Positions 1-64,000 of a stretch of 64,000 nucleotides of DNA are shown in pieces. The stretch's first letter is position 1; each line of letters starts with the position of its first letter. The notes under the pieces were generated by a model. It saw nothing but the letters and a program-made list of their open reading frames with translations. It was not told the DNA's origin and did not search any database. This DNA is from Eubacteriales bacterium (GTDB taxonomy: Bacteria; Bacillota; Clostridia; Oscillospirales; CAG-272), in assembly GCA_045122255.1 (NCBI GenBank), contig JBGVHJ010000063.1, forward strand, positions 25,610 to 89,609, read 5' to 3'. Both the position numbers and the translations under genes were made by a program.

Positions 1-417
1 AGCGAAAAAACGCCCACGGGACAGTATCTTGTATTTAAATACCGCCTTCCCGACGGATGCACCGATAACAACTGGATCGATTTCTTTACCAACACCACTA
101 CACCTAATGCGGCAAACAATTATTCGATTACTTACTCCAAAATGATCAAGGACGGCGAATGGCACGTGGTAGTTTTCGACCTTGCGAAATCAAAGCCCGG
201 CACCTTCATTGTGTCTGAGAACGGCGGATACTACGCACAGCACTTGAGAGTAGATATTTTTGGAGGAGCATTCCCCGAAAGCGTTTACATAGACGTAAAG
301 TTTATCGCATTCGATGACAGTCTTGACGAGATACTTGAGGCAAATAAGGATCTCGGAAGCATTTCTTACTACGACGGTGAATTTCATACGCTGAACACCG
401 ATGTCGTTTCGGATTAA
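1..417 (+). CDS. C-terminal fragment (5' end outside the window) of a large surface/secreted protein; paralog of part of the 56333-60721 lipoprotein
   Basis: Frame 1 is open from base 1 (SEKTPTGQYLVFKYRLPDG...) to TAA 415-417. TGQYLVFKYRLP...EWHVVVFDLAKSKPGTF...LRVDIFGGAF aligns by eye with TGKYLVIKYRVP...NWHVDVIDLTKTSLSTF...LRFDIFNKAF of the 1485-aa ORF. Confidence 0.7.
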   Translation, partial: SEKTPTGQYLVFKYRLPDGCTDNNWIDFFTNTTTPNAANNYSITYSKMIKDGEWHVVVFDLAKSKPGTFIVSENGGYYAQHLRVDIFGGAFPESVYIDVKFIAFDDSLDEILEANKDLGSISYYDGEFHTLNTDVVSD

Positions 418-440
418 TACAGAATAGCAAAATATATTTC

Positions 441-475
441 AAAAACTCCCCTGCCGTATGGCAGAGGAGTTTTTG
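441..475. terminator. Bidirectional rho-independent terminator between convergent genes
   Basis: AAAAACTCCCCTGCC-GTAT-GGCAGAGGAGTTTTT, with an A-run and a T-run on either side. Confidence 0.75.
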
Positions 476-494
476 TATATAAAAAACTATTAAA

Positions 495-1337
495 TTAAAT
501 ATACTCCATATAAATGACTTCTATATCAGTCGCAAAGAAAAAAGACTTAAATTCCACTGTGTTGGTTTCGGGAATGAACTGGCAAATAAAAAATGGATAC
601 AAGCCATTATTTGTTTCAATTCTATAGATCAAGTATATCTGATCTTTTCCATTCTCCTCAAAAACCAAAAATTTGTAATTGAAATAATCAAGACCTTTCA
701 GCGCTTCGCCGAAATCGCTATTAAGCAGCATTTCATTGTAAATACAGTATTTTGTGTTTTTATCGTTATTGATGATTTCAATAAAATCAGTGGAACGATT
801 GCAAAAATAATTCTTTTTTGTGTTTTTTTGATAATCAGAAAGCGATTTATTGTTACCCTCTGACACGGTTATATACTCTCCACTGATAATATCAAAAGAA
901 TCAATTATTCGCGATGATTCATCAAATGCGTTTTTTTCATAATGCTGCACATAAAACGTATTTTTATCTGCCGTTGCCCAAGGATGTGTTTTATATCCGC
1001 TTTTTTCAAAAATCAATTTTTTGTTATTTCCGTAATAATCACATTCATAGACACAAAAGGAAAAATCAAACGCTCCATTTTCTCTTGATGTTGAAAAATA
1101 CAGTTTGCCGTTTGCAAACAGATAACCGTTGTTTAAATCTTCATTTTCAATGATATTGTAAAGCTTTAAAGTATGGTCGGCAAAATAAAACTCTCGTCCA
1201 TCACAAATAGCAACTACATTATCATCCGGGGAATAGGCATCAAATCTTTGCTTTAATTCTTCCCCACTGGGACCGCAAGAAGCAAAGCTCAAAATCAAAA
1301 GCATCAAAAAAATAACCGACATTAATCGAAGTTTCAT
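495..1337 (-). CDS. Lipoprotein of unknown function
   Basis: The ORF track starts at GTG 1346, but the ATG at 1337 follows AGGGGTGG at SD distance. MKLRLMSVIFLMLLILSFASC is a signal peptide plus lipobox. No catalytic motif recognised. Confidence 0.6.
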   Translation of the reverse strand: MKLRLMSVIFLMLLILSFASCGPSGEELKQRFDAYSPDDNVVAICDGREFYFADHTLKLYNIIENEDLNNGYLFANGKLYFSTSRENGAFDFSFCVYECDYYGNNKKLIFEKSGYKTHPWATADKNTFYVQHYEKNAFDESSRIIDSFDIISGEYITVSEGNNKSLSDYQKNTKKNYFCNRSTDFIEIINNDKNTKYCIYNEMLLNSDFGEALKGLDYFNYKFLVFEENGKDQIYLIYRIETNNGLYPFFICQFIPETNTVEFKSFFFATDIEVIYMEYI

Positions 1338-1373
1338 TGTTTCCACCCCTAATTAATAGTTTCCTATATTTTA

Positions 1374-1402
1374 ATACTAACATAGAACTTCACTTTTGTC
1401 AA
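1374..1402 (-). promoter_or_regulatory. Candidate promoter of the 495-1337 lipoprotein gene
   Basis: On the minus strand: TTGACA (1402-1397), 17 nt, TAGTAT (1379-1374). Confidence 0.4.
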
Positions 1403-1460
1403 TAGGGGATCAAAATAAAATATAAGTTTACAAAATTTACAAAATTCAACCTACAAACTA

Positions 1461-1489
1461 TTTACAAATTATATTTTTTGTGGTATAAT
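1461..1489 (+). promoter_or_regulatory. Sigma-A-type promoter of the TerB/ATPase/helicase operon
   Basis: TTTACA (1461-1466), a 17-nt spacer, then TGgTATAAT (-10 at 1484-1489). Confidence 0.6.
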
Positions 1490-1527
1490 GATATATTACA
1501 AAAGTTCTTTAAAAAGGAGGGGTTGTT

Positions 1528-3285
1528 ATGTCAGAAAACGAAAAGAAAGACTTTGGTGGCGATGATTTTTGGAATCTTGACGAATACGCGAAGAAAAAAG
1601 CGCCCAAAACTCCTGTTAAGCAGTTTTCCAAAAGCGCAACCCAAGCGGTTGAAATTGGCGGTGTTGATAAAAACGGGGGCTCACCCGTAAGCTTTTCCGA
1701 CAGCAGGCTTTCAACAAAAGATTCAGACAGTACCATCACAAGGTTTATCCCTCCCCACAAGGATTCTGTATTTTCGAAAAAATACGTTCTATTTGAATAT
1801 GAGCCGCAAAATCCTCTTATAAAAAGCGTTAAGATCTGCGCCGACAGACCTGACGAAAAGCTTTTCCCCGAAACGAACCTTTTTATAAGAGAGCGTCGCG
1901 CCCTGCTTAACCGAAAAGCATCGGAATGCCCTCACGCTACCTATTATTCCTATTCTCCGCGCTACTCACAGATGAGCCGCGCCCAGCTTTCTTATTACCT
2001 ATGGTGGCGCGAAAATACAAGAAACGGCATATTCCTTAAGGCCGACGAATCCTATATTATTCTTTACGCCTATGAGCTTGCGGCAACGGGCGAAGGCGAG
2101 GACAAGCAAGCCGCGCTTGATATGCTTTGCGCCCTTCTGAAAAATTACACCGAAAAGGATATAAACGTGGTTTTCAGAATGATGATACGGGATATTATCT
2201 GCGACTTTTGTCTCATTCACGGTTTATCAGCTCCTTTGGAGCAGCTTTCGGGCGTGGGTCGGATACTGACGGCAAACGCGTTTTTGCCCGAATTTTTCAT
2301 CGATCTTTCCGAGAATAACCGTTCTCTCGCTATGGATCTCGGTCTTCCCGCGATTTCTATGTATGACTACAGAAAAAGCAAATTTTACACACCCGAGAAC
2401 AAGGAAATCTTCAAAAAAGCGATGAACGGTGCGCTTTCTGCAATGATCCGCGATGAAAACGCCTTCGGCGCGATCACATCTTTTACAAACGGAATGTACG
2501 GATGTGTGACGAGCGAGCGCAGGCCATTTGCGCGAATGATAAATATCGTCAATCGCTCAATTCGCTTTGAAATAACCTATTATCAGATCGCTAACATTCA
2601 ATCGGCTGTCACCGATGCTATGCGCTACTCGGAAAATAAGCTTCGCGAGCACATAGGCATCAAAAATAAGCTTCACATAATGGCGATAAATCCCGACATC
2701 AGATCGGCATTGGATGCATTTTTCAATGAAAACTATCCCCCCATGCCCGTGGTCGACAGACGGCGCAGAGATTCAAGGATCGCCGAAGAAGAGCCTCACG
2801 AATACGATAGGTTTTACGACGTTCCAAAAACCGAGCTTTCTCCCGAGCGCGCTCTCGAGATCGAAAGAGAGTCCTGGAGCACCACAAAGATACTGACCGA
2901 GGCTTTTGGAGACGAAGGTGAAGTAAAATTCGAAGAAAGCACAACGCTCAATGCTCCCGAGCTTATAATAGAACCGATATCCGAGCCCGTGTCCACGAAG
3001 GAATCGACCGTTGAAGAATCGTTTGAAGTCGCGGCTCAATCGCAGAGCGCAGGCGGTCTTTTTGAGAAGATAAAATCCGAGCTTGGAGAAATAGCCGAGC
3101 TTATTACATTGTGCAAATCCCCTTCACCGACCGAGCAACGTCGATTTGCCTCGGCACACGGTCTGACCCTTGATGAAATAGCAGACAGAATAAACGAATG
3201 TGCCGCTGACGTCTTCGGCGACATTATTCTTGAGGACGTAGGCTCAGCTTACGGAATCCTTGAAGATTATATTGACCAATTTTAA
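1528..3285 (+). CDS. TerB-N / TerB-C domain protein (SngA-like component of a Shango-type triad)
   Basis: 585 aa with no signal peptide or TM segment. The core ...HATYYSYSPRYSQMSRAQLSYYLWWRENTRNGIFLKADESYIILYAYELA... fits the TerB-N signature as I recall it. The tail ...LTLDEIADRINECAADVFGDIILED... fits TerB-C. SD AAAAGGAGGGG lies upstream of ATG 1528. Confidence 0.75.
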   Translation: MSENEKKDFGGDDFWNLDEYAKKKAPKTPVKQFSKSATQAVEIGGVDKNGGSPVSFSDSRLSTKDSDSTITRFIPPHKDSVFSKKYVLFEYEPQNPLIKSVKICADRPDEKLFPETNLFIRERRALLNRKASECPHATYYSYSPRYSQMSRAQLSYYLWWRENTRNGIFLKADESYIILYAYELAATGEGEDKQAALDMLCALLKNYTEKDINVVFRMMIRDIICDFCLIHGLSAPLEQLSGVGRILTANAFLPEFFIDLSENNRSLAMDLGLPAISMYDYRKSKFYTPENKEIFKKAMNGALSAMIRDENAFGAITSFTNGMYGCVTSERRPFARMINIVNRSIRFEITYYQIANIQSAVTDAMRYSENKLREHIGIKNKLHIMAINPDIRSALDAFFNENYPPMPVVDRRRRDSRIAEEEPHEYDRFYDVPKTELSPERALEIERESWSTTKILTEAFGDEGEVKFEESTTLNAPELIIEPISEPVSTKESTVEESFEVAAQSQSAGGLFEKIKSELGEIAELITLCKSPSPTEQRRFASAHGLTLDEIADRINECAADVFGDIILEDVGSAYGILEDYIDQF

Positions 3286-3299
3286 AGTTGGAGGATAAT

Positions 3300-4697
3300 A
3301 TGAACGAAAACATACAGAATAATATGCCTCAAGTGCCTCGCCGCATACTTTCTTCCCTGCTTTCAAGTATTTCCGCGGGAGTTGTGCCGAGAGCGGGCGC
3401 GCCTTATATTGCAATAGGCAGAAAAGATGAAATACAGGCATTTCTCTCCGACCTTGAGGAGATAAACGAGGGCGGCGGAGCTATGCGCTTCCTTATTGGT
3501 CGCTACGGAAGCGGTAAGAGCTTTCTTATTCAGCTTATCCGCGGCTACGCTCTTGAGCGTGATTTTCTCACCGCAGATTGCGACCTCTCTCCCGAGAGAA
3601 AGCTGAGCGGAAGCGGAAACAGCGCAATTGCGACCTACCGCGAGCTGATGAAAAATCTCGCGTCAAAATCCTCGCCCGACGGTGGTGCTCTCCCCAAGAT
3701 CATCTCCCGTTGGATAGGCAAGATACGCGGTGAGCTTATATCCGAGGACATTTCCCCCGACGATGAAAGATTCGAGCGCGAGCTTGGCAAAAGAATATAC
3801 GCGGAGCTTTCCGAGCTTGAATTTTTGGTAGGCGGCTTTGATTTTGCCCGCGTGATACTTGAATACTACAAGGCAAGCGTATCGGACGGAGAGGAATCTA
3901 CCGCCCGTATGAGCGCATGTCTGCGTTGGCTGAGAGGCGAATATTCCACCAAGACCGAGGCGAAGGCAGGACTGGGATTCTCGGTTTCGGTTATTATAAA
4001 CGACGACAACTGGTACGATTTTCTCAAGCTTTGGGCGGTATTGTCCAAGAAGATGGGATACCGCGGACTTGTGGTATTTATCGACGAGTGCGTAAATCTT
4101 TACAAGATCCCCCACCGCGTCAGCCGCGAGAACAACTACGAAAAGATACTCTCGATGTTCAACGACACCCTGCAGGGTCGAGCTCCCGGACTTGACATAA
4201 TCTTCGGCGGCACTCCTCAGTTCCTTGAGGACACAAGGCGCGGACTTTTCAGCTATGAGGCTCTCAGATCCCGTCTTTGCGACAGTAAATTTGCTCTTGA
4301 CGGCTTTAAAAACCTTATCGGCCCCGTTATTCGCCTGCGCCGTCTTACCGACGACGAGCTTTTCGCGCTTATTCAGCGCATAACGGTGCTTTATTCCCAA
4401 TTTTATCAGTGGGATTGCCGTGTGACTAACGAGGACAGACTGAAGTTTCTTAACATCTGCCTCTCTCGCGCGGGAGCTGACAGTATGATCACCCCCCGTG
4501 AAATGCTCCGCGACTATATGACGGTGCTCAATATTTTGATGCAGAATCCCGAAGCAAGCTTTGACGACGTTGTAGGCACTCACGTAACACTGAAGACCGC
4601 AAACGACGATCCCGACACTCTTCCCGAGGAAAACGAAAAGCCCTCAGAAGGCGCGGTAATAACAAAGAAATTCACCGCAAACGATATTGAATTTTAA
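3300..4697 (+). CDS. DUF2791 / BrxD-like P-loop ATPase (SngB-like)
   Basis: Walker A is GRYGSGKSF and Walker B is LVVFIDEC. Flanking strings AGVVPRAGAPYIAIGRKDEI and SSPDGGALPKIISRW are typical of the DUF2791 family as I recall it. ATG 3300 follows GGAGG (3289-3293) and is preferred over TTG 3288. It starts 14 nt after the upstream stop. Confidence 0.75.
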   Translation: MNENIQNNMPQVPRRILSSLLSSISAGVVPRAGAPYIAIGRKDEIQAFLSDLEEINEGGGAMRFLIGRYGSGKSFLIQLIRGYALERDFLTADCDLSPERKLSGSGNSAIATYRELMKNLASKSSPDGGALPKIISRWIGKIRGELISEDISPDDERFERELGKRIYAELSELEFLVGGFDFARVILEYYKASVSDGEESTARMSACLRWLRGEYSTKTEAKAGLGFSVSVIINDDNWYDFLKLWAVLSKKMGYRGLVVFIDECVNLYKIPHRVSRENNYEKILSMFNDTLQGRAPGLDIIFGGTPQFLEDTRRGLFSYEALRSRLCDSKFALDGFKNLIGPVIRLRRLTDDELFALIQRITVLYSQFYQWDCRVTNEDRLKFLNICLSRAGADSMITPREMLRDYMTVLNILMQNPEASFDDVVGTHVTLKTANDDPDTLPEENEKPSEGAVITKKFTANDIEF

Positions 4698-4745
4698 TTT
4701 ATGGCATCTACCACCCCAAGGTAGTGACAAACAAAGGAGGACGAA

Positions 4746-7091
4746 ATGACAGAGGCAGACAGAATATTTGAACGCTTTCCCGATTATATTCGAGAGTACA
4801 TCTATTCTCACTCATGGGAATCTCTGCGCGCCGTTCAAGTAGCGGCGGCAAAAACGATATTTGACACCGAAAACAATCTGCTACTCACCTCCTCCACAGC
4901 AAGCGGAAAGACCGAGGCGGCATTTTTCCCCATTCTTTCACTTCTTAACGAAGATCCGCCCGCCAGCGTTGGAGTGCTTTACATCGCCCCCTTGAAGAGC
5001 CTTATAAACGATCAGTTTGAGCGACTTGAAGAGGTTCTTGATATGACGGGAGTCAAGGTGACTCACTGGCACGGCGACGTTGCGGCATCTCACAAAAGGC
5101 GGCTTCTGGAAAAGCCAGAGGGAATATTGCAGATCACTCCCGAATCTCTCGAGGCTATGCTTATCAACCGTTCCAACGATATTCCGCGTCTTTTCGGAGA
5201 CCTCCGTTTCGTTGTAATTGACGAGATACACACACTGACAGGCACCGACCGAGGCAATCAGATAATCTGCCTGCTCTCGAGAATTGCCCATCTTATTGGA
5301 TATCATCCGCGCCGCATTGCCCTCTCCGCTACTATAGGAGACCCTACTCTCGCTGCCGAATGGCTGAATGCTGATACCGGAAGAGATATAGACGTGCCCG
5401 AATTGGCTCAGGAGAAGATTCGCTGGAGGCTGGGGCTTGAGCACTTCTATATCCAAAATCCCGAGGTTGAGGCATATAAGGAGCAGCAAAAAAAGGCTCA
5501 GATTACCGAGTCAAAGCCTGATAATGATGTGATTTTCGTTGAAAAGACCGCTGACGCTCCCGACAGTCAAAATTACACCGAAAATAGCGAGGCATATGAA
5601 AAGGTTGGCGGAAGCAAGCCTTATTACATCGATCCCGGCTACGAATACGCTTACGATTGTGTAAAAGATAAAAAATCCTTGGTCTTCTCCAATTCGCGAG
5701 AGGAGACAGAATACGTCTGCGCCACGCTCCGTCAGATAGCAAGGCTACGCGGTGACGAGGACTCGCACATTCTTATTCATCACGGCAATCTCTCGGCATC
5801 GCTTCGAGAGGAAGCCGAGATGAAAATGCGCGACGATGAGGAATTTGCCGTCACCTGTGCAACGGTCACTATGGAGCTTGGAATTGATATAGGTCAGCTT
5901 GAACGCGTTATGCAGGTCGAAGCTCCCAACAGCGTTTCAAGCTTTTTGCAGAGGCTGGGTCGCTCGGGCAGACGAAGCCAGACTCCCGAAATGATGATGG
6001 TATTCCGCGAGGAGGAGGCTCTCCCCAACACTCCTCTGCCGCAGCTTATTCCATGGGAGCTGCTTCGCGGTATCGCGATCATTCAGCTTTACATTGAGGA
6101 ACGCTTTATCGAGCCTCCCACGCGCAAAAAGATGCCCTTCAGTCTGATTTTCCATCAGACACTTTCAATGTTGGCTTCATCAGGTGAGCTTACTCCCGCG
6201 CGCCTTGCGCAAAGGGTGCTCTCTCTTCCTCCCTTCAGATTTGTAAGCCGCGAAGACTATAAAGCCCTTATAGTTTCGATGCTGAATAACGGCTTTATTG
6301 AGATGACCGAGGAAAAGGGGCTTATAGTCGGTCTTGTTGGCGAAAGACTCTTGAAGAGCTTCAAATTTTACGCGGTATTCAAGGATAGCGAGGATTTCAC
6401 GGTGCGTTGCGGCTCCGACGAGATCGGAACGATAACCACTCCCCCGCCCGTTGGCGACAGATTTGCTTTGGCAGGTCGCGTGTGGGAGGTGGAGGAGCTC
6501 GACATTACAAGAAAGCTGCTTTACGTTAAAAAGGTTGACGGCAAGATGGAGGTCTCGTGGCCCGGCGACTTCGGCGAGATACACACCAAAATTTTGCGCC
6601 GTATGAGGCGGATACTTGAGGAGGACACAGTTTATCCCTATCTCAAGGAAAACGCCTTAAAACGCTTAAATCAGGCTCGTGCGACCGCTCGAAACACCGG
6701 AATGCTTGAGCACTCTCTCGTTCATCTTGGCGGCTACTCCTGGTGTCTCTTCCCTTGGCTTGGAACACGCTCCTTCCGCACTCTGCGCAAGTACATAAAG
6801 AAAAATGCCGCGGCAAATAACCTGAGCGGCATAGAGTTTGAGGGCTGCTATTATATCACCTTCAAGATGGAAAAGGTATCGGATATACAGTTCATTTCCC
6901 GTCTGCTTGACGGAGTTGAGCGCGAGGGCATCGTGTGCGAGCACCTCGTCGAGAATAGCGAGATACCCGTGTTCGAAAAATATGATAACTATATTCCCCA
7001 CGACCTTCTTCGCAAGGCTTATGCCGCAGATAAGTTGCGAGCAGATGAAGCAGAAGCTCAGATACGAGCGATATTCGAAGAATTTGAATAA
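4746..7091 (+). CDS. Lhr-like SF2 DEXH-box helicase (SngC-like / BrxHI-like)
   Basis: 781 aa. Motif I is STASGKTEAA, II is VVIDEIH, III is SAT and VI is QRLGRSGRR. The long C-terminal region resembles the Lhr DEAD/H-associated region. SD is AAAGGAGG. Confidence 0.85.
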   Translation: MTEADRIFERFPDYIREYIYSHSWESLRAVQVAAAKTIFDTENNLLLTSSTASGKTEAAFFPILSLLNEDPPASVGVLYIAPLKSLINDQFERLEEVLDMTGVKVTHWHGDVAASHKRRLLEKPEGILQITPESLEAMLINRSNDIPRLFGDLRFVVIDEIHTLTGTDRGNQIICLLSRIAHLIGYHPRRIALSATIGDPTLAAEWLNADTGRDIDVPELAQEKIRWRLGLEHFYIQNPEVEAYKEQQKKAQITESKPDNDVIFVEKTADAPDSQNYTENSEAYEKVGGSKPYYIDPGYEYAYDCVKDKKSLVFSNSREETEYVCATLRQIARLRGDEDSHILIHHGNLSASLREEAEMKMRDDEEFAVTCATVTMELGIDIGQLERVMQVEAPNSVSSFLQRLGRSGRRSQTPEMMMVFREEEALPNTPLPQLIPWELLRGIAIIQLYIEERFIEPPTRKKMPFSLIFHQTLSMLASSGELTPARLAQRVLSLPPFRFVSREDYKALIVSMLNNGFIEMTEEKGLIVGLVGERLLKSFKFYAVFKDSEDFTVRCGSDEIGTITTPPPVGDRFALAGRVWEVEELDITRKLLYVKKVDGKMEVSWPGDFGEIHTKILRRMRRILEEDTVYPYLKENALKRLNQARATARNTGMLEHSLVHLGGYSWCLFPWLGTRSFRTLRKYIKKNAAANNLSGIEFEGCYYITFKMEKVSDIQFISRLLDGVEREGIVCEHLVENSEIPVFEKYDNYIPHDLLRKAYAADKLRADEAEAQIRAIFEEFE

Positions 7092-7100
7092 ATAATATAG

Positions 7101-7124
7101 TCCCCCGACAATACTGTCGGGGGA
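7101..7124. terminator. Hairpin terminator closing the TerB/ATPase/helicase operon (shared with the convergent LRR gene)
   Basis: TCCCCCGACA-ATAC-TGTCGGGGGA, a 10-bp perfect stem, 10 nt after the helicase stop and followed by TTATATTATT. Confidence 0.7.
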
Positions 7125-7129
7125 TTATA

Positions 7130-7876
7130 TTATTCTTCGGTAACGTAATTGTAAATTATCGTTGCATTTGTGAGATTTAAATTATAAGAACCAATACTTA
7201 TCGACGCCCACTCTTCTTCCGTACCAGTGTAATATACCGTTTTAAGACTTGAACAACCGTCGAACGCATATTTATCAATGCTTGTCACAGTATCGGGAAT
7301 AGTTATACTCTCAAGGCTTGAGCAAGTGTCGAACGCACAATAACCAATGCTTTCTACCCCCTTGGGAATAGTTATGCTCTCGAGGCTTGAGCACTTGTAG
7401 AACGTCATGTTACAAATACTTGTTACACCTTCAGGAATATTTATGCTCTTAAGATTTGAACATCCTGAAAACGCCTCAACACCAATACTTGTAACACACT
7501 CGGGGATACTTATGCTAGTAATACTTCTGCAAGCACTGAACGCATAATCACCAATACTTGTAACACTTTTTGGAATAGTAACACTCTTCAAATAATTAGC
7601 ACCAATAAATGCTGACTTGAGAATTTGCGTTACAGGCTTACCTTGGTAAGTCGACGGAATACTTATGTTGTCGAGATATGCTGTGTTTTTTCCACTAACA
7701 CCATAGCTTCCGTCGGGTAAGGAATAAAAATTCAAATTAAGATAGCTACCAATATCAGCAGCATTATCTTGCTCACTTTCATCGATTTGTTGTTCTTCTT
7801 CGCTATCACACGCCACGAATATGGGCAACACAAGGAAAAAAGCTAATAAGAGAACTAAAAGTTTTGTTTTTTTCAT
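7130..7876 (-). CDS. Lipoprotein with BspA-type leucine-rich repeats
   Basis: MKKTKLLVLLLAFFLVLPIFVAC is a signal peptide plus lipobox, and GGAGGA lies 7 nt upstream of ATG 7876. There are about 22-aa repeats of the form xSITIPxxVTSIGxxAFxxCSSL. Confidence 0.8.
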   Translation of the reverse strand: MKKTKLLVLLLAFFLVLPIFVACDSEEEQQIDESEQDNAADIGSYLNLNFYSLPDGSYGVSGKNTAYLDNISIPSTYQGKPVTQILKSAFIGANYLKSVTIPKSVTSIGDYAFSACRSITSISIPECVTSIGVEAFSGCSNLKSINIPEGVTSICNMTFYKCSSLESITIPKGVESIGYCAFDTCSSLESITIPDTVTSIDKYAFDGCSSLKTVYYTGTEEEWASISIGSYNLNLTNATIIYNYVTEE

Positions 7877-7928
7877 AGTCATTTCCTCCATAATAGTAAA
7901 ATGCATAATTTATACAATGTTCATAATG

Positions 7929-7957
7929 ATTATATCACACATTGATTTTTTTGTCAA
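7929..7957 (-). promoter_or_regulatory. Promoter of the LRR lipoprotein gene
   Basis: On the minus strand: TTGACA (7957-7952), 17 nt, TGaTATAAT (-10 at 7934-7929). Confidence 0.6.
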
Positions 7958-7984
7958 CATTAAAAAATTTTTCGTCATAAACAC

Positions 7985-8016
7985 AAAAGGGCACCGCAAT
8001 TTGCGGTGCCTTTTTT
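7985..8016 (-). terminator. Terminator hairpin downstream of rny
   Basis: GGCACCGCAA/TTGCGGTGCC palindrome, flanked by AAAA and TTTTTT. Confidence 0.65.
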
Positions 8017-8142
8017 GTGGGTTATCAAATATTTTTATCCGGCATTGCCGTGGTAATAAGCCTCTGTGTTCTATGTTAAAATATATGTGAATCCTTAACT
8101 GTAACTAAGGAACAAAGATTACAGAATTTTCTGTATATTTGA

Positions 8143-9732
8143 TTATTTCGCGTAGTCGACTGCGCGGCTCTCGCGAATGAGGTTGATCTTGATCTGTCCG
8201 GGATACTTGACTTCATTCTGGATCTTCTGCGCCATTTCACGGGCGATGACCTTCATGCCTGCGTCGTTGACCTCCTCGGGCTTGACCATAACTCTGATCT
8301 CACGTCCTGCCTGAATTGCGAATGCCTTGTCGATTCCTTCAAAGCTCTTTGCGATCTCTTCAAGCTTTTCAAGACGCTTGATGTAATTTTCCATATCCTC
8401 ACGTCTTGCACCGGGTCTTGCCGCGCTGATAGCGTCAGCAGCCTGAACAAGCACTGCGATAATGGTCTTGGGTTCAACGTCATTGTGGTGCGCCTCGATA
8501 GCGTGGACAACCTCGCGGCTTTCCTTGTACTTCTTAACGGCATTTACACCGATCTCAACGTGGGAGCCCTCAACGTCGTGGGGGAATGCTTTACCGATAT
8601 CGTGGAGCAGACCTGCGCGCTTCGCAAGATTACTGTCTACGCCAAGCTCGTCCGCCATGATACCTGCCAGGAACGCGACCTCAATAGAATGCTTGAGAAC
8701 GTTCTGACCGTAGCTGGTTCTGTACTTAAGTCTACCGAGCAATCTTACAAGCTCGGGGTTGATTCCGTGGATGCCGACCTCAAAGGTTGCTCTCTCTCCT
8801 GCCTGCTTGACAGAAACGTCAACCTCCTTCTGTGCCTTTTCAACCATTTCCTCAATTCTCGCGGGATGGATTCGTCCATCGGAGATAAGTCTCTCGAGAG
8901 CGATTCTCGCTACCTCACGTCTTACGGGATCGAAGCCCGACAGCGTGATGGTTTCGGGGGTATCGTCAATAATAAGCTCAACGCCTGTAAGCGTTTCGAT
9001 CTTCTGGATGTTACGTCCTTCACGTCCGATAATTCTTCCCTTCATTTCCTCGCTGGGCAGAGCCACACTGGAAACGGTAGCCTCGGATACGTGGTCGGAT
9101 GCATATCTCTGAATTGCCAAAGACAGAATGTTCTTTGCCTTTTCGTCTGCTTCTTCCTTGAACTGAGTCTCAAGCTCGTCGAGTCTCTGTGCAAGCTCAT
9201 GCTTTGCTTCGGACTCAACTCTTTCAATAAGCTCTTCCTTAGCTCTTTCGGACGAATAGCCCGAGATCTCCTCAAGCTTCTTGACCTGCTCGCCGATCAT
9301 TTCGTCAGCCTTTTCCTGCAGAAGCTCGTAATCCTTGATCTTCTTGTCAAGAACCTCGTTCTTCTTTTCAAGAGCCTCACTCTTCTTGTCAAGAGTTTCC
9401 TCTTTCTTGGTCAAGCGATTCTCGGTGCGTGTGATCTCGTTTCTTCTTTCCTTGATCTCACGGTCAAGCTCATTTCTCTGAGCCATAATAGTCTCTTTAG
9501 CTTCGATCAAAGACTCCTTCTTTGCAGATTCAGCATTTTTCTTTGCCTCTTCAAGAATCTTAACCGCCTCAGCCTCGGCAGAGCCGATCTTGGACTCGCC
9601 AACCTTTTTTCTGATAAGAATTCCAATCAGAATTCCCAGAGTGCCTGCTACAACAGTACAAATAACACCTACAAGGATCGGTATTCCGATCTGCAATACT
9701 TCATTAGGTATTATACTTAATGCTATTGGCAT
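8143..9732 (-). CDS. rny: Ribonuclease Y
   Basis: N-terminal TM segment plus coiled coil, a KH motif ([15 protein letters not shown]) and an HD domain (HSIEVA...LLHDIGK). Confidence 0.95.
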
Positions 9733-9857
9733 TTTCCCTTTACACCTCCTTTTCCTTTCTTTTTCTTTAAAGTCAATTTATTTTCGGTATATCAATAATA
9801 CTTGTAAAAAACCGAATACATACGGTATTCTAAATATATAATTATACACCATATTAT

Positions 9858-9886
9858 ATTATATATAAAAAAATGCGTTTTGTCAA
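9858..9886 (-). promoter_or_regulatory. rny promoter
   Basis: On the minus strand: TTGACA AAACGCATTTTTTTATA TATAAT. This gives a leader of about 120 nt. Confidence 0.65.
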
Positions 9887-9916
9887 TAGCTTTTTATATT
9901 GCCAATGACAAAACGC
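9875..9916 (-). terminator. Putative tldD-pmbA terminator whose descending arm contains the rny -35 box
   Basis: On the minus strand: GCGTTTTGTCA (9916-9906), a 20-nt loop, TGACAAAACGC (9885-9875), then ATTTTTTT. Confidence 0.5.
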
Positions 9917-9963
9917 AAAAAAATTCAATGTTTTTTAATAGAAATTTAAATTATTTCAAAGGA

Positions 9964-11292
9964 TTATTTACCTGCAACGCTCATTCCCTTTACGAGCACG
10001 TCGGGAGAGCCGAATACAACGAAGCCTGAAGGAATTCCCCACTTGACCTCATTGCCGAGAGAGTCTATATCCTTAAGAAGCTGGAAGAAGTTACCCGCGA
10101 TAGTAAATGACTTTACGGGGCCTGCCTTTTTGCCGTCCTTGATAAGGAAGCCTTCGCTCTCTACCGAGAAATCGCCGGTAATTGCGTTAGCACCCGCGTG
10201 AAGTCCCTTGACACCGGTTACGTAGATACCGTCTCCGACCTTTGCAAAGAGCTCTTCCTGAGTTTCATTTCCTGCGCAGATACCGAAGTTATAGGGCGCG
10301 ATATTGCCGCCGCGGCGACCGTTACCGGTTGTGGTCTTTCCGGTCTTGTATGCGGTTGTAAGGTCATAAAGCATAGTTTTAAGAACACCGTTCTCTACTA
10401 CGGTCTTCTTATAGGTCGCAACACCCTCATCGTCGAAGTGGGTCTGCACGGGGCATCCATCTCTCATAGGATCGTCGGTGATAGTAACTATATCAGCGGC
10501 GATCTTTTCGCCCTCCTTACCTGCAAGACGCGACATTCCGAGAAGCGCATTCTTTGCAGAGAAAGCCGAAGAGAACGCAGACAGAAGCGAGCGCATCTGC
10601 TTACCGTCGATAACTATGTCATACTTGCCGGTAGGGATCACGGAAGCGCCAATCTTGCTGAGCGCACCCTGAACGGATTTAGCGGGAAGATTATTAGCCG
10701 CCTCGCTATTGATATTCTCTGCGAACTCAAAGTTATCTCTTGCCTCGCCGTCCTTATTAACAACAGCCGCAACGTAGCATCCCGACATACCTACACGGTT
10801 GGAAAGCTCAAGACCGTGAGAGTTGTAAAGATAGATCTCGTTTCTGAAGGAAAGTGCGATAGACTGAGTACCGTCAACAACGGAGGGATCAGCGGCATAG
10901 GTTGCCTTCTGGAGCTCGAGAGCCTTGTTTTTAAGCTCTGCGGCATCAACGACCACGGGCTCGGGAGCGGTGGTCTTTGCATAGGATTCGGAGCCCTTGA
11001 AAATAAATACGGTATCGTTATTTTCGATAGCACCTGCATTTTCCTTAGCGCGAACTACGAGATCGGCTAGCTCGTCCTCGTTGAAATAGCTGCTGGAGGC
11101 ATATCCCATATGTCCGTCAACCAAGCAACGGAAATACACCTTTGCGCTCTCACCGGAGGAGAATGCGCTGACCTCGTCCTTGAGAGTTTCTGCGCTTATA
11201 TCCTCGCCCTTTGTATAGTAGATCTCATACTCAGCAACGCCGAACTTTTCGCAAGCGGCGGAGATTATTTCTTTAATTTCGGTAAAATTCAT
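9964..11292 (-). CDS. pmbA: TldE/PmbA-family metalloprotease subunit
   Basis: 442 aa with PmbA_TldD family features. It lies directly downstream of tldD with a 1-nt gap. Confidence 0.85.
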   Translation of the reverse strand: MNFTEIKEIISAACEKFGVAEYEIYYTKGEDISAETLKDEVSAFSSGESAKVYFRCLVDGHMGYASSSYFNEDELADLVVRAKENAGAIENNDTVFIFKGSESYAKTTAPEPVVVDAAELKNKALELQKATYAADPSVVDGTQSIALSFRNEIYLYNSHGLELSNRVGMSGCYVAAVVNKDGEARDNFEFAENINSEAANNLPAKSVQGALSKIGASVIPTGKYDIVIDGKQMRSLLSAFSSAFSAKNALLGMSRLAGKEGEKIAADIVTITDDPMRDGCPVQTHFDDEGVATYKKTVVENGVLKTMLYDLTTAYKTGKTTTGNGRRGGNIAPYNFGICAGNETQEELFAKVGDGIYVTGVKGLHAGANAITGDFSVESEGFLIKDGKKAGPVKSFTIAGNFFQLLKDIDSLGNEVKWGIPSGFVVFGSPDVLVKGMSVAGK

Positions 11293-11293
11293 A

Positions 11294-12679
11294 TCAGCGA
11301 CCTCCTACTGTGATCTTGGATACGCGGATCAAGGGCTGACCTACGTCGGTAGGCACGCTTCCGCTGGACGAACCGCACATTCCCTGCGCGGTATCAAGGT
11401 TCTGACCGACCATATCGATATCCATAAGGATCTGCGATCCGGTTCCAACGAGCGACGCGCCGCGAACGGGCTCGCAAATAACGCCGTTACGGACGATATA
11501 TCCCTCGCTGACACCGAAGTTGAATTCTCCGGTCAGAGGATTAACAGAACCGCCGCCCATGCTCTTCGCATAGAGACCGTACTCGATAGACTTGATAATA
11601 TCCTCATTCTTATCCTCACCGTTGGCGATAAAGGTGTTGGTCATACGGGAGGTGGGCTCGTACATAAAGCTTTCGCGACGTCCGTTACCTGTCATAGCCA
11701 TACCCATTCTGCGAGAGCCGAGACGGTCGATCATATAGCTCTTGAGGATACCGTTCTCGATAAGAACGTTTCTCTGTGTGGGAGTTCCCTCGTCGTCTAT
11801 GTTAACAGAGCCCCAAGCACCGGGAATAGTACCGTCGTCGATAGCGGTAACCTTTACGTTTGCTATCTGCTGACCCATCTTGCCGCACATCTGGCTTGTA
11901 CCGGTACCTACGCTGGTAGCCTCAAGGGAGTGACCGCAAGCCTCGTGGAATATAACGCCACCGAAGCCGTTCTCGATAGCGACGGTCATCTGACCTGCAG
12001 GACAGTAGTCGGCTCTGAGGTTAACGAGAGCCTGATCCGCAGCCTTGATACCAACGCTCTTGGGATCGATAAAATCGAACATTTCAAGACCCATTCCACG
12101 TCCGGGAGATGCGGAGCCCGACTGATTGTCACTACCGTCTGCCGAAAGAGCAACTGCGCTGACCGCAATTCTGGTTCTTACGTGTCTGTCACTTGTATAA
12201 AGTCCTTCGCTGTTTGCGACAAGGATGGTGTGGTCAACCGAAGCAAGATTACCCATTACCTGCTTGATCTTCTCGTCTCTCTCCTTAGCGGCAAAGCAAG
12301 CAGACTTGAGAATGTCGGTTCTGGTAGCAAGTGCCGTGCTTCCGGGAAGGATCTTTACGGGGTGGATATTGGGGAAAATGCGCTCGGTAAGGTTGATGCT
12401 GACCTGAGCCTTGCTTTCGCCAAGTGCATCTGCAACCGCTTTAGCGCAACGGATAAGTCCTGATCTTGAAAGGTCGGTAGTGGTGGCATAAACTGTTCTC
12501 GTACCGATAAATGCGCGGATACCAACGCCCGAGACCATGTCGTCGTTTACGGTATCGATCTTACCGTCGAGAAAACGAATGCCGTTGTTTCTCGTTTTTT
12601 CTGCGTAGACCTCTGCAAAATCCGCACCGGTAGACATTGCGGCTGCAAGAACGTCTTCAAGCAAAATTCTTGAAATCAT
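11294..12679 (-). CDS. tldD: TldD metalloprotease
   Basis: 461 aa with the HExxxH motif in IFHEACGHSLEA and a glycine-rich C-terminus. Confidence 0.9.
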   Translation of the reverse strand: MISRILLEDVLAAAMSTGADFAEVYAEKTRNNGIRFLDGKIDTVNDDMVSGVGIRAFIGTRTVYATTTDLSRSGLIRCAKAVADALGESKAQVSINLTERIFPNIHPVKILPGSTALATRTDILKSACFAAKERDEKIKQVMGNLASVDHTILVANSEGLYTSDRHVRTRIAVSAVALSADGSDNQSGSASPGRGMGLEMFDFIDPKSVGIKAADQALVNLRADYCPAGQMTVAIENGFGGVIFHEACGHSLEATSVGTGTSQMCGKMGQQIANVKVTAIDDGTIPGAWGSVNIDDEGTPTQRNVLIENGILKSYMIDRLGSRRMGMAMTGNGRRESFMYEPTSRMTNTFIANGEDKNEDIIKSIEYGLYAKSMGGGSVNPLTGEFNFGVSEGYIVRNGVICEPVRGASLVGTGSQILMDIDMVGQNLDTAQGMCGSSSGSVPTDVGQPLIRVSKITVGGR

Positions 12680-12706
12680 TTTTTCTCTCCTTCAGATTAT
12701 ATATGA

Positions 12707-13159
12707 TTAATTGTTTTCAACAGCAATAAGAAAATCTGCGCCCTCGTCAGCTTCTGCTTTGCGTATGCAATATTTTGCGTTGATCTTCTCACCCTCAAAG
12801 CTTACGTCACAGCACTGCTTGTACTTTCCGTTACCTACAAGAAGTCTGAATTTATCGTTTTCGTCCCATTCCCCGGTGAAAAGCTCAGAGCTGTTCTTCG
12901 TAAAGAGCACGAGCTTGCAGGCATCGTGACCGCCCTCAACGCTAGCTTTTACTCTTACAAAGGTAAGTCCCTTTGCAAATTTCGAAGAACCGTGAGTAAC
13001 CGTAACTACGTTATCACCATAGGGAGACGTAAAGATACACTCATTGAGATCGGACTTGATCTCCTTGACGATCTTGCGAACCACAAGTATTCCGGCAACT
13101 GTTGCTGCAGTTCCTAAAGCTGCGCCAATGATTATTCCAACGACTGTTTGCTTTTTCAT
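12707..13159 (-). CDS. Membrane-anchored hypothetical protein
   Basis: One N-terminal TM segment (VVGIIIGAALGTAATVAGILVV). SD GGAGA overlaps the stop of the upstream HAD gene. Confidence 0.5.
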   Translation of the reverse strand: MKKQTVVGIIIGAALGTAATVAGILVVRKIVKEIKSDLNECIFTSPYGDNVVTVTHGSSKFAKGLTFVRVKASVEGGHDACKLVLFTKNSSELFTGEWDENDKFRLLVGNGKYKQCCDVSFEGEKINAKYCIRKAEADEGADFLIAVENN

Positions 13160-13169
13160 AATGATTCTC

Positions 13170-13835
13170 CTATATTTTTATTTTATTTTCTTCGCGTATA
13201 AGGTCAATGACGTCAAAAAGGCTGTCAAACACCTTGTAGCACAACGGCTCTGCTTCCTCGCTCGGAGGATTGTGGTCGATGACCATCACGGGTCTCATAC
13301 CCGCTCTGTATCCTCCTATCATGTCAAAGGAGGAGTCACCTACTACAATGGTTTCCTCGGGAACTGCACCTATTCTTCTGGCAGCCTCAAGGAAAATATC
13401 GGGATGAGGCTTTCCGAATTTGACATCGTCGCCAAATACCGCTGCATCGACCCTTTCACTGAGCCCGAGTCTCTCAATATTCGGCTCGGCAATATCCTTT
13501 ACAGTAGACGTAGCAATAGCAGCTTTTATTCCATGCTCACGCAGATAATCCAAGAGCTCAATGCAACCACTCTTGAAGCTAATATCTCCACTAAGCATTG
13601 TTTTCACCATATCCATGCGCTCTGCCATAAAGCCTTCCGAATCAAGCTCATCGCCAAATGTCTCACTTAAAAACTTTATTGAAATAAGAACACTTTTACC
13701 CGCAATATTAGGATAATAGTTCTCGCGCATTCCCGAGAGACCCCATTTTTCTCCTACTGTATACCATGACTTATAGAAAAACGGCTCGGTATCTATAAGT
13801 GTTCCGTCTTTATCAAAAATCACGTATTTGATCAT
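13170..13835 (-). CDS. HAD-superfamily hydrolase (beta-phosphoglucomutase-like)
   Basis: Motif I is IFDKDGTLIDTE and the late motif is VVGDSSFD. Confidence 0.8.
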   Translation of the reverse strand: MIKYVIFDKDGTLIDTEPFFYKSWYTVGEKWGLSGMRENYYPNIAGKSVLISIKFLSETFGDELDSEGFMAERMDMVKTMLSGDISFKSGCIELLDYLREHGIKAAIATSTVKDIAEPNIERLGLSERVDAAVFGDDVKFGKPHPDIFLEAARRIGAVPEETIVVGDSSFDMIGGYRAGMRPVMVIDHNPPSEEAEPLCYKVFDSLFDVIDLIREENKIKI

Positions 13836-13838
13836 AGC

Positions 13839-14978
13839 TTAATCGGGATTTCTTTCTCCAAGTGCGATGTGATACTTCTGATAGAAGCTTTCGAAATAGC
13901 CTCCGTCAAGAGCTTCTCTGATTTTCTTTGTGAGATTATTGTAGAAATAGAGATTGTGCGCTACCGCAAGTCTCATTCCAAGGGATTCCTTCGCCTTGAT
14001 AAGGTGACGGATATAGGAACGGCTGTAGTTGCGGCATGCGGGACAGTTGCAGGACTCGGAGATCGGACGGGGATCCTTGGCATACTTTTCGTTGAGGAGG
14101 TTCATCTTGCCCTCCCAAGTGAAGAGATTACCGTGGCGCGCGTTTCTCGAGGGCATTACGCAATCGAAGAAATCAACTCCCATATGTACCGCCTCAAGAA
14201 TGTTGCAGGGTGTACCGACACCCATAAGGTATCTGGGCTTATCCTTGGGCATATGAGGCTCAACTACGTCGATTATGCGGTACATATCCTCGGTTGCCTC
14301 ACCAACGGCAAGACCGCCGATAGCATATCCCTCGCAATTGATCTCTGCAATTCTCTGCATATGCTCGATACGAAGATCCTCGTAAGTACCGCCCTGGTTG
14401 ATACCGAAAAGCATCTGATGCTGATTTATAGTATCGGGCAGCGAATTGAGTCTGTCCATCTCGGCGCGGCATCTTTCAAGCCATCTCGTGGTTCTGTCGA
14501 TAGACTGACGGACGTACTTATAGGGCGCGGGGTTTTCTATACACTCGTCGAACGCCATCGCAATGGTTGACGCGAGATTGGACTGAATCTGCATACTTTC
14601 CTCGGGACCCATAAAGATCTTCTTACCGTCGATGTGAGACTGGAATCTTACTCCCTCCTCGGTGATCTTACGAAGCTGAGCCAGGGAGAACACCTGAAAT
14701 CCGCCCGAGTCGGTGAGAATAGGCTTATTCCAGTTCATAAACTTGTGAAGACCTCCCATATCACGGATAAGTCCGTCACCGGGACGAATGTGAAGATGGT
14801 AGGTATTGGAGAGCTCGACCTGACAATCAAGCTCATCGTTAAGCTCGACGGTAGAGATACCGCCCTTGATCGCGGCACACGTGCCGACGTTCATAAATAC
14901 GGGGGTCTGAATATCCCCGTGAACGGTGTGAAGCACGCCTCTGCGCGCTCTGCCGTCCTGTGCTAAAAGTTCAAACAT
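13839..14978 (-). CDS. tgt: Queuine tRNA-ribosyltransferase
   Basis: GRARRGVLHTVHGDIQTPVFMNVGT, and the zinc site CNCPACRNYSRSYIRHL. Confidence 0.95.
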   Translation of the reverse strand: MFELLAQDGRARRGVLHTVHGDIQTPVFMNVGTCAAIKGGISTVELNDELDCQVELSNTYHLHIRPGDGLIRDMGGLHKFMNWNKPILTDSGGFQVFSLAQLRKITEEGVRFQSHIDGKKIFMGPEESMQIQSNLASTIAMAFDECIENPAPYKYVRQSIDRTTRWLERCRAEMDRLNSLPDTINQHQMLFGINQGGTYEDLRIEHMQRIAEINCEGYAIGGLAVGEATEDMYRIIDVVEPHMPKDKPRYLMGVGTPCNILEAVHMGVDFFDCVMPSRNARHGNLFTWEGKMNLLNEKYAKDPRPISESCNCPACRNYSRSYIRHLIKAKESLGMRLAVAHNLYFYNNLTKKIREALDGGYFESFYQKYHIALGERNPD

Positions 14979-15036
14979 AACTTTGCTCCTTCTTTTCCGC
15001 CGGCACAGACCAAAGTGCCGCGGGATTTTTTAAATT

Positions 15037-17115
15037 TTAAGTTCTTTCGAACTGTCTGTCAATATTTTTCTTGGATAATTCCATCGCTACGGGGCGTCCG
15101 TGAGGACAGAATGTAATGTCGGGTATCTCCATCAATTTTTCGACTACCCACTCGGCATGTCCCTTAGCGTATTCCCTTCCAGCTTTGATCGCCGCCTTGC
15201 AGGAAGCCTGATAAAGTGCCTTTTCGAAAATTATATTTCGGGTCAGATCGACCTTGCCGGTTCCGTTCTTGATCCTGTCTGCAACAACGGCAAACATATC
15301 GGCAACCGCGTCCTGCTCTATTCCAACGGGAAGTGCCGTGACAGACACGGTATTACGCGAGGTCGAAAACTCAAAGCCTACCGCCTCAAGCTCCTCTCTG
15401 TATTCCTGAATTGCCGAAACCTCGTCGGACATAAGCATTACGTCGATAGGAAGCATCAAAAGCTGCGAGGACACCTCATGGGATTGCATATTCTTCTTGA
15501 GCTGCTCGAAAATTATGCGCTCATGCGCCGCATGCTTGTCTATTATAAGCATCTTTTCTTCGACCTGAACGATTATATACGAGTTGAATACCTCTCCGAC
15601 TATGGTGTAATGGATCTTTTGAGGCTTTTCCTCGGCTACGGGCACTTCATTCGGCATATCAACCGTTTTTAGCTCTTCGGAATGCAGGCCTTGCATTTTC
15701 TCGGGCTTTGCTTCTTCGGTTTGCGCGCTGACCTCGGGCTCTTTCAAAGCACCGTTTCTTTCCGCAATCGGTGTTTCATAGCGAGGAGAAACGCGCGACG
15801 GATCATAATAATTTCTTACGTATTCATCCGCCGTGATCTTTTTGATCTCCTCGGCAGGCTTTTCGTCAGCTTTGAACTGCGACACGGTTGCCTCTGCAGG
15901 CTTAGGAGCGACCTTGGGCTGCTCGATCTCAGCAATAAATGCGGGTACCTTTTCGGTAGGCATAGGCGCAGCTTTAGCAGCTTCAACCGTTCTTGAAGGG
16001 CGATTTTCCTGCGAATCGATGGTTATCTGTCTCGCCTTCAGCGATTTTTCTCTCTCAACGGGAATAAACGCATCGGACATCCGCACTCCTGCGGGGGTCT
16101 TGGGCATTTCCATTTCGGGTCGGGCGGTATTTGCCTCAAGTGCTTGCTTTACCGCGTAATATATCGCCTCGAACACCGGCTTTTCATTTGAGAATTTTAC
16201 TTCGAGCTTGGCGGGATGCACGTTTACGTCTACACGGCCGGGATTCAGAGAAATAAACAGCACGCAAACCGGGAATTTTTCCGAGGGCATGTATGAAACG
16301 AATGCCTGCTCAATTGCGGCGCTTGCGGTTCTGCTCTTGACGAAACGCTTGTTTATGTAGAAGTTTTCATAGTTTCTGTTGCTCTTTACGTTATCCGAGC
16401 GACCGATATAGCCCTTGACCGAAATGCCATCAAATTCTCCGTTGACCTCTATAAGTCGGTTGGAAAAATCTCTTCCGAATACGGCATATATCGCGCTGTA
16501 CAGCTTTCCGTCGCCTGCGGTCTCAAGTCGTATCTGACCGTCGCAGATAAGTCTGAACGCGATCTCGGGGTGAGAGAGCGCGATCTTTTCCACGTTAGCA
16601 CATACCGCCGTGGTTTCGGTAACGTCTCTTTTCAAGAATTTTCTTCTTGCGGGAACGTTGGCGAAAAGGTCTTCAACGATTATCGTTGTACCGTTGGAGC
16701 ATCCACGCTCCTGCAGAGCGATCTCCTCACCGCAATCCACGATAAGCTCAGCACCGAGAGGCGCATCGTGAGTTTTAGAGATTATACGGAGCTTTGAGAC
16801 CGCGGATATTGCCGCCAGAGCCTCACCGCGGAAACCAAGCGTACAGATACCGTCAAGATCCTCCGCGCTTCTTATTTTGCTGGTGGCGTGTCTTTTAATA
16901 CAGAGAGGCAGATCCTCGGGATCCATACCGCATCCGTCGTCGGAAATACGCATAAAGGTAATTCCGCCGTTTTGTATCTCAACGGTAATATGTTTCGCAC
17001 CTGCGTCAATGGAGTTTTCTATCATCTCTTTGATAGCGGATGCCGGTCGGTCTACGACCTCACCTGCCGCAATAAGGTTTGCAACCTCAAATGAGAGTAT
17101 ATTGATATTTCCCAC
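15037..17115 (-). CDS. mutL: DNA mismatch repair protein MutL
   Basis: The GHKL N-terminus ANLIAAGEVVDRPASAIKEMIENSIDAGA. It lies downstream of mutS. Confidence 0.95.
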   Translation of the reverse strand: MGNINILSFEVANLIAAGEVVDRPASAIKEMIENSIDAGAKHITVEIQNGGITFMRISDDGCGMDPEDLPLCIKRHATSKIRSAEDLDGICTLGFRGEALAAISAVSKLRIISKTHDAPLGAELIVDCGEEIALQERGCSNGTTIIVEDLFANVPARRKFLKRDVTETTAVCANVEKIALSHPEIAFRLICDGQIRLETAGDGKLYSAIYAVFGRDFSNRLIEVNGEFDGISVKGYIGRSDNVKSNRNYENFYINKRFVKSRTASAAIEQAFVSYMPSEKFPVCVLFISLNPGRVDVNVHPAKLEVKFSNEKPVFEAIYYAVKQALEANTARPEMEMPKTPAGVRMSDAFIPVEREKSLKARQITIDSQENRPSRTVEAAKAAPMPTEKVPAFIAEIEQPKVAPKPAEATVSQFKADEKPAEEIKKITADEYVRNYYDPSRVSPRYETPIAERNGALKEPEVSAQTEEAKPEKMQGLHSEELKTVDMPNEVPVAEEKPQKIHYTIVGEVFNSYIIVQVEEKMLIIDKHAAHERIIFEQLKKNMQSHEVSSQLLMLPIDVMLMSDEVSAIQEYREELEAVGFEFSTSRNTVSVTALPVGIEQDAVADMFAVVADRIKNGTGKVDLTRNIIFEKALYQASCKAAIKAGREYAKGHAEWVVEKLMEIPDITFCPHGRPVAMELSKKNIDRQFERT

Positions 17116-17140
17116 GGGTTTTGCCTCCTTTCAAAATTCG

Positions 17141-19735
17141 TTAGTTCAAGCGTTTTTTGAGGTCGAAAAGGAAGGTCATACACTCATAAGGCGAGAGCGT
17201 ATTGATATCTACCTTTTTCAATTCCTCGATTATCTGATCGTTTATACAATCCTCAAAGGTGATAAGGCTTTCGTCCTTTGCCACCGTCTTTTCTTCTTTG
17301 TCCGTAAGCTTGATGTTCTTCGCGCTCTCCTCAACCGTAGCGAGGATCTCTTTAGCGCGCTTGATGACCTCATTGGGCAATCCCGCAAGCTTGGCAACCT
17401 CGATTCCGTAGCTATCATCGGTAGAGCCGCGAACGATCTTACGGAGGAAGGTAATACTGTCACCGCGCTTCTTTGCGGCGATATTGTAGTTGACGATGCC
17501 GTCAAACTCCTTCTCCATGCTTGTAAGCTCATGGTAGTGTGTCGCAAAGAGAGTCTTTGCACCGATCCGTCTGCCTGCCGTGTATTCAACGATGGCACGG
17601 GCAATGCTCATTCCGTCAAAGGTGGACGTGCCGCGACCGACCTCGTCATATATAATAAGCGAGCGCCTTGTAGCATTCTTCAGTATATATGCCACCTCAT
17701 TCATCTCAAGCATAAAAGTGGACTGACCCGATGCAAGATCATCGGAGGCACCGACTCTTGTGAATATCTTATCCACGATTCCTACGGTAGCCTCTGCCGC
17801 CGGCACGAATGAGCCCATTTGCGCCATAAGCACGATAAGCGCGACCTGTCGCATATAGGTGGATTTACCCGCCATATTGGGACCTGTGATAAGCAGGAGT
17901 CGGTCTGTGGTCATATTGAGCATGGTATCGTTAGGCACGAAATAGGAGTCCTTTACGAACTGCTCGACCACGGGATGTCTTCCGTCTCGCACGTCGATCT
18001 CGTCGTTCGACGTGATCTCGGGGCGGACGTATCTGTTTTTAGCCGCAACGGTTGCCAAGCTGTAGTAAACGTCGGTCTCGGCAAGCAGCGCCGCGGTCTT
18101 CTGAATTCTCGTACTGTTATCGGCAACGGTTGCTCTTATATCGCAGAAAAGCTCGTATTCAAGCGAGCAGAGCTTATCGGAGGCTCCAAGCACCTTGGCT
18201 TCCATTTCCTTGAGCTCCTCGGTTATGTATCTCTCGCAATTTGCGAGAGTCTGCTTTCTGATATATCTGTCGGGAACCAGCTCATATTGGCTTCTCGTGA
18301 CCTCTATATAGAATCCGAAGACCTTATTATATCCCACCTTCAGATTCTTGATTCCCGTATCCTCGCGCTCTCTTTCGGCGATCTGCTCGCGCCATTCGTC
18401 GCCGTGCTCTACTATTGAGCGGAACTCGTCTACGCGCGCATCAAATCCGTCCTTTATCATTCCGCCCTCGCGGACAGAGAACGGCGGCTCTTCCTTGATG
18501 GATCTGGAGATCAGATCGCAGATATCCTCAAGGGTATCAAGCTCGCGGTATATTCTCTGCATCTCATCACTTGTGCAACCCGAAAGCAGAGTCTTCAGCT
18601 CGGGCAATATGGCTACGGTGCTTGCAACCGCGCGAAGATCCTTCGCGTTTGCGCTTCCGTAAACTATCTTGGTTATAAGTCTTTCAAGGTCGAGAACATT
18701 GTCAAGAAGCTCGCTTATCTGCTCGCGGAGCATAAAGTTATTATAAAGCTCCTCAACGGCATTCTGTCTTTTAACGATCGCAGAAGGTGTGATCAAGGGA
18801 TGCTCGACCCATTTGCGCAAAAGTCTTGCGCCAAGAGACGAGCGGGTCTTGTCAAGAACCCAGAGAAGAGTTCCCTTCTTTTCCTTCGATCTCATAGACT
18901 CGGTAAGCTCAAGGTTTCGTCTTGTATTAACGTCCATTTCAAGGTATTGACCGTCAGAATAGACGTTGAGCTTATTGATATATCCTATATCCTTCTTCTG
19001 GGTGTCGCGGATATAGTCGAGCATAGCACCAACGGCGCAGACCATCGCCCTGTCGCTCATATCGTCCTCGCGCAGAGTCGCATCAAACTGAGCCTTTACT
19101 CTTTCCGCGCAAGGGTCAAGCTCGAAGCGGAAGGGCTGATTATCGTTGAGCATAGCGCCAAGTCTTGACTTGATAAATTCGGCGATATCCTTGAACTTGG
19201 ATGCACCGAGATTGGAAATTACCTCAGCGGGCGAATACGTGCCCAGCTCGTTGAGAAGTCTCGCATCCATATTCGTGCCCGAGAAGCTGGTAGCGTATAT
19301 TTCTGCGGTTGAAACGTCGCAGAAGCAAACGCCGTATTCAAATTCGCCGAGATAAAGGGCGCAGAGGTAATTATTCTTCTTGTCGGACAGGAGACTCGAC
19401 TCAATGACCGTACCGGGAGTAATAACTCTTATAACGTCTCTCTTGACTATTCCCTTCGCCTGAGAAGGGTCCTCCATCTGCTCGCAGATGGCGATCTTAA
19501 ATCCCTGCTCGATAAGGCGACCTATATAGGTGTCCACCGCGTGGAAGGGCACGCCGCACATCGGCGCTCTCTCGGCTTCTCCGCAATCTCTTCCCGTCAA
19601 AGTCAGCTCAAGTGCTCTTGACGCGACTATTGCATCGTCAAAAAACATCTCGTAAAAGTCACCGAGACGGTAGAAAAGCAGATAATCCTTGTATTTCTCT
19701 TTTATCTCAAAATATTGCTCCATCATTGGAGTCAT
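17141..19735 (-). CDS. mutS: DNA mismatch repair protein MutS
   Basis: TPMMEQYFEIKEKYKDYLLFYRLGDFYEMFFDDA, and Walker A GPNMAGKST. Confidence 0.95.
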   Translation of the reverse strand: MTPMMEQYFEIKEKYKDYLLFYRLGDFYEMFFDDAIVASRALELTLTGRDCGEAERAPMCGVPFHAVDTYIGRLIEQGFKIAICEQMEDPSQAKGIVKRDVIRVITPGTVIESSLLSDKKNNYLCALYLGEFEYGVCFCDVSTAEIYATSFSGTNMDARLLNELGTYSPAEVISNLGASKFKDIAEFIKSRLGAMLNDNQPFRFELDPCAERVKAQFDATLREDDMSDRAMVCAVGAMLDYIRDTQKKDIGYINKLNVYSDGQYLEMDVNTRRNLELTESMRSKEKKGTLLWVLDKTRSSLGARLLRKWVEHPLITPSAIVKRQNAVEELYNNFMLREQISELLDNVLDLERLITKIVYGSANAKDLRAVASTVAILPELKTLLSGCTSDEMQRIYRELDTLEDICDLISRSIKEEPPFSVREGGMIKDGFDARVDEFRSIVEHGDEWREQIAEREREDTGIKNLKVGYNKVFGFYIEVTRSQYELVPDRYIRKQTLANCERYITEELKEMEAKVLGASDKLCSLEYELFCDIRATVADNSTRIQKTAALLAETDVYYSLATVAAKNRYVRPEITSNDEIDVRDGRHPVVEQFVKDSYFVPNDTMLNMTTDRLLLITGPNMAGKSTYMRQVALIVLMAQMGSFVPAAEATVGIVDKIFTRVGASDDLASGQSTFMLEMNEVAYILKNATRRSLIIYDEVGRGTSTFDGMSIARAIVEYTAGRRIGAKTLFATHYHELTSMEKEFDGIVNYNIAAKKRGDSITFLRKIVRGSTDDSYGIEVAKLAGLPNEVIKRAKEILATVEESAKNIKLTDKEEKTVAKDESLITFEDCINDQIIEELKKVDINTLSPYECMTFLFDLKKRLN

Positions 19736-19768
19736 AGCGGTTTCCTCGCTTTTTTATTTTTTAATAAC

Positions 19769-19880
19769 CTACGGCTTTGCCGTAGATTTCACGCTCTCTT
19801 AGAGAGCATTTCACGTTGCAAAGCAACATTTCACATTTTGCGAAGCAAAATATTTCACCGCAAAAGCCACGGGCTTTTGC
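19769..19880 (-). repeat. Array of 5 perfect hairpins separated by 4 copies of GTGAAAT (minus-strand reading) between ricA and mutS
   Basis: Plus strand: ctacggc-ttt-gccgtag ATTTCAC gctctc-tta-gagagc ATTTCAC gttgc-aaa-gcaac ATTTCAC attttgc-gaa-gcaaaat ATTTCAC (c)gcaaaagcc-acg-ggcttttgc. Confidence 0.9.
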
Positions 19881-20261
19881 TTAGTGGCAGCCGCCGCAGG
19901 TGGAGCAATCGTGCGTGCAAGGCGTCTTACCCGTTGCATTGAACATAATGGTATTGTTCACGGTCTCCATAAGCTCGTTTACCGCGGTCTGCGCTTCTTC
20001 AAGCTCCATAAAAATGGGATCAGTGGTGATCTCGGCATAGATCTCATCGATCCTGTCCTGAATTCTGGTCAGCGCATCGGTATCGATGTCCGCGCTGTCG
20101 CCCATAGCGGTAAGCGCCTGCTGCTGAATGCCGTATTCCATCATAAGGTTATTTATCTTTTCGCTCTTTTCGTAGGCTTCCTTTGCCGCCTCCATGCGGA
20201 TCATTCTTTCGTCGGCCTTGATCGCCTTTCCAAGCTCTGCTGCAAGTGAATAAATGCTCAT
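19881..20261 (-). CDS. ricA: YlbF/YmcA-family protein (RicA-like) with a C-terminal 4-Cys tail
   Basis: 126 aa and helical. Its position between miaB (ymcB) and mutS matches B. subtilis ymcB-ymcA synteny. It ends in PCTHDCSTCGGCH. Confidence 0.7.
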   Translation of the reverse strand: MSIYSLAAELGKAIKADERMIRMEAAKEAYEKSEKINNLMMEYGIQQQALTAMGDSADIDTDALTRIQDRIDEIYAEITTDPIFMELEEAQTAVNELMETVNNTIMFNATGKTPCTHDCSTCGGCH

Positions 20262-20285
20262 TTTATATTTCCTCTTTTTCTTATT

Positions 20286-21719
20286 TTAAATTTTGTCACC
20301 GTAGAGCGCAAAGGTCTCGGCGCGTGTGATTTTAATGTTTATAAATTGTCCAACGTCGCTCTCGTCGCCGTCAAAGAGAACTATTTTATTGCCCTCGGTT
20401 CGACCCGAATAAACGTTTTCGTTGTTTTTGCTCTTGCCGTCGCAAAGCACCTTCAGCGTCTGACCCTCAAGAGGCTTGTTTTTCTCAAGCGCGATCTCGT
20501 TCTGAGTTTCAAGCAGACGGTTCATTCTCTCGCCCTTGATAGCGTCGGGTATCTGGCAATCCATCGCCGCGGCGGGGGTGTCCTTTCTGGGCGAATAGAT
20601 GAAGGAATAGGTCATATCGAATCTCACGGTGCGAAGCATTTCAAGGGTCGCCTCAAAATCAGAATCGGTCTCTCCGGGGAAGCCGACGATGATATCCGAG
20701 GATATTGTTACGTCGGGCACTCTCTCGCGGAGATAAGTGACGGTTGCGAGATATTTTTCTCTGTCGTAGTGGCGGTTCATCGCCTTGAGGATCGTATCAC
20801 TTCCCGACTGCATGGGCAGGTGGAACTGGTGAGCCACGTGCTTTGACTCTGCAATCACGTCGACGAGCTTTCTTGACGCGTCCTTCGGGTGGCTGGTCAT
20901 AAAGCGGATGAAATAGTCGCCCTCGATCTTGTCGATATCGCGGAGCAGGTCGGCAAAATCATAGACCTCACCGTCATCACTCTTGGCATCCTTACCGTAG
21001 CTGTTTACGTTCTGACCCAAAAGGGTTATATCCTTATAACCGCTCTCCACAAGCTCGCGCACCTCGGCGATAATATCCTCGGGGCGGCGGCTTCTCTCAC
21101 GACCTCTGACGTAAGGCACGATGCAGTAGGTGCAGAAGTTGTTGCAGCCGTACATTATCGACACCCATGCGCGGTAGGTGCTCTCGCGGTGGATCGGCAA
21201 CCCCTCGGCAACAAGGTATTCCTTTTCCTCGGGGCAATAAAGCCTTTTTCCCTTTTGAAGCTTGGTAAATATCAGCTCGGGCAAACGGTGGAGCGAGGAC
21301 GTACCAAGCACGAAATCAACGTAGGGGTAGCTATGCTTGATAGTTTCTTTTCGATGCTCCTGGGTCACCATGCAACCGCAAACACCGATAAGCATATCGG
21401 GCTTTGCCGCCTTCAGGTGCTTGTACTGACCAACGATAGAAAGCGCCTTTTGCTCGGCATGCTCTCTGACGGCGCAGGTGTTGACCATGATCAGATCCGC
21501 TTCCTCGGGGGTATAACAAATTTCATAGCCCATGGAGCGGCACATTCCGGCGATCTTCTCGCTGTCGGCTTCATTCTGCTGACAACCGAAGGTCTGAACG
21601 AATGCCTTTAACTGCTCTCCGCGCTCCTCGGCTTTGGCGAGAGATATCTCTCTCACACGGTCACGAAATATATTTTGCGCCTCCATCTCGGCATCGGGTA
21701 AAATTCTGTATTCTCTCAT
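20286..21719 (-). CDS. miaB: tRNA-i6A37 methylthiotransferase MiaB
   Basis: The UPF0004 N-terminus FVQTFGCQQNEADSE, the radical-SAM motif CNNFCTYCIVP and a TRAM C-terminus. Confidence 0.93.
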   Translation of the reverse strand: MREYRILPDAEMEAQNIFRDRVREISLAKAEERGEQLKAFVQTFGCQQNEADSEKIAGMCRSMGYEICYTPEEADLIMVNTCAVREHAEQKALSIVGQYKHLKAAKPDMLIGVCGCMVTQEHRKETIKHSYPYVDFVLGTSSLHRLPELIFTKLQKGKRLYCPEEKEYLVAEGLPIHRESTYRAWVSIMYGCNNFCTYCIVPYVRGRERSRRPEDIIAEVRELVESGYKDITLLGQNVNSYGKDAKSDDGEVYDFADLLRDIDKIEGDYFIRFMTSHPKDASRKLVDVIAESKHVAHQFHLPMQSGSDTILKAMNRHYDREKYLATVTYLRERVPDVTISSDIIVGFPGETDSDFEATLEMLRTVRFDMTYSFIYSPRKDTPAAAMDCQIPDAIKGERMNRLLETQNEIALEKNKPLEGQTLKVLCDGKSKNNENVYSGRTEGNKIVLFDGDESDVGQFINIKITRAETFALYGDKI

Positions 21720-21759
21720 ATATTCTCTCTCAAATAGGCATAATTATAGATAATACATT

Positions 21760-21788
21760 ATTATATAATAAAAATGCGAAAATGTCAA
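21760..21788 (-). promoter_or_regulatory. miaB promoter
   Basis: On the minus strand: TTGACA TTTTCGCATTTTTATTA TATAAT. Confidence 0.6.
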
Positions 21789-21861
21789 GGGTTTACGGGT
21801 GATTTGTTGTTATTTCGTGTAGAAACATGCGAAAACTTTGCAATAACCTGACTGATTACTC

Positions 21862-21890
21862 TTGACAAAATCTTGTAAATGATTTATAAT
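21862..21890 (+). promoter_or_regulatory. Promoter of the 129-aa DUF2019-like gene
   Basis: TTGACA (21862-21867), 17 nt, TATAAT (21885-21890). Confidence 0.6.
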
Positions 21891-21943
21891 TATGGTAAAT
21901 ATTATCTATTAAACATTCGAAATATTAATGGGAGGAATGCGCT

Positions 21944-22333
21944 GTGTTATCAAATGAAGTCAAATACGAAAAACTGTTGCAGAAATTCATAAGCGGCGTA
22001 GAGTGTACCGTCAATGTTGATTATACTGACAAAATATCGGTTAAGAAAAACAACAAAGGTGTAGACCAGTACAGAAAAGCCGCTAAACAGATTAACGAGC
22101 AGTTCCCTGATCAAAAAGATAACTTTGCAAGCCTTTTAAATCATCCTACAAACAAAGTCAAAGTTGCTTGCGCCGTGTGTATGATAGAGCTTATGGATTA
22201 CACTGAAAACTGGCGCAATCAAGCATTGGAGGTAATTAAAGCCGATTATCCTTCAAGACCACGATTTGAAAAAGCTATGATTAACATTTGGCTACAGAAT
22301 CATGGATTTGATGAAATAGAGAAAATATTTTGA
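21944..22333 (+). CDS. Small helical protein, DUF2019-like (HEAT-like) by recollection
   Basis: GTG start 6-7 nt after GGGAGG, with its own TTGACA-17-TATAAT promoter. LLNHPTNKVKVACAVCMIELMDY resembles the HEAT-like core of DUF2019. Confidence 0.45.
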   Translation: MLSNEVKYEKLLQKFISGVECTVNVDYTDKISVKKNNKGVDQYRKAAKQINEQFPDQKDNFASLLNHPTNKVKVACAVCMIELMDYTENWRNQALEVIKADYPSRPRFEKAMINIWLQNHGFDEIEKIF

Positions 22334-22353
22334 TTTTGCAGTTCACAAAAATT

Positions 22354-22388
22354 AAAAGCCCGATAGATTTTGCGTCTATCGGGTTTTT
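22354..22388. terminator. Bidirectional terminator between convergent small genes
   Basis: AAAAGCCCGATAGA-TTTTGCG-TCTATCGGGTTTTT. Confidence 0.8.
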
Positions 22389-22389
22389 A

Positions 22390-22791
22390 TTATTTCATTG
22401 TTTCAGCTAATTTTATTCCTGAAATTCCGTCAAAGGTCATAACGATCAATAGAGATTCAGCATTTTGGCAATTAAGCTCACAAAGCATTTTCCTAAGCCT
22501 ATATGAAGGAATATCTATGGTATTACCCTGCCACATACACAAAACGTACTTGATTTCCGTATCATCGGCGGCTTTCAAGCTTTCAATCAAAGCCATTTCA
22601 TCCGAAATATCTTTGGCTATCGTATCCTTGATCACCCTGCCGTATTCGTTTCCCTTCGCGGATAACAACACGACAGCCTGAGTATTCTGACCTTTTTCGG
22701 CGTCGTTTAACAATTCCGTAGCGGTTTTCTTCATTTTTTCAAACAGACATAGATCTACCGCTATTGGACTTTTAAGCTCAAAAAGTGACAC
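22390..22791 (-). CDS. Hypothetical protein
   Basis: The track ORF begins at TTG 22824. GTG 22791 follows AAAGGAGAG and is preferred. AVVLLSAKGNEYG is weakly reminiscent of a cytidine-deaminase-like fold, but there are no zinc ligands. Confidence 0.4.
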   Translation of the reverse strand: MSLFELKSPIAVDLCLFEKMKKTATELLNDAEKGQNTQAVVLLSAKGNEYGRVIKDTIAKDISDEMALIESLKAADDTEIKYVLCMWQGNTIDIPSYRLRKMLCELNCQNAESLLIVMTFDGISGIKLAETMK

Positions 22792-22883
22792 AGTAACTCT
22801 CCTTTTATTTTTCTCTTCTCGCAATACTTGCGAATGTCCGAGAAATCACTCGGGGCAATTCATAATTATTAGTAAGTGTGTAT

Positions 22884-23339
22884 TTACTTTAGCAAAAAAC
22901 CCAAAACAAGGAAAATTATTGCTATAAAAGCAAAAATAATACCGTATGCCAAATATATTTCCTTTCCCAAGCCTAGTCCTTGTGATTCACGCACATAGAA
23001 AATTCTTGGAAAAGCCTTAATATATGTAACGCTGACATGCAGGGGCGATTGTCTCTGTGTTTTTTCATAAAACTTCATTTTGAAGTAATAACTTTTCTTT
23101 GGTGTTTGATATACGTAGTGGCATTTGGTCATATCAACCTTTTTGTGATATCCACCGTATATTCCTCCATATTGCTTAATTACTACGTCTTTATATCTTT
23201 TCGATCGGGTTTGATTTGCCGTTACTCTTACAGTCAACTTTGGAAACGCAACAAAAACTACAAAAATCCCAATTAAGATAAGACTCGGTATCAGGAAAAC
23301 GCCTCCGATACTTATAATAACAATTTGATTTGCATCCAT
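22884..23339 (-). CDS. Two-TM membrane protein (DUF3592-like topology)
   Basis: N- and C-terminal TM helices flank a beta-rich soluble segment of about 90 aa. Confidence 0.45.
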   Translation of the reverse strand: MDANQIVIISIGGVFLIPSLILIGIFVVFVAFPKLTVRVTANQTRSKRYKDVVIKQYGGIYGGYHKKVDMTKCHYVYQTPKKSYYFKMKFYEKTQRQSPLHVSVTYIKAFPRIFYVRESQGLGLGKEIYLAYGIIFAFIAIIFLVLGFLLK

Positions 23340-23342
23340 TGA

Positions 23343-24200
23343 TCATTTCTCCCCTCTGGCGATACTTGCCGCGGTGAGGGTGTTTTTAAGAAGCATAGTT
23401 ATTGTCATAGGACCGACACCACCGGGAACGGGGGTGATATAGGATGCCTTGGGCTCGACCTCGGCAAAGCATACGTCGCCGCAGAGCTTTCCGTCGGGCT
23501 TGCGATTGATACCAACGTCAACCACAACGGCACCCTCCTTGACCATATCTCCCGTGACAAATTCGGGCTTACCGATAGATGCCACCAGAATATCAGCCTC
23601 ACGGCAGATCTCTTTAAGATTCTGAGTTCTGCTATGGCAGACAGTCACGGTGCCGTTTGCGTGAAGCAGCAGCATCGCCATAGGCTTACCAACAATATTG
23701 GAGCGACCTATAACCACGCACTTTTTGCCGCTCACGTCGATTCCGCTCTTTTCGAGCAATACCATAACACCCGCAGGGGTGCAAGGCAGCAGATCATGGT
23801 TGCCTATCATAATCTTACCAACGTTATAGGGGTGGAATGCGTCAACGTCCTTTTCGGGGCGAATTTTCAGAAGCACCTCAGTCTCGTTGAGATGCTTGGG
23901 AAGAGGCAGCTGAACAAGAATTCCGTGGATCTTTTCGTCGTTGTTGAGTCTTTCAACAAGGGCGATAAGCTCCTCCTGTGTTGTGCTTTCGGGCAGCTCG
24001 TAGCTCTCGGAATAAAATCCGACCTCCTCGCATCCCTTTTTCTTATTTCTTACGTAAACCTGCGAAGCAGGGTCATTTCCGACGATTATAACCGCCAATC
24101 CGGGAGCAGAATCGTATTTTTTCTTGAATTCAGCTACCTCCCCGGCGATCTCTTCTCTTACCTGCTTTGAGATAACCTTTCCGTCAATTATCCTTGCCAT
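23343..24200 (-). CDS. folD: Methylenetetrahydrofolate dehydrogenase / methenyl-THF cyclohydrolase
   Basis: MARIIDGKVISKQVREEI... is a typical FolD N-terminus (ATG at 24200). The 40 Arg-rich codons upstream in the track ORF are an out-of-frame readthrough of the lgt tail. Confidence 0.92.
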   Translation of the reverse strand: MARIIDGKVISKQVREEIAGEVAEFKKKYDSAPGLAVIIVGNDPASQVYVRNKKKGCEEVGFYSESYELPESTTQEELIALVERLNNDEKIHGILVQLPLPKHLNETEVLLKIRPEKDVDAFHPYNVGKIMIGNHDLLPCTPAGVMVLLEKSGIDVSGKKCVVIGRSNIVGKPMAMLLLHANGTVTVCHSRTQNLKEICREADILVASIGKPEFVTGDMVKEGAVVVDVGINRKPDGKLCGDVCFAEVEPKASYITPVPGGVGPMTITMLLKNTLTAASIARGEK

Positions 24201-25293
24201 CTTCGCTCTCCTCGTCCAAATTCTCGGTCTTCTCCTCTGCCGCAACGCTTTCCTTCTCATTCGCGTTCTTGTCTGCGTTCTTATCTGCCTTCTTTTCGAA
24301 GAAAACGGGGTGCATATCAAGGCTGGGCTTGACGTAGAGATCCATACCGTTCAGCATTGCGCCGCCGGCGTAAAGCTTCTTCTTGGAATAGATAAATCCT
24401 GCGATGAGCGCCGCGCCAAATATAACGAAGCAAAGGATTCCCACAAGCTGGGAAACTCTTATAGCGGTGCCGGGAATGTAGAGGCTATCGGTTCTCAGTG
24501 ACTCGATGAAGAATCTGCCAAATCCGTACCAAGCGAGATACATGCAGGCTACCTGACCGTTGAATTTTTTCTTTTTGTAGAAGATATTTATCAGAATAAA
24601 TCCGGTCAGATTCCAGAGGGATTCATAAAGGAAGGTGGGGTGAACGTCGACCATTTCAGCAACAGGAAAATGACCGAGGGCTTCTTTAAGAACCTTATCG
24701 GTCTGGGTGTTGGTAGAGCAAAGGCTCATACGGAAAAGAGAAAGAGGATGTCCGCTTTCAACAAGTCCGCCGTAGGCTTCGCCGTTCATAAAGTTGCCCC
24801 AACGGCCCATAGATTGCGCTATCATAACCGCGGGTGCCGCCATATCGAGAAGCTTCAGGGTGTTGACCTTTTTGATTATCGTAACCACCACTATCGTGCC
24901 CGCTCCGGCAATAATACCGCCGTATATGCCAAGTCCGCCGCTTCTGAGATCAACGATCTTCTTAACCGTTTCAATAAAATTATCCGTAAAGAAATCTCCC
25001 GGCTTTGAGAAAACGAAATAAAGTCTTGCGCCAACGATGCCGATAACCACCGTCCATATTGCTATGTCGATAAGATCGTCAAATTTAACGCCCTCGTATT
25101 TGCCTCTGAAGGTTACGTATAAAAATGCAATGATGATACCGCAGGTAATGATAAGACCGTACCAGTATACCGGAAAGCTTGCGATCTTTATACCGAATAC
25201 GCCTAAAATGTCGGCAACGTCAAAGGCTACGTTACCAAGCTCAAATTCTCCTATTCCCAATCCGGGAAAAGCTACTTTTGAAATGTGTTCCAT
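24184..25293 (-). CDS. lgt: Prolipoprotein diacylglyceryl transferase with a charged C-terminal tail
   Basis: YWYGLIITCGIIIAF and GRWGNFMNGEAYG. There is an extra K/E/D/N-rich tail of about 45 aa. The 3' end overlaps the folD start by 17 nt. Confidence 0.9.
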   Translation of the reverse strand: MEHISKVAFPGLGIGEFELGNVAFDVADILGVFGIKIASFPVYWYGLIITCGIIIAFLYVTFRGKYEGVKFDDLIDIAIWTVVIGIVGARLYFVFSKPGDFFTDNFIETVKKIVDLRSGGLGIYGGIIAGAGTIVVVTIIKKVNTLKLLDMAAPAVMIAQSMGRWGNFMNGEAYGGLVESGHPLSLFRMSLCSTNTQTDKVLKEALGHFPVAEMVDVHPTFLYESLWNLTGFILINIFYKKKKFNGQVACMYLAWYGFGRFFIESLRTDSLYIPGTAIRVSQLVGILCFVIFGAALIAGFIYSKKKLYAGGAMLNGMDLYVKPSLDMHPVFFEKKADKNADKNANEKESVAAEEKTENLDEESEDGKDN

Positions 25294-25311
25294 AATTATC
25301 TCCCAAAATTA

Positions 25312-26592
25312 TTATTCGGGCTTGACGGTTGAAAGCACGAAATATTCGTCCTTGAAAGCCGTGTCAAGCAATTCATTAACGTACTCAAAGGTGATACTGT
25401 CAATAATGTCGGGGTATTCGAAAACGTCGATATTATCGTAAGCGTATCCCGTCAGCGCAAAGGCAATATCCTCGGTGGAATCAAAATCGGATATGTATGA
25501 CGCGTAAACGCATTTCTTCTCGCGCTCAAAATCCGACCTCTCAATTCCGTTTTCACGGCACTTGGCGATATGCGCCTTTATCTTTTCAAGAAGCGCCTCG
25601 GGATCGTCGCTCTCGCCCGAGATCATAACGTAAGCAGAGGCGGCACTTGCCGAATATCCGCTGTCAAAGCCCGGTGAAAGCATTCCCGACTCAAGCATTT
25701 CGAGGTAGAATTCTCCCGCCTCGGAAAGCATTACGTGCAGAAGCATATTCATTCCCGCGGTTTTTCTGTATCTCTCAAATGCCGATTCGGGGATAGCGCA
25801 ATCCTTAACACCGATGCAGAAAAGAGGCTTACCTACGGGCATCTTTCTTTCTACGTAGCTTTTTTTCACCTGCGCGGGCTCGTTGAAGCCAACAAAGCGA
25901 GACTTGAATTCTCTCTTTTCCTTGCCGATCTCGCGGTCAACCGCTTCAAGCACCTTTTCGGGGGTTACGTTACCGCTGATGGCAAGCACCATATTGCCGG
26001 GGGTGTAGAAATCCTTACAACAACGGTAAAGCACCTCGGGAGTGATCCTTGAGATCGATTCCTCACTACCGCAGATCTCATTCTTGACGGGATTTTCAAA
26101 ATACATCGCGTCAAGCATATTCATATAGCAGCGGTCGTACGGATCGTCGATGCATCCGCGGATTTCCTCCGCGATAATGCCGATCTCCTTTTTCACCGTT
26201 TGCTTTGTGAAATAGGGGTGAGTTACGAAATACAGAAGGTGAGACAGTGCCTCGTCCACATTATCGGTTGCCGAAAAAAGATACGCGGTGCGCTCGTTGG
26301 AGGTGTAGGCATTGTCGTATGCGCCGAGAGACGAAAATACGTCGTCCGCATTACTTCCGTCCTCGTTCTCAAAAAGCTTGTGTTCAAGGAAATGTGCGCA
26401 GCCTTGGGGCAATACGACTTTTTCGCCGTCAAGGCTATATTCAATGGCATTGCCGCCGAAATTGACCGAGAAAACTCCGTACGTCGTAGAAAGATTTTTC
26501 GGGAAAACGTATACGGTCAATCCGCTGTCGTGGTCTATTTTAAAATAATGCTCGCCAAGAAGAGCCGAATCGAATCGCTTTATCTCACTCAT
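25312..26592 (-). CDS. M16-family zinc peptidase (catalytic subunit)
   Basis: The inverted zinc motif HxxEH occurs in CAHFLEHKLF. ATG 26592 follows GAGGAGGAAG. The start overlaps the upstream stop (ATGAGTGA). Confidence 0.85.
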   Translation of the reverse strand: MSEIKRFDSALLGEHYFKIDHDSGLTVYVFPKNLSTTYGVFSVNFGGNAIEYSLDGEKVVLPQGCAHFLEHKLFENEDGSNADDVFSSLGAYDNAYTSNERTAYLFSATDNVDEALSHLLYFVTHPYFTKQTVKKEIGIIAEEIRGCIDDPYDRCYMNMLDAMYFENPVKNEICGSEESISRITPEVLYRCCKDFYTPGNMVLAISGNVTPEKVLEAVDREIGKEKREFKSRFVGFNEPAQVKKSYVERKMPVGKPLFCIGVKDCAIPESAFERYRKTAGMNMLLHVMLSEAGEFYLEMLESGMLSPGFDSGYSASAASAYVMISGESDDPEALLEKIKAHIAKCRENGIERSDFEREKKCVYASYISDFDSTEDIAFALTGYAYDNIDVFEYPDIIDSITFEYVNELLDTAFKDEYFVLSTVKPE

Positions 26593-27898
26593 CGTATTCT
26601 TCCTCCTCTTCTCCGTTTCCGCAAAGGAAATACACAGTGTCAAATCTTACCTTCCTTGCTGCGGCAATTATCTCTTCCCTTGTGACGCTTCTGATCTTTT
26701 CGGACACCTCATCGGGAGTCTCGCTGACACCTGCAAGATATCTTCTGAAATTGAAGGCTTCTATCGCCGAGGGACTGTCTGAGATCTGCAAAATTCCCGA
26801 GATGACCGTCTTTTTCGCGGTGTTCATCTCATCGTCGGAAAATCTTCCCTCCTGCATCTCGATAAGCTGTTTTTCTATTTCAGCATAAGTCTTTTCGCGA
26901 TTTTCTCGCTTTATTCCGCAGGCTATCATCAAGGTACCGGTAGCCGAGCCGTAGGAGGAATAGCAATAGTAACAAAGGCTCTGCTTTTCTCTTACGTTCA
27001 TAAAGAGCTTTGCCACCGACGAGCCGCCGAATATCTCGTTAAAAAGGCTCATCGCGTAGTATTCGCGGTCACTCATGATAACTCCGCAGGTAAGTCCGAT
27101 ATTGAGTCGGCACTGGGAGACGTTCATACTCTCCTCATAGGTGCGGATCTCACGATCATTATCTCTTTCGAATGCCTTTTCACTTCCGAAAAGCTTAACG
27201 TCACCGCGACCGATCTCAGCAAAGCGCGAGCTGACAAGCTCCACCGTCTCGCTTATGTCGTCGTTGCCTATATAGTAGCATTCGACTATGGAATTTTTAA
27301 GGAAATAATCGAGATTTTCACTGACCTCGGCAAGGGTTATCTTTTCGATCTTTTCGACGGTTCCCTCTATGGATATTCCCGCCTTTTCGCCTTTAAACAT
27401 AAGGGCTTTGCACTTTTCGGCGGCATAAGCCTTCTGATCGTTTATCTTGGCTCTCACGGCATCGATGGCGATCTTCTTTTCACTTTCGAAATTGCTTTTC
27501 GAAAGATATCCGTCACCGTCCTTGAGCGGGGCAAAAAGTATCTCGAGGATGACCTCACAAACGCTCTTTACGATGCTTTCGGTGTCGCCCGAAAATCTGT
27601 ATCTGTCGCCGAGTATCTCGCAGGAGATCCTGAAAACGTGACGCTCGCCCACGGTGGTGGCGCGCCAGGTGACGGTAGCTCCGTAGAGCTCGTCCAACCG
27701 CTTATTGATCGCTACGACGGAGGGATATTTTTCACATCCTCGCATCATAGTCGCAAGCATCAGCTTGGTTCTCGGCGATCTTTCTGCATCGGCAGGCAGT
27801 ATGAAATTAAAGGACAGACGCGACATTTTAAAGCGGTCTGTTGCCGACGTATGGAACCTGATGGCGGCATCGGCTCTTTCAATGGTTTTTTCTATCAT
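26585..27898 (-). CDS. M16-family peptidase homolog lacking HxxEH (non-catalytic partner)
   Basis: 437 aa with M16 family features but no HxxEH. It is translationally coupled to the catalytic paralog. Confidence 0.75.
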   Translation of the reverse strand: MIEKTIERADAAIRFHTSATDRFKMSRLSFNFILPADAERSPRTKLMLATMMRGCEKYPSVVAINKRLDELYGATVTWRATTVGERHVFRISCEILGDRYRFSGDTESIVKSVCEVILEILFAPLKDGDGYLSKSNFESEKKIAIDAVRAKINDQKAYAAEKCKALMFKGEKAGISIEGTVEKIEKITLAEVSENLDYFLKNSIVECYYIGNDDISETVELVSSRFAEIGRGDVKLFGSEKAFERDNDREIRTYEESMNVSQCRLNIGLTCGVIMSDREYYAMSLFNEIFGGSSVAKLFMNVREKQSLCYYCYSSYGSATGTLMIACGIKRENREKTYAEIEKQLIEMQEGRFSDDEMNTAKKTVISGILQISDSPSAIEAFNFRRYLAGVSETPDEVSEKIRSVTREEIIAAARKVRFDTVYFLCGNGEEEEEYDE

Positions 27899-27996
27899 TA
27901 TTGACCTTTAATTGCCAAATGCGGCAAATAAAATCCTTTCAAAGCATATCTATAATTATTTTACACTATTTATATTAATTTTTCAAGTGGTATTTA

Positions 27997-28030
27997 TAAA
28001 AAAAGCGGAGGAGAAATAAAATTCTCCTCC
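27997..28030 (-). terminator. mrp terminator
   Basis: On the minus strand: GGAGGAGAA-TTTTAT-TTCTCCTCC followed by GCTTTTTTT. Confidence 0.75.
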
Positions 28031-28037
28031 AAAAAGC

Positions 28038-28874
28038 TTATTTATTGCACTTTTCAACCAATTTTTCAGCCGCATTTTCAAGATAATCGCAGCTTATTCT
28101 CTCCACTGCACCGCAATCGATAAACGCGGCAACCTCGGGATCGATCGGAACTCTTGCCAGAATATCATAGCCGAACTCCTCTGCGATCTCACCGATATGG
28201 CTCTCACCGAAGATCTTTATCTCCTTGCCGCAATCGGGGCACTTGATATAGCTCATATTCTCAACCAGACCGAGAACCGGAACGTTCATCATATCCGCCA
28301 TATTAGCCGCCTTCTTAACGATCATAGCAACCAGATCCTGAGGGCTGGAAACGATAACGCAGCCGTCGATGGGAAGGCTCTGGAATACGGTAAGCGGAAC
28401 GTCGCCCGTGCCGGGAGGGCAATCGATAAGAAGATAATCGAGGTCTCCCCATGCCGCATCTGTCCAGAACTGACGGACGGTACCCGAAATGATAGAGCCT
28501 CTCCACACAACGGGGTGGCTTTCATCGTCGAGCATAAGGTTTACCGAAAGGATCTTGATACCCGTTGCGGTTTCGGGAGGGATCATATTTCCCTCTCCGT
28601 CTCCCTCAACGTCTGCATTCATTCCGAAAGCCTTGGGTATAGAGGGACCGGTAATATCAGCATCGAGGATACCTACTCTGTATCCCTTTCTGCTGAGGTG
28701 AACGGCAAGCATAGAGGTAACGAGAGATTTACCTACGCCACCCTTTCCGCTCATAACCGCGATTATATGACCAACGTTACTTTTTTTGTTAGGCTCGTCC
28801 TTGGGGATACCGCCATTCTTAGAAGGGCAATTCAATCCACAGGTGGAGCAATCATGTGTGCATCCTTCTGCCAT
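28038..28874 (-). CDS. mrp: Mrp/NBP35 (ApbC) family Fe-S cluster carrier ATPase
   Basis: Deviant Walker A SGKGGVGKS, an N-terminal CTHDCSTCGLNC motif, and a CPDCG pair near the C-terminus. Confidence 0.9.
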   Translation of the reverse strand: MAEGCTHDCSTCGLNCPSKNGGIPKDEPNKKSNVGHIIAVMSGKGGVGKSLVTSMLAVHLSRKGYRVGILDADITGPSIPKAFGMNADVEGDGEGNMIPPETATGIKILSVNLMLDDESHPVVWRGSIISGTVRQFWTDAAWGDLDYLLIDCPPGTGDVPLTVFQSLPIDGCVIVSSPQDLVAMIVKKAANMADMMNVPVLGLVENMSYIKCPDCGKEIKIFGESHIGEIAEEFGYDILARVPIDPEVAAFIDCGAVERISCDYLENAAEKLVEKCNK

Positions 28875-28973
28875 TTTCTACCTCCAAATGTATATAAAGA
28901 TATTTTTTACCAAACGATATTATACAACATTATTTGCCAAAAAGCAATAGTTATTTCGAAAAAAGAAAAAAAT

Positions 28974-29005
28974 AAAAAGGAATCCCGCGGGAATTCCTTT
29001 TTATT
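28974..29005 (-). terminator. rpmF terminator
   Basis: AAAAAGGAATCCCGCGGGAATTCCTTTTT palindrome with flanking A and T runs. Confidence 0.75.
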
Positions 29006-29021
29006 TTTGCTTTTGTGTCAA

Positions 29022-29213
29022 TTAAGCCTCTTTTACGTTGAGAACCTTCTTGCCGTTGTAGTAGCCGCAAACCTTGCATACGCAGTGGGGCTTGAGCATT
29101 TCGGAGCAAGCGGGGTTGGAGCACTTAACAAGTCCGGGCATAGTGAGCTTGGAGTTGTTGCTTCTTCTCTTATCTCTGCGTGCTTTAGACACTTTTCTCT
29201 TCGGTACTGCCAT
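29022..29213 (-). CDS. rpmF: 50S ribosomal protein L32
   Basis: MAVPKRKVSKARRDKRRS... with a CxxC...CxxC zinc ribbon. Confidence 0.95.
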   Translation of the reverse strand: MAVPKRKVSKARRDKRRSNNSKLTMPGLVKCSNPACSEMLKPHCVCKVCGYYNGKKVLNVKEA

Positions 29214-29286
29214 TGTGAAACCTCCTCTCGGTCATGCTTTTCGCATTTCCGAATATAAATAAATTATTTTTTACTGTGTTAAGCGT

Positions 29287-29805
29287 TTATTTGTCTTCTT
29301 CCTTGTTAAGAAGCTGCGCCAGAACCGCAAGACGGGGATCGATCTCCTTTTTGGGGCAACCGCAATCGCCACCCTTCAGAGATTTTCCGCACTTGGGGCA
29401 AAGACCCGGGCAATCCTCGGAGCAAAGTATCTTACGGGGGAAATCAAGAAGGAGCGCTTCTGCAAGCTGCTCGTCGATATCGAGCTGACCGTTTTCAACG
29501 ATCACGTACTCATCGACGTTGTCCTCTATCTGTTCCTCGGTAAGGGTACCCTCATCGGCTACCACTCTTTCGAAATCAAGAACGAACTCACCCAAAACGG
29601 TATCAAGGCATCTGTCGCACTCGGTCTCATACGCAAGATGAGCCTGCGCCTTCAGCTGCATATATCCCGCGCTGTTGGTAATTTCACCTTCAACGAGAGC
29701 ATCGTCCTGAAATCTCACTCTGTCCATAGGAATGGGCTCGAGCTTGTATTCAAAGGTTATTCGGTTCTTCTCACCTCTGAGAAGAGGCCCTACGTCCAAT
29801 TTCAT
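29287..29805 (-). CDS. yceD: YceD/DUF177 family protein
   Basis: ATG 29805 follows AAGGGTGG and lies downstream of the predicted TSS. The C-terminus is CSEDCPGLCPKCGKSLKGGDCGC. It sits upstream of rpmF, as in many bacteria. Confidence 0.85.
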   Translation of the reverse strand: MKLDVGPLLRGEKNRITFEYKLEPIPMDRVRFQDDALVEGEITNSAGYMQLKAQAHLAYETECDRCLDTVLGEFVLDFERVVADEGTLTEEQIEDNVDEYVIVENGQLDIDEQLAEALLLDFPRKILCSEDCPGLCPKCGKSLKGGDCGCPKKEIDPRLAVLAQLLNKEEDK

Positions 29806-29848
29806 ACAAAAACCACCCTTCATCAAGACATAAAACGCGACTTTAATT

Positions 29849-29877
29849 ATTATACATAACAAAATGCGTTTTGTCAA
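29849..29877 (-). promoter_or_regulatory. yceD-rpmF promoter
   Basis: On the minus strand: TTGACA AAACGCATTTTGTTATG TATAAT. Confidence 0.65.
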
Positions 29878-29967
29878 GAGTTTTTTTTATTTTTTGTGGG
29901 GATTTTTTAGATTTTTTGAAATTGCTGTAAATCAGCCTTCAATCTCAATATATAAAGCATCTTTTAC

Positions 29968-29996
29968 TTGACATTAACGTAATTAAGTGTTATACT
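29968..29996 (+). promoter_or_regulatory. Promoter upstream of repeat-element copy 1 and tmcAL
   Basis: TTGACA (29968-29973), 17 nt, TGtTATACT (-10 at 29991-29996). Confidence 0.55.
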
Positions 29997-30033
29997 GTTA
30001 ATGGTCAAATTTTGATTTGCCGTAAAGATATAA

Positions 30034-30221
30034 AGTGATATTGTTGCTTCGCAACAGTGGTATTTCCCTTGCGGGAAGTGATATTGTTCAGCTTTGCTGA
30101 ACAGTGATATTCTATTCGCCACTTTAACTTGCGTAGCAAATACCACTCGGTGTAAGCCGAATATCACTGCGAAGCAATACCACTCGCCGCAGGCGAATAG
30201 AACTGCGCACCTTCGGTGCGC
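30034..30221. repeat. Composite motif-hairpin element, copy 1: 4 x AGTGRTATT (forward), then 5 x AATAYCACT-like (reverse), each separated by a perfect mini-hairpin
   Basis: Read directly from the sequence. The unit list is in the findings. Confidence 0.9.
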
Positions 30222-30237
30222 CAGAAAGGAGAGCAAT

Positions 30238-31446
30238 ATGAAAACCGTTGGCATCGTATGCGAATACAACCCTTTTCACACGGGGCATGCGCGGCAGATA
30301 GATATTCTGCGCAAGAGTGGCGCCGAGGTGATAATATGCGCTATGAGCGGCAATTTTTCAGAGCGCGGAGAGCTTACAGTTGCAGACAAATACACTCGCG
30401 CAGAGGCGGCTGTAAGATGCGGCGCGGATATAGTAGTTGAGCTTCCCTTTCCCTATTCTTCGCTTTCGGCAGAAGGATTCTGCTCTGCGGGCGTCCACAT
30501 TCTCTCGTCTCTTGGTTGCGATACTCTTTCATTTGGAAGCGAGAGCGCAGACGTGGCGCTTCTTCGTCGCGCGGCTGATATAGCTTCCTCTCCCGAATTC
30601 GTCTCGGATTATGCCGAGATCTGCAAAAATCAAGGCTCGGCAAGGGCTTATTTCGACCTGCTTTCCGAAAAGCTTGGCGAGGATGCAAGGCTTCTTTCAA
30701 ACGATATTTTGGGCATATCCTACGTTGCCGCCATCAAGCATCAAGGCTCCGTGATGGAGATATTCCCCATAAGTCGCGAGGGAGCGGCTTATAAGGAAAC
30801 CGAGCTCGGCGGCCCTTATCCCAGCGCGACCGCCATCAGAAAGGCGACCAATGAATCGCAGAAGGGCTTTTTCGCTATCAGCTGTGACAATATCCCCACC
30901 CCTGCCCTCGAAGCCTTGAAAAGGGCTCAAAATGACGGTCTCGCGCCGGTATTTACCGACAGTATCGGATCGGATATCCTCAGCTTTTTCAAGCTTATGT
31001 CACCCGACGAGATAATTTCTCGCGCTACTAAAAGATCGGGCGGCGGAGATTCGGTCTGCTGCGACGGATGCGGTATTGTAGAAAGAATATGCAACAGTGC
31101 AAAAGCATCAAAAGATCTCGGCGAAATGCTGAAGGCATCATACAATTCAAGATATCCCGATGCAAGGATCAACCGCGTAATTCTCTTCTCCATGCTTGGC
31201 GTATCGGATGCTTTTGAAAAATCGCTACCCGAATACACCCAGCTTTTAGGAGCAAGCGACGCGGGACGAAAATACCTCTCGAATATCCGCAAGTCTTCCG
31301 CTTTCCCCATAGTCACAAAGCCTGCCGACGCTCCCGAAGCAACGGCAACGGGTATCCTCCATCTTTCCGACTCACTTTACGCATCCGCTATGCCAAAGGA
31401 CGTAAATTTCGATTATTTTCTCAAAAAACACCCATATATGGGCTGA
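30238..31446 (+). CDS. tmcAL: tRNA(Met) cytidine acetate ligase (YlbM/TmcAL family nucleotidyltransferase)
   Basis: MKTVGIVCEYNPFHTGHARQI matches the YlbM N-terminus, and SD AAAGGAGAG lies at 30225-30233. The 48 codons upstream in the track ORF merely translate the repeat array. Confidence 0.85.
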   Translation: MKTVGIVCEYNPFHTGHARQIDILRKSGAEVIICAMSGNFSERGELTVADKYTRAEAAVRCGADIVVELPFPYSSLSAEGFCSAGVHILSSLGCDTLSFGSESADVALLRRAADIASSPEFVSDYAEICKNQGSARAYFDLLSEKLGEDARLLSNDILGISYVAAIKHQGSVMEIFPISREGAAYKETELGGPYPSATAIRKATNESQKGFFAISCDNIPTPALEALKRAQNDGLAPVFTDSIGSDILSFFKLMSPDEIISRATKRSGGGDSVCCDGCGIVERICNSAKASKDLGEMLKASYNSRYPDARINRVILFSMLGVSDAFEKSLPEYTQLLGASDAGRKYLSNIRKSSAFPIVTKPADAPEATATGILHLSDSLYASAMPKDVNFDYFLKKHPYMG

Positions 31447-31482
31447 AATTGTAAATTATAAGAAAACTTTAACAATTTACTG

Positions 31483-31511
31483 TTGACTTATACTTTTTTA
31501 TATGATATAAT
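31483..31511 (+). promoter_or_regulatory. Promoter of the 97-aa ORF
   Basis: TTGACT, 17 nt, TGaTATAAT. Confidence 0.6.
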
Positions 31512-31576
31512 TTGTTATTGAATAATTTGCAAAAAACCACAGAAAGGATTTCGAGCAATCGAAAAGGTGATATATA

Positions 31577-31870
31577 ATGGCTGAAACTCGCAATATGGTC
31601 AAGGGCGATATCATTTATTACAAGAACAAGCCCCTGGTTCGTGAAAAAGATACTATATGCTACGGTGACTTCACCGAAAAGTGCGTTCTTATATTTGAGA
31701 TCATGTCTTACGTGGAAGAAGAAGGAGCAAAGGTGCCCGGCAAGATCTTCATTCAGGTGATCGACTCCGAAAGCGGAAAGATTCTCAAGCAGGCTGATAA
31801 GGAAGGTATGTTTGAGGCATTTAACTACGGTATTTTCTGGTACGAAAAGTTCCTTACCGAAAACAACTGA
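31577..31870 (+). CDS. Small hypothetical protein (97 aa)
   Basis: It has a strong promoter (31483-31511), SD AAGGTGAT and a downstream terminator. No motif recognised. Confidence 0.5.
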   Translation: MAETRNMVKGDIIYYKNKPLVREKDTICYGDFTEKCVLIFEIMSYVEEEGAKVPGKIFIQVIDSESGKILKQADKEGMFEAFNYGIFWYEKFLTENN

Positions 31871-31892
31871 TCGGCAAGCTTATCGAAAATAC

Positions 31893-31925
31893 AAAAAGGC
31901 AAGCGCGGCTTGCCTTTTTTGTTTT
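31893..31925. terminator. Bidirectional terminator
   Basis: AAAAAGGCAAGC-GCG-GCTTGCCTTTTTT. Confidence 0.8.
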
Positions 31926-31951
31926 TTATTGGATCAAAGTATATTTTTTAA

Positions 31952-32455
31952 TCAACAATTTTCAATTGAATAATATATGCACCTATGCTCTTTACCTCTG
32001 TATTCGATCACGTCGGATCTATTCATCAGCTTCATACCGCACTTCTGCATCACGCGTTTGCTTGCAATATTTTCTTCAAACGCGCCGCATATGACCTTGG
32101 AAAATCCCTTTTCAAAGAGATACCCGATAGCTCCCTTCATCGCCTCGGTGCAATATCCTTTATTTTGATATTCAGGGGAGATGACGTAGCCCATTTCCAC
32201 GCAGCCATCCACGATCTCGGTATCGTTCATAAAACCGATAAGCTCATCGCCAAGGCTTATCGCTCCAACGTATCGGTCATCAGCATTAGACAGTCGGGCA
32301 AATGCAGAAAAAAGCTTCTCCGCCGCTTCCACATTCTCAAAATCGGGGATCATATAGGTCTTTTTAATGCTTTCATCGTAAAGCATTTCAAGCATTTTTT
32401 CTTTGTCGGCGTCACAAAACGGACGGACGCTCAGTCTTTCGGTTTTGAATTGCAT
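31952..32455 (-). CDS. GNAT-family N-acetyltransferase
   Basis: 167 aa, RimJ/RimL-like, with ...YQNKGYCTEAMKGAIGYLF... as the acetyl-CoA binding region. Confidence 0.8.
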   Translation of the reverse strand: MQFKTERLSVRPFCDADKEKMLEMLYDESIKKTYMIPDFENVEAAEKLFSAFARLSNADDRYVGAISLGDELIGFMNDTEIVDGCVEMGYVISPEYQNKGYCTEAMKGAIGYLFEKGFSKVICGAFEENIASKRVMQKCGMKLMNRSDVIEYRGKEHRCIYYSIENC

Positions 32456-32457
32456 AA

Positions 32458-33315
32458 TTATTTTTTTACAAGCTCCACTAAAACTATTTCTCTTGGGTTA
32501 TTGAAGCGAATCGGAAAACTGCTGTTACCAACGCCGCGGCTCACTATCATCACGCTTCCCTCTCGCTCATACATTCCGCCGTCGTATTCGGGGAAAAGGC
32601 CGTAGCTTGGGGCATAGAGACCGCCGAGGAACGGAATTTGAAACTGACCGCCGTGTAGGTGTCCGCTGAGCACAAGATCAAAGCCGCAGGTGGCATACTG
32701 ATAAAAATCGCGGGGGCGGTGAGCCAAAAGCACCGAAAATGCGGTTTTATCGCCCTTTAAGGCTATAAGATCGTCATTTGAAGGCTGATAACCGAAATTC
32801 TGATCTCCAACACCGGCAATGGTTATGTATTCTCCGTTTTTTTCAAATAAAACGGCATTATTTTCAAGCACCGTGACACCTGCCGCCGTCAGCTTATCGC
32901 AAAAATCGGCATAGTCGTCCTGCGACAAAACCGACTCGTGATTTCCGCTGACGTAATAGGTCGGCGCGATCAACGCGGCTTTTTCTGCAAACTCTACCGC
33001 AACCGAAATATCGGTTCGGGTTCGGTCGATAAGGTCGCCTGTTATGACGATAATATCGGGATCCGTTTTTTTCAGTTTTGCAATAAGACGAGAATTGCCA
33101 TCCCCAAGCTCATCGTTATGCAGATCCGATACCTGCGCTATGCGAAATCCATCGAAGGCATCGGGAAGCTTTTCGCTCTCTATTCGGTATTCGCTGACAG
33201 TTACCGCAAAATTGCCCCATAGCATCCAAGCGGTGAAGACAATGGCGGCAAATAATAACACGGCAAATGCCAAAGAAATTGTTATCGCTAATATCCTTAC
33301 TGTTTTTTTATTCAT
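32458..33315 (-). CDS. Membrane-anchored metallophosphoesterase
   Basis: An N-terminal TM segment, then DLHND, GDLIDR, GNHE and SGHLHGGQ motifs. Confidence 0.85.
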   Translation of the reverse strand: MNKKTVRILAITISLAFAVLLFAAIVFTAWMLWGNFAVTVSEYRIESEKLPDAFDGFRIAQVSDLHNDELGDGNSRLIAKLKKTDPDIIVITGDLIDRTRTDISVAVEFAEKAALIAPTYYVSGNHESVLSQDDYADFCDKLTAAGVTVLENNAVLFEKNGEYITIAGVGDQNFGYQPSNDDLIALKGDKTAFSVLLAHRPRDFYQYATCGFDLVLSGHLHGGQFQIPFLGGLYAPSYGLFPEYDGGMYEREGSVMIVSRGVGNSSFPIRFNNPREIVLVELVKK

Positions 33316-33321
33316 TTCAAA

Positions 33322-34308
33322 TTAAATCATATCATTCCCAACGGGAGTATAGAAAAGCTCCGAAAACTCTGCGGCGGTCTTGGACTTAGGAAGCGCCCAC
33401 ATGACCTTAGCGACAACTGTTTCGGTAGTCATATCGTATGCCTCGGGGAGCTCATATTTCTGCTTGATGCGAAGTCCGACCTGGTAAACTCCCATATCGC
33501 TTCCCTCGTGAGGAACCTGAGTAGTTATAACTATTCTGACTCCCTTTTCAATAAGCCTTTCGATCTTCTCCACGAACTCGTCGTTGTCATAGTAAGGCAA
33601 ACCGCCCACACCGAAGCTCTCGATTATGACCGCGTGATATCTGTCGGCGATAAAGTCAAAAATATCTGCGCTCATACCCGGGATAAGCTTGACAACGATG
33701 ACCGAGGGGTCGATCTCGTCACAGAAAACAGGCTCTCCCGTGATGTTTTCACGGATATAATACTTAACCGAGCCGCGGATAAAGCCGATCTCGGGATAAT
33801 CTATGCTGGAGAAGGCATTGAAGCTCTTTGTCCTCGTCTTTCTCGCTCTGGTAGCGGCAATTATCTTATCGCCAAAAACGATATGTACACCGCAGGCAGA
33901 ATCGTCGGAGGCATACATAAACGCGTCGGTGAGGTTTTCTCTCGCATCGGTATCGCGCTTCTCTATCGGTATCTGCGCGCCCGTCAGCACGATAGGCTTT
34001 CGGCTGTTCTGTATAAGATAGTGCAGCATTGCCGCAGCATATGCCATAGTATCGGTTCCGTGAGTTATAACGAATCCGTCGTATTCGTCGTATACCTTGC
34101 GGATATATCTCGCCACCTCGAGCCAATACTCGGGGCGCATATTGGTGCTGTCAAGATTGTAAAGCTGAACGGTGGAAACGTGGCAGATGCTTCTGACCTC
34201 GGGAACGTGCGAGAGCAGCTGCTCCGATGCCAGGGCGGGCACAAGACCGTTTTCACTTTCTGCGGAGGCGATAGTGCCTCCCGTTGTAATTAAAAGAATG
34301 TGCTTCAT
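33322..34308 (-). CDS. ansA: Type I L-asparaginase
   Basis: ILLITTGGTIAS with the catalytic Thr motif, and HGTDTM. Confidence 0.9.
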   Translation of the reverse strand: MKHILLITTGGTIASAESENGLVPALASEQLLSHVPEVRSICHVSTVQLYNLDSTNMRPEYWLEVARYIRKVYDEYDGFVITHGTDTMAYAAAMLHYLIQNSRKPIVLTGAQIPIEKRDTDARENLTDAFMYASDDSACGVHIVFGDKIIAATRARKTRTKSFNAFSSIDYPEIGFIRGSVKYYIRENITGEPVFCDEIDPSVIVVKLIPGMSADIFDFIADRYHAVIIESFGVGGLPYYDNDEFVEKIERLIEKGVRIVITTQVPHEGSDMGVYQVGLRIKQKYELPEAYDMTTETVVAKVMWALPKSKTAAEFSELFYTPVGNDMI

Positions 34309-34316
34309 AAATTACC

Positions 34317-34820
34317 TTATTTTTCAAAATTTATTCTGATTATTTTTCTTGCAGGAAAGAACTCTCCAAGCTCAATTCCAACGATTTTAGCGCAAATCGG
34401 TTCTCTTATCTCGGGTAAAAGTGCCTTCGCCCTTCTCACCTCATCCTCATTGCCGCAAAATACCGTTGCATGAGGAACCCACTCAAATCCGTTTGCATAA
34501 TCGCATTCAAAGCTTTTGCGCAACTCAAGCAGCTCCTCGGGCACTGTGGGCTCAAGGAAAAGCACTCTGTCCGAAAATGTTTTATAGGCGACGAGCTGAA
34601 CGTCAAAGCTATGAGAATCTGCCGCGACGCGCTTGATCTTCTCTACTACTTCATCCACCGCATCCGTGGGATAGCTTCCCAGCGTCAGATGAAACGGTAT
34701 GCCCATGGTTTGCGTTCCTTCGCCTACCCTTTCAATGAGCGTCGCCTGCATTTTTGCAAGCAATTTTTGTGTTTCATCATCAAAGACCGCCATAACGGTC
34801 AAGAATTTTTTGTTTTCCAT
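34317..34820 (-). CDS. 2H-phosphoesterase / 2'-5' RNA ligase (LigT-like) family protein
   Basis: Two HxT/S motifs: FHLTLG and PHATVF. Confidence 0.7.
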   Translation of the reverse strand: MENKKFLTVMAVFDDETQKLLAKMQATLIERVGEGTQTMGIPFHLTLGSYPTDAVDEVVEKIKRVAADSHSFDVQLVAYKTFSDRVLFLEPTVPEELLELRKSFECDYANGFEWVPHATVFCGNEDEVRRAKALLPEIREPICAKIVGIELGEFFPARKIIRINFEK

Positions 34821-34839
34821 TTAGTTTACCTGATGTTAT

Positions 34840-35006
34840 GTAAGTCGAGTCGCTTTTGAGGAGCAACGCGGCAAAGTGCAAAATTTCCAATGACTTGACC
34901 GACGAAATTTTGTGCGAGGCAAGGCGCACCGGAAAAAGCAAGACGAAGGCTTACTTACGTAAGTCGAGTCGCTTTTGAGGAGCAACGCGGCATCGCGCAA
35001 AATTTC
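34840..35006. repeat. Direct repeat: identical 34-mers at 34840-34873 and 34959-34992, each followed 4 nt later by GCAAAATTTC
   Basis: GTAAGTCGAGTCGCTTTTGAGGAGCAACGCGGCA occurs twice with a 119-nt period. GCAAAATTTC is at 34878-34887 and 34997-35006. An inverted partner GAAATTTTG is at 34904-34912. Confidence 0.9.
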
Positions 35007-35011
35007 TAAGG

Positions 35012-35728
35012 TCAAATGCCGAAGCCGCCGTCTACGCCTATCACCTGTGCAGTTATGAACGATGCCTTTTCACTTGCAAGGAAGTATACGAGCTCGGCAA
35101 CCTCAGAGGGGTCTCCGATTCGGTAAAGAGGCGTCTCCTCGCAAAGCTCCGCCATGGTATCGTCGTCATAGCAAGCGTTCATATCGGTATCGATAACGCC
35201 GGGTTCGACGCAATTGACTCTTATTCCCGACCGCCCAAGCTCCTTGGCAAGAGAGAGAGTAAGACCGCGAAGCCCTGCCTTGCTTGCCGAGTATGCCGAC
35301 TCGCAGGACGCGCCGCATCTGCCCCAGACCGAGCCTATATTGATTATAGATCCGCTCTGCTGTCTTACCATATCCGCCGTTGCCGAGCGGCTCATATAAA
35401 AGGCGCTTGAAAGGTTGGTGTTCATCACCTTCATCCAGTGCTCGTTTGTCATATCGGTTATCAGCTCGCTTTCGCTGATGCCCGCGTTGTTGATAAGTAC
35501 GTCAACTCCGCCGAGATAGCCTACCGCTTGCTCATAAGCCCAAGCCGCCTCCTCGGGGTCGGAAATATCTGCTTTTATGGGGAATGCTCCCGTTTCGTCG
35601 GCACATTCCTCTGCCGCCTCGTCATTGAAACGGTATATAAACGCAACCGCATAGCCGTTCTCGGCAAAAAGCTCAACGCATGCGCGACCGATGCCGCGCG
35701 AGCCGCCTGTAACTATTACTTTTTTCAT
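35012..35728 (-). CDS. SDR-family oxidoreductase (FabG-like)
   Basis: TGGSRGIG cofactor motif and YSASK catalytic motif. Confidence 0.85.
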   Translation of the reverse strand: MKKVIVTGGSRGIGRACVELFAENGYAVAFIYRFNDEAAEECADETGAFPIKADISDPEEAAWAYEQAVGYLGGVDVLINNAGISESELITDMTNEHWMKVMNTNLSSAFYMSRSATADMVRQQSGSIINIGSVWGRCGASCESAYSASKAGLRGLTLSLAKELGRSGIRVNCVEPGVIDTDMNACYDDDTMAELCEETPLYRIGDPSEVAELVYFLASEKASFITAQVIGVDGGFGI

Positions 35729-35753
35729 AAATACATCCTTATATTTTTTTGAA

Positions 35754-37502
35754 TTATTCTTCGATTACCGATTTTCTTGATAAAATTGAGCTTATGATCT
35801 CGGGCGGGAATTTGAACTTTCTTTCATAGGTCAAAAGACCGTTTTTCTCCTGCTCCACGTCGGTGAGCTGAGTATAGCAATACGCGAAAATGTCTTTGTT
35901 ATCAAGGAGAACGTCGGTAAGCCCCTTGAGACGCTCCAAGAACTCCTCTTCGGTCTTCACGCTTACACCGTAGCCCCAAGCCTTGGTATCCTCTCCGACT
36001 ACCCACTTGATTCCGCCGTACTCGCTGACGAACACGGGCCTTCTTGTATCGTACCAGATACGGTCAGGAGTTTTTCTTTTTATCTGACAGTTAACGATTC
36101 CCTCGCCGATGCGAGAATAATTGTCTCTGAATTTTTCGGGGTCCTGCTCGTAGTCGTGAACGTCGTGAACGTCGCTTCGGCAGGGGTAAGATCCGCTATT
36201 GGTCACGATGGGACGGGTGGGATCGATGGCTCTCGTCACTTCAAATATCATATTGATAAAATCGTTGCTCTGTCTTCTGCCCTCCTTATCCCAGGTCTCG
36301 TTAAAGGGACACCAACCGATGATCGAGGGGTGCGACATATCTCTCTTGACCTCCTCGATCCACTCGGGCAGGAAATGGTAGATGCTCATAGGATCGGTAT
36401 GGTCGAGTCCCCAGTTGCCCGTCTCGTCGAAGACCATATAACCGAGTCTGTCGGCATGATATAGGAATCGGGGCTCAAATACCTTCTGATGAAGTCTCGC
36501 GCCGTTAAATCCAAGCTTCATTGAAGCCTCTATATCAAATATCAACGCCTCGTCTGAGGGCGCGGTATAGATTCCGTCGGGATAGAAGCCCTGATCGAGC
36601 ACAAAGCGACCGAAAACGCGTCTGCCGTTTACGTAAAGTCCTTCTTTCGTAAGTCTCACGTTGCGGAGACCGAAATAGCCCTTCAGGGTATCCTTGATCT
36701 CTCCGTCCTTGACCAACTCAAACACTACGTCATAAAGGTTGCCCTGACCTAAGTCCCAAAGGTGCTCCTCCGAGAGCTTTATCGCAAGAGTGCTTCTTCG
36801 GTCAAGAATTTTCGTCTCGCCAAATCCCACCTCTCTGCCGTCGAAATAAACGGTCGCCTTGAGTATGGCTCCAAGAGCCTGCTCGGTGCTTTCCGCAGAC
36901 AAAATGACTGTGGTATTTGCAACGTCAGCTATCGCCTCGTATCTCTCGATATGCGCGGCATCCACCGCCTCAAGCCATACCGTCTGCCAGATACCCGTGG
37001 TTCTGGTATACATGCAGCCGAAGGATTTCACAGCGGGGCTCTGCTTTCCGCTGACCTGACGAGGTGAGCGTGTGTCGTCCTCGGCATAAACGGTGATATA
37101 GTTACCTTCCTTTTTCAATTCAGGGGTAATATCAAAGCAGAAGGGTGTGTAACCGCCCCTGTGAGTACCGACTCCCCTTCCGTTAACAAAAACCTGAGTT
37201 TTATAATCACAGGCGCCGATATGGAGCAATATTCTCTTGCCCTGCCAAGCCTCGGGGATCTCAATATCACGTCTGTACCACACCGCATTCATAAAATCGG
37301 TATGCGCAACGCCTGAAAGTCGGCTTTCGGGGCAGTAAGGCACGGTTATCTTGCCGTCAAGGCTATCTCTTGTCGCGTAATGCTTTTCAATGCCAACCAA
37401 GACGTTATCTATTTCAAAATCCCACTCACCGTTAAGGCTTATCCAATTTTCTCTCATCGCATCGGGACGTGGATGCTCGAGTCTCAAATTAACATTCTCC
37501 AT
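35754..37502 (-). CDS. Glycoside hydrolase family 2 enzyme (beta-galactosidase/glucuronidase-like)
   Basis: WCPFNETW (acid/base region) and VFVSEYGG (nucleophile region), with a sugar-binding N-terminus. No signal peptide. Confidence 0.8.
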   Translation of the reverse strand: MENVNLRLEHPRPDAMRENWISLNGEWDFEIDNVLVGIEKHYATRDSLDGKITVPYCPESRLSGVAHTDFMNAVWYRRDIEIPEAWQGKRILLHIGACDYKTQVFVNGRGVGTHRGGYTPFCFDITPELKKEGNYITVYAEDDTRSPRQVSGKQSPAVKSFGCMYTRTTGIWQTVWLEAVDAAHIERYEAIADVANTTVILSAESTEQALGAILKATVYFDGREVGFGETKILDRRSTLAIKLSEEHLWDLGQGNLYDVVFELVKDGEIKDTLKGYFGLRNVRLTKEGLYVNGRRVFGRFVLDQGFYPDGIYTAPSDEALIFDIEASMKLGFNGARLHQKVFEPRFLYHADRLGYMVFDETGNWGLDHTDPMSIYHFLPEWIEEVKRDMSHPSIIGWCPFNETWDKEGRRQSNDFINMIFEVTRAIDPTRPIVTNSGSYPCRSDVHDVHDYEQDPEKFRDNYSRIGEGIVNCQIKRKTPDRIWYDTRRPVFVSEYGGIKWVVGEDTKAWGYGVSVKTEEEFLERLKGLTDVLLDNKDIFAYCYTQLTDVEQEKNGLLTYERKFKFPPEIISSILSRKSVIEE

Positions 37503-37613
37503 AAAATCCGCCTTTCTGCGCTCAAGCGCTCTGAGTTAATTAAATTATAACATATTAATATATAAAATACAATATTTTTTTCACTTTATTGCGATATTTT
37601 TTCTTCAAAGCTC

Positions 37614-37642
37614 TTGCAAAAAGGTAAAATTTGTTGTATAAT
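37614..37642 (+). promoter_or_regulatory. rhaA promoter candidate
   Basis: TTGCAA (37614-37619), 17 nt, TATAAT (37637-37642). Confidence 0.5.
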
Positions 37643-37713
37643 ATAATTTGGTATACGATGTATGCCCCTAAAAAGCAAAAAAATTAAAAGTACATAATAC
37701 ACAGGAGGTCATT

Positions 37714-38964
37714 ATGGCAAACGCAAGATACGAGTCCGCTAAGGAAATCTACGCAAGATACGGCATTGATACCGAAGCGGCTATCGCAAAGCTTTCCGAC
37801 GTTCGCATTTGTATGCACTGCTGGCAGGCAGACGACGTAAGAGGTTTCGAGGGTACTGGTACTCTCTCCGGCGGTATTCAGACTACCGGTAACTACCCCG
37901 GCGGCGCTCGCAACCCCGACGAGGTTTTCGCAGACCTTGACAAGGCTCTCTCCCTCATTCCCGGAACCCACAAGATCAACGTTCACGCTAACTACGCTAT
38001 CGCTGAGGATGGCGAGGTTATCGACCGTGACACCATTGAGCCCCGTCACTTCAAGAGATGGGTAGAGTTCGCAAAGGCTCATAACTGCGGTCTCGATTTC
38101 AACCCCACCTTCTTCTCTCACCCCAAGGCAGGCGGTCTTACCCTTTCCAGCCCCGACGATGAGATCAGAGCTTTCTGGGTAAAGCACGGTATCGCTTGTA
38201 TCCGCATCTCCGAGTACTTCGCTCGTGAGACCGGTTATCCCTGCGTAATGAACATCTGGACCGGCGACGGTACAAAGGATATCCCCGGCGACAGAATGGG
38301 TCCCCGTCAGAGATATGCTGACTCCATCGACCAGATCATCGGCTGCGGCTACGACAAGAGCTTGGTTTACGTAACCGTTGAGTCCAAGGTATTCGGTATC
38401 GGTGTTGAGGCTTACACCGTAGGTAGTGCTGAGTTCTCTCTCGCATACGCTATGACCAGAGGTATCACTCCTCTTATGGATAACGGTCACTATCATCCTA
38501 CCGAGGTAGTTTCCGATAAGATCCCCGCGCTTCTCGTCTTCTCCGACAAGATCGCGCTTCACATCACCCGTCCTATCCGTTGGGACTCCGACCACGTTGT
38601 TGCATACGACGATGAGACCCGCGAGATGATGAAGGAGGTCGTTCGTTGCGACGCTCTTGACAGAGTATTCCTCGCAACCGACTACTTCGACGCTTCTATC
38701 AACCGTGTAGCGGCTCTCGTTATCGGTATGAGAAACGTTCAGAAGGCTCTTCTTAACGCTCTTCTTACTCCCAATGCTGAGATCAAGGGCTATCAGGACA
38801 AGGGCGACTTCACCAAGATGCTAATGCTCCAGGAAGAGATCAAGACCCTTCCCATGGGCGACGTATGGAACGAATTCTGCGAAAGAAACGGCGTTTGCGG
38901 CTGCTCTTGCTGGTTCAAGGAGATCGAAAAGTACGAGGCTGAGGTTCTCTCCAAGAGAGTTTAA
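37714..38964 (+). CDS. rhaA: L-rhamnose isomerase
   Basis: 416 aa. The N-terminus ...ICMHCWQADDVRGFE... and overall length are typical of RhaA. Confidence 0.9.
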   Translation: MANARYESAKEIYARYGIDTEAAIAKLSDVRICMHCWQADDVRGFEGTGTLSGGIQTTGNYPGGARNPDEVFADLDKALSLIPGTHKINVHANYAIAEDGEVIDRDTIEPRHFKRWVEFAKAHNCGLDFNPTFFSHPKAGGLTLSSPDDEIRAFWVKHGIACIRISEYFARETGYPCVMNIWTGDGTKDIPGDRMGPRQRYADSIDQIIGCGYDKSLVYVTVESKVFGIGVEAYTVGSAEFSLAYAMTRGITPLMDNGHYHPTEVVSDKIPALLVFSDKIALHITRPIRWDSDHVVAYDDETREMMKEVVRCDALDRVFLATDYFDASINRVAALVIGMRNVQKALLNALLTPNAEIKGYQDKGDFTKMLMLQEEIKTLPMGDVWNEFCERNGVCGCSCWFKEIEKYEAEVLSKRV

Positions 38965-38977
38965 TTCTGAATCACCC

Positions 38978-39028
38978 AAAAAATCGGCTGCCGATGCCCA
39001 ACTTCTCATAAGGAAGTTGGGCAGTTTT
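38978..39028. terminator. rhaA terminator region (two adjacent hairpins, usable from either strand)
   Basis: ATCGG-CTG-CCGAT (38983-38995) is preceded by A6. GCCCAACTTC-TCATAAG-GAAGTTGGGC (38996-39022) is followed by AGTTTTA. Confidence 0.7.
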
Positions 39029-39193
39029 ATTCGCCTGCGGCGAGTTCTATTGCTTCGCAGTGATATTCGTCTTGCGACGAGTGGTATTCGCTACGCGAGT
39101 TTAGGAGGCGAATAAAATATCACTAAAGCCGTAGGCTTTAATATCACTGTTGCGTAAGCGGCAATATCACTCCGACGAAGTCGGAATATAACT
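39027..39193. repeat. Composite motif-hairpin element, copy 2 (opposite orientation to copy 1)
   Basis: cgcc-tgc-ggcg AGTTCTATT gc-ttc-gc AGTGATATT cgtc-ttgc-gacg AGTGGTATT cgc-tac-gcg AGTTTAGGA GGCGAATAA AATATCACT aaagcc-gta-ggcttt AATATCACT gttgcgtaagcggc(aa) (AA)TATCACT ccgac-gaa-gtcgg AATATAACT. Confidence 0.9.
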
Positions 39194-39221
39194 TGACTAA
39201 TTGTCGATTTTGATGTATAAT
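39193..39221 (+). promoter_or_regulatory. Promoter of the four-helix-bundle gene; the -35 abuts the last repeat unit
   Basis: TTGACT (39193-39198), 17 nt, TATAAT (39216-39221). Confidence 0.55.
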
Positions 39222-39239
39222 ATTTGCAGAGGTGATGTT

Positions 39240-39596
39240 ATGTCAAACAGCGTTATGAGAGATAAAGCAAAGGATTTTGCAAAGAATATTGTCTTCCTCT
39301 GCCGTAATATGAAGGCAGAGCATAAAGAAACGGTGCTTATAAATCAACTGCTGCGTTCAGGCACTTCCATTGGTGCGAACATTCACGAAGCACAATATGC
39401 ACAAGGTACAAAAGACTTTATATCTAAACTTGAAATTGCTCAGAAGGAATGCTATGAAACAGAATATTGGCTTGAGCTTTTATTTGAAACCGGTTGTATT
39501 GAAGAATGTATTTACAAGTCTATTCAGAACGATTGCGGAGCAATTCGCAGAATGTTGATTGCTTCCTTGAACACAATTAAATCAAAACAAGAATAG
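39240..39596 (+). CDS. Four-helix-bundle protein (23S rRNA intervening-sequence protein / Avd-like family)
   Basis: MSNSVMRDKAKDFAKNIVFLCRNM...LLRSGTSIGANIHEAQ...YWLELL is the family signature as I recall it. ATG 39240 follows AGAGGTGAT. Confidence 0.75.
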   Translation: MSNSVMRDKAKDFAKNIVFLCRNMKAEHKETVLINQLLRSGTSIGANIHEAQYAQGTKDFISKLEIAQKECYETEYWLELLFETGCIEECIYKSIQNDCGAIRRMLIASLNTIKSKQE

Positions 39597-39683
39597 GGGT
39601 ATGGGCTCTGCCCGAACCTTTGTAATACAAAGGCGAAACTGGCGATAAATATGAAATACTACGAATTGGCGGGATAGTTATTT

Positions 39684-40142
39684 ATGTGTATGATTTGTGA
39701 TAGAATCAAAATGATCAAGCAAGGGACGAACCCTTGGTTTGTCAAGGAATTAGAAACCGGATACGTTGTCATTGGAGATAATCAACATTTTAATGGCTAT
39801 ACATTATTCCTTTGCAAAGAACACAAGACAGAACTCTTTCAATTAGACTATTCTTCAAAAATGAAATTTCTGGAAGAAATGTCCGTTGTTGCCGAAGCCG
39901 TAGCAAAAGCGTTCAACGCTGAGAAAATGAACTATGAGTTATTAGGTAATGGCGATACCCATCTGCATTGGCATTTGTTTCCCAGAGTAAGCGGAGATTT
40001 AGAAGGCTACGGAAACAACGGGAAGGGACCTGTGTGGTGGTATCCAATGGAAAAAATGTACAGTTCGGAGAATCGTCCTGATAAAGAAAGGTTGAATGCC
40101 TTGAAGAGAAATTTGGCAGAAGAATTGGAAAAACTTTTATGA
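39684..40142 (+). CDS. HIT-family (histidine triad) protein
   Basis: The histidine triad is GDTHLHWHLFPR. Confidence 0.8.
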   Translation: MCMICDRIKMIKQGTNPWFVKELETGYVVIGDNQHFNGYTLFLCKEHKTELFQLDYSSKMKFLEEMSVVAEAVAKAFNAEKMNYELLGNGDTHLHWHLFPRVSGDLEGYGNNGKGPVWWYPMEKMYSSENRPDKERLNALKRNLAEELEKLL

Positions 40143-40155
40143 TTATAAATAAACG

Positions 40156-40185
40156 CCCCGACAGATCTTTTGAAATCTGTCGGGG
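40156..40185. terminator. Terminator between the convergent HIT gene and membrane-protein gene
   Basis: CCCCGACAGAT-CTTTTGAA-ATCTGTCGGGG, an 11-bp stem. Confidence 0.7.
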
Positions 40186-40288
40186 TTATCTATTTGTTTC
40201 TGCAGATCAAATTTAAGTCTTATGAGCAAACTTCCTTATGAGAACCAGCATATGACGCCGATTTTTTATATTATAAGGTAGCTTTCGG

Positions 40289-40921
40289 CTATATGCCGAG
40301 AGCTTTTTTCGCTATCTCCGCCAATGGCTCGTACATTTCGATAAATAATGCCCAAAACGGAGCCACATACACCAATGATACCGCAACGTCGATGAGTATT
40401 CCTTTGACCGAGGGCTTTCTGAATCTCAAAAAGATATAGAGCCCTATCAGACACAAAAATACCACGAAGCAGATCACTCCGAAAATAAAGCTTGCGGGAT
40501 GCCTTATGGGATGATTCTTCGGATGATCGAGAAAATAGCAGGTGGCAAACCACATGACGCATGACAGTCCGAGGCCCACGACCGCCGAAATAACGATCGA
40601 CGTGACCGAGCTCTCTACCGTACAGTGCTTCGAGAAGAATCGGTTAAATACCGTTGCTAATATACCGGTCAAGGTAATCAGAATTCCGAATCTGAAAAGC
40701 TGTCCCACCGTATACTCAAGCCTTCTCGTAAGATATTCCGCGGTGGGTCCGCTCGCTCCACCGATTATGCCGACAGATGTGTCCTGCTCGGCAAATCTCA
40801 GCGCCACAACAGCAACAATCGATATGCTTGCAGCAATTATTGCCAATCCCAAAAGGATCACGAGAGCTGAATAGACGATCCACGAGATCCTTCTTGCCGT
40901 CATTCTTTTTTCTTTTTCCAT
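40289..40921 (-). CDS. Multi-pass membrane protein, unknown function
   Basis: About 6 predicted TM helices. Its start ATG shares one base with the stop of the upstream flavodiiron gene (TAATG). Confidence 0.55.
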   Translation of the reverse strand: MEKEKRMTARRISWIVYSALVILLGLAIIAASISIVAVVALRFAEQDTSVGIIGGASGPTAEYLTRRLEYTVGQLFRFGILITLTGILATVFNRFFSKHCTVESSVTSIVISAVVGLGLSCVMWFATCYFLDHPKNHPIRHPASFIFGVICFVVFLCLIGLYIFLRFRKPSVKGILIDVAVSLVYVAPFWALFIEMYEPLAEIAKKALGI

Positions 40922-42711
40922 TAAACTATCTCCTCAAAATCTGCCGCGCCATGCTTGCAGAGGGGACAGATGAAATCCTCCGGAAGCTGATCTCCCTCGT
41001 AAACGTATCCGCAGATCTTGCAGACGTAGCCCTTCTTACCCTCGGTTTCGGGCTGAGGCTTGACGTTTGCGTGATAGTAGGAATACGTCATAGTCTCCTT
41101 ATCGGAAATGACTCTCGCCTCGGTAACCGAGCAGATGAACATTCCGTGAGTATCGAGATCGACGTACTGTTCAACCTTCAGCGACATAAAGGAATTGATA
41201 TATCTCTGGAGGAAGGGCAGACCGTTATCGGAATGCATAGCCTCGAAATCGGCGAACTTATCGACGTTTCTTCCGCTCTGGAATCCGAATCTCTCAAATA
41301 TCGAGAAGGGGGCTTCAACGGTGAGACAGTTGATATTCATAATACCCGTCTGCTTGATAACGTGGTGAGAATAATTAGCCTTATTTATTGTAACCGCGAT
41401 TCTGTTAGGAGAGCTTGTTACCTGAGTAACGGTGTTTACTATAAGACCGTTATCCTTTTTACCGTCGTTTGAGGTCACTACGTAGAGTCCGTAGCCGATC
41501 TTGAAAAGTGCGGTAAGATCGTTCTTGTTTGCTGTGGAATCCTGCTGAGCGAGATAGTCACGGCAGAGCTCCTCGGCAAGAGCATCCAGTTGAGCCGCAC
41601 TTTCCTCGTTCAGCGCGGAAAGGATCTTTACGGTAGACTCGGTATAGGTAAGATTCTTGCTCTTTTCGAGCATTCCCTTCATGACCTTGGTCGCCATAGG
41701 CGCCCAGCTTCCGTTTTCGATAAATGCAACGGTTCTGTTGCTGAAATTACGCTCGGTGAGATGGTTGATGAATTCACGCATAAACGGGAATATCTCAGCG
41801 TTATAGGTAGTAGTGGCAAGGACTATCTTACTGTAACGGAAAGCATCCTCGACAGCCTCTGCCATATCGCATCTTGCGAGATCGTTGACAACGACCTTTG
41901 GGCATCCGTTAGCCTTCAGCTTTTCGGCAAGCTGAAGCACCGCCTTTCGGGTATTTCCGTAAACCGAGGTGTAGGCGATAACTATTCCCTCTTCCTCGGG
42001 CTGATAGCTTGACCAGGTGTTGTAAAGTCCGATATAATAGCCGAGATTTTCGCTCAGCACGGGACCGTGGAGGGGACAGATGGTCTGAATGTCAAGTCCC
42101 GCCGCCTTTTTAAGCAGAGCCTGAACCTGCGCGCCGTACTTACCTACGATGCCGATATAATATCTTCTTGCCTCGCAAGCCCACTCGTCCTCTACGTCAA
42201 GAGCGCCGAATTTACCAAAGCCGTCAGCCGAGAAAAGCACCTTATCACAGCTGTCGTAGGTCACGATGACCTCGGGCCAGTGAACCATGGGAGCGGTCAC
42301 AAAGGTAAGATTGTGCTTACCGAGACAAAGGGTGTCTCCCTCGCCCACAACTATCTGTCTGTCGGAAAAGTCCTTGCCGAAGAAATTCTTCATCATATTG
42401 AATGCCTTCTGCGAGGAAACGATCTTAACGTCGGGATAGGTATTAATAAAGTTGACTATATTGGCGCTATGGTCGGGCTCCATGTGCTGAATGATGAGAT
42501 AATCGGGCTTTCTTTCTCCGAGAGTATTCTGAATATTATCCAACCACTCGTGGGTAAAGCTTGCGTCGACCGTATCCATGATCGCGATCTTTTCATCGAT
42601 TATGGCGTATGAATTATAAGAAATTCCGTCGGGAACGATATACTGTCCCTCGAAAAGATCGATCTTGTGATCGTTAACTCCAATATATTTAATGTCATTT
42701 GTTATAAGCAT
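40921..42711 (-). CDS. Four-domain flavodiiron protein (diiron MBL-like + flavodoxin-like + flavin-reductase-like + rubredoxin)
   Basis: Diiron ligands HMEPDH, a flavodoxin-like middle region, a flavin-reductase-like segment and a C-terminal rubredoxin (CKICGYVY...CPLCKHG). Confidence 0.85.
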   Translation of the reverse strand: MLITNDIKYIGVNDHKIDLFEGQYIVPDGISYNSYAIIDEKIAIMDTVDASFTHEWLDNIQNTLGERKPDYLIIQHMEPDHSANIVNFINTYPDVKIVSSQKAFNMMKNFFGKDFSDRQIVVGEGDTLCLGKHNLTFVTAPMVHWPEVIVTYDSCDKVLFSADGFGKFGALDVEDEWACEARRYYIGIVGKYGAQVQALLKKAAGLDIQTICPLHGPVLSENLGYYIGLYNTWSSYQPEEEGIVIAYTSVYGNTRKAVLQLAEKLKANGCPKVVVNDLARCDMAEAVEDAFRYSKIVLATTTYNAEIFPFMREFINHLTERNFSNRTVAFIENGSWAPMATKVMKGMLEKSKNLTYTESTVKILSALNEESAAQLDALAEELCRDYLAQQDSTANKNDLTALFKIGYGLYVVTSNDGKKDNGLIVNTVTQVTSSPNRIAVTINKANYSHHVIKQTGIMNINCLTVEAPFSIFERFGFQSGRNVDKFADFEAMHSDNGLPFLQRYINSFMSLKVEQYVDLDTHGMFICSVTEARVISDKETMTYSYYHANVKPQPETEGKKGYVCKICGYVYEGDQLPEDFICPLCKHGAADFEEIV

Positions 42712-42777
42712 TTTAGTCTCCTGTCTTTTATGTCTTTACTTTTTATTATATCTATTTTATTATTACATAAATTAAAA

Positions 42778-43425
42778 TTACATCCAGAAAATTACACCTG
42801 CACCGTTTACGACATATGTATCAAACAGATAGATAAGCGCCTCAAACACTTCTTGTATGATCGTATCGCCAAACATCGCTACAACACCTGCGAGCAGGGT
42901 AAGTATCGGCATGAGCGCGGGAGAAAGAACAACTAACAGTTCCGCCACAAAGGAAACGATAAACGCGAATATAAAGCTTACCACAAATATTACAACGTCA
43001 AGTACAAAGGAGAACAAAGACAGTACTGCGAGTCCGACTATAAGGAGCACCGAAACTACCAAAGCAAAGCAAGAGAAAAGCATTGCAAGCTTTCTTTGTG
43101 AGCTGATATTGCCCTTCTTTTTTGCGATCGACGCGAGAACAATACCAACAATTGCCAAAGCGGTTATCGGTATGCAGGTGATCATATGTACGAAGGGCGC
43201 TATGCTGGACAAGCCTATCACAATGTCGATAATGAAAGACATGATAAGGGTGCCGACAAGTCCAAGCACACTGATCGCCGCAAAGGACAGCGAAACAATA
43301 CCCAATATCAGAGATACCAGGGAAAGAACCTTACCGGGGGTTTTTTCTTTTTCATTCAGGGTCACCTCTGCTACTATCTCAACGTTTTCGGTAGCAACGT
43401 TTTCGTTTGTGTTTTCCATTTTCAT
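42778..43425 (-). CDS. Multi-pass membrane protein, unknown function
   Basis: The start is uncertain: GTG 43446, ATG 43425 or ATG 43419. The protein is hydrophobic and repetitive, with helices rich in I, V and L. Confidence 0.45.
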   Translation of the reverse strand: MKMENTNENVATENVEIVAEVTLNEKEKTPGKVLSLVSLILGIVSLSFAAISVLGLVGTLIMSFIIDIVIGLSSIAPFVHMITCIPITALAIVGIVLASIAKKKGNISSQRKLAMLFSCFALVVSVLLIVGLAVLSLFSFVLDVVIFVVSFIFAFIVSFVAELLVVLSPALMPILTLLAGVVAMFGDTIIQEVFEALIYLFDTYVVNGAGVIFWM

Positions 43426-43467
43426 TTTCCTTTCTGTTCTCTTCACGGCAAAGAAGCCATTGAATAA

Positions 43468-44136
43468 TTATATTCTTTTAACGATATCGCTATCGTCTTT
43501 GAATATCGAGTTTTTGGGCACTACTCCTCTTACCGAGGAAAGTGGGTAAACGGAAGAATTTTTGCCTATGACCGTTCCGGGATTCAGAACCGAGCCACAG
43601 CCTATCTCAACGAAGTCGCCGAGCATCGCGCCCACCTTTTTTCTTCCGGTCTCTATCTTCTCTCCGTCGCGGCTCTTGATAACTACAAGGGTCTTGTCGC
43701 TCTTGACGTTACTGGTGACAGATCCCGCGCCCATGTGAGATTTATATCCGAGAATGCTATCGCCTACGTAATTGTAGTGCGGCACCTGCACGTTATCGAA
43801 GAGTATGCAATTTTTCAGCTCCGTAGAATTTCCCACAACGCAATTCTCACCCACAAGAGCACTTCCGCGAATGAATGCACAATGGCGCACCTCGGTATTG
43901 TGTCCGATAATGCAGGGACCCGAGATGCTTGCGGTAGGAGATACGGTTGCCGTCTTTGACACCCATATATCCTCGCCGATTTTATCGTAGAGCGAGCTGT
44001 CGAGGGCATTTCCAAGGCTGATTATAAGCTCCTTGATGCCACCGAGAGCCTCCCACGGGTACGTATAACCCGAAAGATATTTGGCTGCAAGGGTATGGCT
44101 TAAGTCGTAAAGATTTGCAATTTTAGCTGATTCCAT
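43468..44136 (-). CDS. Left-handed beta-helix (hexapeptide-repeat) protein, GlmU C-terminal-like
   Basis: Repeated [LIV]-G-x-x-x-x hexapeptides throughout (IGHNTEV..., VGENCVV..., IGCGSVL...). Confidence 0.6.
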   Translation of the reverse strand: MESAKIANLYDLSHTLAAKYLSGYTYPWEALGGIKELIISLGNALDSSLYDKIGEDIWVSKTATVSPTASISGPCIIGHNTEVRHCAFIRGSALVGENCVVGNSTELKNCILFDNVQVPHYNYVGDSILGYKSHMGAGSVTSNVKSDKTLVVIKSRDGEKIETGRKKVGAMLGDFVEIGCGSVLNPGTVIGKNSSVYPLSSVRGVVPKNSIFKDDSDIVKRI

Positions 44137-44160
44137 ATAATCTCCAAAATAAAATATCTG

Positions 44161-46551
44161 TTATTTCAGCTCAACGATAGTAACGCCGCCGTCACCCTCG
44201 CCGAACTGACCTATGCGGAAGCCGGATATACGCTTATCACCCTTAAGGAACTTCCAAAGCGCGGTTTTGAGCGCTCCCGTTCCCTTTCCGTGGATAAGTC
44301 GCACACTTCTTACGTTTGCAAGGGTCGCCTCGTCGAAATATTTGTCAACGGCAAGCCAAGCCTCGTCGCCCGTCATACCGCGCAGGTCGATCTCGTCCTT
44401 AAAGGTGGTCGTTCTCGTCACCGAATAGGTGGACGCCTTAACCTTCTTTTCACCGCTGATGACCTTGGGCTCGTTCTCCTTCAGGCGAAGGTTCTTGATA
44501 TTGACTCTCGTTTGCAGAATGCCCGCCTGAACTCTTACGTTGCCCGACTTATCGGGGTCTTCAAGCAGCGTCGCATCGCTACCGAGAGTTACGATAGTGA
44601 CTTCATCGCCCTTTTTCAGCTTTCTCGGGAGAACGTAGTTTTCGTCAGCCTTAGGCTTCTCAACAGGATCGAATTTATCGGAATTCTCTCTCCAGTGGTC
44701 GCGTACCGCCTTTCTTGCCCTATCAAGCTCGCTGCCGAGATTTTCGGACTCACGAGCCTTGCGCACCTTATCCATCTGCTCCATAATGAAGTCGCTGGAT
44801 GCCTTTGCGCTTGTAACCATGGTTACCGCCTTTTGTCTCGCCTTTTCAAGCTCCTTTTCGCTCTCGGCAAGCCTTGCCTTGATGGTCTTCTCCGATTCAA
44901 GCTTGAATCTCTCGTAGTCGGCTCGCATCTGCTCGGTCTCCTCGCGCGCCTTCTCCATCTCTATTCGGCTATGCTCAAGCTGACCGATTATATCCTCGAA
45001 TTTTCTGTTATCGGTGCTGATGTAGTTTTCCGCGCTGTCGATTATCTCGCGAGGCAAGCCAAGCTTCTCGGAAATAGCAAAAGCATTGGACTTTCCGGGC
45101 GTACCGATTATCAGCTTATAGGTAGGCTTAAGAGTCTCAACGTCGAACTCGCAGGACGCGTTGCAAACTCCGTCGGTATCAAGCGCGTATGCCTTAAGCT
45201 CGGCATAATGGGTGGTCGCCGCGCACATAGCACCCTTGCTTCTCACAAAATCGATTATAGACACCGCAAGTGCCGCACCCTCAACGGGGTCAGTACCCAC
45301 GCCAAGCTCATCGAAAAGCACCAGCGAGCGGGAATTCACGTTGCCCATAAAGGACACGATATTGACCATATGCGACGAGAAGGTGGAAAGCGATTGCTCA
45401 ATACTCTGCTCGTCGCCGATGTCAACAAGAATATTGTCACAAACCGTGATAACGCTGCCCTCGTCGGCAGGAATATGAAGTCCCGATTGCGCCATAAGGA
45501 CGAAGAGACCAAGCGTCTTCAGCGTTACCGTCTTTCCTCCGGTATTGGGACCGGTAATTATCATAGTATCGTAGCCATCGCCAAGTCGTACGTTTATCGG
45601 CACTACTCTATCCTTATCGATCAAGGGATGTCGCGCTCTTTTAAGCTCGATCACACGCTCCTCGGTCACCGCGGGCGCGCTTCCGTTCACAGCGTAAGAC
45701 ATCTGCGCGCAGGCGAAAGCAAATGCAAGCTCGGTTATATTTCTGTAATTGAGCCAAATTGAATTGGAGCTTTCGGAAACAAGAGCCGAGAGAGCCGCAA
45801 GTATCTTATCGATCTCGTGCTGCTCCTTGGACTCAAGCACGCGAAGCTCGTTGTTGGCTTCCACCACCGCCACCGGCTCTACAAATATAGTCGCACCCGA
45901 GGACGAGGTGTCGTGGATAAGTCCCTTGACCTCATTTTTGCATTCTGCCTTGACGGGAATAACGTAACGTCCGTTTCTTGTGGTTACTATATTCTCCTGC
46001 AGATATTTTGCGTGGCTTCCGCCCTGAACGTATTTCTGGAGCGTTTCTTTAATTTTGTTATTGGTGATCCTGATCTGTCGGCGAATATTCGCAAGAGTAT
46101 CCGAGGCTTCGTCGGCAATAAGCTCCTCCGAGATGATCGAGCGGCTTATCCTCTCCTCCAACGTTCTGTTGGGGAGGAGACGGTCAAATATCTCGTCAAG
46201 CACGGTATCGAAAAGATGATTGCCGTGACAGTAATCGTAAAGCATTCTTGCGGTCCTCAGCACAGATGCGATGGCAAGCAGCTCGCCGGGCGACAGTGTC
46301 GCCCCCTTATCTGCTCTCTCGCAGGACTCCGAAACGTCCTTTACCATGCCGAAGGAAGGCATTCCCTTAGCATCGCAAAGCCTTTTTGCGTCGGTAGTTC
46401 TTCTCTGCCGCTTCAGCACCGTCTCGGCGTCGTCCGCAGGCATAAGCATCCTTGCCGCCGTTTTGGAGCCCTCGGTAGGCGCAAAGCTTGCCAGCATTTC
46501 GCAGATCTTATCAAATTCAAGTGAACGTAATGTTTTTTCGTTAAAGCTCAT
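44161..46551 (-). CDS. mutS2: Endonuclease MutS2 (Smr domain)
   Basis: Walker A GPNTGGKT, a coiled-coil middle region and a C-terminal Smr domain (IDLRGMTGDEA...LIHGKGTGALK). Confidence 0.93.
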   Translation of the reverse strand: MSFNEKTLRSLEFDKICEMLASFAPTEGSKTAARMLMPADDAETVLKRQRRTTDAKRLCDAKGMPSFGMVKDVSESCERADKGATLSPGELLAIASVLRTARMLYDYCHGNHLFDTVLDEIFDRLLPNRTLEERISRSIISEELIADEASDTLANIRRQIRITNNKIKETLQKYVQGGSHAKYLQENIVTTRNGRYVIPVKAECKNEVKGLIHDTSSSGATIFVEPVAVVEANNELRVLESKEQHEIDKILAALSALVSESSNSIWLNYRNITELAFAFACAQMSYAVNGSAPAVTEERVIELKRARHPLIDKDRVVPINVRLGDGYDTMIITGPNTGGKTVTLKTLGLFVLMAQSGLHIPADEGSVITVCDNILVDIGDEQSIEQSLSTFSSHMVNIVSFMGNVNSRSLVLFDELGVGTDPVEGAALAVSIIDFVRSKGAMCAATTHYAELKAYALDTDGVCNASCEFDVETLKPTYKLIIGTPGKSNAFAISEKLGLPREIIDSAENYISTDNRKFEDIIGQLEHSRIEMEKAREETEQMRADYERFKLESEKTIKARLAESEKELEKARQKAVTMVTSAKASSDFIMEQMDKVRKARESENLGSELDRARKAVRDHWRENSDKFDPVEKPKADENYVLPRKLKKGDEVTIVTLGSDATLLEDPDKSGNVRVQAGILQTRVNIKNLRLKENEPKVISGEKKVKASTYSVTRTTTFKDEIDLRGMTGDEAWLAVDKYFDEATLANVRSVRLIHGKGTGALKTALWKFLKGDKRISGFRIGQFGEGDGGVTIVELK

Positions 46552-46571
46552 TTTTTCAACCGTTAAATAAT

Positions 46572-48452
46572 TCAGTCAGTGTTAAGTTCTCTTATTTTCC
46601 TTGCAATAGCTTCAAAGTCAAGCTTCGAAGCGGAAAGATAGCTCTCTCCCTCGCGTCTCACAACGAAGGGATCGTCACAGCCCATGACCGCATATCGGAT
46701 ACCGTCAAGCCTTCCTCGCTCTCTAAGCTTTTCGGAAAGCAGCATACCGAAGCCACCTGCCTTGATCTCTTCCTCGACAAATATTATGCTCTCGGGCGAT
46801 ATCTCATTAATGACGCCTTCAATCTCATCGGCAAGACTGTCATAGGGGGCAATATATTCGCAAAGCACGATCCCAACGCCGTCACCAATAAGCTTTTTAG
46901 CCTTCAGGCATTCGGCGGCAATTTTGCCGTGCGTTATAATTATATTCTTTGGCAAGTCGCTCGGTGAAAAATCACGTCTTATGCCAACATTTTCGATTTT
47001 TTCTCCGCAGTAGAAGGCTTTGACTATGTCATCGCGCTCACCGCCGCTGGGGTATCTTATTATTGCCGTAGACTTCTCGTCCAATGCTTCACGAAGAGAA
47101 GCTTCCAGACCCTTATAGGTCACGGGGGCATATATTTTTACGTTTGGAAGCTGAGATGCAAAGGCAACGTCGAAAATTCCGTGGTGCGTTGCTCCGTCGG
47201 AATTGTTGAATCCTGCTCTGTCAACGCAGAATACCGCCGGAAGCCTTTGAAGCGCCACATCGTGTATCAGCTGGTCGTAGCCTCTCTGCAAGAACGAGGA
47301 ATATACCGCGAAAACAGGCTTATATCCGCTTGCAGAAAGACCTGCGGCAAAGGTGACCGCGTGCTCCTCCGCTATACCGACATCGAAAAATCTTTCGGGA
47401 TATTTTGCGGCAAAGCCGTCAAGACCCGTGCCTGAGCTCATAGCCGCCGTTATCGCGCATATCTTTTCGTCATTTTCGGCAAGGGCGCATATTGCTTTGC
47501 CGAACTCCGCAGAAAAATTCGTCTCGGTTTTTGCCTTGGCGGCAGGTCGCACTCCGTGATATATATCGGGAAAATTCTCGGCTTTTTCGTATCCCTTTCC
47601 CTTTTTTGTCTTCAGATGGACGAGAACGCTCTCGCCAGCCTTCTTGGCGGCATCAAGCAGAGCCTCTACGTCATCGTAATTATTTCCGTCGGCAGGTCCA
47701 AGATAATAAAGCCCCATATCCTCAAAATAATTACTGCCGTAGAGCTTATTCTTAAAGGATTTTTTGGCATCCCTTATCTTTCTGAAGAGCCAATCTCCCA
47801 CAAGAGGGAGCTTTTTGATAAAGGAAACGGTTGCGCGCTTCGCCTTGAAATAGCTTCTCTTCTTTCGGATCTTTGCCATGCTTTTTGCAAATCTTCCGAT
47901 ATTCTTGGAGATAGACATCTCATTCTCATTGAGAATTATAATAAGCTTCAGGTCTCTTGAGCAGTTATTAAGGGCTTCGTGTATCATTCCGCCCGTAAAT
48001 GCTCCGTCGCCAAGCACCACAACTGTATAGGCATCCGATCCCGAAAGCTTATCGGCTCGCGCAAATCCAAGAGCCGCCGACAAAGACGTTGAGCTGTGTC
48101 CCGCGCCAAAGCAATCGTATTCGCTTTCGTCGCGGTTCGTAAAGCCCGTTATACCTCCCGCCTGCCTCAGCGTATCAAATCTTTCGTATCTCCCGGTCAG
48201 AAGCTTGTGTGTATAGCTCTGGTGTCCCACGTCAAAAATAACGTGATCGTGAGGGCAATCGAAAACCTTGTGTATCGCCACGGAAAGCTCTACCGCGCCA
48301 AGATTCGATGCCATATGTCCGCCGTTCTTCTCAGTAGTCTCGATAATGCACTGTCTTATCTCGTCGCAGAGAGAATGCATCTCCTCCGCTTTAAGGTCTT
48401 TTATGTCCTTCGGAGAGCTTACTCTGCCAAGATAATTGTATTCATTTTTCAC
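46572..48452 (-). CDS. dxs: 1-deoxy-D-xylulose-5-phosphate synthase
   Basis: GGHMASNLGAVELSVAIHKVF and the TPP-binding GDGAFTGGM. Confidence 0.93.
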   Translation of the reverse strand: MKNEYNYLGRVSSPKDIKDLKAEEMHSLCDEIRQCIIETTEKNGGHMASNLGAVELSVAIHKVFDCPHDHVIFDVGHQSYTHKLLTGRYERFDTLRQAGGITGFTNRDESEYDCFGAGHSSTSLSAALGFARADKLSGSDAYTVVVLGDGAFTGGMIHEALNNCSRDLKLIIILNENEMSISKNIGRFAKSMAKIRKKRSYFKAKRATVSFIKKLPLVGDWLFRKIRDAKKSFKNKLYGSNYFEDMGLYYLGPADGNNYDDVEALLDAAKKAGESVLVHLKTKKGKGYEKAENFPDIYHGVRPAAKAKTETNFSAEFGKAICALAENDEKICAITAAMSSGTGLDGFAAKYPERFFDVGIAEEHAVTFAAGLSASGYKPVFAVYSSFLQRGYDQLIHDVALQRLPAVFCVDRAGFNNSDGATHHGIFDVAFASQLPNVKIYAPVTYKGLEASLREALDEKSTAIIRYPSGGERDDIVKAFYCGEKIENVGIRRDFSPSDLPKNIIITHGKIAAECLKAKKLIGDGVGIVLCEYIAPYDSLADEIEGVINEISPESIIFVEEEIKAGGFGMLLSEKLRERGRLDGIRYAVMGCDDPFVVRREGESYLSASKLDFEAIARKIRELNTD

Positions 48453-48565
48453 AAGGCTAGCCTCCCCATAATAAAGTATATTATAATTATGCTATTATAT
48501 TTTATCACTTTTACGTCTCTTTGTAAAGAGCTTTTTGAAAATAATTGCCTTTTATATCGAAATAT

Positions 48566-48600
48566 GAAAAAGCATAAAGAAAAAGGGCGCGTATGCGCCC
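48566..48600 (-). terminator. Terminator of the small lipoprotein gene
   Basis: On the minus strand: GGGCGC-ATAC-GCGCCC followed by TTTTTCTTTATGCTTTTT. Confidence 0.7.
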
Positions 48601-48618
48601 TGAATCTTTAAGTATATA

Positions 48619-48996
48619 TTACTTCTTGTAGTACTTAGCGCCACCGATCTCGATGTAATCGCCGCCGTTATCGTTGCCTGCGTTGTAGCTCTTTTTACCA
48701 ACAAGAAGAAGTCTAATTGCTCCGTACTCCATATCAAGCCAGCTTTCAGCCTCGGGAAGCTCGATTTCGATAGTAGGATTGCCCTCTTCGTCCTCGCCCA
48801 TCTCGAATGTACCTTCAACGGTAGTCTTCTTGGAGTCGCCGTAGCTAAGCTCAAGCTTATCGCCGGAGAACTTAAGAGTTACATTTCCGCTTTCGCTTAC
48901 GTAGGTTCCGCTGGGAGCGTTGGAGCAGGATACGAGTGCCATGCACATCATAATTGCTACGAGAGAGATTGCTACTACTTTGATTGCTGTTTTCAT
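48619..48996 (-). CDS. Small lipoprotein, unknown function
   Basis: MKTAIKVVAISLVAIMMCMALVSCS is a signal peptide plus lipobox. It has its own promoter and terminator. Confidence 0.6.
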   Translation of the reverse strand: MKTAIKVVAISLVAIMMCMALVSCSNAPSGTYVSESGNVTLKFSGDKLELSYGDSKKTTVEGTFEMGEDEEGNPTIEIELPEAESWLDMEYGAIRLLLVGKKSYNAGNDNGGDYIEIGGAKYYKK

Positions 48997-49047
48997 AGTT
49001 GATGTTTCCTTTCTTAAACTGTTTTGCGATTTTTGTCTCGCACACTA

Positions 49048-49076
49048 ATTATATAACTATTCAAAAGTTTTGTCAA
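49048..49076 (-). promoter_or_regulatory. Promoter of the small lipoprotein gene
   Basis: On the minus strand: TTGACA (49076-49071), 17 nt, TATAAT (49053-49048). Confidence 0.6.
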
Positions 49077-49103
49077 TAGCTTTTGCTAAAAATAGACAAA
49101 TAA

Positions 49104-50705
49104 TTATTTTCCCGACTCTGTCTTTCCTCTTTTGTTCTTGATCTGCAGGATTATTTCAATCACAAAAAATGAGGCAACACCCGCGGCACAGACATAAACG
49201 ATAGAATTGCCGATCAAGGAATAAAGGGTTCTTTCGCTACGCATTTGAACATCGGAGACAACGTATCCCTTTTCAAGCGCCTCGGCTTCCTCGATAACGT
49301 TGCCCAAAGGATCGACCACCGAGGTAATTCCGGTGTTACCCGAGCTTACAACGTATCTTCCGCTCTCGATAGCGCGAAGCTTGGCGTGAGAATTATGCAT
49401 ATAGAGCGCCAGAGAATCCTTGAACCACGAATAGTTGGTCGAAAGCACGATGATCTCTGCCCCGTTATTGACCGCGCCGAGGGCGATAGTCTCGTAAGCC
49501 GAGTCGAAGCAGATTCCGCAGCCCACCTTACCGTATTCGCCGTTGATAACCACGTAATCCTCTCCTCGCTTAAGGTCGCTGTCAAGCATATTGATGTCCG
49601 CAAGCGGCGGGAATATTCTGACGAACAGGTCTCTCATAGGTACAAATTCACCGAAGGGCACAAGATTTATCTTGCTGTATACGTCCTCACTGAATTCACC
49701 CTTGGAGCTTATTTCGTAAAGCGAATTGTATTTCATTCCGCTTTCTTCGTCTGCGGTGAACGCGGAAATGAGAATAGTTACGTCATTTTCAATTGCTATC
49801 TCTCTGACGGCATCTCCGATATGCTCGCTTACAGAAAGATCGTAAGGCAGTGCGGTCTCGGGCCAGACGACGACCTCAGCACCCTCTGCCACGGCTTGCT
49901 CGGTAAGATCACGATAGGTTTCGAGAATATACTGGTATCCTCCGCTCCACTTTTCGGTGGATGAAATATTTCCCTGCGCCGCCGCCATCTTCACCGTGCG
50001 TCCGTTTTCCTTGTAGGTAGCGGTCACGGCAAGACCGAGAGCAAGATTCAGCGCGAATATTGCCAAGGGCACGGCAAGAGCGATCCTTCTTAATCCGACC
50101 TTAAGTATTGCCATAGCCAAGAAGAAGTTGAATGCAACGATAATAAATGAAACAAAGTATGGTCCGAAAAGCGAAGCGCTTCTGATAAGCAGAGAGAAGC
50201 TGACCTGACCGAGAGCAAGCTTACCCCAAGGCAAGCCCCACCAGCCAATAGTCTGCCACCATTCCGCGACCACCCATATTCCCGCCATTAAGACGGGCAT
50301 GAGATACGGAACTCTCTTTAAAAGCCTTGTTCTTGCCGCCGCGGTGAAGACTAAGAATCCCAATGCGCTGAAAAGCGATTGGAAGAATGCTATACCAAAG
50401 CAAGCAAGGAAGACTATCACAAGAGACAGCTCATTGGAAAGCCCCGCAAAATCCATAGGATACATATAGAAGAACCAATGATATATCACGGGATAATAGC
50501 CCATATAGAATATCATTCCGAAGCAATATGCCTTAAATAGCTTCGGCTTCTCTTCCCGTGAAAGCCATATCAGCACCATTGCCATGGGTATCAGTGACAC
50601 CCATTGAAAAAATCCCAATTGAGGAAGCAGCTGAGGCAATGCCGCAAGAATTCCGCTTCCGAGAAGCATGACAGGCATCTTCAGTCTTGTAAAAAACTTG
50701 TTCAT
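49104..50705 (-). CDS. lnt: Apolipoprotein N-acyltransferase
   Basis: An N-terminal polytopic membrane domain plus a CN-hydrolase domain with VVWPETA (Glu), NLVPFGE (Lys region) and CGICFDSAYE (Cys). Confidence 0.8.
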   Translation of the reverse strand: MNKFFTRLKMPVMLLGSGILAALPQLLPQLGFFQWVSLIPMAMVLIWLSREEKPKLFKAYCFGMIFYMGYYPVIYHWFFYMYPMDFAGLSNELSLVIVFLACFGIAFFQSLFSALGFLVFTAAARTRLLKRVPYLMPVLMAGIWVVAEWWQTIGWWGLPWGKLALGQVSFSLLIRSASLFGPYFVSFIIVAFNFFLAMAILKVGLRRIALAVPLAIFALNLALGLAVTATYKENGRTVKMAAAQGNISSTEKWSGGYQYILETYRDLTEQAVAEGAEVVVWPETALPYDLSVSEHIGDAVREIAIENDVTILISAFTADEESGMKYNSLYEISSKGEFSEDVYSKINLVPFGEFVPMRDLFVRIFPPLADINMLDSDLKRGEDYVVINGEYGKVGCGICFDSAYETIALGAVNNGAEIIVLSTNYSWFKDSLALYMHNSHAKLRAIESGRYVVSSGNTGITSVVDPLGNVIEEAEALEKGYVVSDVQMRSERTLYSLIGNSIVYVCAAGVASFFVIEIILQIKNKRGKTESGK

Positions 50706-50720
50706 TTTTAAAACCCTTAT

Positions 50721-51722
50721 TTAACGCTTTTCGCGTATTATTTTGATTATCTTCTCGCAGGCTCCCGAATATTCCTCGACGAACCAAATATCGGTAGGAT
50801 CAAGCGCCACCTGCTTTCCCGAAAGATAACCGAGGTATCCCCCGTCCTTGCCGAAATCAAAGATCAGACGGTATGAATAGAGGGCTTGGTACTTGTATCC
50901 GCGCACTCTGTCGTCGCGATTGATTCCGTACTTGCCGTCGCCGAGAAGCGGATGACCGATATGCGCCATGTGGGCGCGTATCTGGTGCGTTCTTCCCGTC
51001 ACAAGCTCGACCTCAACGAGAGAGCTGTCGCGGTGAGAGGCGAGAACCTTATATTTCGTAATGATATTCTTGTAGCCGTCCTTCGGCTTATCGGATATAG
51101 TGACGAGATTATCCGCGCTGTTCTTTTTCAAATATCCCGTCAAGGTATCGGCAGGCTTCTGAGGCTTGCCGTGAACGGCGCAAAGATAGAATTTTCTTAT
51201 CTCGTCGTTCTTTATCTTCTCGTTCATAACGCGCAGAGCCTCGGCATTCTTTGCCGCAATGACGATGCCGCCGGTATTGCGGTCGATACGGTTACAGAGC
51301 GCGGGAGCAAAGGACTGCTCGGCTTCGGGGTCATACTCGCCCTTCTGATAAAGATACGCCTTGATGTGCATTATCAGCGTATTGTCCTTGGCACCGTCGT
51401 CCTCGTGGACAAGCACTCCGGGACGCTTGTTGCAAAGAATGATATTTTCATCCTCGTAAACAATATCAAGCTTGGGAGTGATACGCGCCAGCGCGCCGTC
51501 ATCCTTCTCGGGAGAATCGAAAAATTCGTCTCTTATAAAGAGCTGGATCTCGTCGCCCTCAAGCAGTATCTGCTTCTGCTCGCACCTCTTGCGATTGACC
51601 TTGATTTTCTTTGTTCTTATATACTTGTACATAAGCGATGCGGGAAGACCCTTAATGGCTTTCGTAAGAAATTTGTCGAGTCTCTGCCCCGCATCATTTT
51701 TGTTTATCTTTAATATTTGCAT
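50721..51722 (-). CDS. RluA-family pseudouridine synthase with N-terminal S4 domain
   Basis: An S4-like N-terminus, the catalytic motif CNRIDRNTGG, and HQIRAHMAHIGHPLLGD. Confidence 0.88.
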   Translation of the reverse strand: MQILKINKNDAGQRLDKFLTKAIKGLPASLMYKYIRTKKIKVNRKRCEQKQILLEGDEIQLFIRDEFFDSPEKDDGALARITPKLDIVYEDENIILCNKRPGVLVHEDDGAKDNTLIMHIKAYLYQKGEYDPEAEQSFAPALCNRIDRNTGGIVIAAKNAEALRVMNEKIKNDEIRKFYLCAVHGKPQKPADTLTGYLKKNSADNLVTISDKPKDGYKNIITKYKVLASHRDSSLVEVELVTGRTHQIRAHMAHIGHPLLGDGKYGINRDDRVRGYKYQALYSYRLIFDFGKDGGYLGYLSGKQVALDPTDIWFVEEYSGACEKIIKIIREKR

Positions 51723-51895
51723 ATTTTTTCCTCATACTTTTCTTGGAAAGAAAAGTATGCAAAAGAACTTCCATAAATTAGTTTTAGTTGTAGCCGAAAA
51801 ACTCTTTAAACCGGTTTAAAATAAATATCCGGGATACAGTATAAGCGAATTAATTGAAAGTTTCTTTGTCTTCTTTCTTTTCCAAAGAAAGAAGG

Positions 51896-52525
51896 TTAAA
51901 GTGTTCCGAAAATTCTGTCGCCTGCGTCGCCGAGACCGGGAACTATGTAAGCGTGATCGTTCAGCTTTTCGTCGAGCGCGGCGGTGAAGATATCAACGTC
52001 GGGGTGGTCAGCCTGAACCTTTGCAACACCCTCGGGAGCGGCAACGAGGCACATAAACTTGATGTGAGTGCAGCCTGCCTCCTTGAGCTTGGTCAAAGCG
52101 TCGCTTGCAGAGCCACCGGTTGCCAGCATAGGGTCAACGAGGATAACGATTCTCTGATCGATATCGGATGGCAGCTTGCAGTAATAGGTCACGGGCTCGT
52201 GAGTTTCGGGATCGCGGTAAAGACCGATATGACCGACCTTTGCAACGGGAACCAGGTCAAGAAGTCCGTCTACCATACCGACACCTGCGCGGAGGATCGG
52301 AACGATGGCAAGCTTTTTGCCCGAGATCTTGTATGCGGTAGTCTTCTGTATGGGAGTCTCTATTGTGATCTCCTCGAGAGGAAGATCGCGGGTGATCTCG
52401 TAGCCCATAAGCATAGCGATCTCGTTTAAGAGCTCGCGGAAATCCTTGGAGCCTGTCTTTTTATTTCTCATAATAGAGAGCTTGTGCTGAATAAGAGGAT
52501 GATCGATAACGTGAAGTGTACTCAT
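51896..52525 (-). CDS. upp: Uracil phosphoribosyltransferase
   Basis: 209 aa. [13 protein letters not shown] is the PRPP motif and [12 protein letters not shown] is at the C-terminus. Confidence 0.95.
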
Positions 52526-52569
52526 AGCAATATTTCCTTTCCGTCTTGCAGATTTTATATACTTTAATA

Positions 52570-52598
52570 ATTATACATCAATTTTCGCGCTTTTTCAA
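52570..52598 (-). promoter_or_regulatory. upp promoter candidate
   Basis: On the minus strand: TTGAAA (52598-52593), 17 nt, TATAAT (52575-52570). Confidence 0.5.
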
Positions 52599-52652
52599 GG
52601 CTTTTTTATATTTTATTCAAATTTTTATTTTAAATAAAATTCCGACTTTCTA

Positions 52653-52681
52653 TTGACTTTGCCTCCCTGCGGTTGTATAAT
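52653..52681 (+). promoter_or_regulatory. Promoter of the two-esterase operon
   Basis: TTGACT (52653-52658), 17 nt, TATAAT (52676-52681). Confidence 0.55.
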
Positions 52682-52721
52682 TTCCTTATAACCCTATCCC
52701 TTTGAAAGCGAGGACATAAAA

Positions 52722-54206
52722 ATGGATGAACACAAGGTAGCGCTTCCCACCAAGGACACGCTTGAAAACGACGAAAGCAAGGATACCTCTTGGGTCTGCC
52801 CCGAATTCAAGCTTTCGGGTCTTTTCTCCTCTCACATGGTGCTTCAGCGCGAAAAGCCTATTAAAATATGGGGATTTTCAACCCACGTCGGCTCTCGCGT
52901 CGCTGGCTGCTTTATGGGCGAGACCGTAACGGCAACTATCGGCGAGGACAACCGCTTTGAGCTCCGTTTCTCCCCCCGTCCCGAGTGCTCGGAGCCTCAG
53001 GTCATGGTGATCTCCGACGAATTCGGTCACGTGGTCACTCTTGAAGATATTCTTGTAGGCGACGTCTGGATAATAGGCGGACAGTCAAACGCTGAGCTGC
53101 ATTTAGCTCCCTGCTTCTCGCTGACCCCCAGCGTTGAATTTGACGAAAACGATAATTTCCGTCTCTTCTATCAGCACGGCTGGAGCGGTATGGCTCTGGG
53201 CAAGGAGGATAAGAGCAGTCAGAGAGACATTATAAATCCCGAGTGGTCTTGGCAGAAGCCCGATCAGAAAAACTCAATGAGCTTTTCGGCTATCGGCTGG
53301 TATTTCGCCAAGGAGATAACCAAGCACATCGGCACTCCCATCGGTCTCGTTATGATGGCTGCGGGCGGCGTTTGTCTGCGCGAGCTTATGCCCACGTCTC
53401 TTGCCAACTCTCTCGGCTACGAAAAGGGCGCCAACACGAGAATAGGCGGCGCTTACGATACGCTTATCAATCCCATAATTCCCCTCTCCTTCAAGGCTCA
53501 GATCTTCTTCCAGGGTGAGAGCGAGGGCTGCTGGTTCTCCTGCGCCAACAAGTACGACACCGATCTTCAGGCTTATTTTGCCGACGAAAGAGCGCGTTTC
53601 GGTCAGCACTTCCCGATCTACAACGTTCAGCTTTCGGAATACGGCGAAAACTGTAAAAAATACTTCCCCGCCCTTGACATCGTTCGTGTAAAGCAGTTCG
53701 ATGCACTGAAACTAATTGAGGATATCACTCTCACCGTCGATATGGACCTCGGTATCGTGGAGGGTCACGATTGGGCGCATTCTCCCCGTAAGCTGGAGCT
53801 TGCAGAGCGACTTGCAAGGCTTGCCCTCGCCAAGGAATACGGCGTAGGCTTGGTGGTAGACGCGGTATCTCCCCGTCCCATTGGCGCGACTCTTTCGGAG
53901 GATGGCAAGCATATACATATCGATTTTACCGATCTCGGAACAGGTCTTATCGCCAAGGGACAGGACCCCAAAAACAGCGTAGGACTTGCCGTCAGCGGAT
54001 TCTCGGTTGGATATTACAACGGTAGTGAGAACAGAAGAAAGCCTGCAGAGGCTACTATCACCTCTCGCGGTCAGGTAACCGTAACTGTTCCCGAGGGCGC
54101 TGACACAAGCTTTGTAAATTACTGCTTTGACATTAACGTAGAGCCTGAGCTTTACAACGGTAACAATCTGCCCTGTCCTGCTTTTTCGATTAAGGTTTCA
54201 AAATAA
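52722..54206 (+). CDS. Sialate O-acetylesterase-like (SASA/DUF303) carbohydrate esterase, cytoplasmic
   Basis: SSHMVLQREKPIKIWG and the GGQSNA serine motif. No signal peptide. Confidence 0.75.
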   Translation: MDEHKVALPTKDTLENDESKDTSWVCPEFKLSGLFSSHMVLQREKPIKIWGFSTHVGSRVAGCFMGETVTATIGEDNRFELRFSPRPECSEPQVMVISDEFGHVVTLEDILVGDVWIIGGQSNAELHLAPCFSLTPSVEFDENDNFRLFYQHGWSGMALGKEDKSSQRDIINPEWSWQKPDQKNSMSFSAIGWYFAKEITKHIGTPIGLVMMAAGGVCLRELMPTSLANSLGYEKGANTRIGGAYDTLINPIIPLSFKAQIFFQGESEGCWFSCANKYDTDLQAYFADERARFGQHFPIYNVQLSEYGENCKKYFPALDIVRVKQFDALKLIEDITLTVDMDLGIVEGHDWAHSPRKLELAERLARLALAKEYGVGLVVDAVSPRPIGATLSEDGKHIHIDFTDLGTGLIAKGQDPKNSVGLAVSGFSVGYYNGSENRRKPAEATITSRGQVTVTVPEGADTSFVNYCFDINVEPELYNGNNLPCPAFSIKVSK

Positions 54207-54221
54207 ATTGGGAGGTTCATT

Positions 54222-55241
54222 ATGATAGAAATAAACGGTGATCTTTGTCACAAAAATATTACGAAAAATCTTAAGCCGTCGCTCTCTTATGATAAGAACA
54301 AGAGCTTTGAGGAGCAAAAAGCGGCTATCGACGCGAAGCTGCGCGAGCTTCTGGGTCTCGATCTTATCGAGGCAAACGCATGCGAGCCCGATCTCACTAT
54401 TGAAGAAGATATTATGATGGACGGCTATCGCCGCATCCGTTTCGTCTTTTTCAGCGAGCCCGAGACTCCGGTTCCCTGCTATCTGCTCATCCCCGATACG
54501 GGCAAGGAAAAATACCCCGTAGCCATTACGCTGCAAGGACATTCCACCGGCTTCCACAACTCTATCGGCGTGCCGAAATACGATCGCGACAAGGACTATC
54601 AGCCGAGAGGCGCGTTTGGTCTCCAGGCGGTTGAAAACGGCTTTATTGCCCTTTGTATCGAGCAGAGAGCAATGGGCGAGCGTCGCCCTCCCGATCCTGC
54701 AGACAGAGCACACAATTGCTGTTTTCAGGCTCACAATGCCTTAATGCTTGGCAGAACTACAATTGGCGAGCGCGTTCACGACATAAGCCGCGCTATCGAC
54801 CTGCTCTCAAATTTTGAGCAATGCGATCTTGACAAAATCCTTATTACGGGCAACTCGGGCGGCGGTACGGCTTCTTATTATGCCGCCTGCATCGACGAGC
54901 GCATAAAGATCAGCGTTCCAAGCTGTGCATTCTGCCCTTACGACGACTCGATCATGGCTATGCTTCACTGCGGATGCAACTACATCCCCTCTGCGCGTCG
55001 CTATTTCGAGATGCAGGACTTAGCTTGCCTTATCGCACCTCGAAAGCTTGCTATCGTTGCCGGAAATCTCGACCCTATCTTCCCCATCGACGGAGTCAAG
55101 CGCGGATTTGAGACCGTCAATGAGGTCTATGCCGCAGCAGGCGTTCCCGAAAACGCAAGCCTCAGCGTTACCCCCAAGGAGCATTGGTGGTGCGAGGATA
55201 TCGTCTGGCCATTGATCAAGGAAATTTCGGGCTGGAATTAA
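54222..55241 (+). CDS. Alpha/beta-hydrolase esterase (acetyl-esterase-like)
   Basis: Nucleophile elbow GNSGGG. It starts 15 nt downstream of the SASA-like gene (SD GGGAGG). Confidence 0.7.
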   Translation: MIEINGDLCHKNITKNLKPSLSYDKNKSFEEQKAAIDAKLRELLGLDLIEANACEPDLTIEEDIMMDGYRRIRFVFFSEPETPVPCYLLIPDTGKEKYPVAITLQGHSTGFHNSIGVPKYDRDKDYQPRGAFGLQAVENGFIALCIEQRAMGERRPPDPADRAHNCCFQAHNALMLGRTTIGERVHDISRAIDLLSNFEQCDLDKILITGNSGGGTASYYAACIDERIKISVPSCAFCPYDDSIMAMLHCGCNYIPSARRYFEMQDLACLIAPRKLAIVAGNLDPIFPIDGVKRGFETVNEVYAAAGVPENASLSVTPKEHWWCEDIVWPLIKEISGWN

Positions 55242-55254
55242 AGCATTAACTCAT

Positions 55255-55296
55255 ACAAAAAACGCATCTGAATTTTCACTCAGATGCGTTTTTTTC
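55255..55296. terminator. Bidirectional terminator between the esterase operon and the dockerin/LRR gene
   Basis: AAAAAACGCATCTGA-ATTTTCAC-TCAGATGCGTTTTTTT. Confidence 0.8.
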
Positions 55297-55307
55297 ATAT
55301 TTTTTGA

Positions 55308-56300
55308 TCATTCACGAATCCAATTTTGTCCGTTATAATCATTAACAAGAAGATCAGCTGCCGTGGTTGGGTTCTTCAAAGAAGATGCAGAAATATTCTT
55401 CTTTCCTCCACTGCCCGGAACAACTGAAGGATAGTACCAGCCATTGGGATTTTCAAAGGCTGCACTGACGATTCCCGAGTTTCTGAATGCATAATTATCA
55501 ATCTTTGAAACGTTTTCAGGGATAGTTATGCTTGTAAGCTTGAGACAGTAGTCAAAAGCATACGCTCCGATTGACTTAAGTTGGCTGTTTTCTCCGAAGC
55601 TAACACTTGTGAGCTGCATACATGCCTGAAAAGCCTTTTGATTGATTATTGTAACCGTTTCAGGGATATATACGGACCTTATACCTGTATTGTAAAATGC
55701 AGATGCGCTTATTTTGGTGACCGGATAACCATTATACTCTTTGGCTATAACGATTTGTGTGTCGTTGCCCTCATATCCACTCACATAGGCAATACCGTCA
55801 TCGGAATTGACTCCATATTTTACCCCATCCGTCGCCTTTAAGTCAGGCTCACAAACGGTGCAATATCCGTCACTACTCTTTGTATGCTCATCGTGAACCG
55901 AGCTTTCTCCGCAAACCGAGCAAACCTGCCAATGCCCATCCAGGTCGCGCTCATATTTTTCCTCCCAGATATGGCTCGGCTGAGCTTCCTCTGTCTCCAT
56001 TTCGGATTCATCGTCCATATTGGCGATATATTCTCTTAAAAGGATACAGTCGCTAAGATCTATCTTCCCGTTGCCGTTCATATCGGCACTGTCATTAATT
56101 TCCACCGAAGACTCTCCCGTACTGTAATTAAGATTCGCGAGATATTGTCGGATCAAAACAACGTCTCTGCTGTCTACCGATCCGTTTCCGTCCGAGTCTC
56201 CCATCAATACAGCGTCATTTTCTGCGGAAATCAGAAGTATAAGCGATAAACATGCCAACAACAGTGAAAAGATCAATGTGAATATTTTTGTTTTTTTCAT
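55308..56300 (-). CDS. Secreted protein: N-proximal type-I dockerin + Cys-rich segment + BspA-type LRRs
   Basis: Signal peptide MKKTKIFTLIFSLLLACLSLILLISA. Duplicated dockerin Ca-binding segments: DSDGNGSVDSRDVVLIRQYL and DMNGNGKIDLSDCILLREYI. CSVCGE...CTVCE, then LRR_5-like repeats. Confidence 0.8.
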   Translation of the reverse strand: MKKTKIFTLIFSLLLACLSLILLISAENDAVLMGDSDGNGSVDSRDVVLIRQYLANLNYSTGESSVEINDSADMNGNGKIDLSDCILLREYIANMDDESEMETEEAQPSHIWEEKYERDLDGHWQVCSVCGESSVHDEHTKSSDGYCTVCEPDLKATDGVKYGVNSDDGIAYVSGYEGNDTQIVIAKEYNGYPVTKISASAFYNTGIRSVYIPETVTIINQKAFQACMQLTSVSFGENSQLKSIGAYAFDYCLKLTSITIPENVSKIDNYAFRNSGIVSAAFENPNGWYYPSVVPGSGGKKNISASSLKNPTTAADLLVNDYNGQNWIRE

Positions 56301-56332
56301 AATGTTAATTCCTAAAATAGTGATTTGATTGA

Positions 56333-59300
56333 TTATTTTGCAAATGTAACTCCGCTGAAGCAATAGAGCACGATAATCTTGCCCTCATTGCTATCGGATA
56401 CCGCGCAAACGTAGATAGTGAGCGGCTCGGCGGAATCCTTATATTCGGTAAGATCGATTATAAGTCCCAGCGCCTGGAAATCTCCGTTCTTCTTTGCAAG
56501 CTCACTGTCGGCAAACAGAGAGCCGGTCTTTTCCTGACCTACGCTCAGCATCACGTCGTGAGCATCCTTGAAGCCGCCGCCGCAATCGTGCCAGGTGGCG
56601 CCTCGGTCAGCGGTCCAGACGTACTTCGCGACACCGCCCTCTATTACGTTCCATCCGCTTACGGTTACAGTGTTATCTTCCTTAGCGGCGATAGAATAGA
56701 AAGTAACAAATCCAGCCAAATTACTGGGTGCCTTAACGTTTGCACTGCCGTTTACGGCGTCGGTCTGTCCACCGAACAAGGGGGTGAATTCGGTGTATAC
56801 GGAATCCTTTACGAACAAAGTATCAAGGGTGGCTTCACCGGTAGAAGTATCGATCGCGGTAGCCTTTCCGTTCTCATAGAGAGAGATCGTCTCAAAGTTC
56901 TCTTTTTCAAGCTCGCAGATATTCATAATATCGGTATCAATACCAACGTATGCAATATCGATATGAGTATCTCCGTCTTCAAACGCCTTGTTGAATATAT
57001 CAAAACGAAGCAGCTTAGCGCAATATTCTCCTTCGTCATTAGGAAGGAAGGTCGACAGGCTGGTCTTGGTGAGATCGATCACGTCAACGTGCCAATTACC
57101 GTCATCAACAGGATAGTGCATAAAGGAATTTGCATCCTCTGCTCTCGTTGCCGTTGTGCTTCCCCAGATCTGGAAATTGCCAACCGGTTCTTTATTGGTC
57201 GTGGGAACTCTGTATTTGATAACCAGATATTTACCGGTCACAACGTCGTCCTTGGTTGAGAACAGATTGGAGTAGGACTCGTTAACGGTATTATCCAGCT
57301 TGACGTAAACGCTTGTATACGCGCCGTCCTCTGCGCTTTCATTAACTACGGGTTCGCCGTACATATGGGGAGTATTGTTGATTATATCACGAAGCTCTTC
57401 AGCATCGAAGTATACCGAAAGATGATCCTCGCGCTCGGGCTCGGCAGGCTCGGCAGGCCATCTTGTGAAATCATCGGATGCCGTAATTCTGAACCTTCTG
57501 GGTGCGCCATCGTGCATAGTGGTAACGAAGGAATAGGAATAGGTTCCGTCCTCGTCGTAATATACCTGATAGCCGTCGTAGTAATGGTAGATTCCGTTCT
57601 TGTCGGGATTCTCTGAGGAAGAGAGAACGTATTCGACCCATTCACCGTTAACGTACTCCTCTACCTTGGGCGCGGTAAGCTTGTCGAAGCCGTATACTCT
57701 TACGGCAACGTTATTTTCACCGCCCGAGAGGGTAAACTCAGCGCGCTTTCCGTCCTTACTTCTTATCTTAGGAAGGAATGCGCTTCCTATGATCTCGTCG
57801 GTCTCGCTCGTCGCCTTGAGAGGATCAAGACAGGTATTGGCTCTCACGTCGCGAACGTTCTTATCCATATAAAGAGAACCGTCGGGGAGGACCATATCGT
57901 ATTCGTAGTTCTTGGGCGATGCCTCGAGGTCGATGATTCCGTCCTCATACTGATGAGATCCCCAGGGCATTACTATAGCGTTGATGGTGATCTTATCGCC
58001 CGCCTTGAATGCGACAGTACCCGATTCGTTAAGGGTAAGTGTAACATGATCCATGGAATTTCTGATAAGGAAGCCGTAGTCCTTCTTCTCTCCTCCAACG
58101 ATAAACTCGGAGGTGTGGATCAAGAACGCTAAGTTCGCATATCCCTCGGCAAAATCGCTCTCTCTGTTCCAATCGGGCATCATAAAGAACGAGAAATAGG
58201 GACTTTCGTCACCAAGAACGTATTCGGGGGCGGCATTGGGATCACTGTTTGCGTCCACAATTACGCACTCGTTGTTCTCGTTGAGATAGCCAAGCTTCTT
58301 GTAGCTACCCTTATGATCGTTGTCGGTAACGTCGTAGAACTTGAAATTATCTTTAAAGGAATCAATGGTAAGATCCTCAAGGAACTCATATTCCATCGTA
58401 TAATAGCTTCTGTTCTCGTCTACCTGAGGCATCTCCATATGAGTGTACGTAACCTTGATCTTTCCGTCGTCGGAAAGGTTCTCCCAAACGAGCTCGGCAT
58501 AGGTAGGGCCGTAGGAGGTGATATAGTTAGTTACGCTTTCGGTATAATAAGTACCGCCGCTCATATCGGTATATCCAAGCCAGGTGTGCGAGCCGCTACT
58601 GTTATGCTGAGGCTGCGCGACCCAGAAGGGCGCCGACATACTTCTGAAATCGGGGAGTGTGTTCATGCTACCCTTGTTTACACCCGCCATATCGTACCAA
58701 GGAAGAATACAGTTCGTCTCGGTAACACCCGTTGAAAGATGATAATAAGGACAGTGGAAGGGTATCTGGGAAATCTGCTTCAAGGGATATTTACCCCAGC
58801 TCTGATATAGGTTTATTACGGTGTATTCCTGCTTTTTATTCTCCTCAAGAGGCAGATAGAATATTGCCTCGGAGAAGGTGGGGTCGGTGATATTAAAGAG
58901 ATTTCTCTCTCCACCGGGCTCGGAGAAATTCTTTATGACCTCGATCGGCACCGGAAGCAGCATCATATTACTATCCATAAGAGTCGCGCACTCAAGGGTG
59001 CTTCCCGAGGTAGTGGTCATTACGTAGATGCTTCTGTCAATATCGGAGCGGATCGAGAAATTGACCTTATAATTCTTGTTGGGATTGTTGTATGAGGTGG
59101 TAAATCCGCTGGGAGCATCGATAGCAAACGCGTAAATGCCTCGGATAGCATCGTAGCCCAGGAATTTTCCTCCGTCAGAGCCTGAATCCGAGACGCTGAC
59201 TCTCTTTGAATCAAGAGGATTTCTCTCAAAATAGGTCTCCTGAAGGAATTCGGTGAAATCGTGGTTTTCGTCGGTATAAACTCTTTGACCGAGATAGAAA

Positions 59301-60721
59301 TCGTTACCGTTGTTGCTGATTCCGTCAGCAAGCTTGTAGTTGCCGTTCTCGTCTCTTTCTTCGGTATTGATAGAAGGAATGATAACTCCGCTCTCACCGT
59401 TAGCTACAGGTGTTCTCGTCTGCTCTATAACGTAAACGCCGTCTTTAAGCTCTACCTTTATTTTTCCCGCCACATCGTCCACGGGAAGGATAAAGCCGAA
59501 AATTCCCGCAGCTTTAACGTCAAAGCCTACCGCGACTACGCTGTCCCAAGCAAAGCCTGCGTTAAGAGAATCGTAGCTTGTGCCGTCGTCGGTAACGATA
59601 ATAAGCTTCGAAACGGTATTAGCCTCGATCTCGGTGAGCATACCTACCTCGACGATATTTTCGGTCTTCTCGGTAACCGCGAACTGGATAGCGTGGTGCA
59701 TCTTATCGGAGTATACGTGGAAATGACGGTTGACGTAGAGATCCGAGGGTACTACGTCGATATCGGTCTTTCCGAGAGTCATGCTCTCAACGGCAAATCC
59801 GCCTCCCGCGCTTCCGTTGGGGTCAAAGCGCAATCCTCTGAGAGTGCCTTCAAAGCCGGGGATATTATAAAGCGGAATAAAATAGTCGTGATATTCACCG
59901 TCATTCATCAGCGCAACACGGACACTGGACAGCTCGTTGTGCGACACGGAATCGGTTTTGATAAAGAGCTGAATAGAATCGGTATTGCCAAGCGCCTTGG
60001 CTCTGAAAACGAGGGTGTTGTAATTCGCGGCAACGTAATCAAAATCGGTTTCAAAATGAACTCTTGGGTCAGTCGCACCGGAATTGATCACGTACGACAT
60101 ATTTCCTGAGTCTCTGCCTCGGGTAACGTCATAACCGTTGGTAAACTGCTTTCTCGGGTCGATCTTGGTAGAATTGTGAAGCTCAAGCTCCTTGGGAACA
60201 AAATTCTGGAACTCGAACATACCCTGATAATAGTAGTAACCGAAGCGGTAGATGTTAGCTTCTGCGCTGCGGTTCGACTGGGAGGCATAATACGTATCGT
60301 AGGAATCGCCGTTCGAAATACGTACGAAAACGTCCATAGTATTTTGAATATATGCGGCGCCATTGTTATTCTTTATGGATTCAACCAGCTGGTCGGACAT
60401 GCTTGAGCGCGCGTAATTAAGTATCATCTCTTGATTTTGGATGCTTAAATGGGTACGGCTACCGTCTGTAAAGAATGCCTGAATACCGTTGGCAAGCTTA
60501 TTCGCCGCCTGAATAAGACCGATATGCTCGCTGGGCTCTACTGGATCCTTTTCGGGTTTCTCACCTGAGCTCTCCTCGTCTCCGCCGGGAGTAGTCTGAC
60601 TACTCTCCTCCTCCGTGTCGGAGGATTCGATTTCGCCACCCGTCGTACAGGAGGCAAGCACGCCTGCCATCATCGCCAAAACGAGAATAACAGACAAAAA
60701 GTTGATCAATGCTCTTTTCAT
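56333..60721 (-). CDS. Giant (about 1460 aa) lipoprotein of unknown function
   Basis: ATG 60721 follows GAAAGGA. MKRALINFLSVILVLAMMAGVLASC is a signal peptide plus lipobox, followed by an S/E/T-rich linker. No catalytic motif recognised. Its distal region is paralogous to the 1-417 fragment. Confidence 0.75.
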   Translation of the reverse strand: MKRALINFLSVILVLAMMAGVLASCTTGGEIESSDTEEESSQTTPGGDEESSGEKPEKDPVEPSEHIGLIQAANKLANGIQAFFTDGSRTHLSIQNQEMILNYARSSMSDQLVESIKNNNGAAYIQNTMDVFVRISNGDSYDTYYASQSNRSAEANIYRFGYYYYQGMFEFQNFVPKELELHNSTKIDPRKQFTNGYDVTRGRDSGNMSYVINSGATDPRVHFETDFDYVAANYNTLVFRAKALGNTDSIQLFIKTDSVSHNELSSVRVALMNDGEYHDYFIPLYNIPGFEGTLRGLRFDPNGSAGGGFAVESMTLGKTDIDVVPSDLYVNRHFHVYSDKMHHAIQFAVTEKTENIVEVGMLTEIEANTVSKLIIVTDDGTSYDSLNAGFAWDSVVAVGFDVKAAGIFGFILPVDDVAGKIKVELKDGVYVIEQTRTPVANGESGVIIPSINTEERDENGNYKLADGISNNGNDFYLGQRVYTDENHDFTEFLQETYFERNPLDSKRVSVSDSGSDGGKFLGYDAIRGIYAFAIDAPSGFTTSYNNPNKNYKVNFSIRSDIDRSIYVMTTTSGSTLECATLMDSNMMLLPVPIEVIKNFSEPGGERNLFNITDPTFSEAIFYLPLEENKKQEYTVINLYQSWGKYPLKQISQIPFHCPYYHLSTGVTETNCILPWYDMAGVNKGSMNTLPDFRSMSAPFWVAQPQHNSSGSHTWLGYTDMSGGTYYTESVTNYITSYGPTYAELVWENLSDDGKIKVTYTHMEMPQVDENRSYYTMEYEFLEDLTIDSFKDNFKFYDVTDNDHKGSYKKLGYLNENNECVIVDANSDPNAAPEYVLGDESPYFSFFMMPDWNRESDFAEGYANLAFLIHTSEFIVGGEKKDYGFLIRNSMDHVTLTLNESGTVAFKAGDKITINAIVMPWGSHQYEDGIIDLEASPKNYEYDMVLPDGSLYMDKNVRDVRANTCLDPLKATSETDEIIGSAFLPKIRSKDGKRAEFTLSGGENNVAVRVYGFDKLTAPKVEEYVNGEWVEYVLSSSENPDKNGIYHYYDGYQVYYDEDGTYSYSFVTTMHDGAPRRFRITASDDFTRWPAEPAEPEREDHLSVYFDAEELRDIINNTPHMYGEPVVNESAEDGAYTSVYVKLDNTVNESYSNLFSTKDDVVTGKYLVIKYRVPTTNKEPVGNFQIWGSTTATRAEDANSFMHYPVDDGNWHVDVIDLTKTSLSTFLPNDEGEYCAKLLRFDIFNKAFEDGDTHIDIAYVGIDTDIMNICELEKENFETISLYENGKATAIDTSTGEATLDTLFVKDSVYTEFTPLFGGQTDAVNGSANVKAPSNLAGFVTFYSIAAKEDNTVTVSGWNVIEGGVAKYVWTADRGATWHDCGGGFKDAHDVMLSVGQEKTGSLFADSELAKKNGDFQALGLIIDLTEYKDSAEPLTIYVCAVSDSNEGKIIVLYCFSGVTFAK

Positions 60722-60955
60722 AACATTTTCCTTTCTTAAAGCTTTCTTCAAAAATATAGTTTTCCTATCATCAAAATTCAAAATATACACACGAAATCAT
60801 AATTACACAATATTATTATATTGTATAGTCGGGTGCAAAATATTAACAAACTGCAAAATAACGGTTAAATTCTGATTTTATTATAGCATTTTCTTTACTA
60901 TTATGCTATAATATTTATACTTTAAAGTATCACAAATCTATTTTCAGAGGTTAAT

Positions 60956-61837
60956 ATGACCGATTTTTACAAGGAGAGCAAGCAACCGCTTCTCGAACAG
61001 TACGGTATCGAATTTTTCTCACAAAAAAAGGACAGCACGGGAGTTATGGCGAGAGCGCATATACATCCTGCGATCGAATTTATATATATAACACGCGGAG
61101 TTTTCGAGTTTGGCGTTGACAGCGAGCAATTCTGCGCAATGGCGGGTGATCTCGTGCTCTTCAGAGCAAATGCAGTTCACACTACAAGATACGTAGGCGA
61201 AGGAGAGGGTGAATACTTCGTTTTGAAGATCAATCCCACTCTGCTTTTCAATATCTTTTCGGAAAATGATACCTCAAGCTGCGTCCTCCCCTTTATTCAT
61301 AAAAACGTCGGGGACATTTCTCATTTCCCCGCTGATTCTCTCAGTGAAGATGCAAAAAGTATCCTTTCCGCAATGATCCGGGAGTATGAGCGTGCAGACG
61401 GTTATTTCTATACCGTTGAAAGATCCTATGCAGGTACCTTGCTCGTATCTCTTCTCAGAGATTCCGTAAGACCGCATTCTGCAATCGACGAAGGTGAGAT
61501 CAGTGAAAAAAGTGTCGCCCTGATATACGAAAGCGTCAAATATATAAATGAGAATTACGCGTCGGATATCACACCCTCCGAGTGCGCCGCAAGCATTCAT
61601 CTGAGCTACAGCTATTTTGCAAAGCTTTTCCGCGCGGTCATGGGAAAGACATTCAAGGAATATCTCACGGGTGTTCGCCTTGCCAAGGCGAACAATGCCC
61701 TGCTTTCCACATCCTTCCCTATAACCGACGTTGCCGCCGCAAGCGGATACAGCAATCTCTCATATTTTATTTCCGAATATCGCAGGGTCTACGGCAGGAC
61801 TCCGAGAGATACAAGAAAGGAGCTTAGCGCAAAATGA
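60956..61837 (+). CDS. AraC-family transcriptional regulator (cupin + HTH)
   Basis: An N-terminal cupin-like sensor and C-terminal AraC HTH strings (YFAKLFRAVMGKTFKEYL, YSNLSYFISEYRRVYGRTP). It is divergent from the giant lipoprotein gene. Confidence 0.88.
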   Translation: MTDFYKESKQPLLEQYGIEFFSQKKDSTGVMARAHIHPAIEFIYITRGVFEFGVDSEQFCAMAGDLVLFRANAVHTTRYVGEGEGEYFVLKINPTLLFNIFSENDTSSCVLPFIHKNVGDISHFPADSLSEDAKSILSAMIREYERADGYFYTVERSYAGTLLVSLLRDSVRPHSAIDEGEISEKSVALIYESVKYINENYASDITPSECAASIHLSYSYFAKLFRAVMGKTFKEYLTGVRLAKANNALLSTSFPITDVAAASGYSNLSYFISEYRRVYGRTPRDTRKELSAK

Positions 61838-63171
61838 CAAAAGCACGTTTATCAGATAAAAAGATCACGGTCGGCATTCTGACCCTTGGCTGCAAGGTAA
61901 ATCAGTACGAAAGCGAGTCAATTGCCGAAGCCCTTACCGACAAAGGCTTTGAAATAAAGTCGCACACCGACAGGTGCGACGCATATATAATCAACACCTG
62001 CACCGTCACCGCTGAATCGGACAGAAAGGCAAGGCAGATGATACGCCGAATGATCGGCAAAAATCCCGAAGCCTATATTCTCGTCACGGGCTGCTATTCT
62101 CAGGTTTCTCCCGAGGAGGTCGCAGGGATAGAGGGCGTGGACTACATATGCGGAAGCTCCAATAAGATGAGCGTGGTTGAAAAGCTTATTTTCCTTGCGG
62201 AATGCGGCAAGAAAAATGAAAGTGCAGAGGTCTCTGTGCCCGAGCTTGATAAATCGGGCTTTGAGCAGATGTCGATACGTCGCTTTGACCGCACACGCGC
62301 TTACGTCAAGATCGAGGACGGCTGTGAATCCAAATGTGCCTATTGCACCATTCCCGCATCCCGAGGTCCTATCCGCTCAAAGCCCTTCGCGGATGTGATC
62401 GACGAGGTAAAGACCTTGACGGACAACGGAGTGCGCGAGGTGGTGCTTACCGGTATCGAGACCGGTTCTTACGGCAGAGACCTGCCCGAAAAGGAGAGCT
62501 TTGCCTCTCTTCTTTGCGCCATCGATAGAATAGAGGGCATTGGCAGAGTGCGCACGGGTTCACTTGACCCTACGGTCATAAAGCCCGAATTCGCCAAGGC
62601 TATCGCGCCCTTGAAATCTCTCTGCCCCCATTTCCATCTCTCGCTTCAAAGCGGAAGCAGCCGTATTCTCGCGCTGATGAAGCGCAAATACAATGCAGAT
62701 CAAGCTCTTGCGTCCATTGAGAGATTGCGCGAGGCAATGCCCGGTGTAAAGCTGACTACCGATATTATCGTTGGCTTCCCCGGCGAGACCGAGGAGGATT
62801 TCCGCGCAAGCTGTGATTTTGCAAGACGTACGGAATTCTTGATGATCCACGTCTTCCCGTACTCCAAGCGTCGCGGTACCGTAGCGGCGGAGATGAAGGA
62901 TCAGATCCCCGAGGCAGTCAAGCACGAAAGAGTCAGGATCCTCAGCGAGATAAGCCGCGAGATACGCGCAGAAATACTTAATAAAAAGATCGCTGAGGGC
63001 AAAACGGTCGACGTGCTGTTCGAATCCTCGCGCGACGGCTACGCTTACGGTCACACCGACGATTTTATTGAGGTCAAAGTCAAAACGGCTAAAAAATTAC
63101 ACGGACTCTTCCGCTCGGTAGCGCTTATTTCTCACGACGGCGACGTTTGCGAGGGTAAAATCATCGAATAA
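61834..63171 (+). CDS. mtaB: tRNA t6A37 methylthiotransferase MtaB
   Basis: The UPF0004 N-terminus TLGCKVNQYESE, the radical-SAM motif CESKCAYCTIP and a TRAM-like C-terminus. It overlaps the araC-like stop by 4 nt. Confidence 0.85.
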   Translation: MTKARLSDKKITVGILTLGCKVNQYESESIAEALTDKGFEIKSHTDRCDAYIINTCTVTAESDRKARQMIRRMIGKNPEAYILVTGCYSQVSPEEVAGIEGVDYICGSSNKMSVVEKLIFLAECGKKNESAEVSVPELDKSGFEQMSIRRFDRTRAYVKIEDGCESKCAYCTIPASRGPIRSKPFADVIDEVKTLTDNGVREVVLTGIETGSYGRDLPEKESFASLLCAIDRIEGIGRVRTGSLDPTVIKPEFAKAIAPLKSLCPHFHLSLQSGSSRILALMKRKYNADQALASIERLREAMPGVKLTTDIIVGFPGETEEDFRASCDFARRTEFLMIHVFPYSKRRGTVAAEMKDQIPEAVKHERVRILSEISREIRAEILNKKIAEGKTVDVLFESSRDGYAYGHTDDFIEVKVKTAKKLHGLFRSVALISHDGDVCEGKIIE

Positions 63172-63275
63172 AACGGTGAATTTGAGAGAAAAACGGCAAA
63201 AAACAATGATTTAAGAGAGTTTTTTCATAATAAATAAAAAAATCAAAAAAATTTGAAATTATTTTCAAAAAACTA

Positions 63276-63304
63276 TTGCATTTTGAAAAAAAGTATGGTA
63301 TAAT
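63276..63304 (+). promoter_or_regulatory. rpmB promoter
   Basis: TTGCAT (63276-63281), 17 nt, TGgTATAAT (-10 at 63299-63304). Confidence 0.6.
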
Positions 63305-63372
63305 ATCAAAGTTGCAAAATGTTTAAAATTTTGATTATCAATAGATGCAAGTATTGCAAGGAGGAAATTAAC

Positions 63373-63558
63373 ATGGCAAAGTGCAGTGTTTGTGGAAAAG
63401 GCGTTGTTTTCGGTCAGAACGTTTCTCACTCTAACCGTAAGACCAACAGAACCTGGAAGCCCAATATCCGTAAGGTAAAGGCAATTGTTGACGGTACCCC
63501 TAAGACCGTTGCTGTTTGCTCCCGTTGCCTTCGTTCCGGCAAGGTTAACCGCGCTTAA
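63373..63558 (+). CDS. rpmB: 50S ribosomal protein L28
   Basis: MAKCSVCGKGVVFGQNVSHSNRKTNRTWKPNI..., with SD AAGGAGG upstream of ATG 63373. The track ORF start at 63319 is an upstream in-frame artefact. Confidence 0.93.
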   Translation: MAKCSVCGKGVVFGQNVSHSNRKTNRTWKPNIRKVKAIVDGTPKTVAVCSRCLRSGKVNRA

Positions 63559-63589
63559 TTTCGGTTAATAAGGTTCATAATCACAGATA

Positions 63590-63616
63590 GGGTGCGCGTG
63601 CGCACCCTTTTGCTTT
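63590..63616 (+). terminator. rpmB terminator
   Basis: GGGTGCG-CGTG-CGCACCC followed by TTTTGCTTTT. Confidence 0.8.
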
Positions 63617-63628
63617 TCGGAGATCTAT

Positions 63629-64000
63629 ATGTACGCCGTTACAGATGAAAGAATTGGCGAGTCTTCCCTTACCCGTCTTATAAACGAAGGATTTTCGCCC
63701 ATACTTATGCCCCCCGCGACCTATCTTCAGCCCGCCGTATCAGCTCACACCGACATGCTGATTTTTATTGGCTTTGATAGGCTTTTTTGTCATAGGCGCT
63801 ACTTTGAAAGCAACAGAGAGCTTATTGATAAGCTCTGCCGTATCTCCGGCAAGGCTTTGGCGCTTTCCGACGAGCCTACCGGCGAAAAATACCCACTTGA
63901 CGTTCTGTTCAACGCGTGTATTGTGGGAAATAGGCTTATCTGCAACCCAAAAACCGTTTCAAGACTCATACTTGATGCCGCAGCCGAGCAGGGCTTCGAA
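63629..64000 (+). CDS. Hypothetical protein, 3' end outside the window
   Basis: ATG 63629 lies 6 nt after GGAG. The frame stays open for 124 codons to the window edge (MYAVTDERIGESSLTRLINEGFSPILMPPATYLQPAVSAHTDMLIF...). It is absent from the ORF track because no stop is reached. Confidence 0.6.
   Translation, partial: MYAVTDERIGESSLTRLINEGFSPILMPPATYLQPAVSAHTDMLIFIGFDRLFCHRRYFESNRELIDKLCRISGKALALSDEPTGEKYPLDVLFNACIVGNRLICNPKTVSRLILDAAAEQGFE

Follow-up and report, generated by a model that had tools for sequence, protein, structure and literature searches.

Between rhaA and a gene for a small four-helix-bundle (4HB) protein, the 64-kb stretch of DNA analysed here (the window) carries an array of short motifs and hairpins at positions 38978-39221, which raises the question whether this intergenic region is a small RNA gene in its own right or something else. 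A sequence-only reading had described it as a second copy, in opposite orientation, of a motif-hairpin element found at 30034, and had conceived of it as a discrete minus-strand transcription unit. The setting proved to be as described there: profile matches confirmed the upstream gene as RhaA (PF06134, E = 2.5e-176; plus-strand ORF 37714-38964, stop codon at 38962-38964) and the downstream gene (39240-39596, plus strand, 118 aa) as a member of PF05635, the S23p or 23S rRNA intervening-sequence protein family (E = 5e-28), and a site scan placed the element between the rhaA terminator and the 4HB promoter.

With up to one mismatch allowed, the 9-mer AGTGATATT occurs 28 times in the window versus 15.6 +/- 3.9 times after shuffling (none of 100 shuffles reached 28), and the excess is confined to two clusters, at 30034-30184 and 39059-39193. 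The element containing the second cluster, here called el.2, begins with an A6 run and a 13-nt mini-palindrome, ATCGGCTGCCGAT (38978-38995), which in the minus-strand sense gives a terminator-like hairpin (38995-38983) followed by T6; an A-run with a spacer of about 12 nt is seen again at the arm-A edge of the unit in other loci. Next comes a 12-bp boundary hairpin, TGCCCAACTTC-TCATAAG-GAAGTTGGGCA (38995-39023, plus strand), which was recovered as terminator-like in the site scan and, together with the downstream AGUUUUAUU, is the predicted intrinsic terminator of rhaA. The same hairpin is present in loci L011, L020, L034, L045, L051 and L205, and L206 and L209 have compensatory variants of it. 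Other genomes have this hairpin family behind unrelated genes, so it is part of the repeat unit.

The boundary hairpin is followed by two facing arms. Arm A, the conserved arm (39023-39106, plus strand), is supported by its Gut-1 match (see below), by the same sequence type in the seed alignment and by hairpin covariation. It contains the four forward-type motifs that had been counted before, AGTTTTATT at 39023, AGTTCTATT at 39043, AGTGATATT at 39059 and AGTGGTATT at 39080, in the order AGTTTTATT, CGCC-TGC-GGCG, AGTTCTATT, GCTTCGC, AGTGATATT, CGTCTTGCGACG, AGTGGTATT, CGCTACGCG, AGTTTAGGA. Arm B, the variable arm (39116-39193, a Gut-1-like match on the minus strand), reads AATATCACT, AAAGCCGTAGGCTTT, AATATCACT, GTTGCGTAAGCGGC, AATATCACT, CCGACGAAGTCGG, AATATAACT on the plus strand. 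Its reverse-type motifs number four (AATATCACT at 39116, 39140 and 39163, AATATAACT at 39185), not five as counted earlier: GGCGAATAA (39107-39115) is part of a closing inverted repeat, in which TTTTATTCGCCT (39025-39036) pairs with AGGCGAATAAAA at the element centre (39106-39117) over 12 nt with 100% complementarity. Both hairpins singled out in the sequence-only reading are there, aaagcc-gta-ggcttt at 39125-39139 and ccgac-gaa-gtcgg at 39172-39184. At the outer edge of arm B lies an outward sigma-70-type promoter, TTGACT-17-TATAAT (39193-39221, plus strand; 11/12 consensus match), whose -35 box overlaps the final base of the arm's terminal motif and which is predicted to drive the 4HB gene with its SD sequence GAGGTGAT (39229-39236, plus strand).

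The sister copy, el.1 (30034-30221, plus strand), consists of arm B (30034-30111), centre (30112-30138), arm A (30139-30204) and boundary hairpin (30205-30221). Compared with the minus strand of el.2, it has the same parts in the same order and is 71% identical over ~171 nt (30034-30204 versus 39023-39193), and el.2 is indeed its reverse-complemented copy. El.1 is placed between a promoter (29968-29996) and a HIGH_NTase1 gene (ATG at 30238); this 5' UTR context is atypical, and boundary placement is typical of the family but not universal. A third array, at 19781-19860 on the minus strand just upstream of mutS, is a single-armed Gut-1 motif (63.8 bits) with four GUGAAAU motifs and variable hairpins, and is a relative of the arms of the double-armed element. 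Two double-armed copies and one single-armed copy are thus found within 64 kb.

Gut-1 (RF01706) was introduced as a single array and classed as a likely non-coding RNA or sRNA (Weinberg et al. 2010, PMC2864571). In el.2, it matches with 44.8 bits at 39022-39092 on the plus strand (E = 1.5e-5 for the whole window) and with 36.5 bits at 39112-39194 on the minus strand; in el.1, with 45.4 bits at 30033-30115 (plus) and 44.1 bits at 30135-30205 (minus). All four arms (36.5-45.4 bits; E-values from 1e-5 to 2e-3) fall below the curated gathering score of 50 bits, so that each double-armed copy appears as two convergent sub-threshold matches facing each other on opposite strands, whereas the array at 19781-19860 passes the threshold. 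No other Rfam family was found at E <= 0.01 anywhere in the 64-kb window. Each arm shows the Gut-1 hallmark of four motifs and three to four hairpins with a 7-nt linker of the GUGAAAU type. As in Gut-1, short hairpins of free sequence alternate in tandem with a conserved 7-nt linker (GUGAAAU there, GUGAUAU here), and the two share gut metagenomes and Clostridia as their source. Arm A, which has the orientation of Weinberg's Gut-1, agrees with several seed members in orientation, preceding terminator and sequence type. The seed members BAAZ01000095 and BAAZ01025322 read GUUAUAUUCGCC..GUGAUAUU.., with AAUAUCAC arrays in their unmodelled flank; the GUGAUAUU-type members are located after predicted terminators or tRNA, and locus L334, with a 4HB gene downstream, is a near copy of BAAZ01025322.

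What distinguishes el.2 from the published single array are two facing arrays on opposite strands and, beyond these, the closing inverted repeat, the built-in terminator, often an outward promoter, and the linked PF05635 gene. Mirror arm, closing repeat, terminator, promoter and PF05635 link are all absent from the text on Gut-1 in PMC2864571, and a literature search for Gut-1 or for links of S23p with repeats outside rRNA returned nothing beyond Weinberg 2010 and papers on intervening sequences (IVS). We propose the name double-armed Gut-1 element.

The element is not a peculiarity of this genome. By a combination of Rfam hits and regex parsing, we recovered 126 distinct full copies with 4+4 units each, out of more than 240 loci with a double-armed element in gut and rumen Clostridia. 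A three-motif pattern occurs in at least 119 genome stretches, for which the chance expectation, roughly estimated from the degeneracy of the pattern, is ~0.15, and the pattern of the centre in at least 120 metagenome stretches; nearly all hosts among the matches listed are Clostridia MAGs or gut and rumen metagenomes. Several MAGs were matched on more than one contig, and L021, L023 and L086 have two copies within 8 kb. Hairpins usually differ between the copies of a single genome, which argues against recent copying bursts. Origin from phages was considered and dismissed: 73 of 75 matches on viral contigs were plain coding tandem repeats, leaving only L127 and L132 as true copies.

Across copies, the repeating unit joins a conserved 7-9-nt motif, (A)GUGAUAU(U), to a variable hairpin that comes after it. 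Position 9 of a motif and position 1 of the next form a co-varying pair, which switches 17 times from T-A to G-C, and the effective core is therefore the 7-nt GUGAUAU. The six hairpin positions hold 25-87 distinct sequences each, with a Watson-Crick fraction of 0.87-0.94 over the hairpins and ~0.91 overall, versus ~0.50 after partner shuffling; at h1-h3 and h5 it is 0.90-0.93, versus 0.47-0.53 with shuffled partners. The arm B motif is nearly invariant (57/60) and its hairpins are variable. The closing inverted repeat (9-12 bp) is perfect (9/9) in 111 of the 126 copies, and at its variable position 61 of 65 cases are complementary, using the three pair types T-A, A-T and C-G. A long-range "ladder" of stacked four-way junctions between AGUGAUAUU and AAUAUCACU was rejected as a conserved feature, because the motifs of arm A change at positions 4 and 5 without compensation in those of arm B, which are invariant; the predicted probability of this pairing was ~0.3, with competing folds.

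Counting G-U against A-C pairs turned out to be a weak test for the functional strand, as wobble use is too low overall. Next to 1660 Watson-Crick stem pairs, there are 42 wobble pairs on the strand with GNRA loops versus 25 in the Gut-1 sense (p = 0.05). With almost no G-U pairs and only this weak strand bias, the RNA and DNA levels are inseparable by stem pairing. The stable GNA and GNRA loops are found on the strand opposite to the Rfam Gut-1 sense.

The genomic context of the copies shows a strong orientation bias. The usual order is an upstream gene or tRNA, the built-in terminator hairpin, the element and an outward promoter. In 48 of 64 cases, the gene on the arm-A side is directed at the element, and its stop codon lies at a distance of 50-66 nt (mode ~55); among co-directional gene pairs the orientations are split 23 to 4. 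tRNA genes were present in 13 of the 15 loci scanned and a tmRNA gene in one; according to flank sequences, the element directly follows a tRNA 3' end in ~13 loci. A terminator-like site at the arm-A edge is seen in 85 of 118 copies in the direction in which rhaA is read, versus 21 of 118 in the reverse direction. Likewise, outward promoters with a match of at least 10/12 are found in 34 of 121 copies and inward ones in 18. The outward -35 box keeps a fixed offset, lying within 0-7 nt of the arm-B end in 31 of 121 copies, and the promoter has an identical offset in L195/L204, L205, L206 and L208-L212. Flanking gene families are diverse, the 4HB family being the only recurrent neighbour. Neither a transposase nor a recombinase recurs beside the elements, and no target-site duplications were found.

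These figures bear directly on the idea of an independent minus-strand sRNA of ~230 nt, which would start at ~39210, run through arm B (Gut-1 sense) and then arm A (antisense), and stop at the hairpins and T6 of 38978-39022. The consensus matches on which the idea was built do exist: the candidate minus-strand promoter (39217-39246) has TTGACA at 39246-39241, an 18-nt spacer and TATTAT ending at 39217, an 11/12 match, and a 5-bp hairpin with T6 lies at the other end. The 36.5-bit match of arm B on the minus strand and the classification of Gut-1 as a likely non-coding RNA (Weinberg 2010, PMC2864571) also speak for such an RNA; moreover, several solo arrays have terminators 3' in the sense direction, and such an RNA would also be stopped by the boundary hairpin of the tRNA-linked subfamily, a symmetric A-run/stem/T-run terminator. 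Both promoter boxes, however, mirror signals of the 4HB gene. TTGACA is the reverse complement of ATG-TCA-AA, the start Met-Ser-Asn of the 4HB protein, and TATTAT mirrors the 4HB TATAAT; where the serine codon is synonymous, the -35 hexamer is lost (TTGGAC in L045, TTCGAC in L098). As it decays with synonymous serine codons and inward promoters are rare, we rejected the minus-strand promoter as a conserved signal. The framing by promoter and terminator is also inconsistent across the 121 and 118 copies scanned (18 and 21, respectively, as given above), and the T-run usually lies 10-13 nt beyond the hairpin. In many copies, a long hairpin or the end of a gene immediately adjoins arm B on its 5' side, so that a promoter would not fit in. 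Given the placement of terminator and promoter and the consistent 4HB linkage described below, el.2 is probably not a stand-alone small RNA gene, and the independent sRNA has become a very unlikely explanation; a weak minus-strand transcript may be made at el.2 alone.

A different RNA would arise from the plus strand, if arm A were a Gut-1 RNA derived from the rhaA 3' region by read-through or processing. Such an RNA, made beyond the boundary hairpin, would fold as a closed multi-stem junction in which the 12-bp helix 39025-39036/39106-39117 encloses three small hairpins with the AGUGAUAUU strands between them. It could serve, for instance, to sponge up a protein, to protect a 3' end or to be targeted by an RNase, and arm B would merely be the mirror for transcripts coming from the other side. 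This fits the position of arm A in sense orientation downstream of a co-directional gene at a fixed distance (48/64, and 14 of 21 solo arrays) as well as the covariation of the closing helix, where three of the four exceptions would be G-U on the plus strand. Invariant U-G, A-U and U-G contacts at the hairpin bases are possible in this sense only, and only in RNA; the Rfam Gut-1 consensus has such hairpin-base pairs, and folding z-scores are -5 to -6.6. On the other hand, little RNA should reach arm A, since a terminator-like hairpin precedes it in 85 of 118 copies. The stems lack a G-U excess in this sense (25 versus 42), the GNA/GNRA loops and the GCGAAGC mini-hairpin are on the opposite strand, and the predicted ensembles are heterogeneous, with a mean pairing probability of 0.12 for the closing helix. 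Nor does an RNA from a single strand explain the mirror arm and the 4HB linkage, and we regard this possibility as doubtful.

A further candidate is a function at the DNA level. Here the palindromes would form extruded hairpins or cruciforms when the DNA is single-stranded or supercoiled, and a protein encoded by the host or by the element itself would read the 9-mers of a REP/BIME/REPIN-like or att-like site serving recombination, replication-linked processing or supercoil buffering, RNA being irrelevant. In line with this, hardly any stem pair departs from Watson-Crick on either strand (1660 pairs versus 42 and 25 wobble pairs), and one strand of each unit carries C-GNA-G or GNRA loops, among them GCGAAGC, a mini-hairpin of unusual stability in DNA. 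Like transposon ends or REPINs, the arms are in inverted orientation, the copies are dispersed and numerous, assemblies often break inside them, and near-identical cassettes differ in synteny on their two sides. Some copies lie beside the 3' ends of tRNA and tmRNA genes, which are classic integration sites. A DNA site is nevertheless rather unlikely. It comes without an associated recombinase or transposase, the unit spacing of 22-25 bp is out of helical phase, and REP elements show the opposite of palindromes that vary around a conserved linker. In DNA, the T-G conserved at motif positions 8 and 2' would be a mismatch, and the strong bias in transcriptional orientation together with the fixed distance to the stop codon fits the transcript level more naturally.

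The adjacency to the 4HB gene, left open as possibly meaningful in the sequence-only reading, is real and meaningful. In all seven gut 4HB homologs examined (49-97% identity), the element lies upstream in the same geometry within unrelated contexts. Among 112 elements surveyed, 36 have a 4HB gene or its footprint (14 intact, 5 partial, 17 footprint-only), and about two thirds have neither nearby. The footprint is "motifX" (39597-39649, plus strand), consisting of the small palindromes GGGC-TCT-GCCC and CCTTTGTA-ATA-CAAAGG followed by CGAAACTGGCGATAAA; it trails the 4HB stop codon in every cassette and is kept without the ORF in 17 other elements, in either orientation. Sequence to the left of motifX in the "group 3" loci may be a remnant of the 4HB 3' end or, equally, a degenerate boundary hairpin. 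El.2 is most closely related to other copies linked to a 4HB gene (88-94% identity), which follow Iso_dh, AzlD and PhoU genes. In L335, which encodes a 49%-identical 4HB homolog, the double-armed element has a GUGAAAU/AUUUCAU motif instead; motif and protein lineage thus change together. The 4HB protein itself has at least 7991 close relatives at E <= 1e-10, and its best PDB match is 2RLD (E = 1e-28), an entry with five chains.

Taken together, we tentatively interpret 38978-39221, with slightly less than even confidence, as the ORF-bearing form of an intergenic repeat that is dispersed among gut Clostridia and has the character of a boundary cassette, IVS-like and modular or selfish. Its terminator hairpin is at the arm-A edge and, in the subfamily of el.2, an outward promoter is at the arm-B edge. 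The comparison of copies shows the anatomy, the covariation, the contexts, the orientation bias and the 4HB linkage; a role in termination and insulation, mobility, and binding of the protein to the repeats are proposed on this basis. The unit would be a portable boundary between transcription units: transcription of rhaA would stop at the hairpin with AGUUUUAUU and restart for the 4HB gene from the outward promoter. The hairpin arrays could fold in single-stranded nucleic acid of either strand, and a polymerase reading through from either side would first meet a Gut-1 array in sense orientation. Like the IVS of 23S rRNA, which combine palindromic repeats with an optional S23p-family ORF, the cassette may spread or recombine into new intergenic sites, and the presumably pentameric 4HB protein would be the likely trans-acting partner of the repeats.

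The IVS are a parallel in several respects. For Coxiella burnetii, heptameric and inverted repeats have been described in the IVS, and a mobile or selfish origin was proposed for IVS with an S23p ORF (PMC4990558). Common to IVS and el.2 are a PF05635/S23p ORF tied to a palindromic repeat structure, heptameric repeats beside the ORF start, and the occurrence of ORF-containing, decaying-ORF and ORF-less versions with a patchy phylogenetic spread. IVS are, however, inserted into rRNA, whereas the element described here is intergenic between protein or tRNA genes: no rRNA was matched in the 64-kb window, and el.2 lies between the rhaA and HIT genes rather than at helix 25 or 45, the positions of IVS. 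In an IVS, inverted repeats on either side of the ORF form the excised stem, a substrate of RNase III. No inverted repeat spans the 4HB ORF in the window, where both arms are upstream. More distant PF05635 genes (31-49% identity) do lie between inverted short tandem repeats in 9/9 loci inspected, matching the Coxiella IVS repeats (PMC4990558). Further differences are the strong predicted promoter and SD sequence of the ORF in el.2 and the interleaving of 7-nt cores with hairpins in the double-armed element.

Dispersed extragenic palindromes of the REP/BIME/REPIN type of proteobacteria and of the BOX, ERIC and Correia types are multi-copy, form inverted pairs and lie mostly just past gene 3' ends; some mosaic-repeat families carry terminators or promoters. 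REP palindromes, which have a GTAG-type head recognised by RAYT, are conserved in sequence within a genome and species-specific, and flank a single associated protein gene (RAYT, a Y1-transposase). The double-armed element shares with REP/BIME/REPIN the many dispersed extragenic palindromic copies, the inverted pairs and the one associated gene (4HB here). It differs in that its palindromes are variable and its linker is conserved, in having no RAYT gene, and in being conserved across several Clostridia families. Avd of diversity-generating retroelements has a distantly related, pentameric four-helix-bundle fold. The 4HB protein differs from Avd in that its closest solved structure is the S23p-family 2RLD; no Avd structure was among its PDB sequence matches, and no reverse transcriptase lies beside its gene, the neighbours being RhaA, a HIT protein, a flavodiiron protein and a GH2 enzyme.

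A more far-reaching version of the IVS parallel would make Gut-1 one arm of an IVS-like palindromic element partnered with an S23p/PF05635 protein, as a two-component selfish or regulatory system. In this case, the 4HB pentamer would recognise the 7-nt cores (often with AGTGA) or the hairpin arrays, and protein and repeats would spread and persist jointly, as RAYT and REPINs do. We consider this unlikely as it stands; if true, it would explain 23S rRNA IVS, 4HB genes inside restriction-modification and other operons, and Gut-1 arrays together.

For annotators, sub-threshold Gut-1 matches on both strands flag a repeat element that interrupts synteny and makes the assemblies of abundant gut bacteria break. 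Gut-1, which entered Rfam as an orphan from gut metagenomes alone and has stayed one since 2010, is now linked to an S23p-family gene. The PF05635/S23p proteins are very common and have solved structures. Gut-1 arrays as mirror-image pairs with terminator and promoter turn these two orphans into one testable hypothesis.

The element at 39023-39193 (element 2) belongs to a large, conserved repeat family, the two-armed form of the known Gut-1 motif. Allowing at most one mismatch, AGTGATATT occurs 28 times in the window versus 15.6 +/- 3.9 times in shuffles, and the excess is confined to two clusters, 30034-30184 and 39059-39193. The first cluster lies in a sister copy, element 1 (30034-30221). 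The sequence-only reading had described 38978-39246 correctly: element 2 is the reverse-complemented layout of element 1 (71% identity). Its count of motif units on the plus strand held for the four of forward type, whereas those of reverse type number four, not five. The common layout, read on the plus strand of element 1 and the minus strand of element 2, begins with three repeats of AGTGATATT plus a variable hairpin and a fourth AGTGATATT, followed by nTATTCGCC, nnAAACT and a small C-GNA-G hairpin; then come AATAYCACT, a hairpin, AATATCACT, GCGAAGC, AATAnnACT and CGCC-loop-GGCG, and finally AATAnAACT and a GC-rich hairpin. Element 1 is an atypical copy. Placed between a strong promoter at 29968-29996 (TTGACA-17-TATACT with TG in front), which reads through it, and the HIGH_NTase1 (TmcAL-like) gene at 30238, it should be transcribed as a 5' leader of ~235 nt; in two other loci of its subtype (L030 and L088) the element adjoins a convergent gene instead.

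The only family reaching the gathering threshold in an Rfam scan of the window was Gut-1 (RF01706), at 19781-19860 on the minus strand, immediately upstream of mutS. This match (63.8 bits) is single-armed, without a mirror array, has four GUGAAAU linkers with variable hairpins and lies between the stop codon of the upstream gene and the mutS start (ATG at about 19735). With E-value thresholds, both elements resolved into two sub-threshold Gut-1 matches facing each other on opposite strands: 30033-30115 (+, 45.4 bits) and 30135-30205 (-, 44.1 bits) in element 1, 39022-39092 (+, 44.8 bits) and 39112-39194 (-, 36.5 bits) in element 2. No Rfam family besides Gut-1 was found at E <= 0.01 across the 64-kb window. 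The 2010 description of Gut-1, based on 43 human-gut metagenome sequences, rated it a likely non-coding RNA and proposed no function (PMC2864571); our literature search found no later work on it. Members of the GUGAUAUU type were present in the seed alignment from the start, located after a stop codon and predicted terminator or after a tRNA. As a AAUAUCAC array is visible in their unmodelled flank, the published motif represents one arm of a double-armed structure. Neither this architecture nor a link between Gut-1 and S23p genes appears in the literature searched.

A three-motif pattern recovered at least 119 stretches from species-representative genomes, nearly all Clostridia MAGs (Oscillospiraceae, Acutalibacteraceae, 'Eubacteriales', Ruminococcus, Faecousia, Christensenella, Butyrivibrio), where our own rough estimate of the chance expectation is ~0.15 matches; the centre pattern was found in at least 120 metagenome stretches. 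Among 2.9 million viral contigs the three-motif pattern gave 75 matches, of which only L127 and L132 are true elements; the other 73 were rejected because they are plain tandem repeats in coding sequence, whose spacers are identical and not palindromic. Family statistics are based on 126 distinct full elements, whose motif spacing is stereotyped (about 25, 22, 25, 36, 21 and 16 nt). There are, in addition, arrays with a single arm and double-armed forms whose centre is longer. For example, L112 (4985-5300) and L067 (about 6896-7100, minus orientation) are double-armed with a centre of ~90 nt or a terminal AGTTGNGGA motif, and solo arrays often end in AGTTGTGGAATATTCC-like sequences.

Each hairpin position holds 25-87 distinct sequences among the 126 elements. 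The Watson-Crick fraction of the four variable hairpins is 0.90-0.93; exchanging 3' halves among copies lowers it to 0.47-0.53, and the real value was reached in none of 200 shuffles. Position 9 of a motif and position 1 of the next form a real pair, which switched from T-A to G-C 17 times, so that the unpaired core comprises 7 nt, GUGAUAU, as long as the GUGAAAU of Gut-1. A closing repeat pairs nTATTCGCC with GGCGAATAn' (39025-39036 with 39106-39117 in element 2, 12/12); it is perfect in 111 of 126 copies, complementary at its variable position in 61 of 65 combinations (T-A, A-T, C-G), and competes with the local CGCC..GGCG hairpin. Pairing between the arms (AGUGAUAUU with AAUAUCACU) was discarded: it is not maintained across copies, since positions 4 and 5 of the arm-A motifs drift with no compensating change, whereas arm-B motifs are invariant (57/60).

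Predicted folds are stable (z = -5 to -6.6) and heterogeneous, and evidence on RNA versus DNA and on the strand is mixed. Stems are nearly all Watson-Crick (1660 pairs), and in almost every case the shortest hairpin reads GCGAAGC, a DNA mini-hairpin well known for its stability. A purely DNA-level hairpin or cruciform site would agree with both features, but hairpin-base contacts (U-G, A-U, U-G) are invariant and possible only as RNA, and we consider such a site unlikely. The same contacts are possible only in the Rfam sense and would suit a Gut-1 RNA arising from the plus strand through read-through or processing. Such an RNA appears similarly doubtful: loop type follows motif orientation, the loops after AATATCACT (GAA, GTA, GCA, GTAA, GCAA) being C-GNA-G triloops and GNRA tetraloops and those of the Rfam-sense strand their unremarkable complements, and wobble-type pairs number 42 on the AAUAUCACU-hairpin strand versus 25 on the Rfam-sense strand (p = 0.05). 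Our conclusion is that hairpin formation is under selection in both strands; the data fit RNA and DNA alike.

Taking element 1(+)/element 2(-) as the orientation, the gene beyond arm A (in element 2 the array on the rhaA side) is convergent in 48 of 64 cases, and 50-66 nt (mode about 55) separate its stop codon from the element. On the arm-B side 37 of 58 genes are divergent, and co-directional neighbours split 23 to 4. Seen from the opposite strand, a typical locus thus runs gene A, hairpin plus AGUUnUAUU, arm A, centre, arm B, gene B. Gene A belongs to diverse families; in ~13 loci the flank just past the hairpin at the arm-A boundary matches a tRNA 3' end in reverse complement, and of 15 loci scanned for tRNAs, 13 have tRNA genes and one has a tmRNA gene. 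The boundary hairpin belongs to the repeat itself, as the same hairpin types, with compensatory variants, recur after unrelated genes. A terminator-like configuration is present in 85 of 118 copies in the direction of gene A versus 21 of 118 in the opposite one; promoters scoring at least 10/12 are directed outward from arm B in 34 of 121 copies (31 of them with a -35 that starts 0-7 nt from the arm end) and into the element in 18 of 121. By these counts the unit looks like a portable terminator/hairpin-array/promoter module. In one subfamily (L008, L018, L021, L028, two copies in L086, L107, also L006 and L029) the outward promoter is a conserved TTGCAC-17-TATACT with TG, and the unusual SD GGCGGTGA could pair with an upstream CCACCGC; unrelated small membrane, lipoprotein or zinc-ribbon genes follow, so that one type of promoter and leader serves varied cargo.

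An independent minus-strand small RNA had been proposed for element 2. The consensus promoter and terminator matches on that strand exist, but the '-35' TTGACA (39246-39241) corresponds, in reverse complement, to the ATG-TCA-AA at the start of the adjacent plus-strand gene and turns into TTGGAC or TTCGAC with TCC or TCG as the Ser codon (L045, L098), and the '-10' TATTAT mirrors the TATAAT of that gene. With 18 inward promoters and 21 same-direction terminators, copies show no consistent framing. Mirror signals and family counts thus speak against the proposal on its own terms, and we regard it as improbable; this copy may still give a weak antisense transcript.

The gene in question (39240-39596, +) encodes a four-helix-bundle (4HB) protein of PF05635, the closest solved relative being an uncharacterised member of the S23p family, 2RLD, whose entry comprises five chains. 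Every 4HB stop codon is followed by a conserved tail, motifX (39597-39649; also L109 3056-3110 and L204 about 1857-1912), made up of GGGTATGGGC-nnn-GCCC, CCTTTGTAATACAAAGG and CGAAACTGGCGATAAA, which has no Rfam match and often directly abuts the SD of the gene that follows. Of the 112 elements whose flanks were long enough, 14 are accompanied by an intact 4HB gene that begins ~46 nt from arm B, 5 by a partial one and 17 by motifX alone; the adjacency noted from the sequence thus recurs, as gene or tail, in 36. Nine of the ORF-less tails have the cassette orientation, at exactly the expected distance minus the 357-nt ORF, and eight are inverted. A protein search gave at least 7991 relatives at E <= 1e-10, many on short contigs broken inside the element, and all gut homologs with fetched context (P0082, P0094, P0046, P0026, P0056 and two 'phage' contigs) have the element upstream in the same geometry. 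Genes upstream of 4HB-linked elements are unrelated (GH31, AzlD, PhoU, isocitrate/isopropylmalate dehydrogenase, RhaA, tRNA). The closest copies of element 2 are 4HB-linked ones (88-94% identity), and in the double-armed element of a 49% identical homolog (L335) GUGAAAU/AUUUCAU takes the place of GUGAUAU: motif and protein lineage change together. The double-armed Gut-1 family is physically linked to the S23p/PF05635 gene family.

In the window the cassette is followed by a HIT-family gene (39684-40142), the start region of which (39660-39700) has a homolog after the cassette in L205 (about 1140-1170). The upstream genes differ (RhaA versus AzlD), which points to a synteny breakpoint at the element. 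In a 'group 3' subfamily (L016, L020, L026, L033, L035, L036, L056, L065, L074, L080, L093, L096, L097, L102, L109, L114, L270; for example L109 3006-3170), extra parts lie 5' of arm B: an A-run, a degenerate boundary-hairpin copy (or else what is left of the 4HB 3' end), motifX, and lastly a T-run preceded by a long co-varying hairpin (CAGAAGAGAGAGT...ACTCTCTCTTTTCTG). The whole unit measures ~420 bp, with inverted, terminator-like ends.

All nine distant PF05635 genes inspected (31-49% identity; Nostoc, Bernardetia, Treponema, Monoglobus, Euhalothece, Chondrinema, Planktothrix, Chlorohelix, Gloeocapsa) are bracketed by inverted repeats of short tandem repeats, several containing AGTGA, and many sit inside defence or transport operons, between two genes. 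Such settings were seen in L333, L341, L342, L343 and L340 (plasmid records), with hsdS-hsdR, DrmD-MmeI, helicase-N6 methylase, DUF1156-HEPN and RND adaptor-permease as gene pairs; in each of them inverted short tandem repeats flank the 4HB gene on both sides. Flanking repeats in other phyla often contain GTGA, for example (GGTGAAAG)n over about 300 nt, (TTAGTGA)x16 and (ACCAGTG)n in L336 (Treponema saccharophilum pTS1), L337 (Bernardetia) and L339 (Euhalothece); this recalls the GUGAUAU/GUGAAAU cores and may be coincidence. The bracketed genes agree with the published picture of 23S rRNA intervening sequences (IVS), in which an S23p ORF has heptameric repeats next to its start codon, inverted repeats are cut by RNase III and the ORF decays, mobility being a long-standing hypothesis (PMC4990558). 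In contrast, the gut-Clostridia element is intergenic, has both arms upstream of the ORF and interleaves its 7-nt cores with hairpins.

From the anatomy, contexts and 4HB linkage of the element, we tentatively propose, as the best-supported reading but with a not better than even chance for the package as a whole, an IVS-like modular or selfish boundary cassette. It would provide a terminator for the upstream unit, thereby possibly insulating its neighbours, hairpin arrays that could fold on either strand, and a promoter that would drive 4HB; the cassette may be mobile, and the 4HB pentamer would be a candidate binding partner of the repeats.
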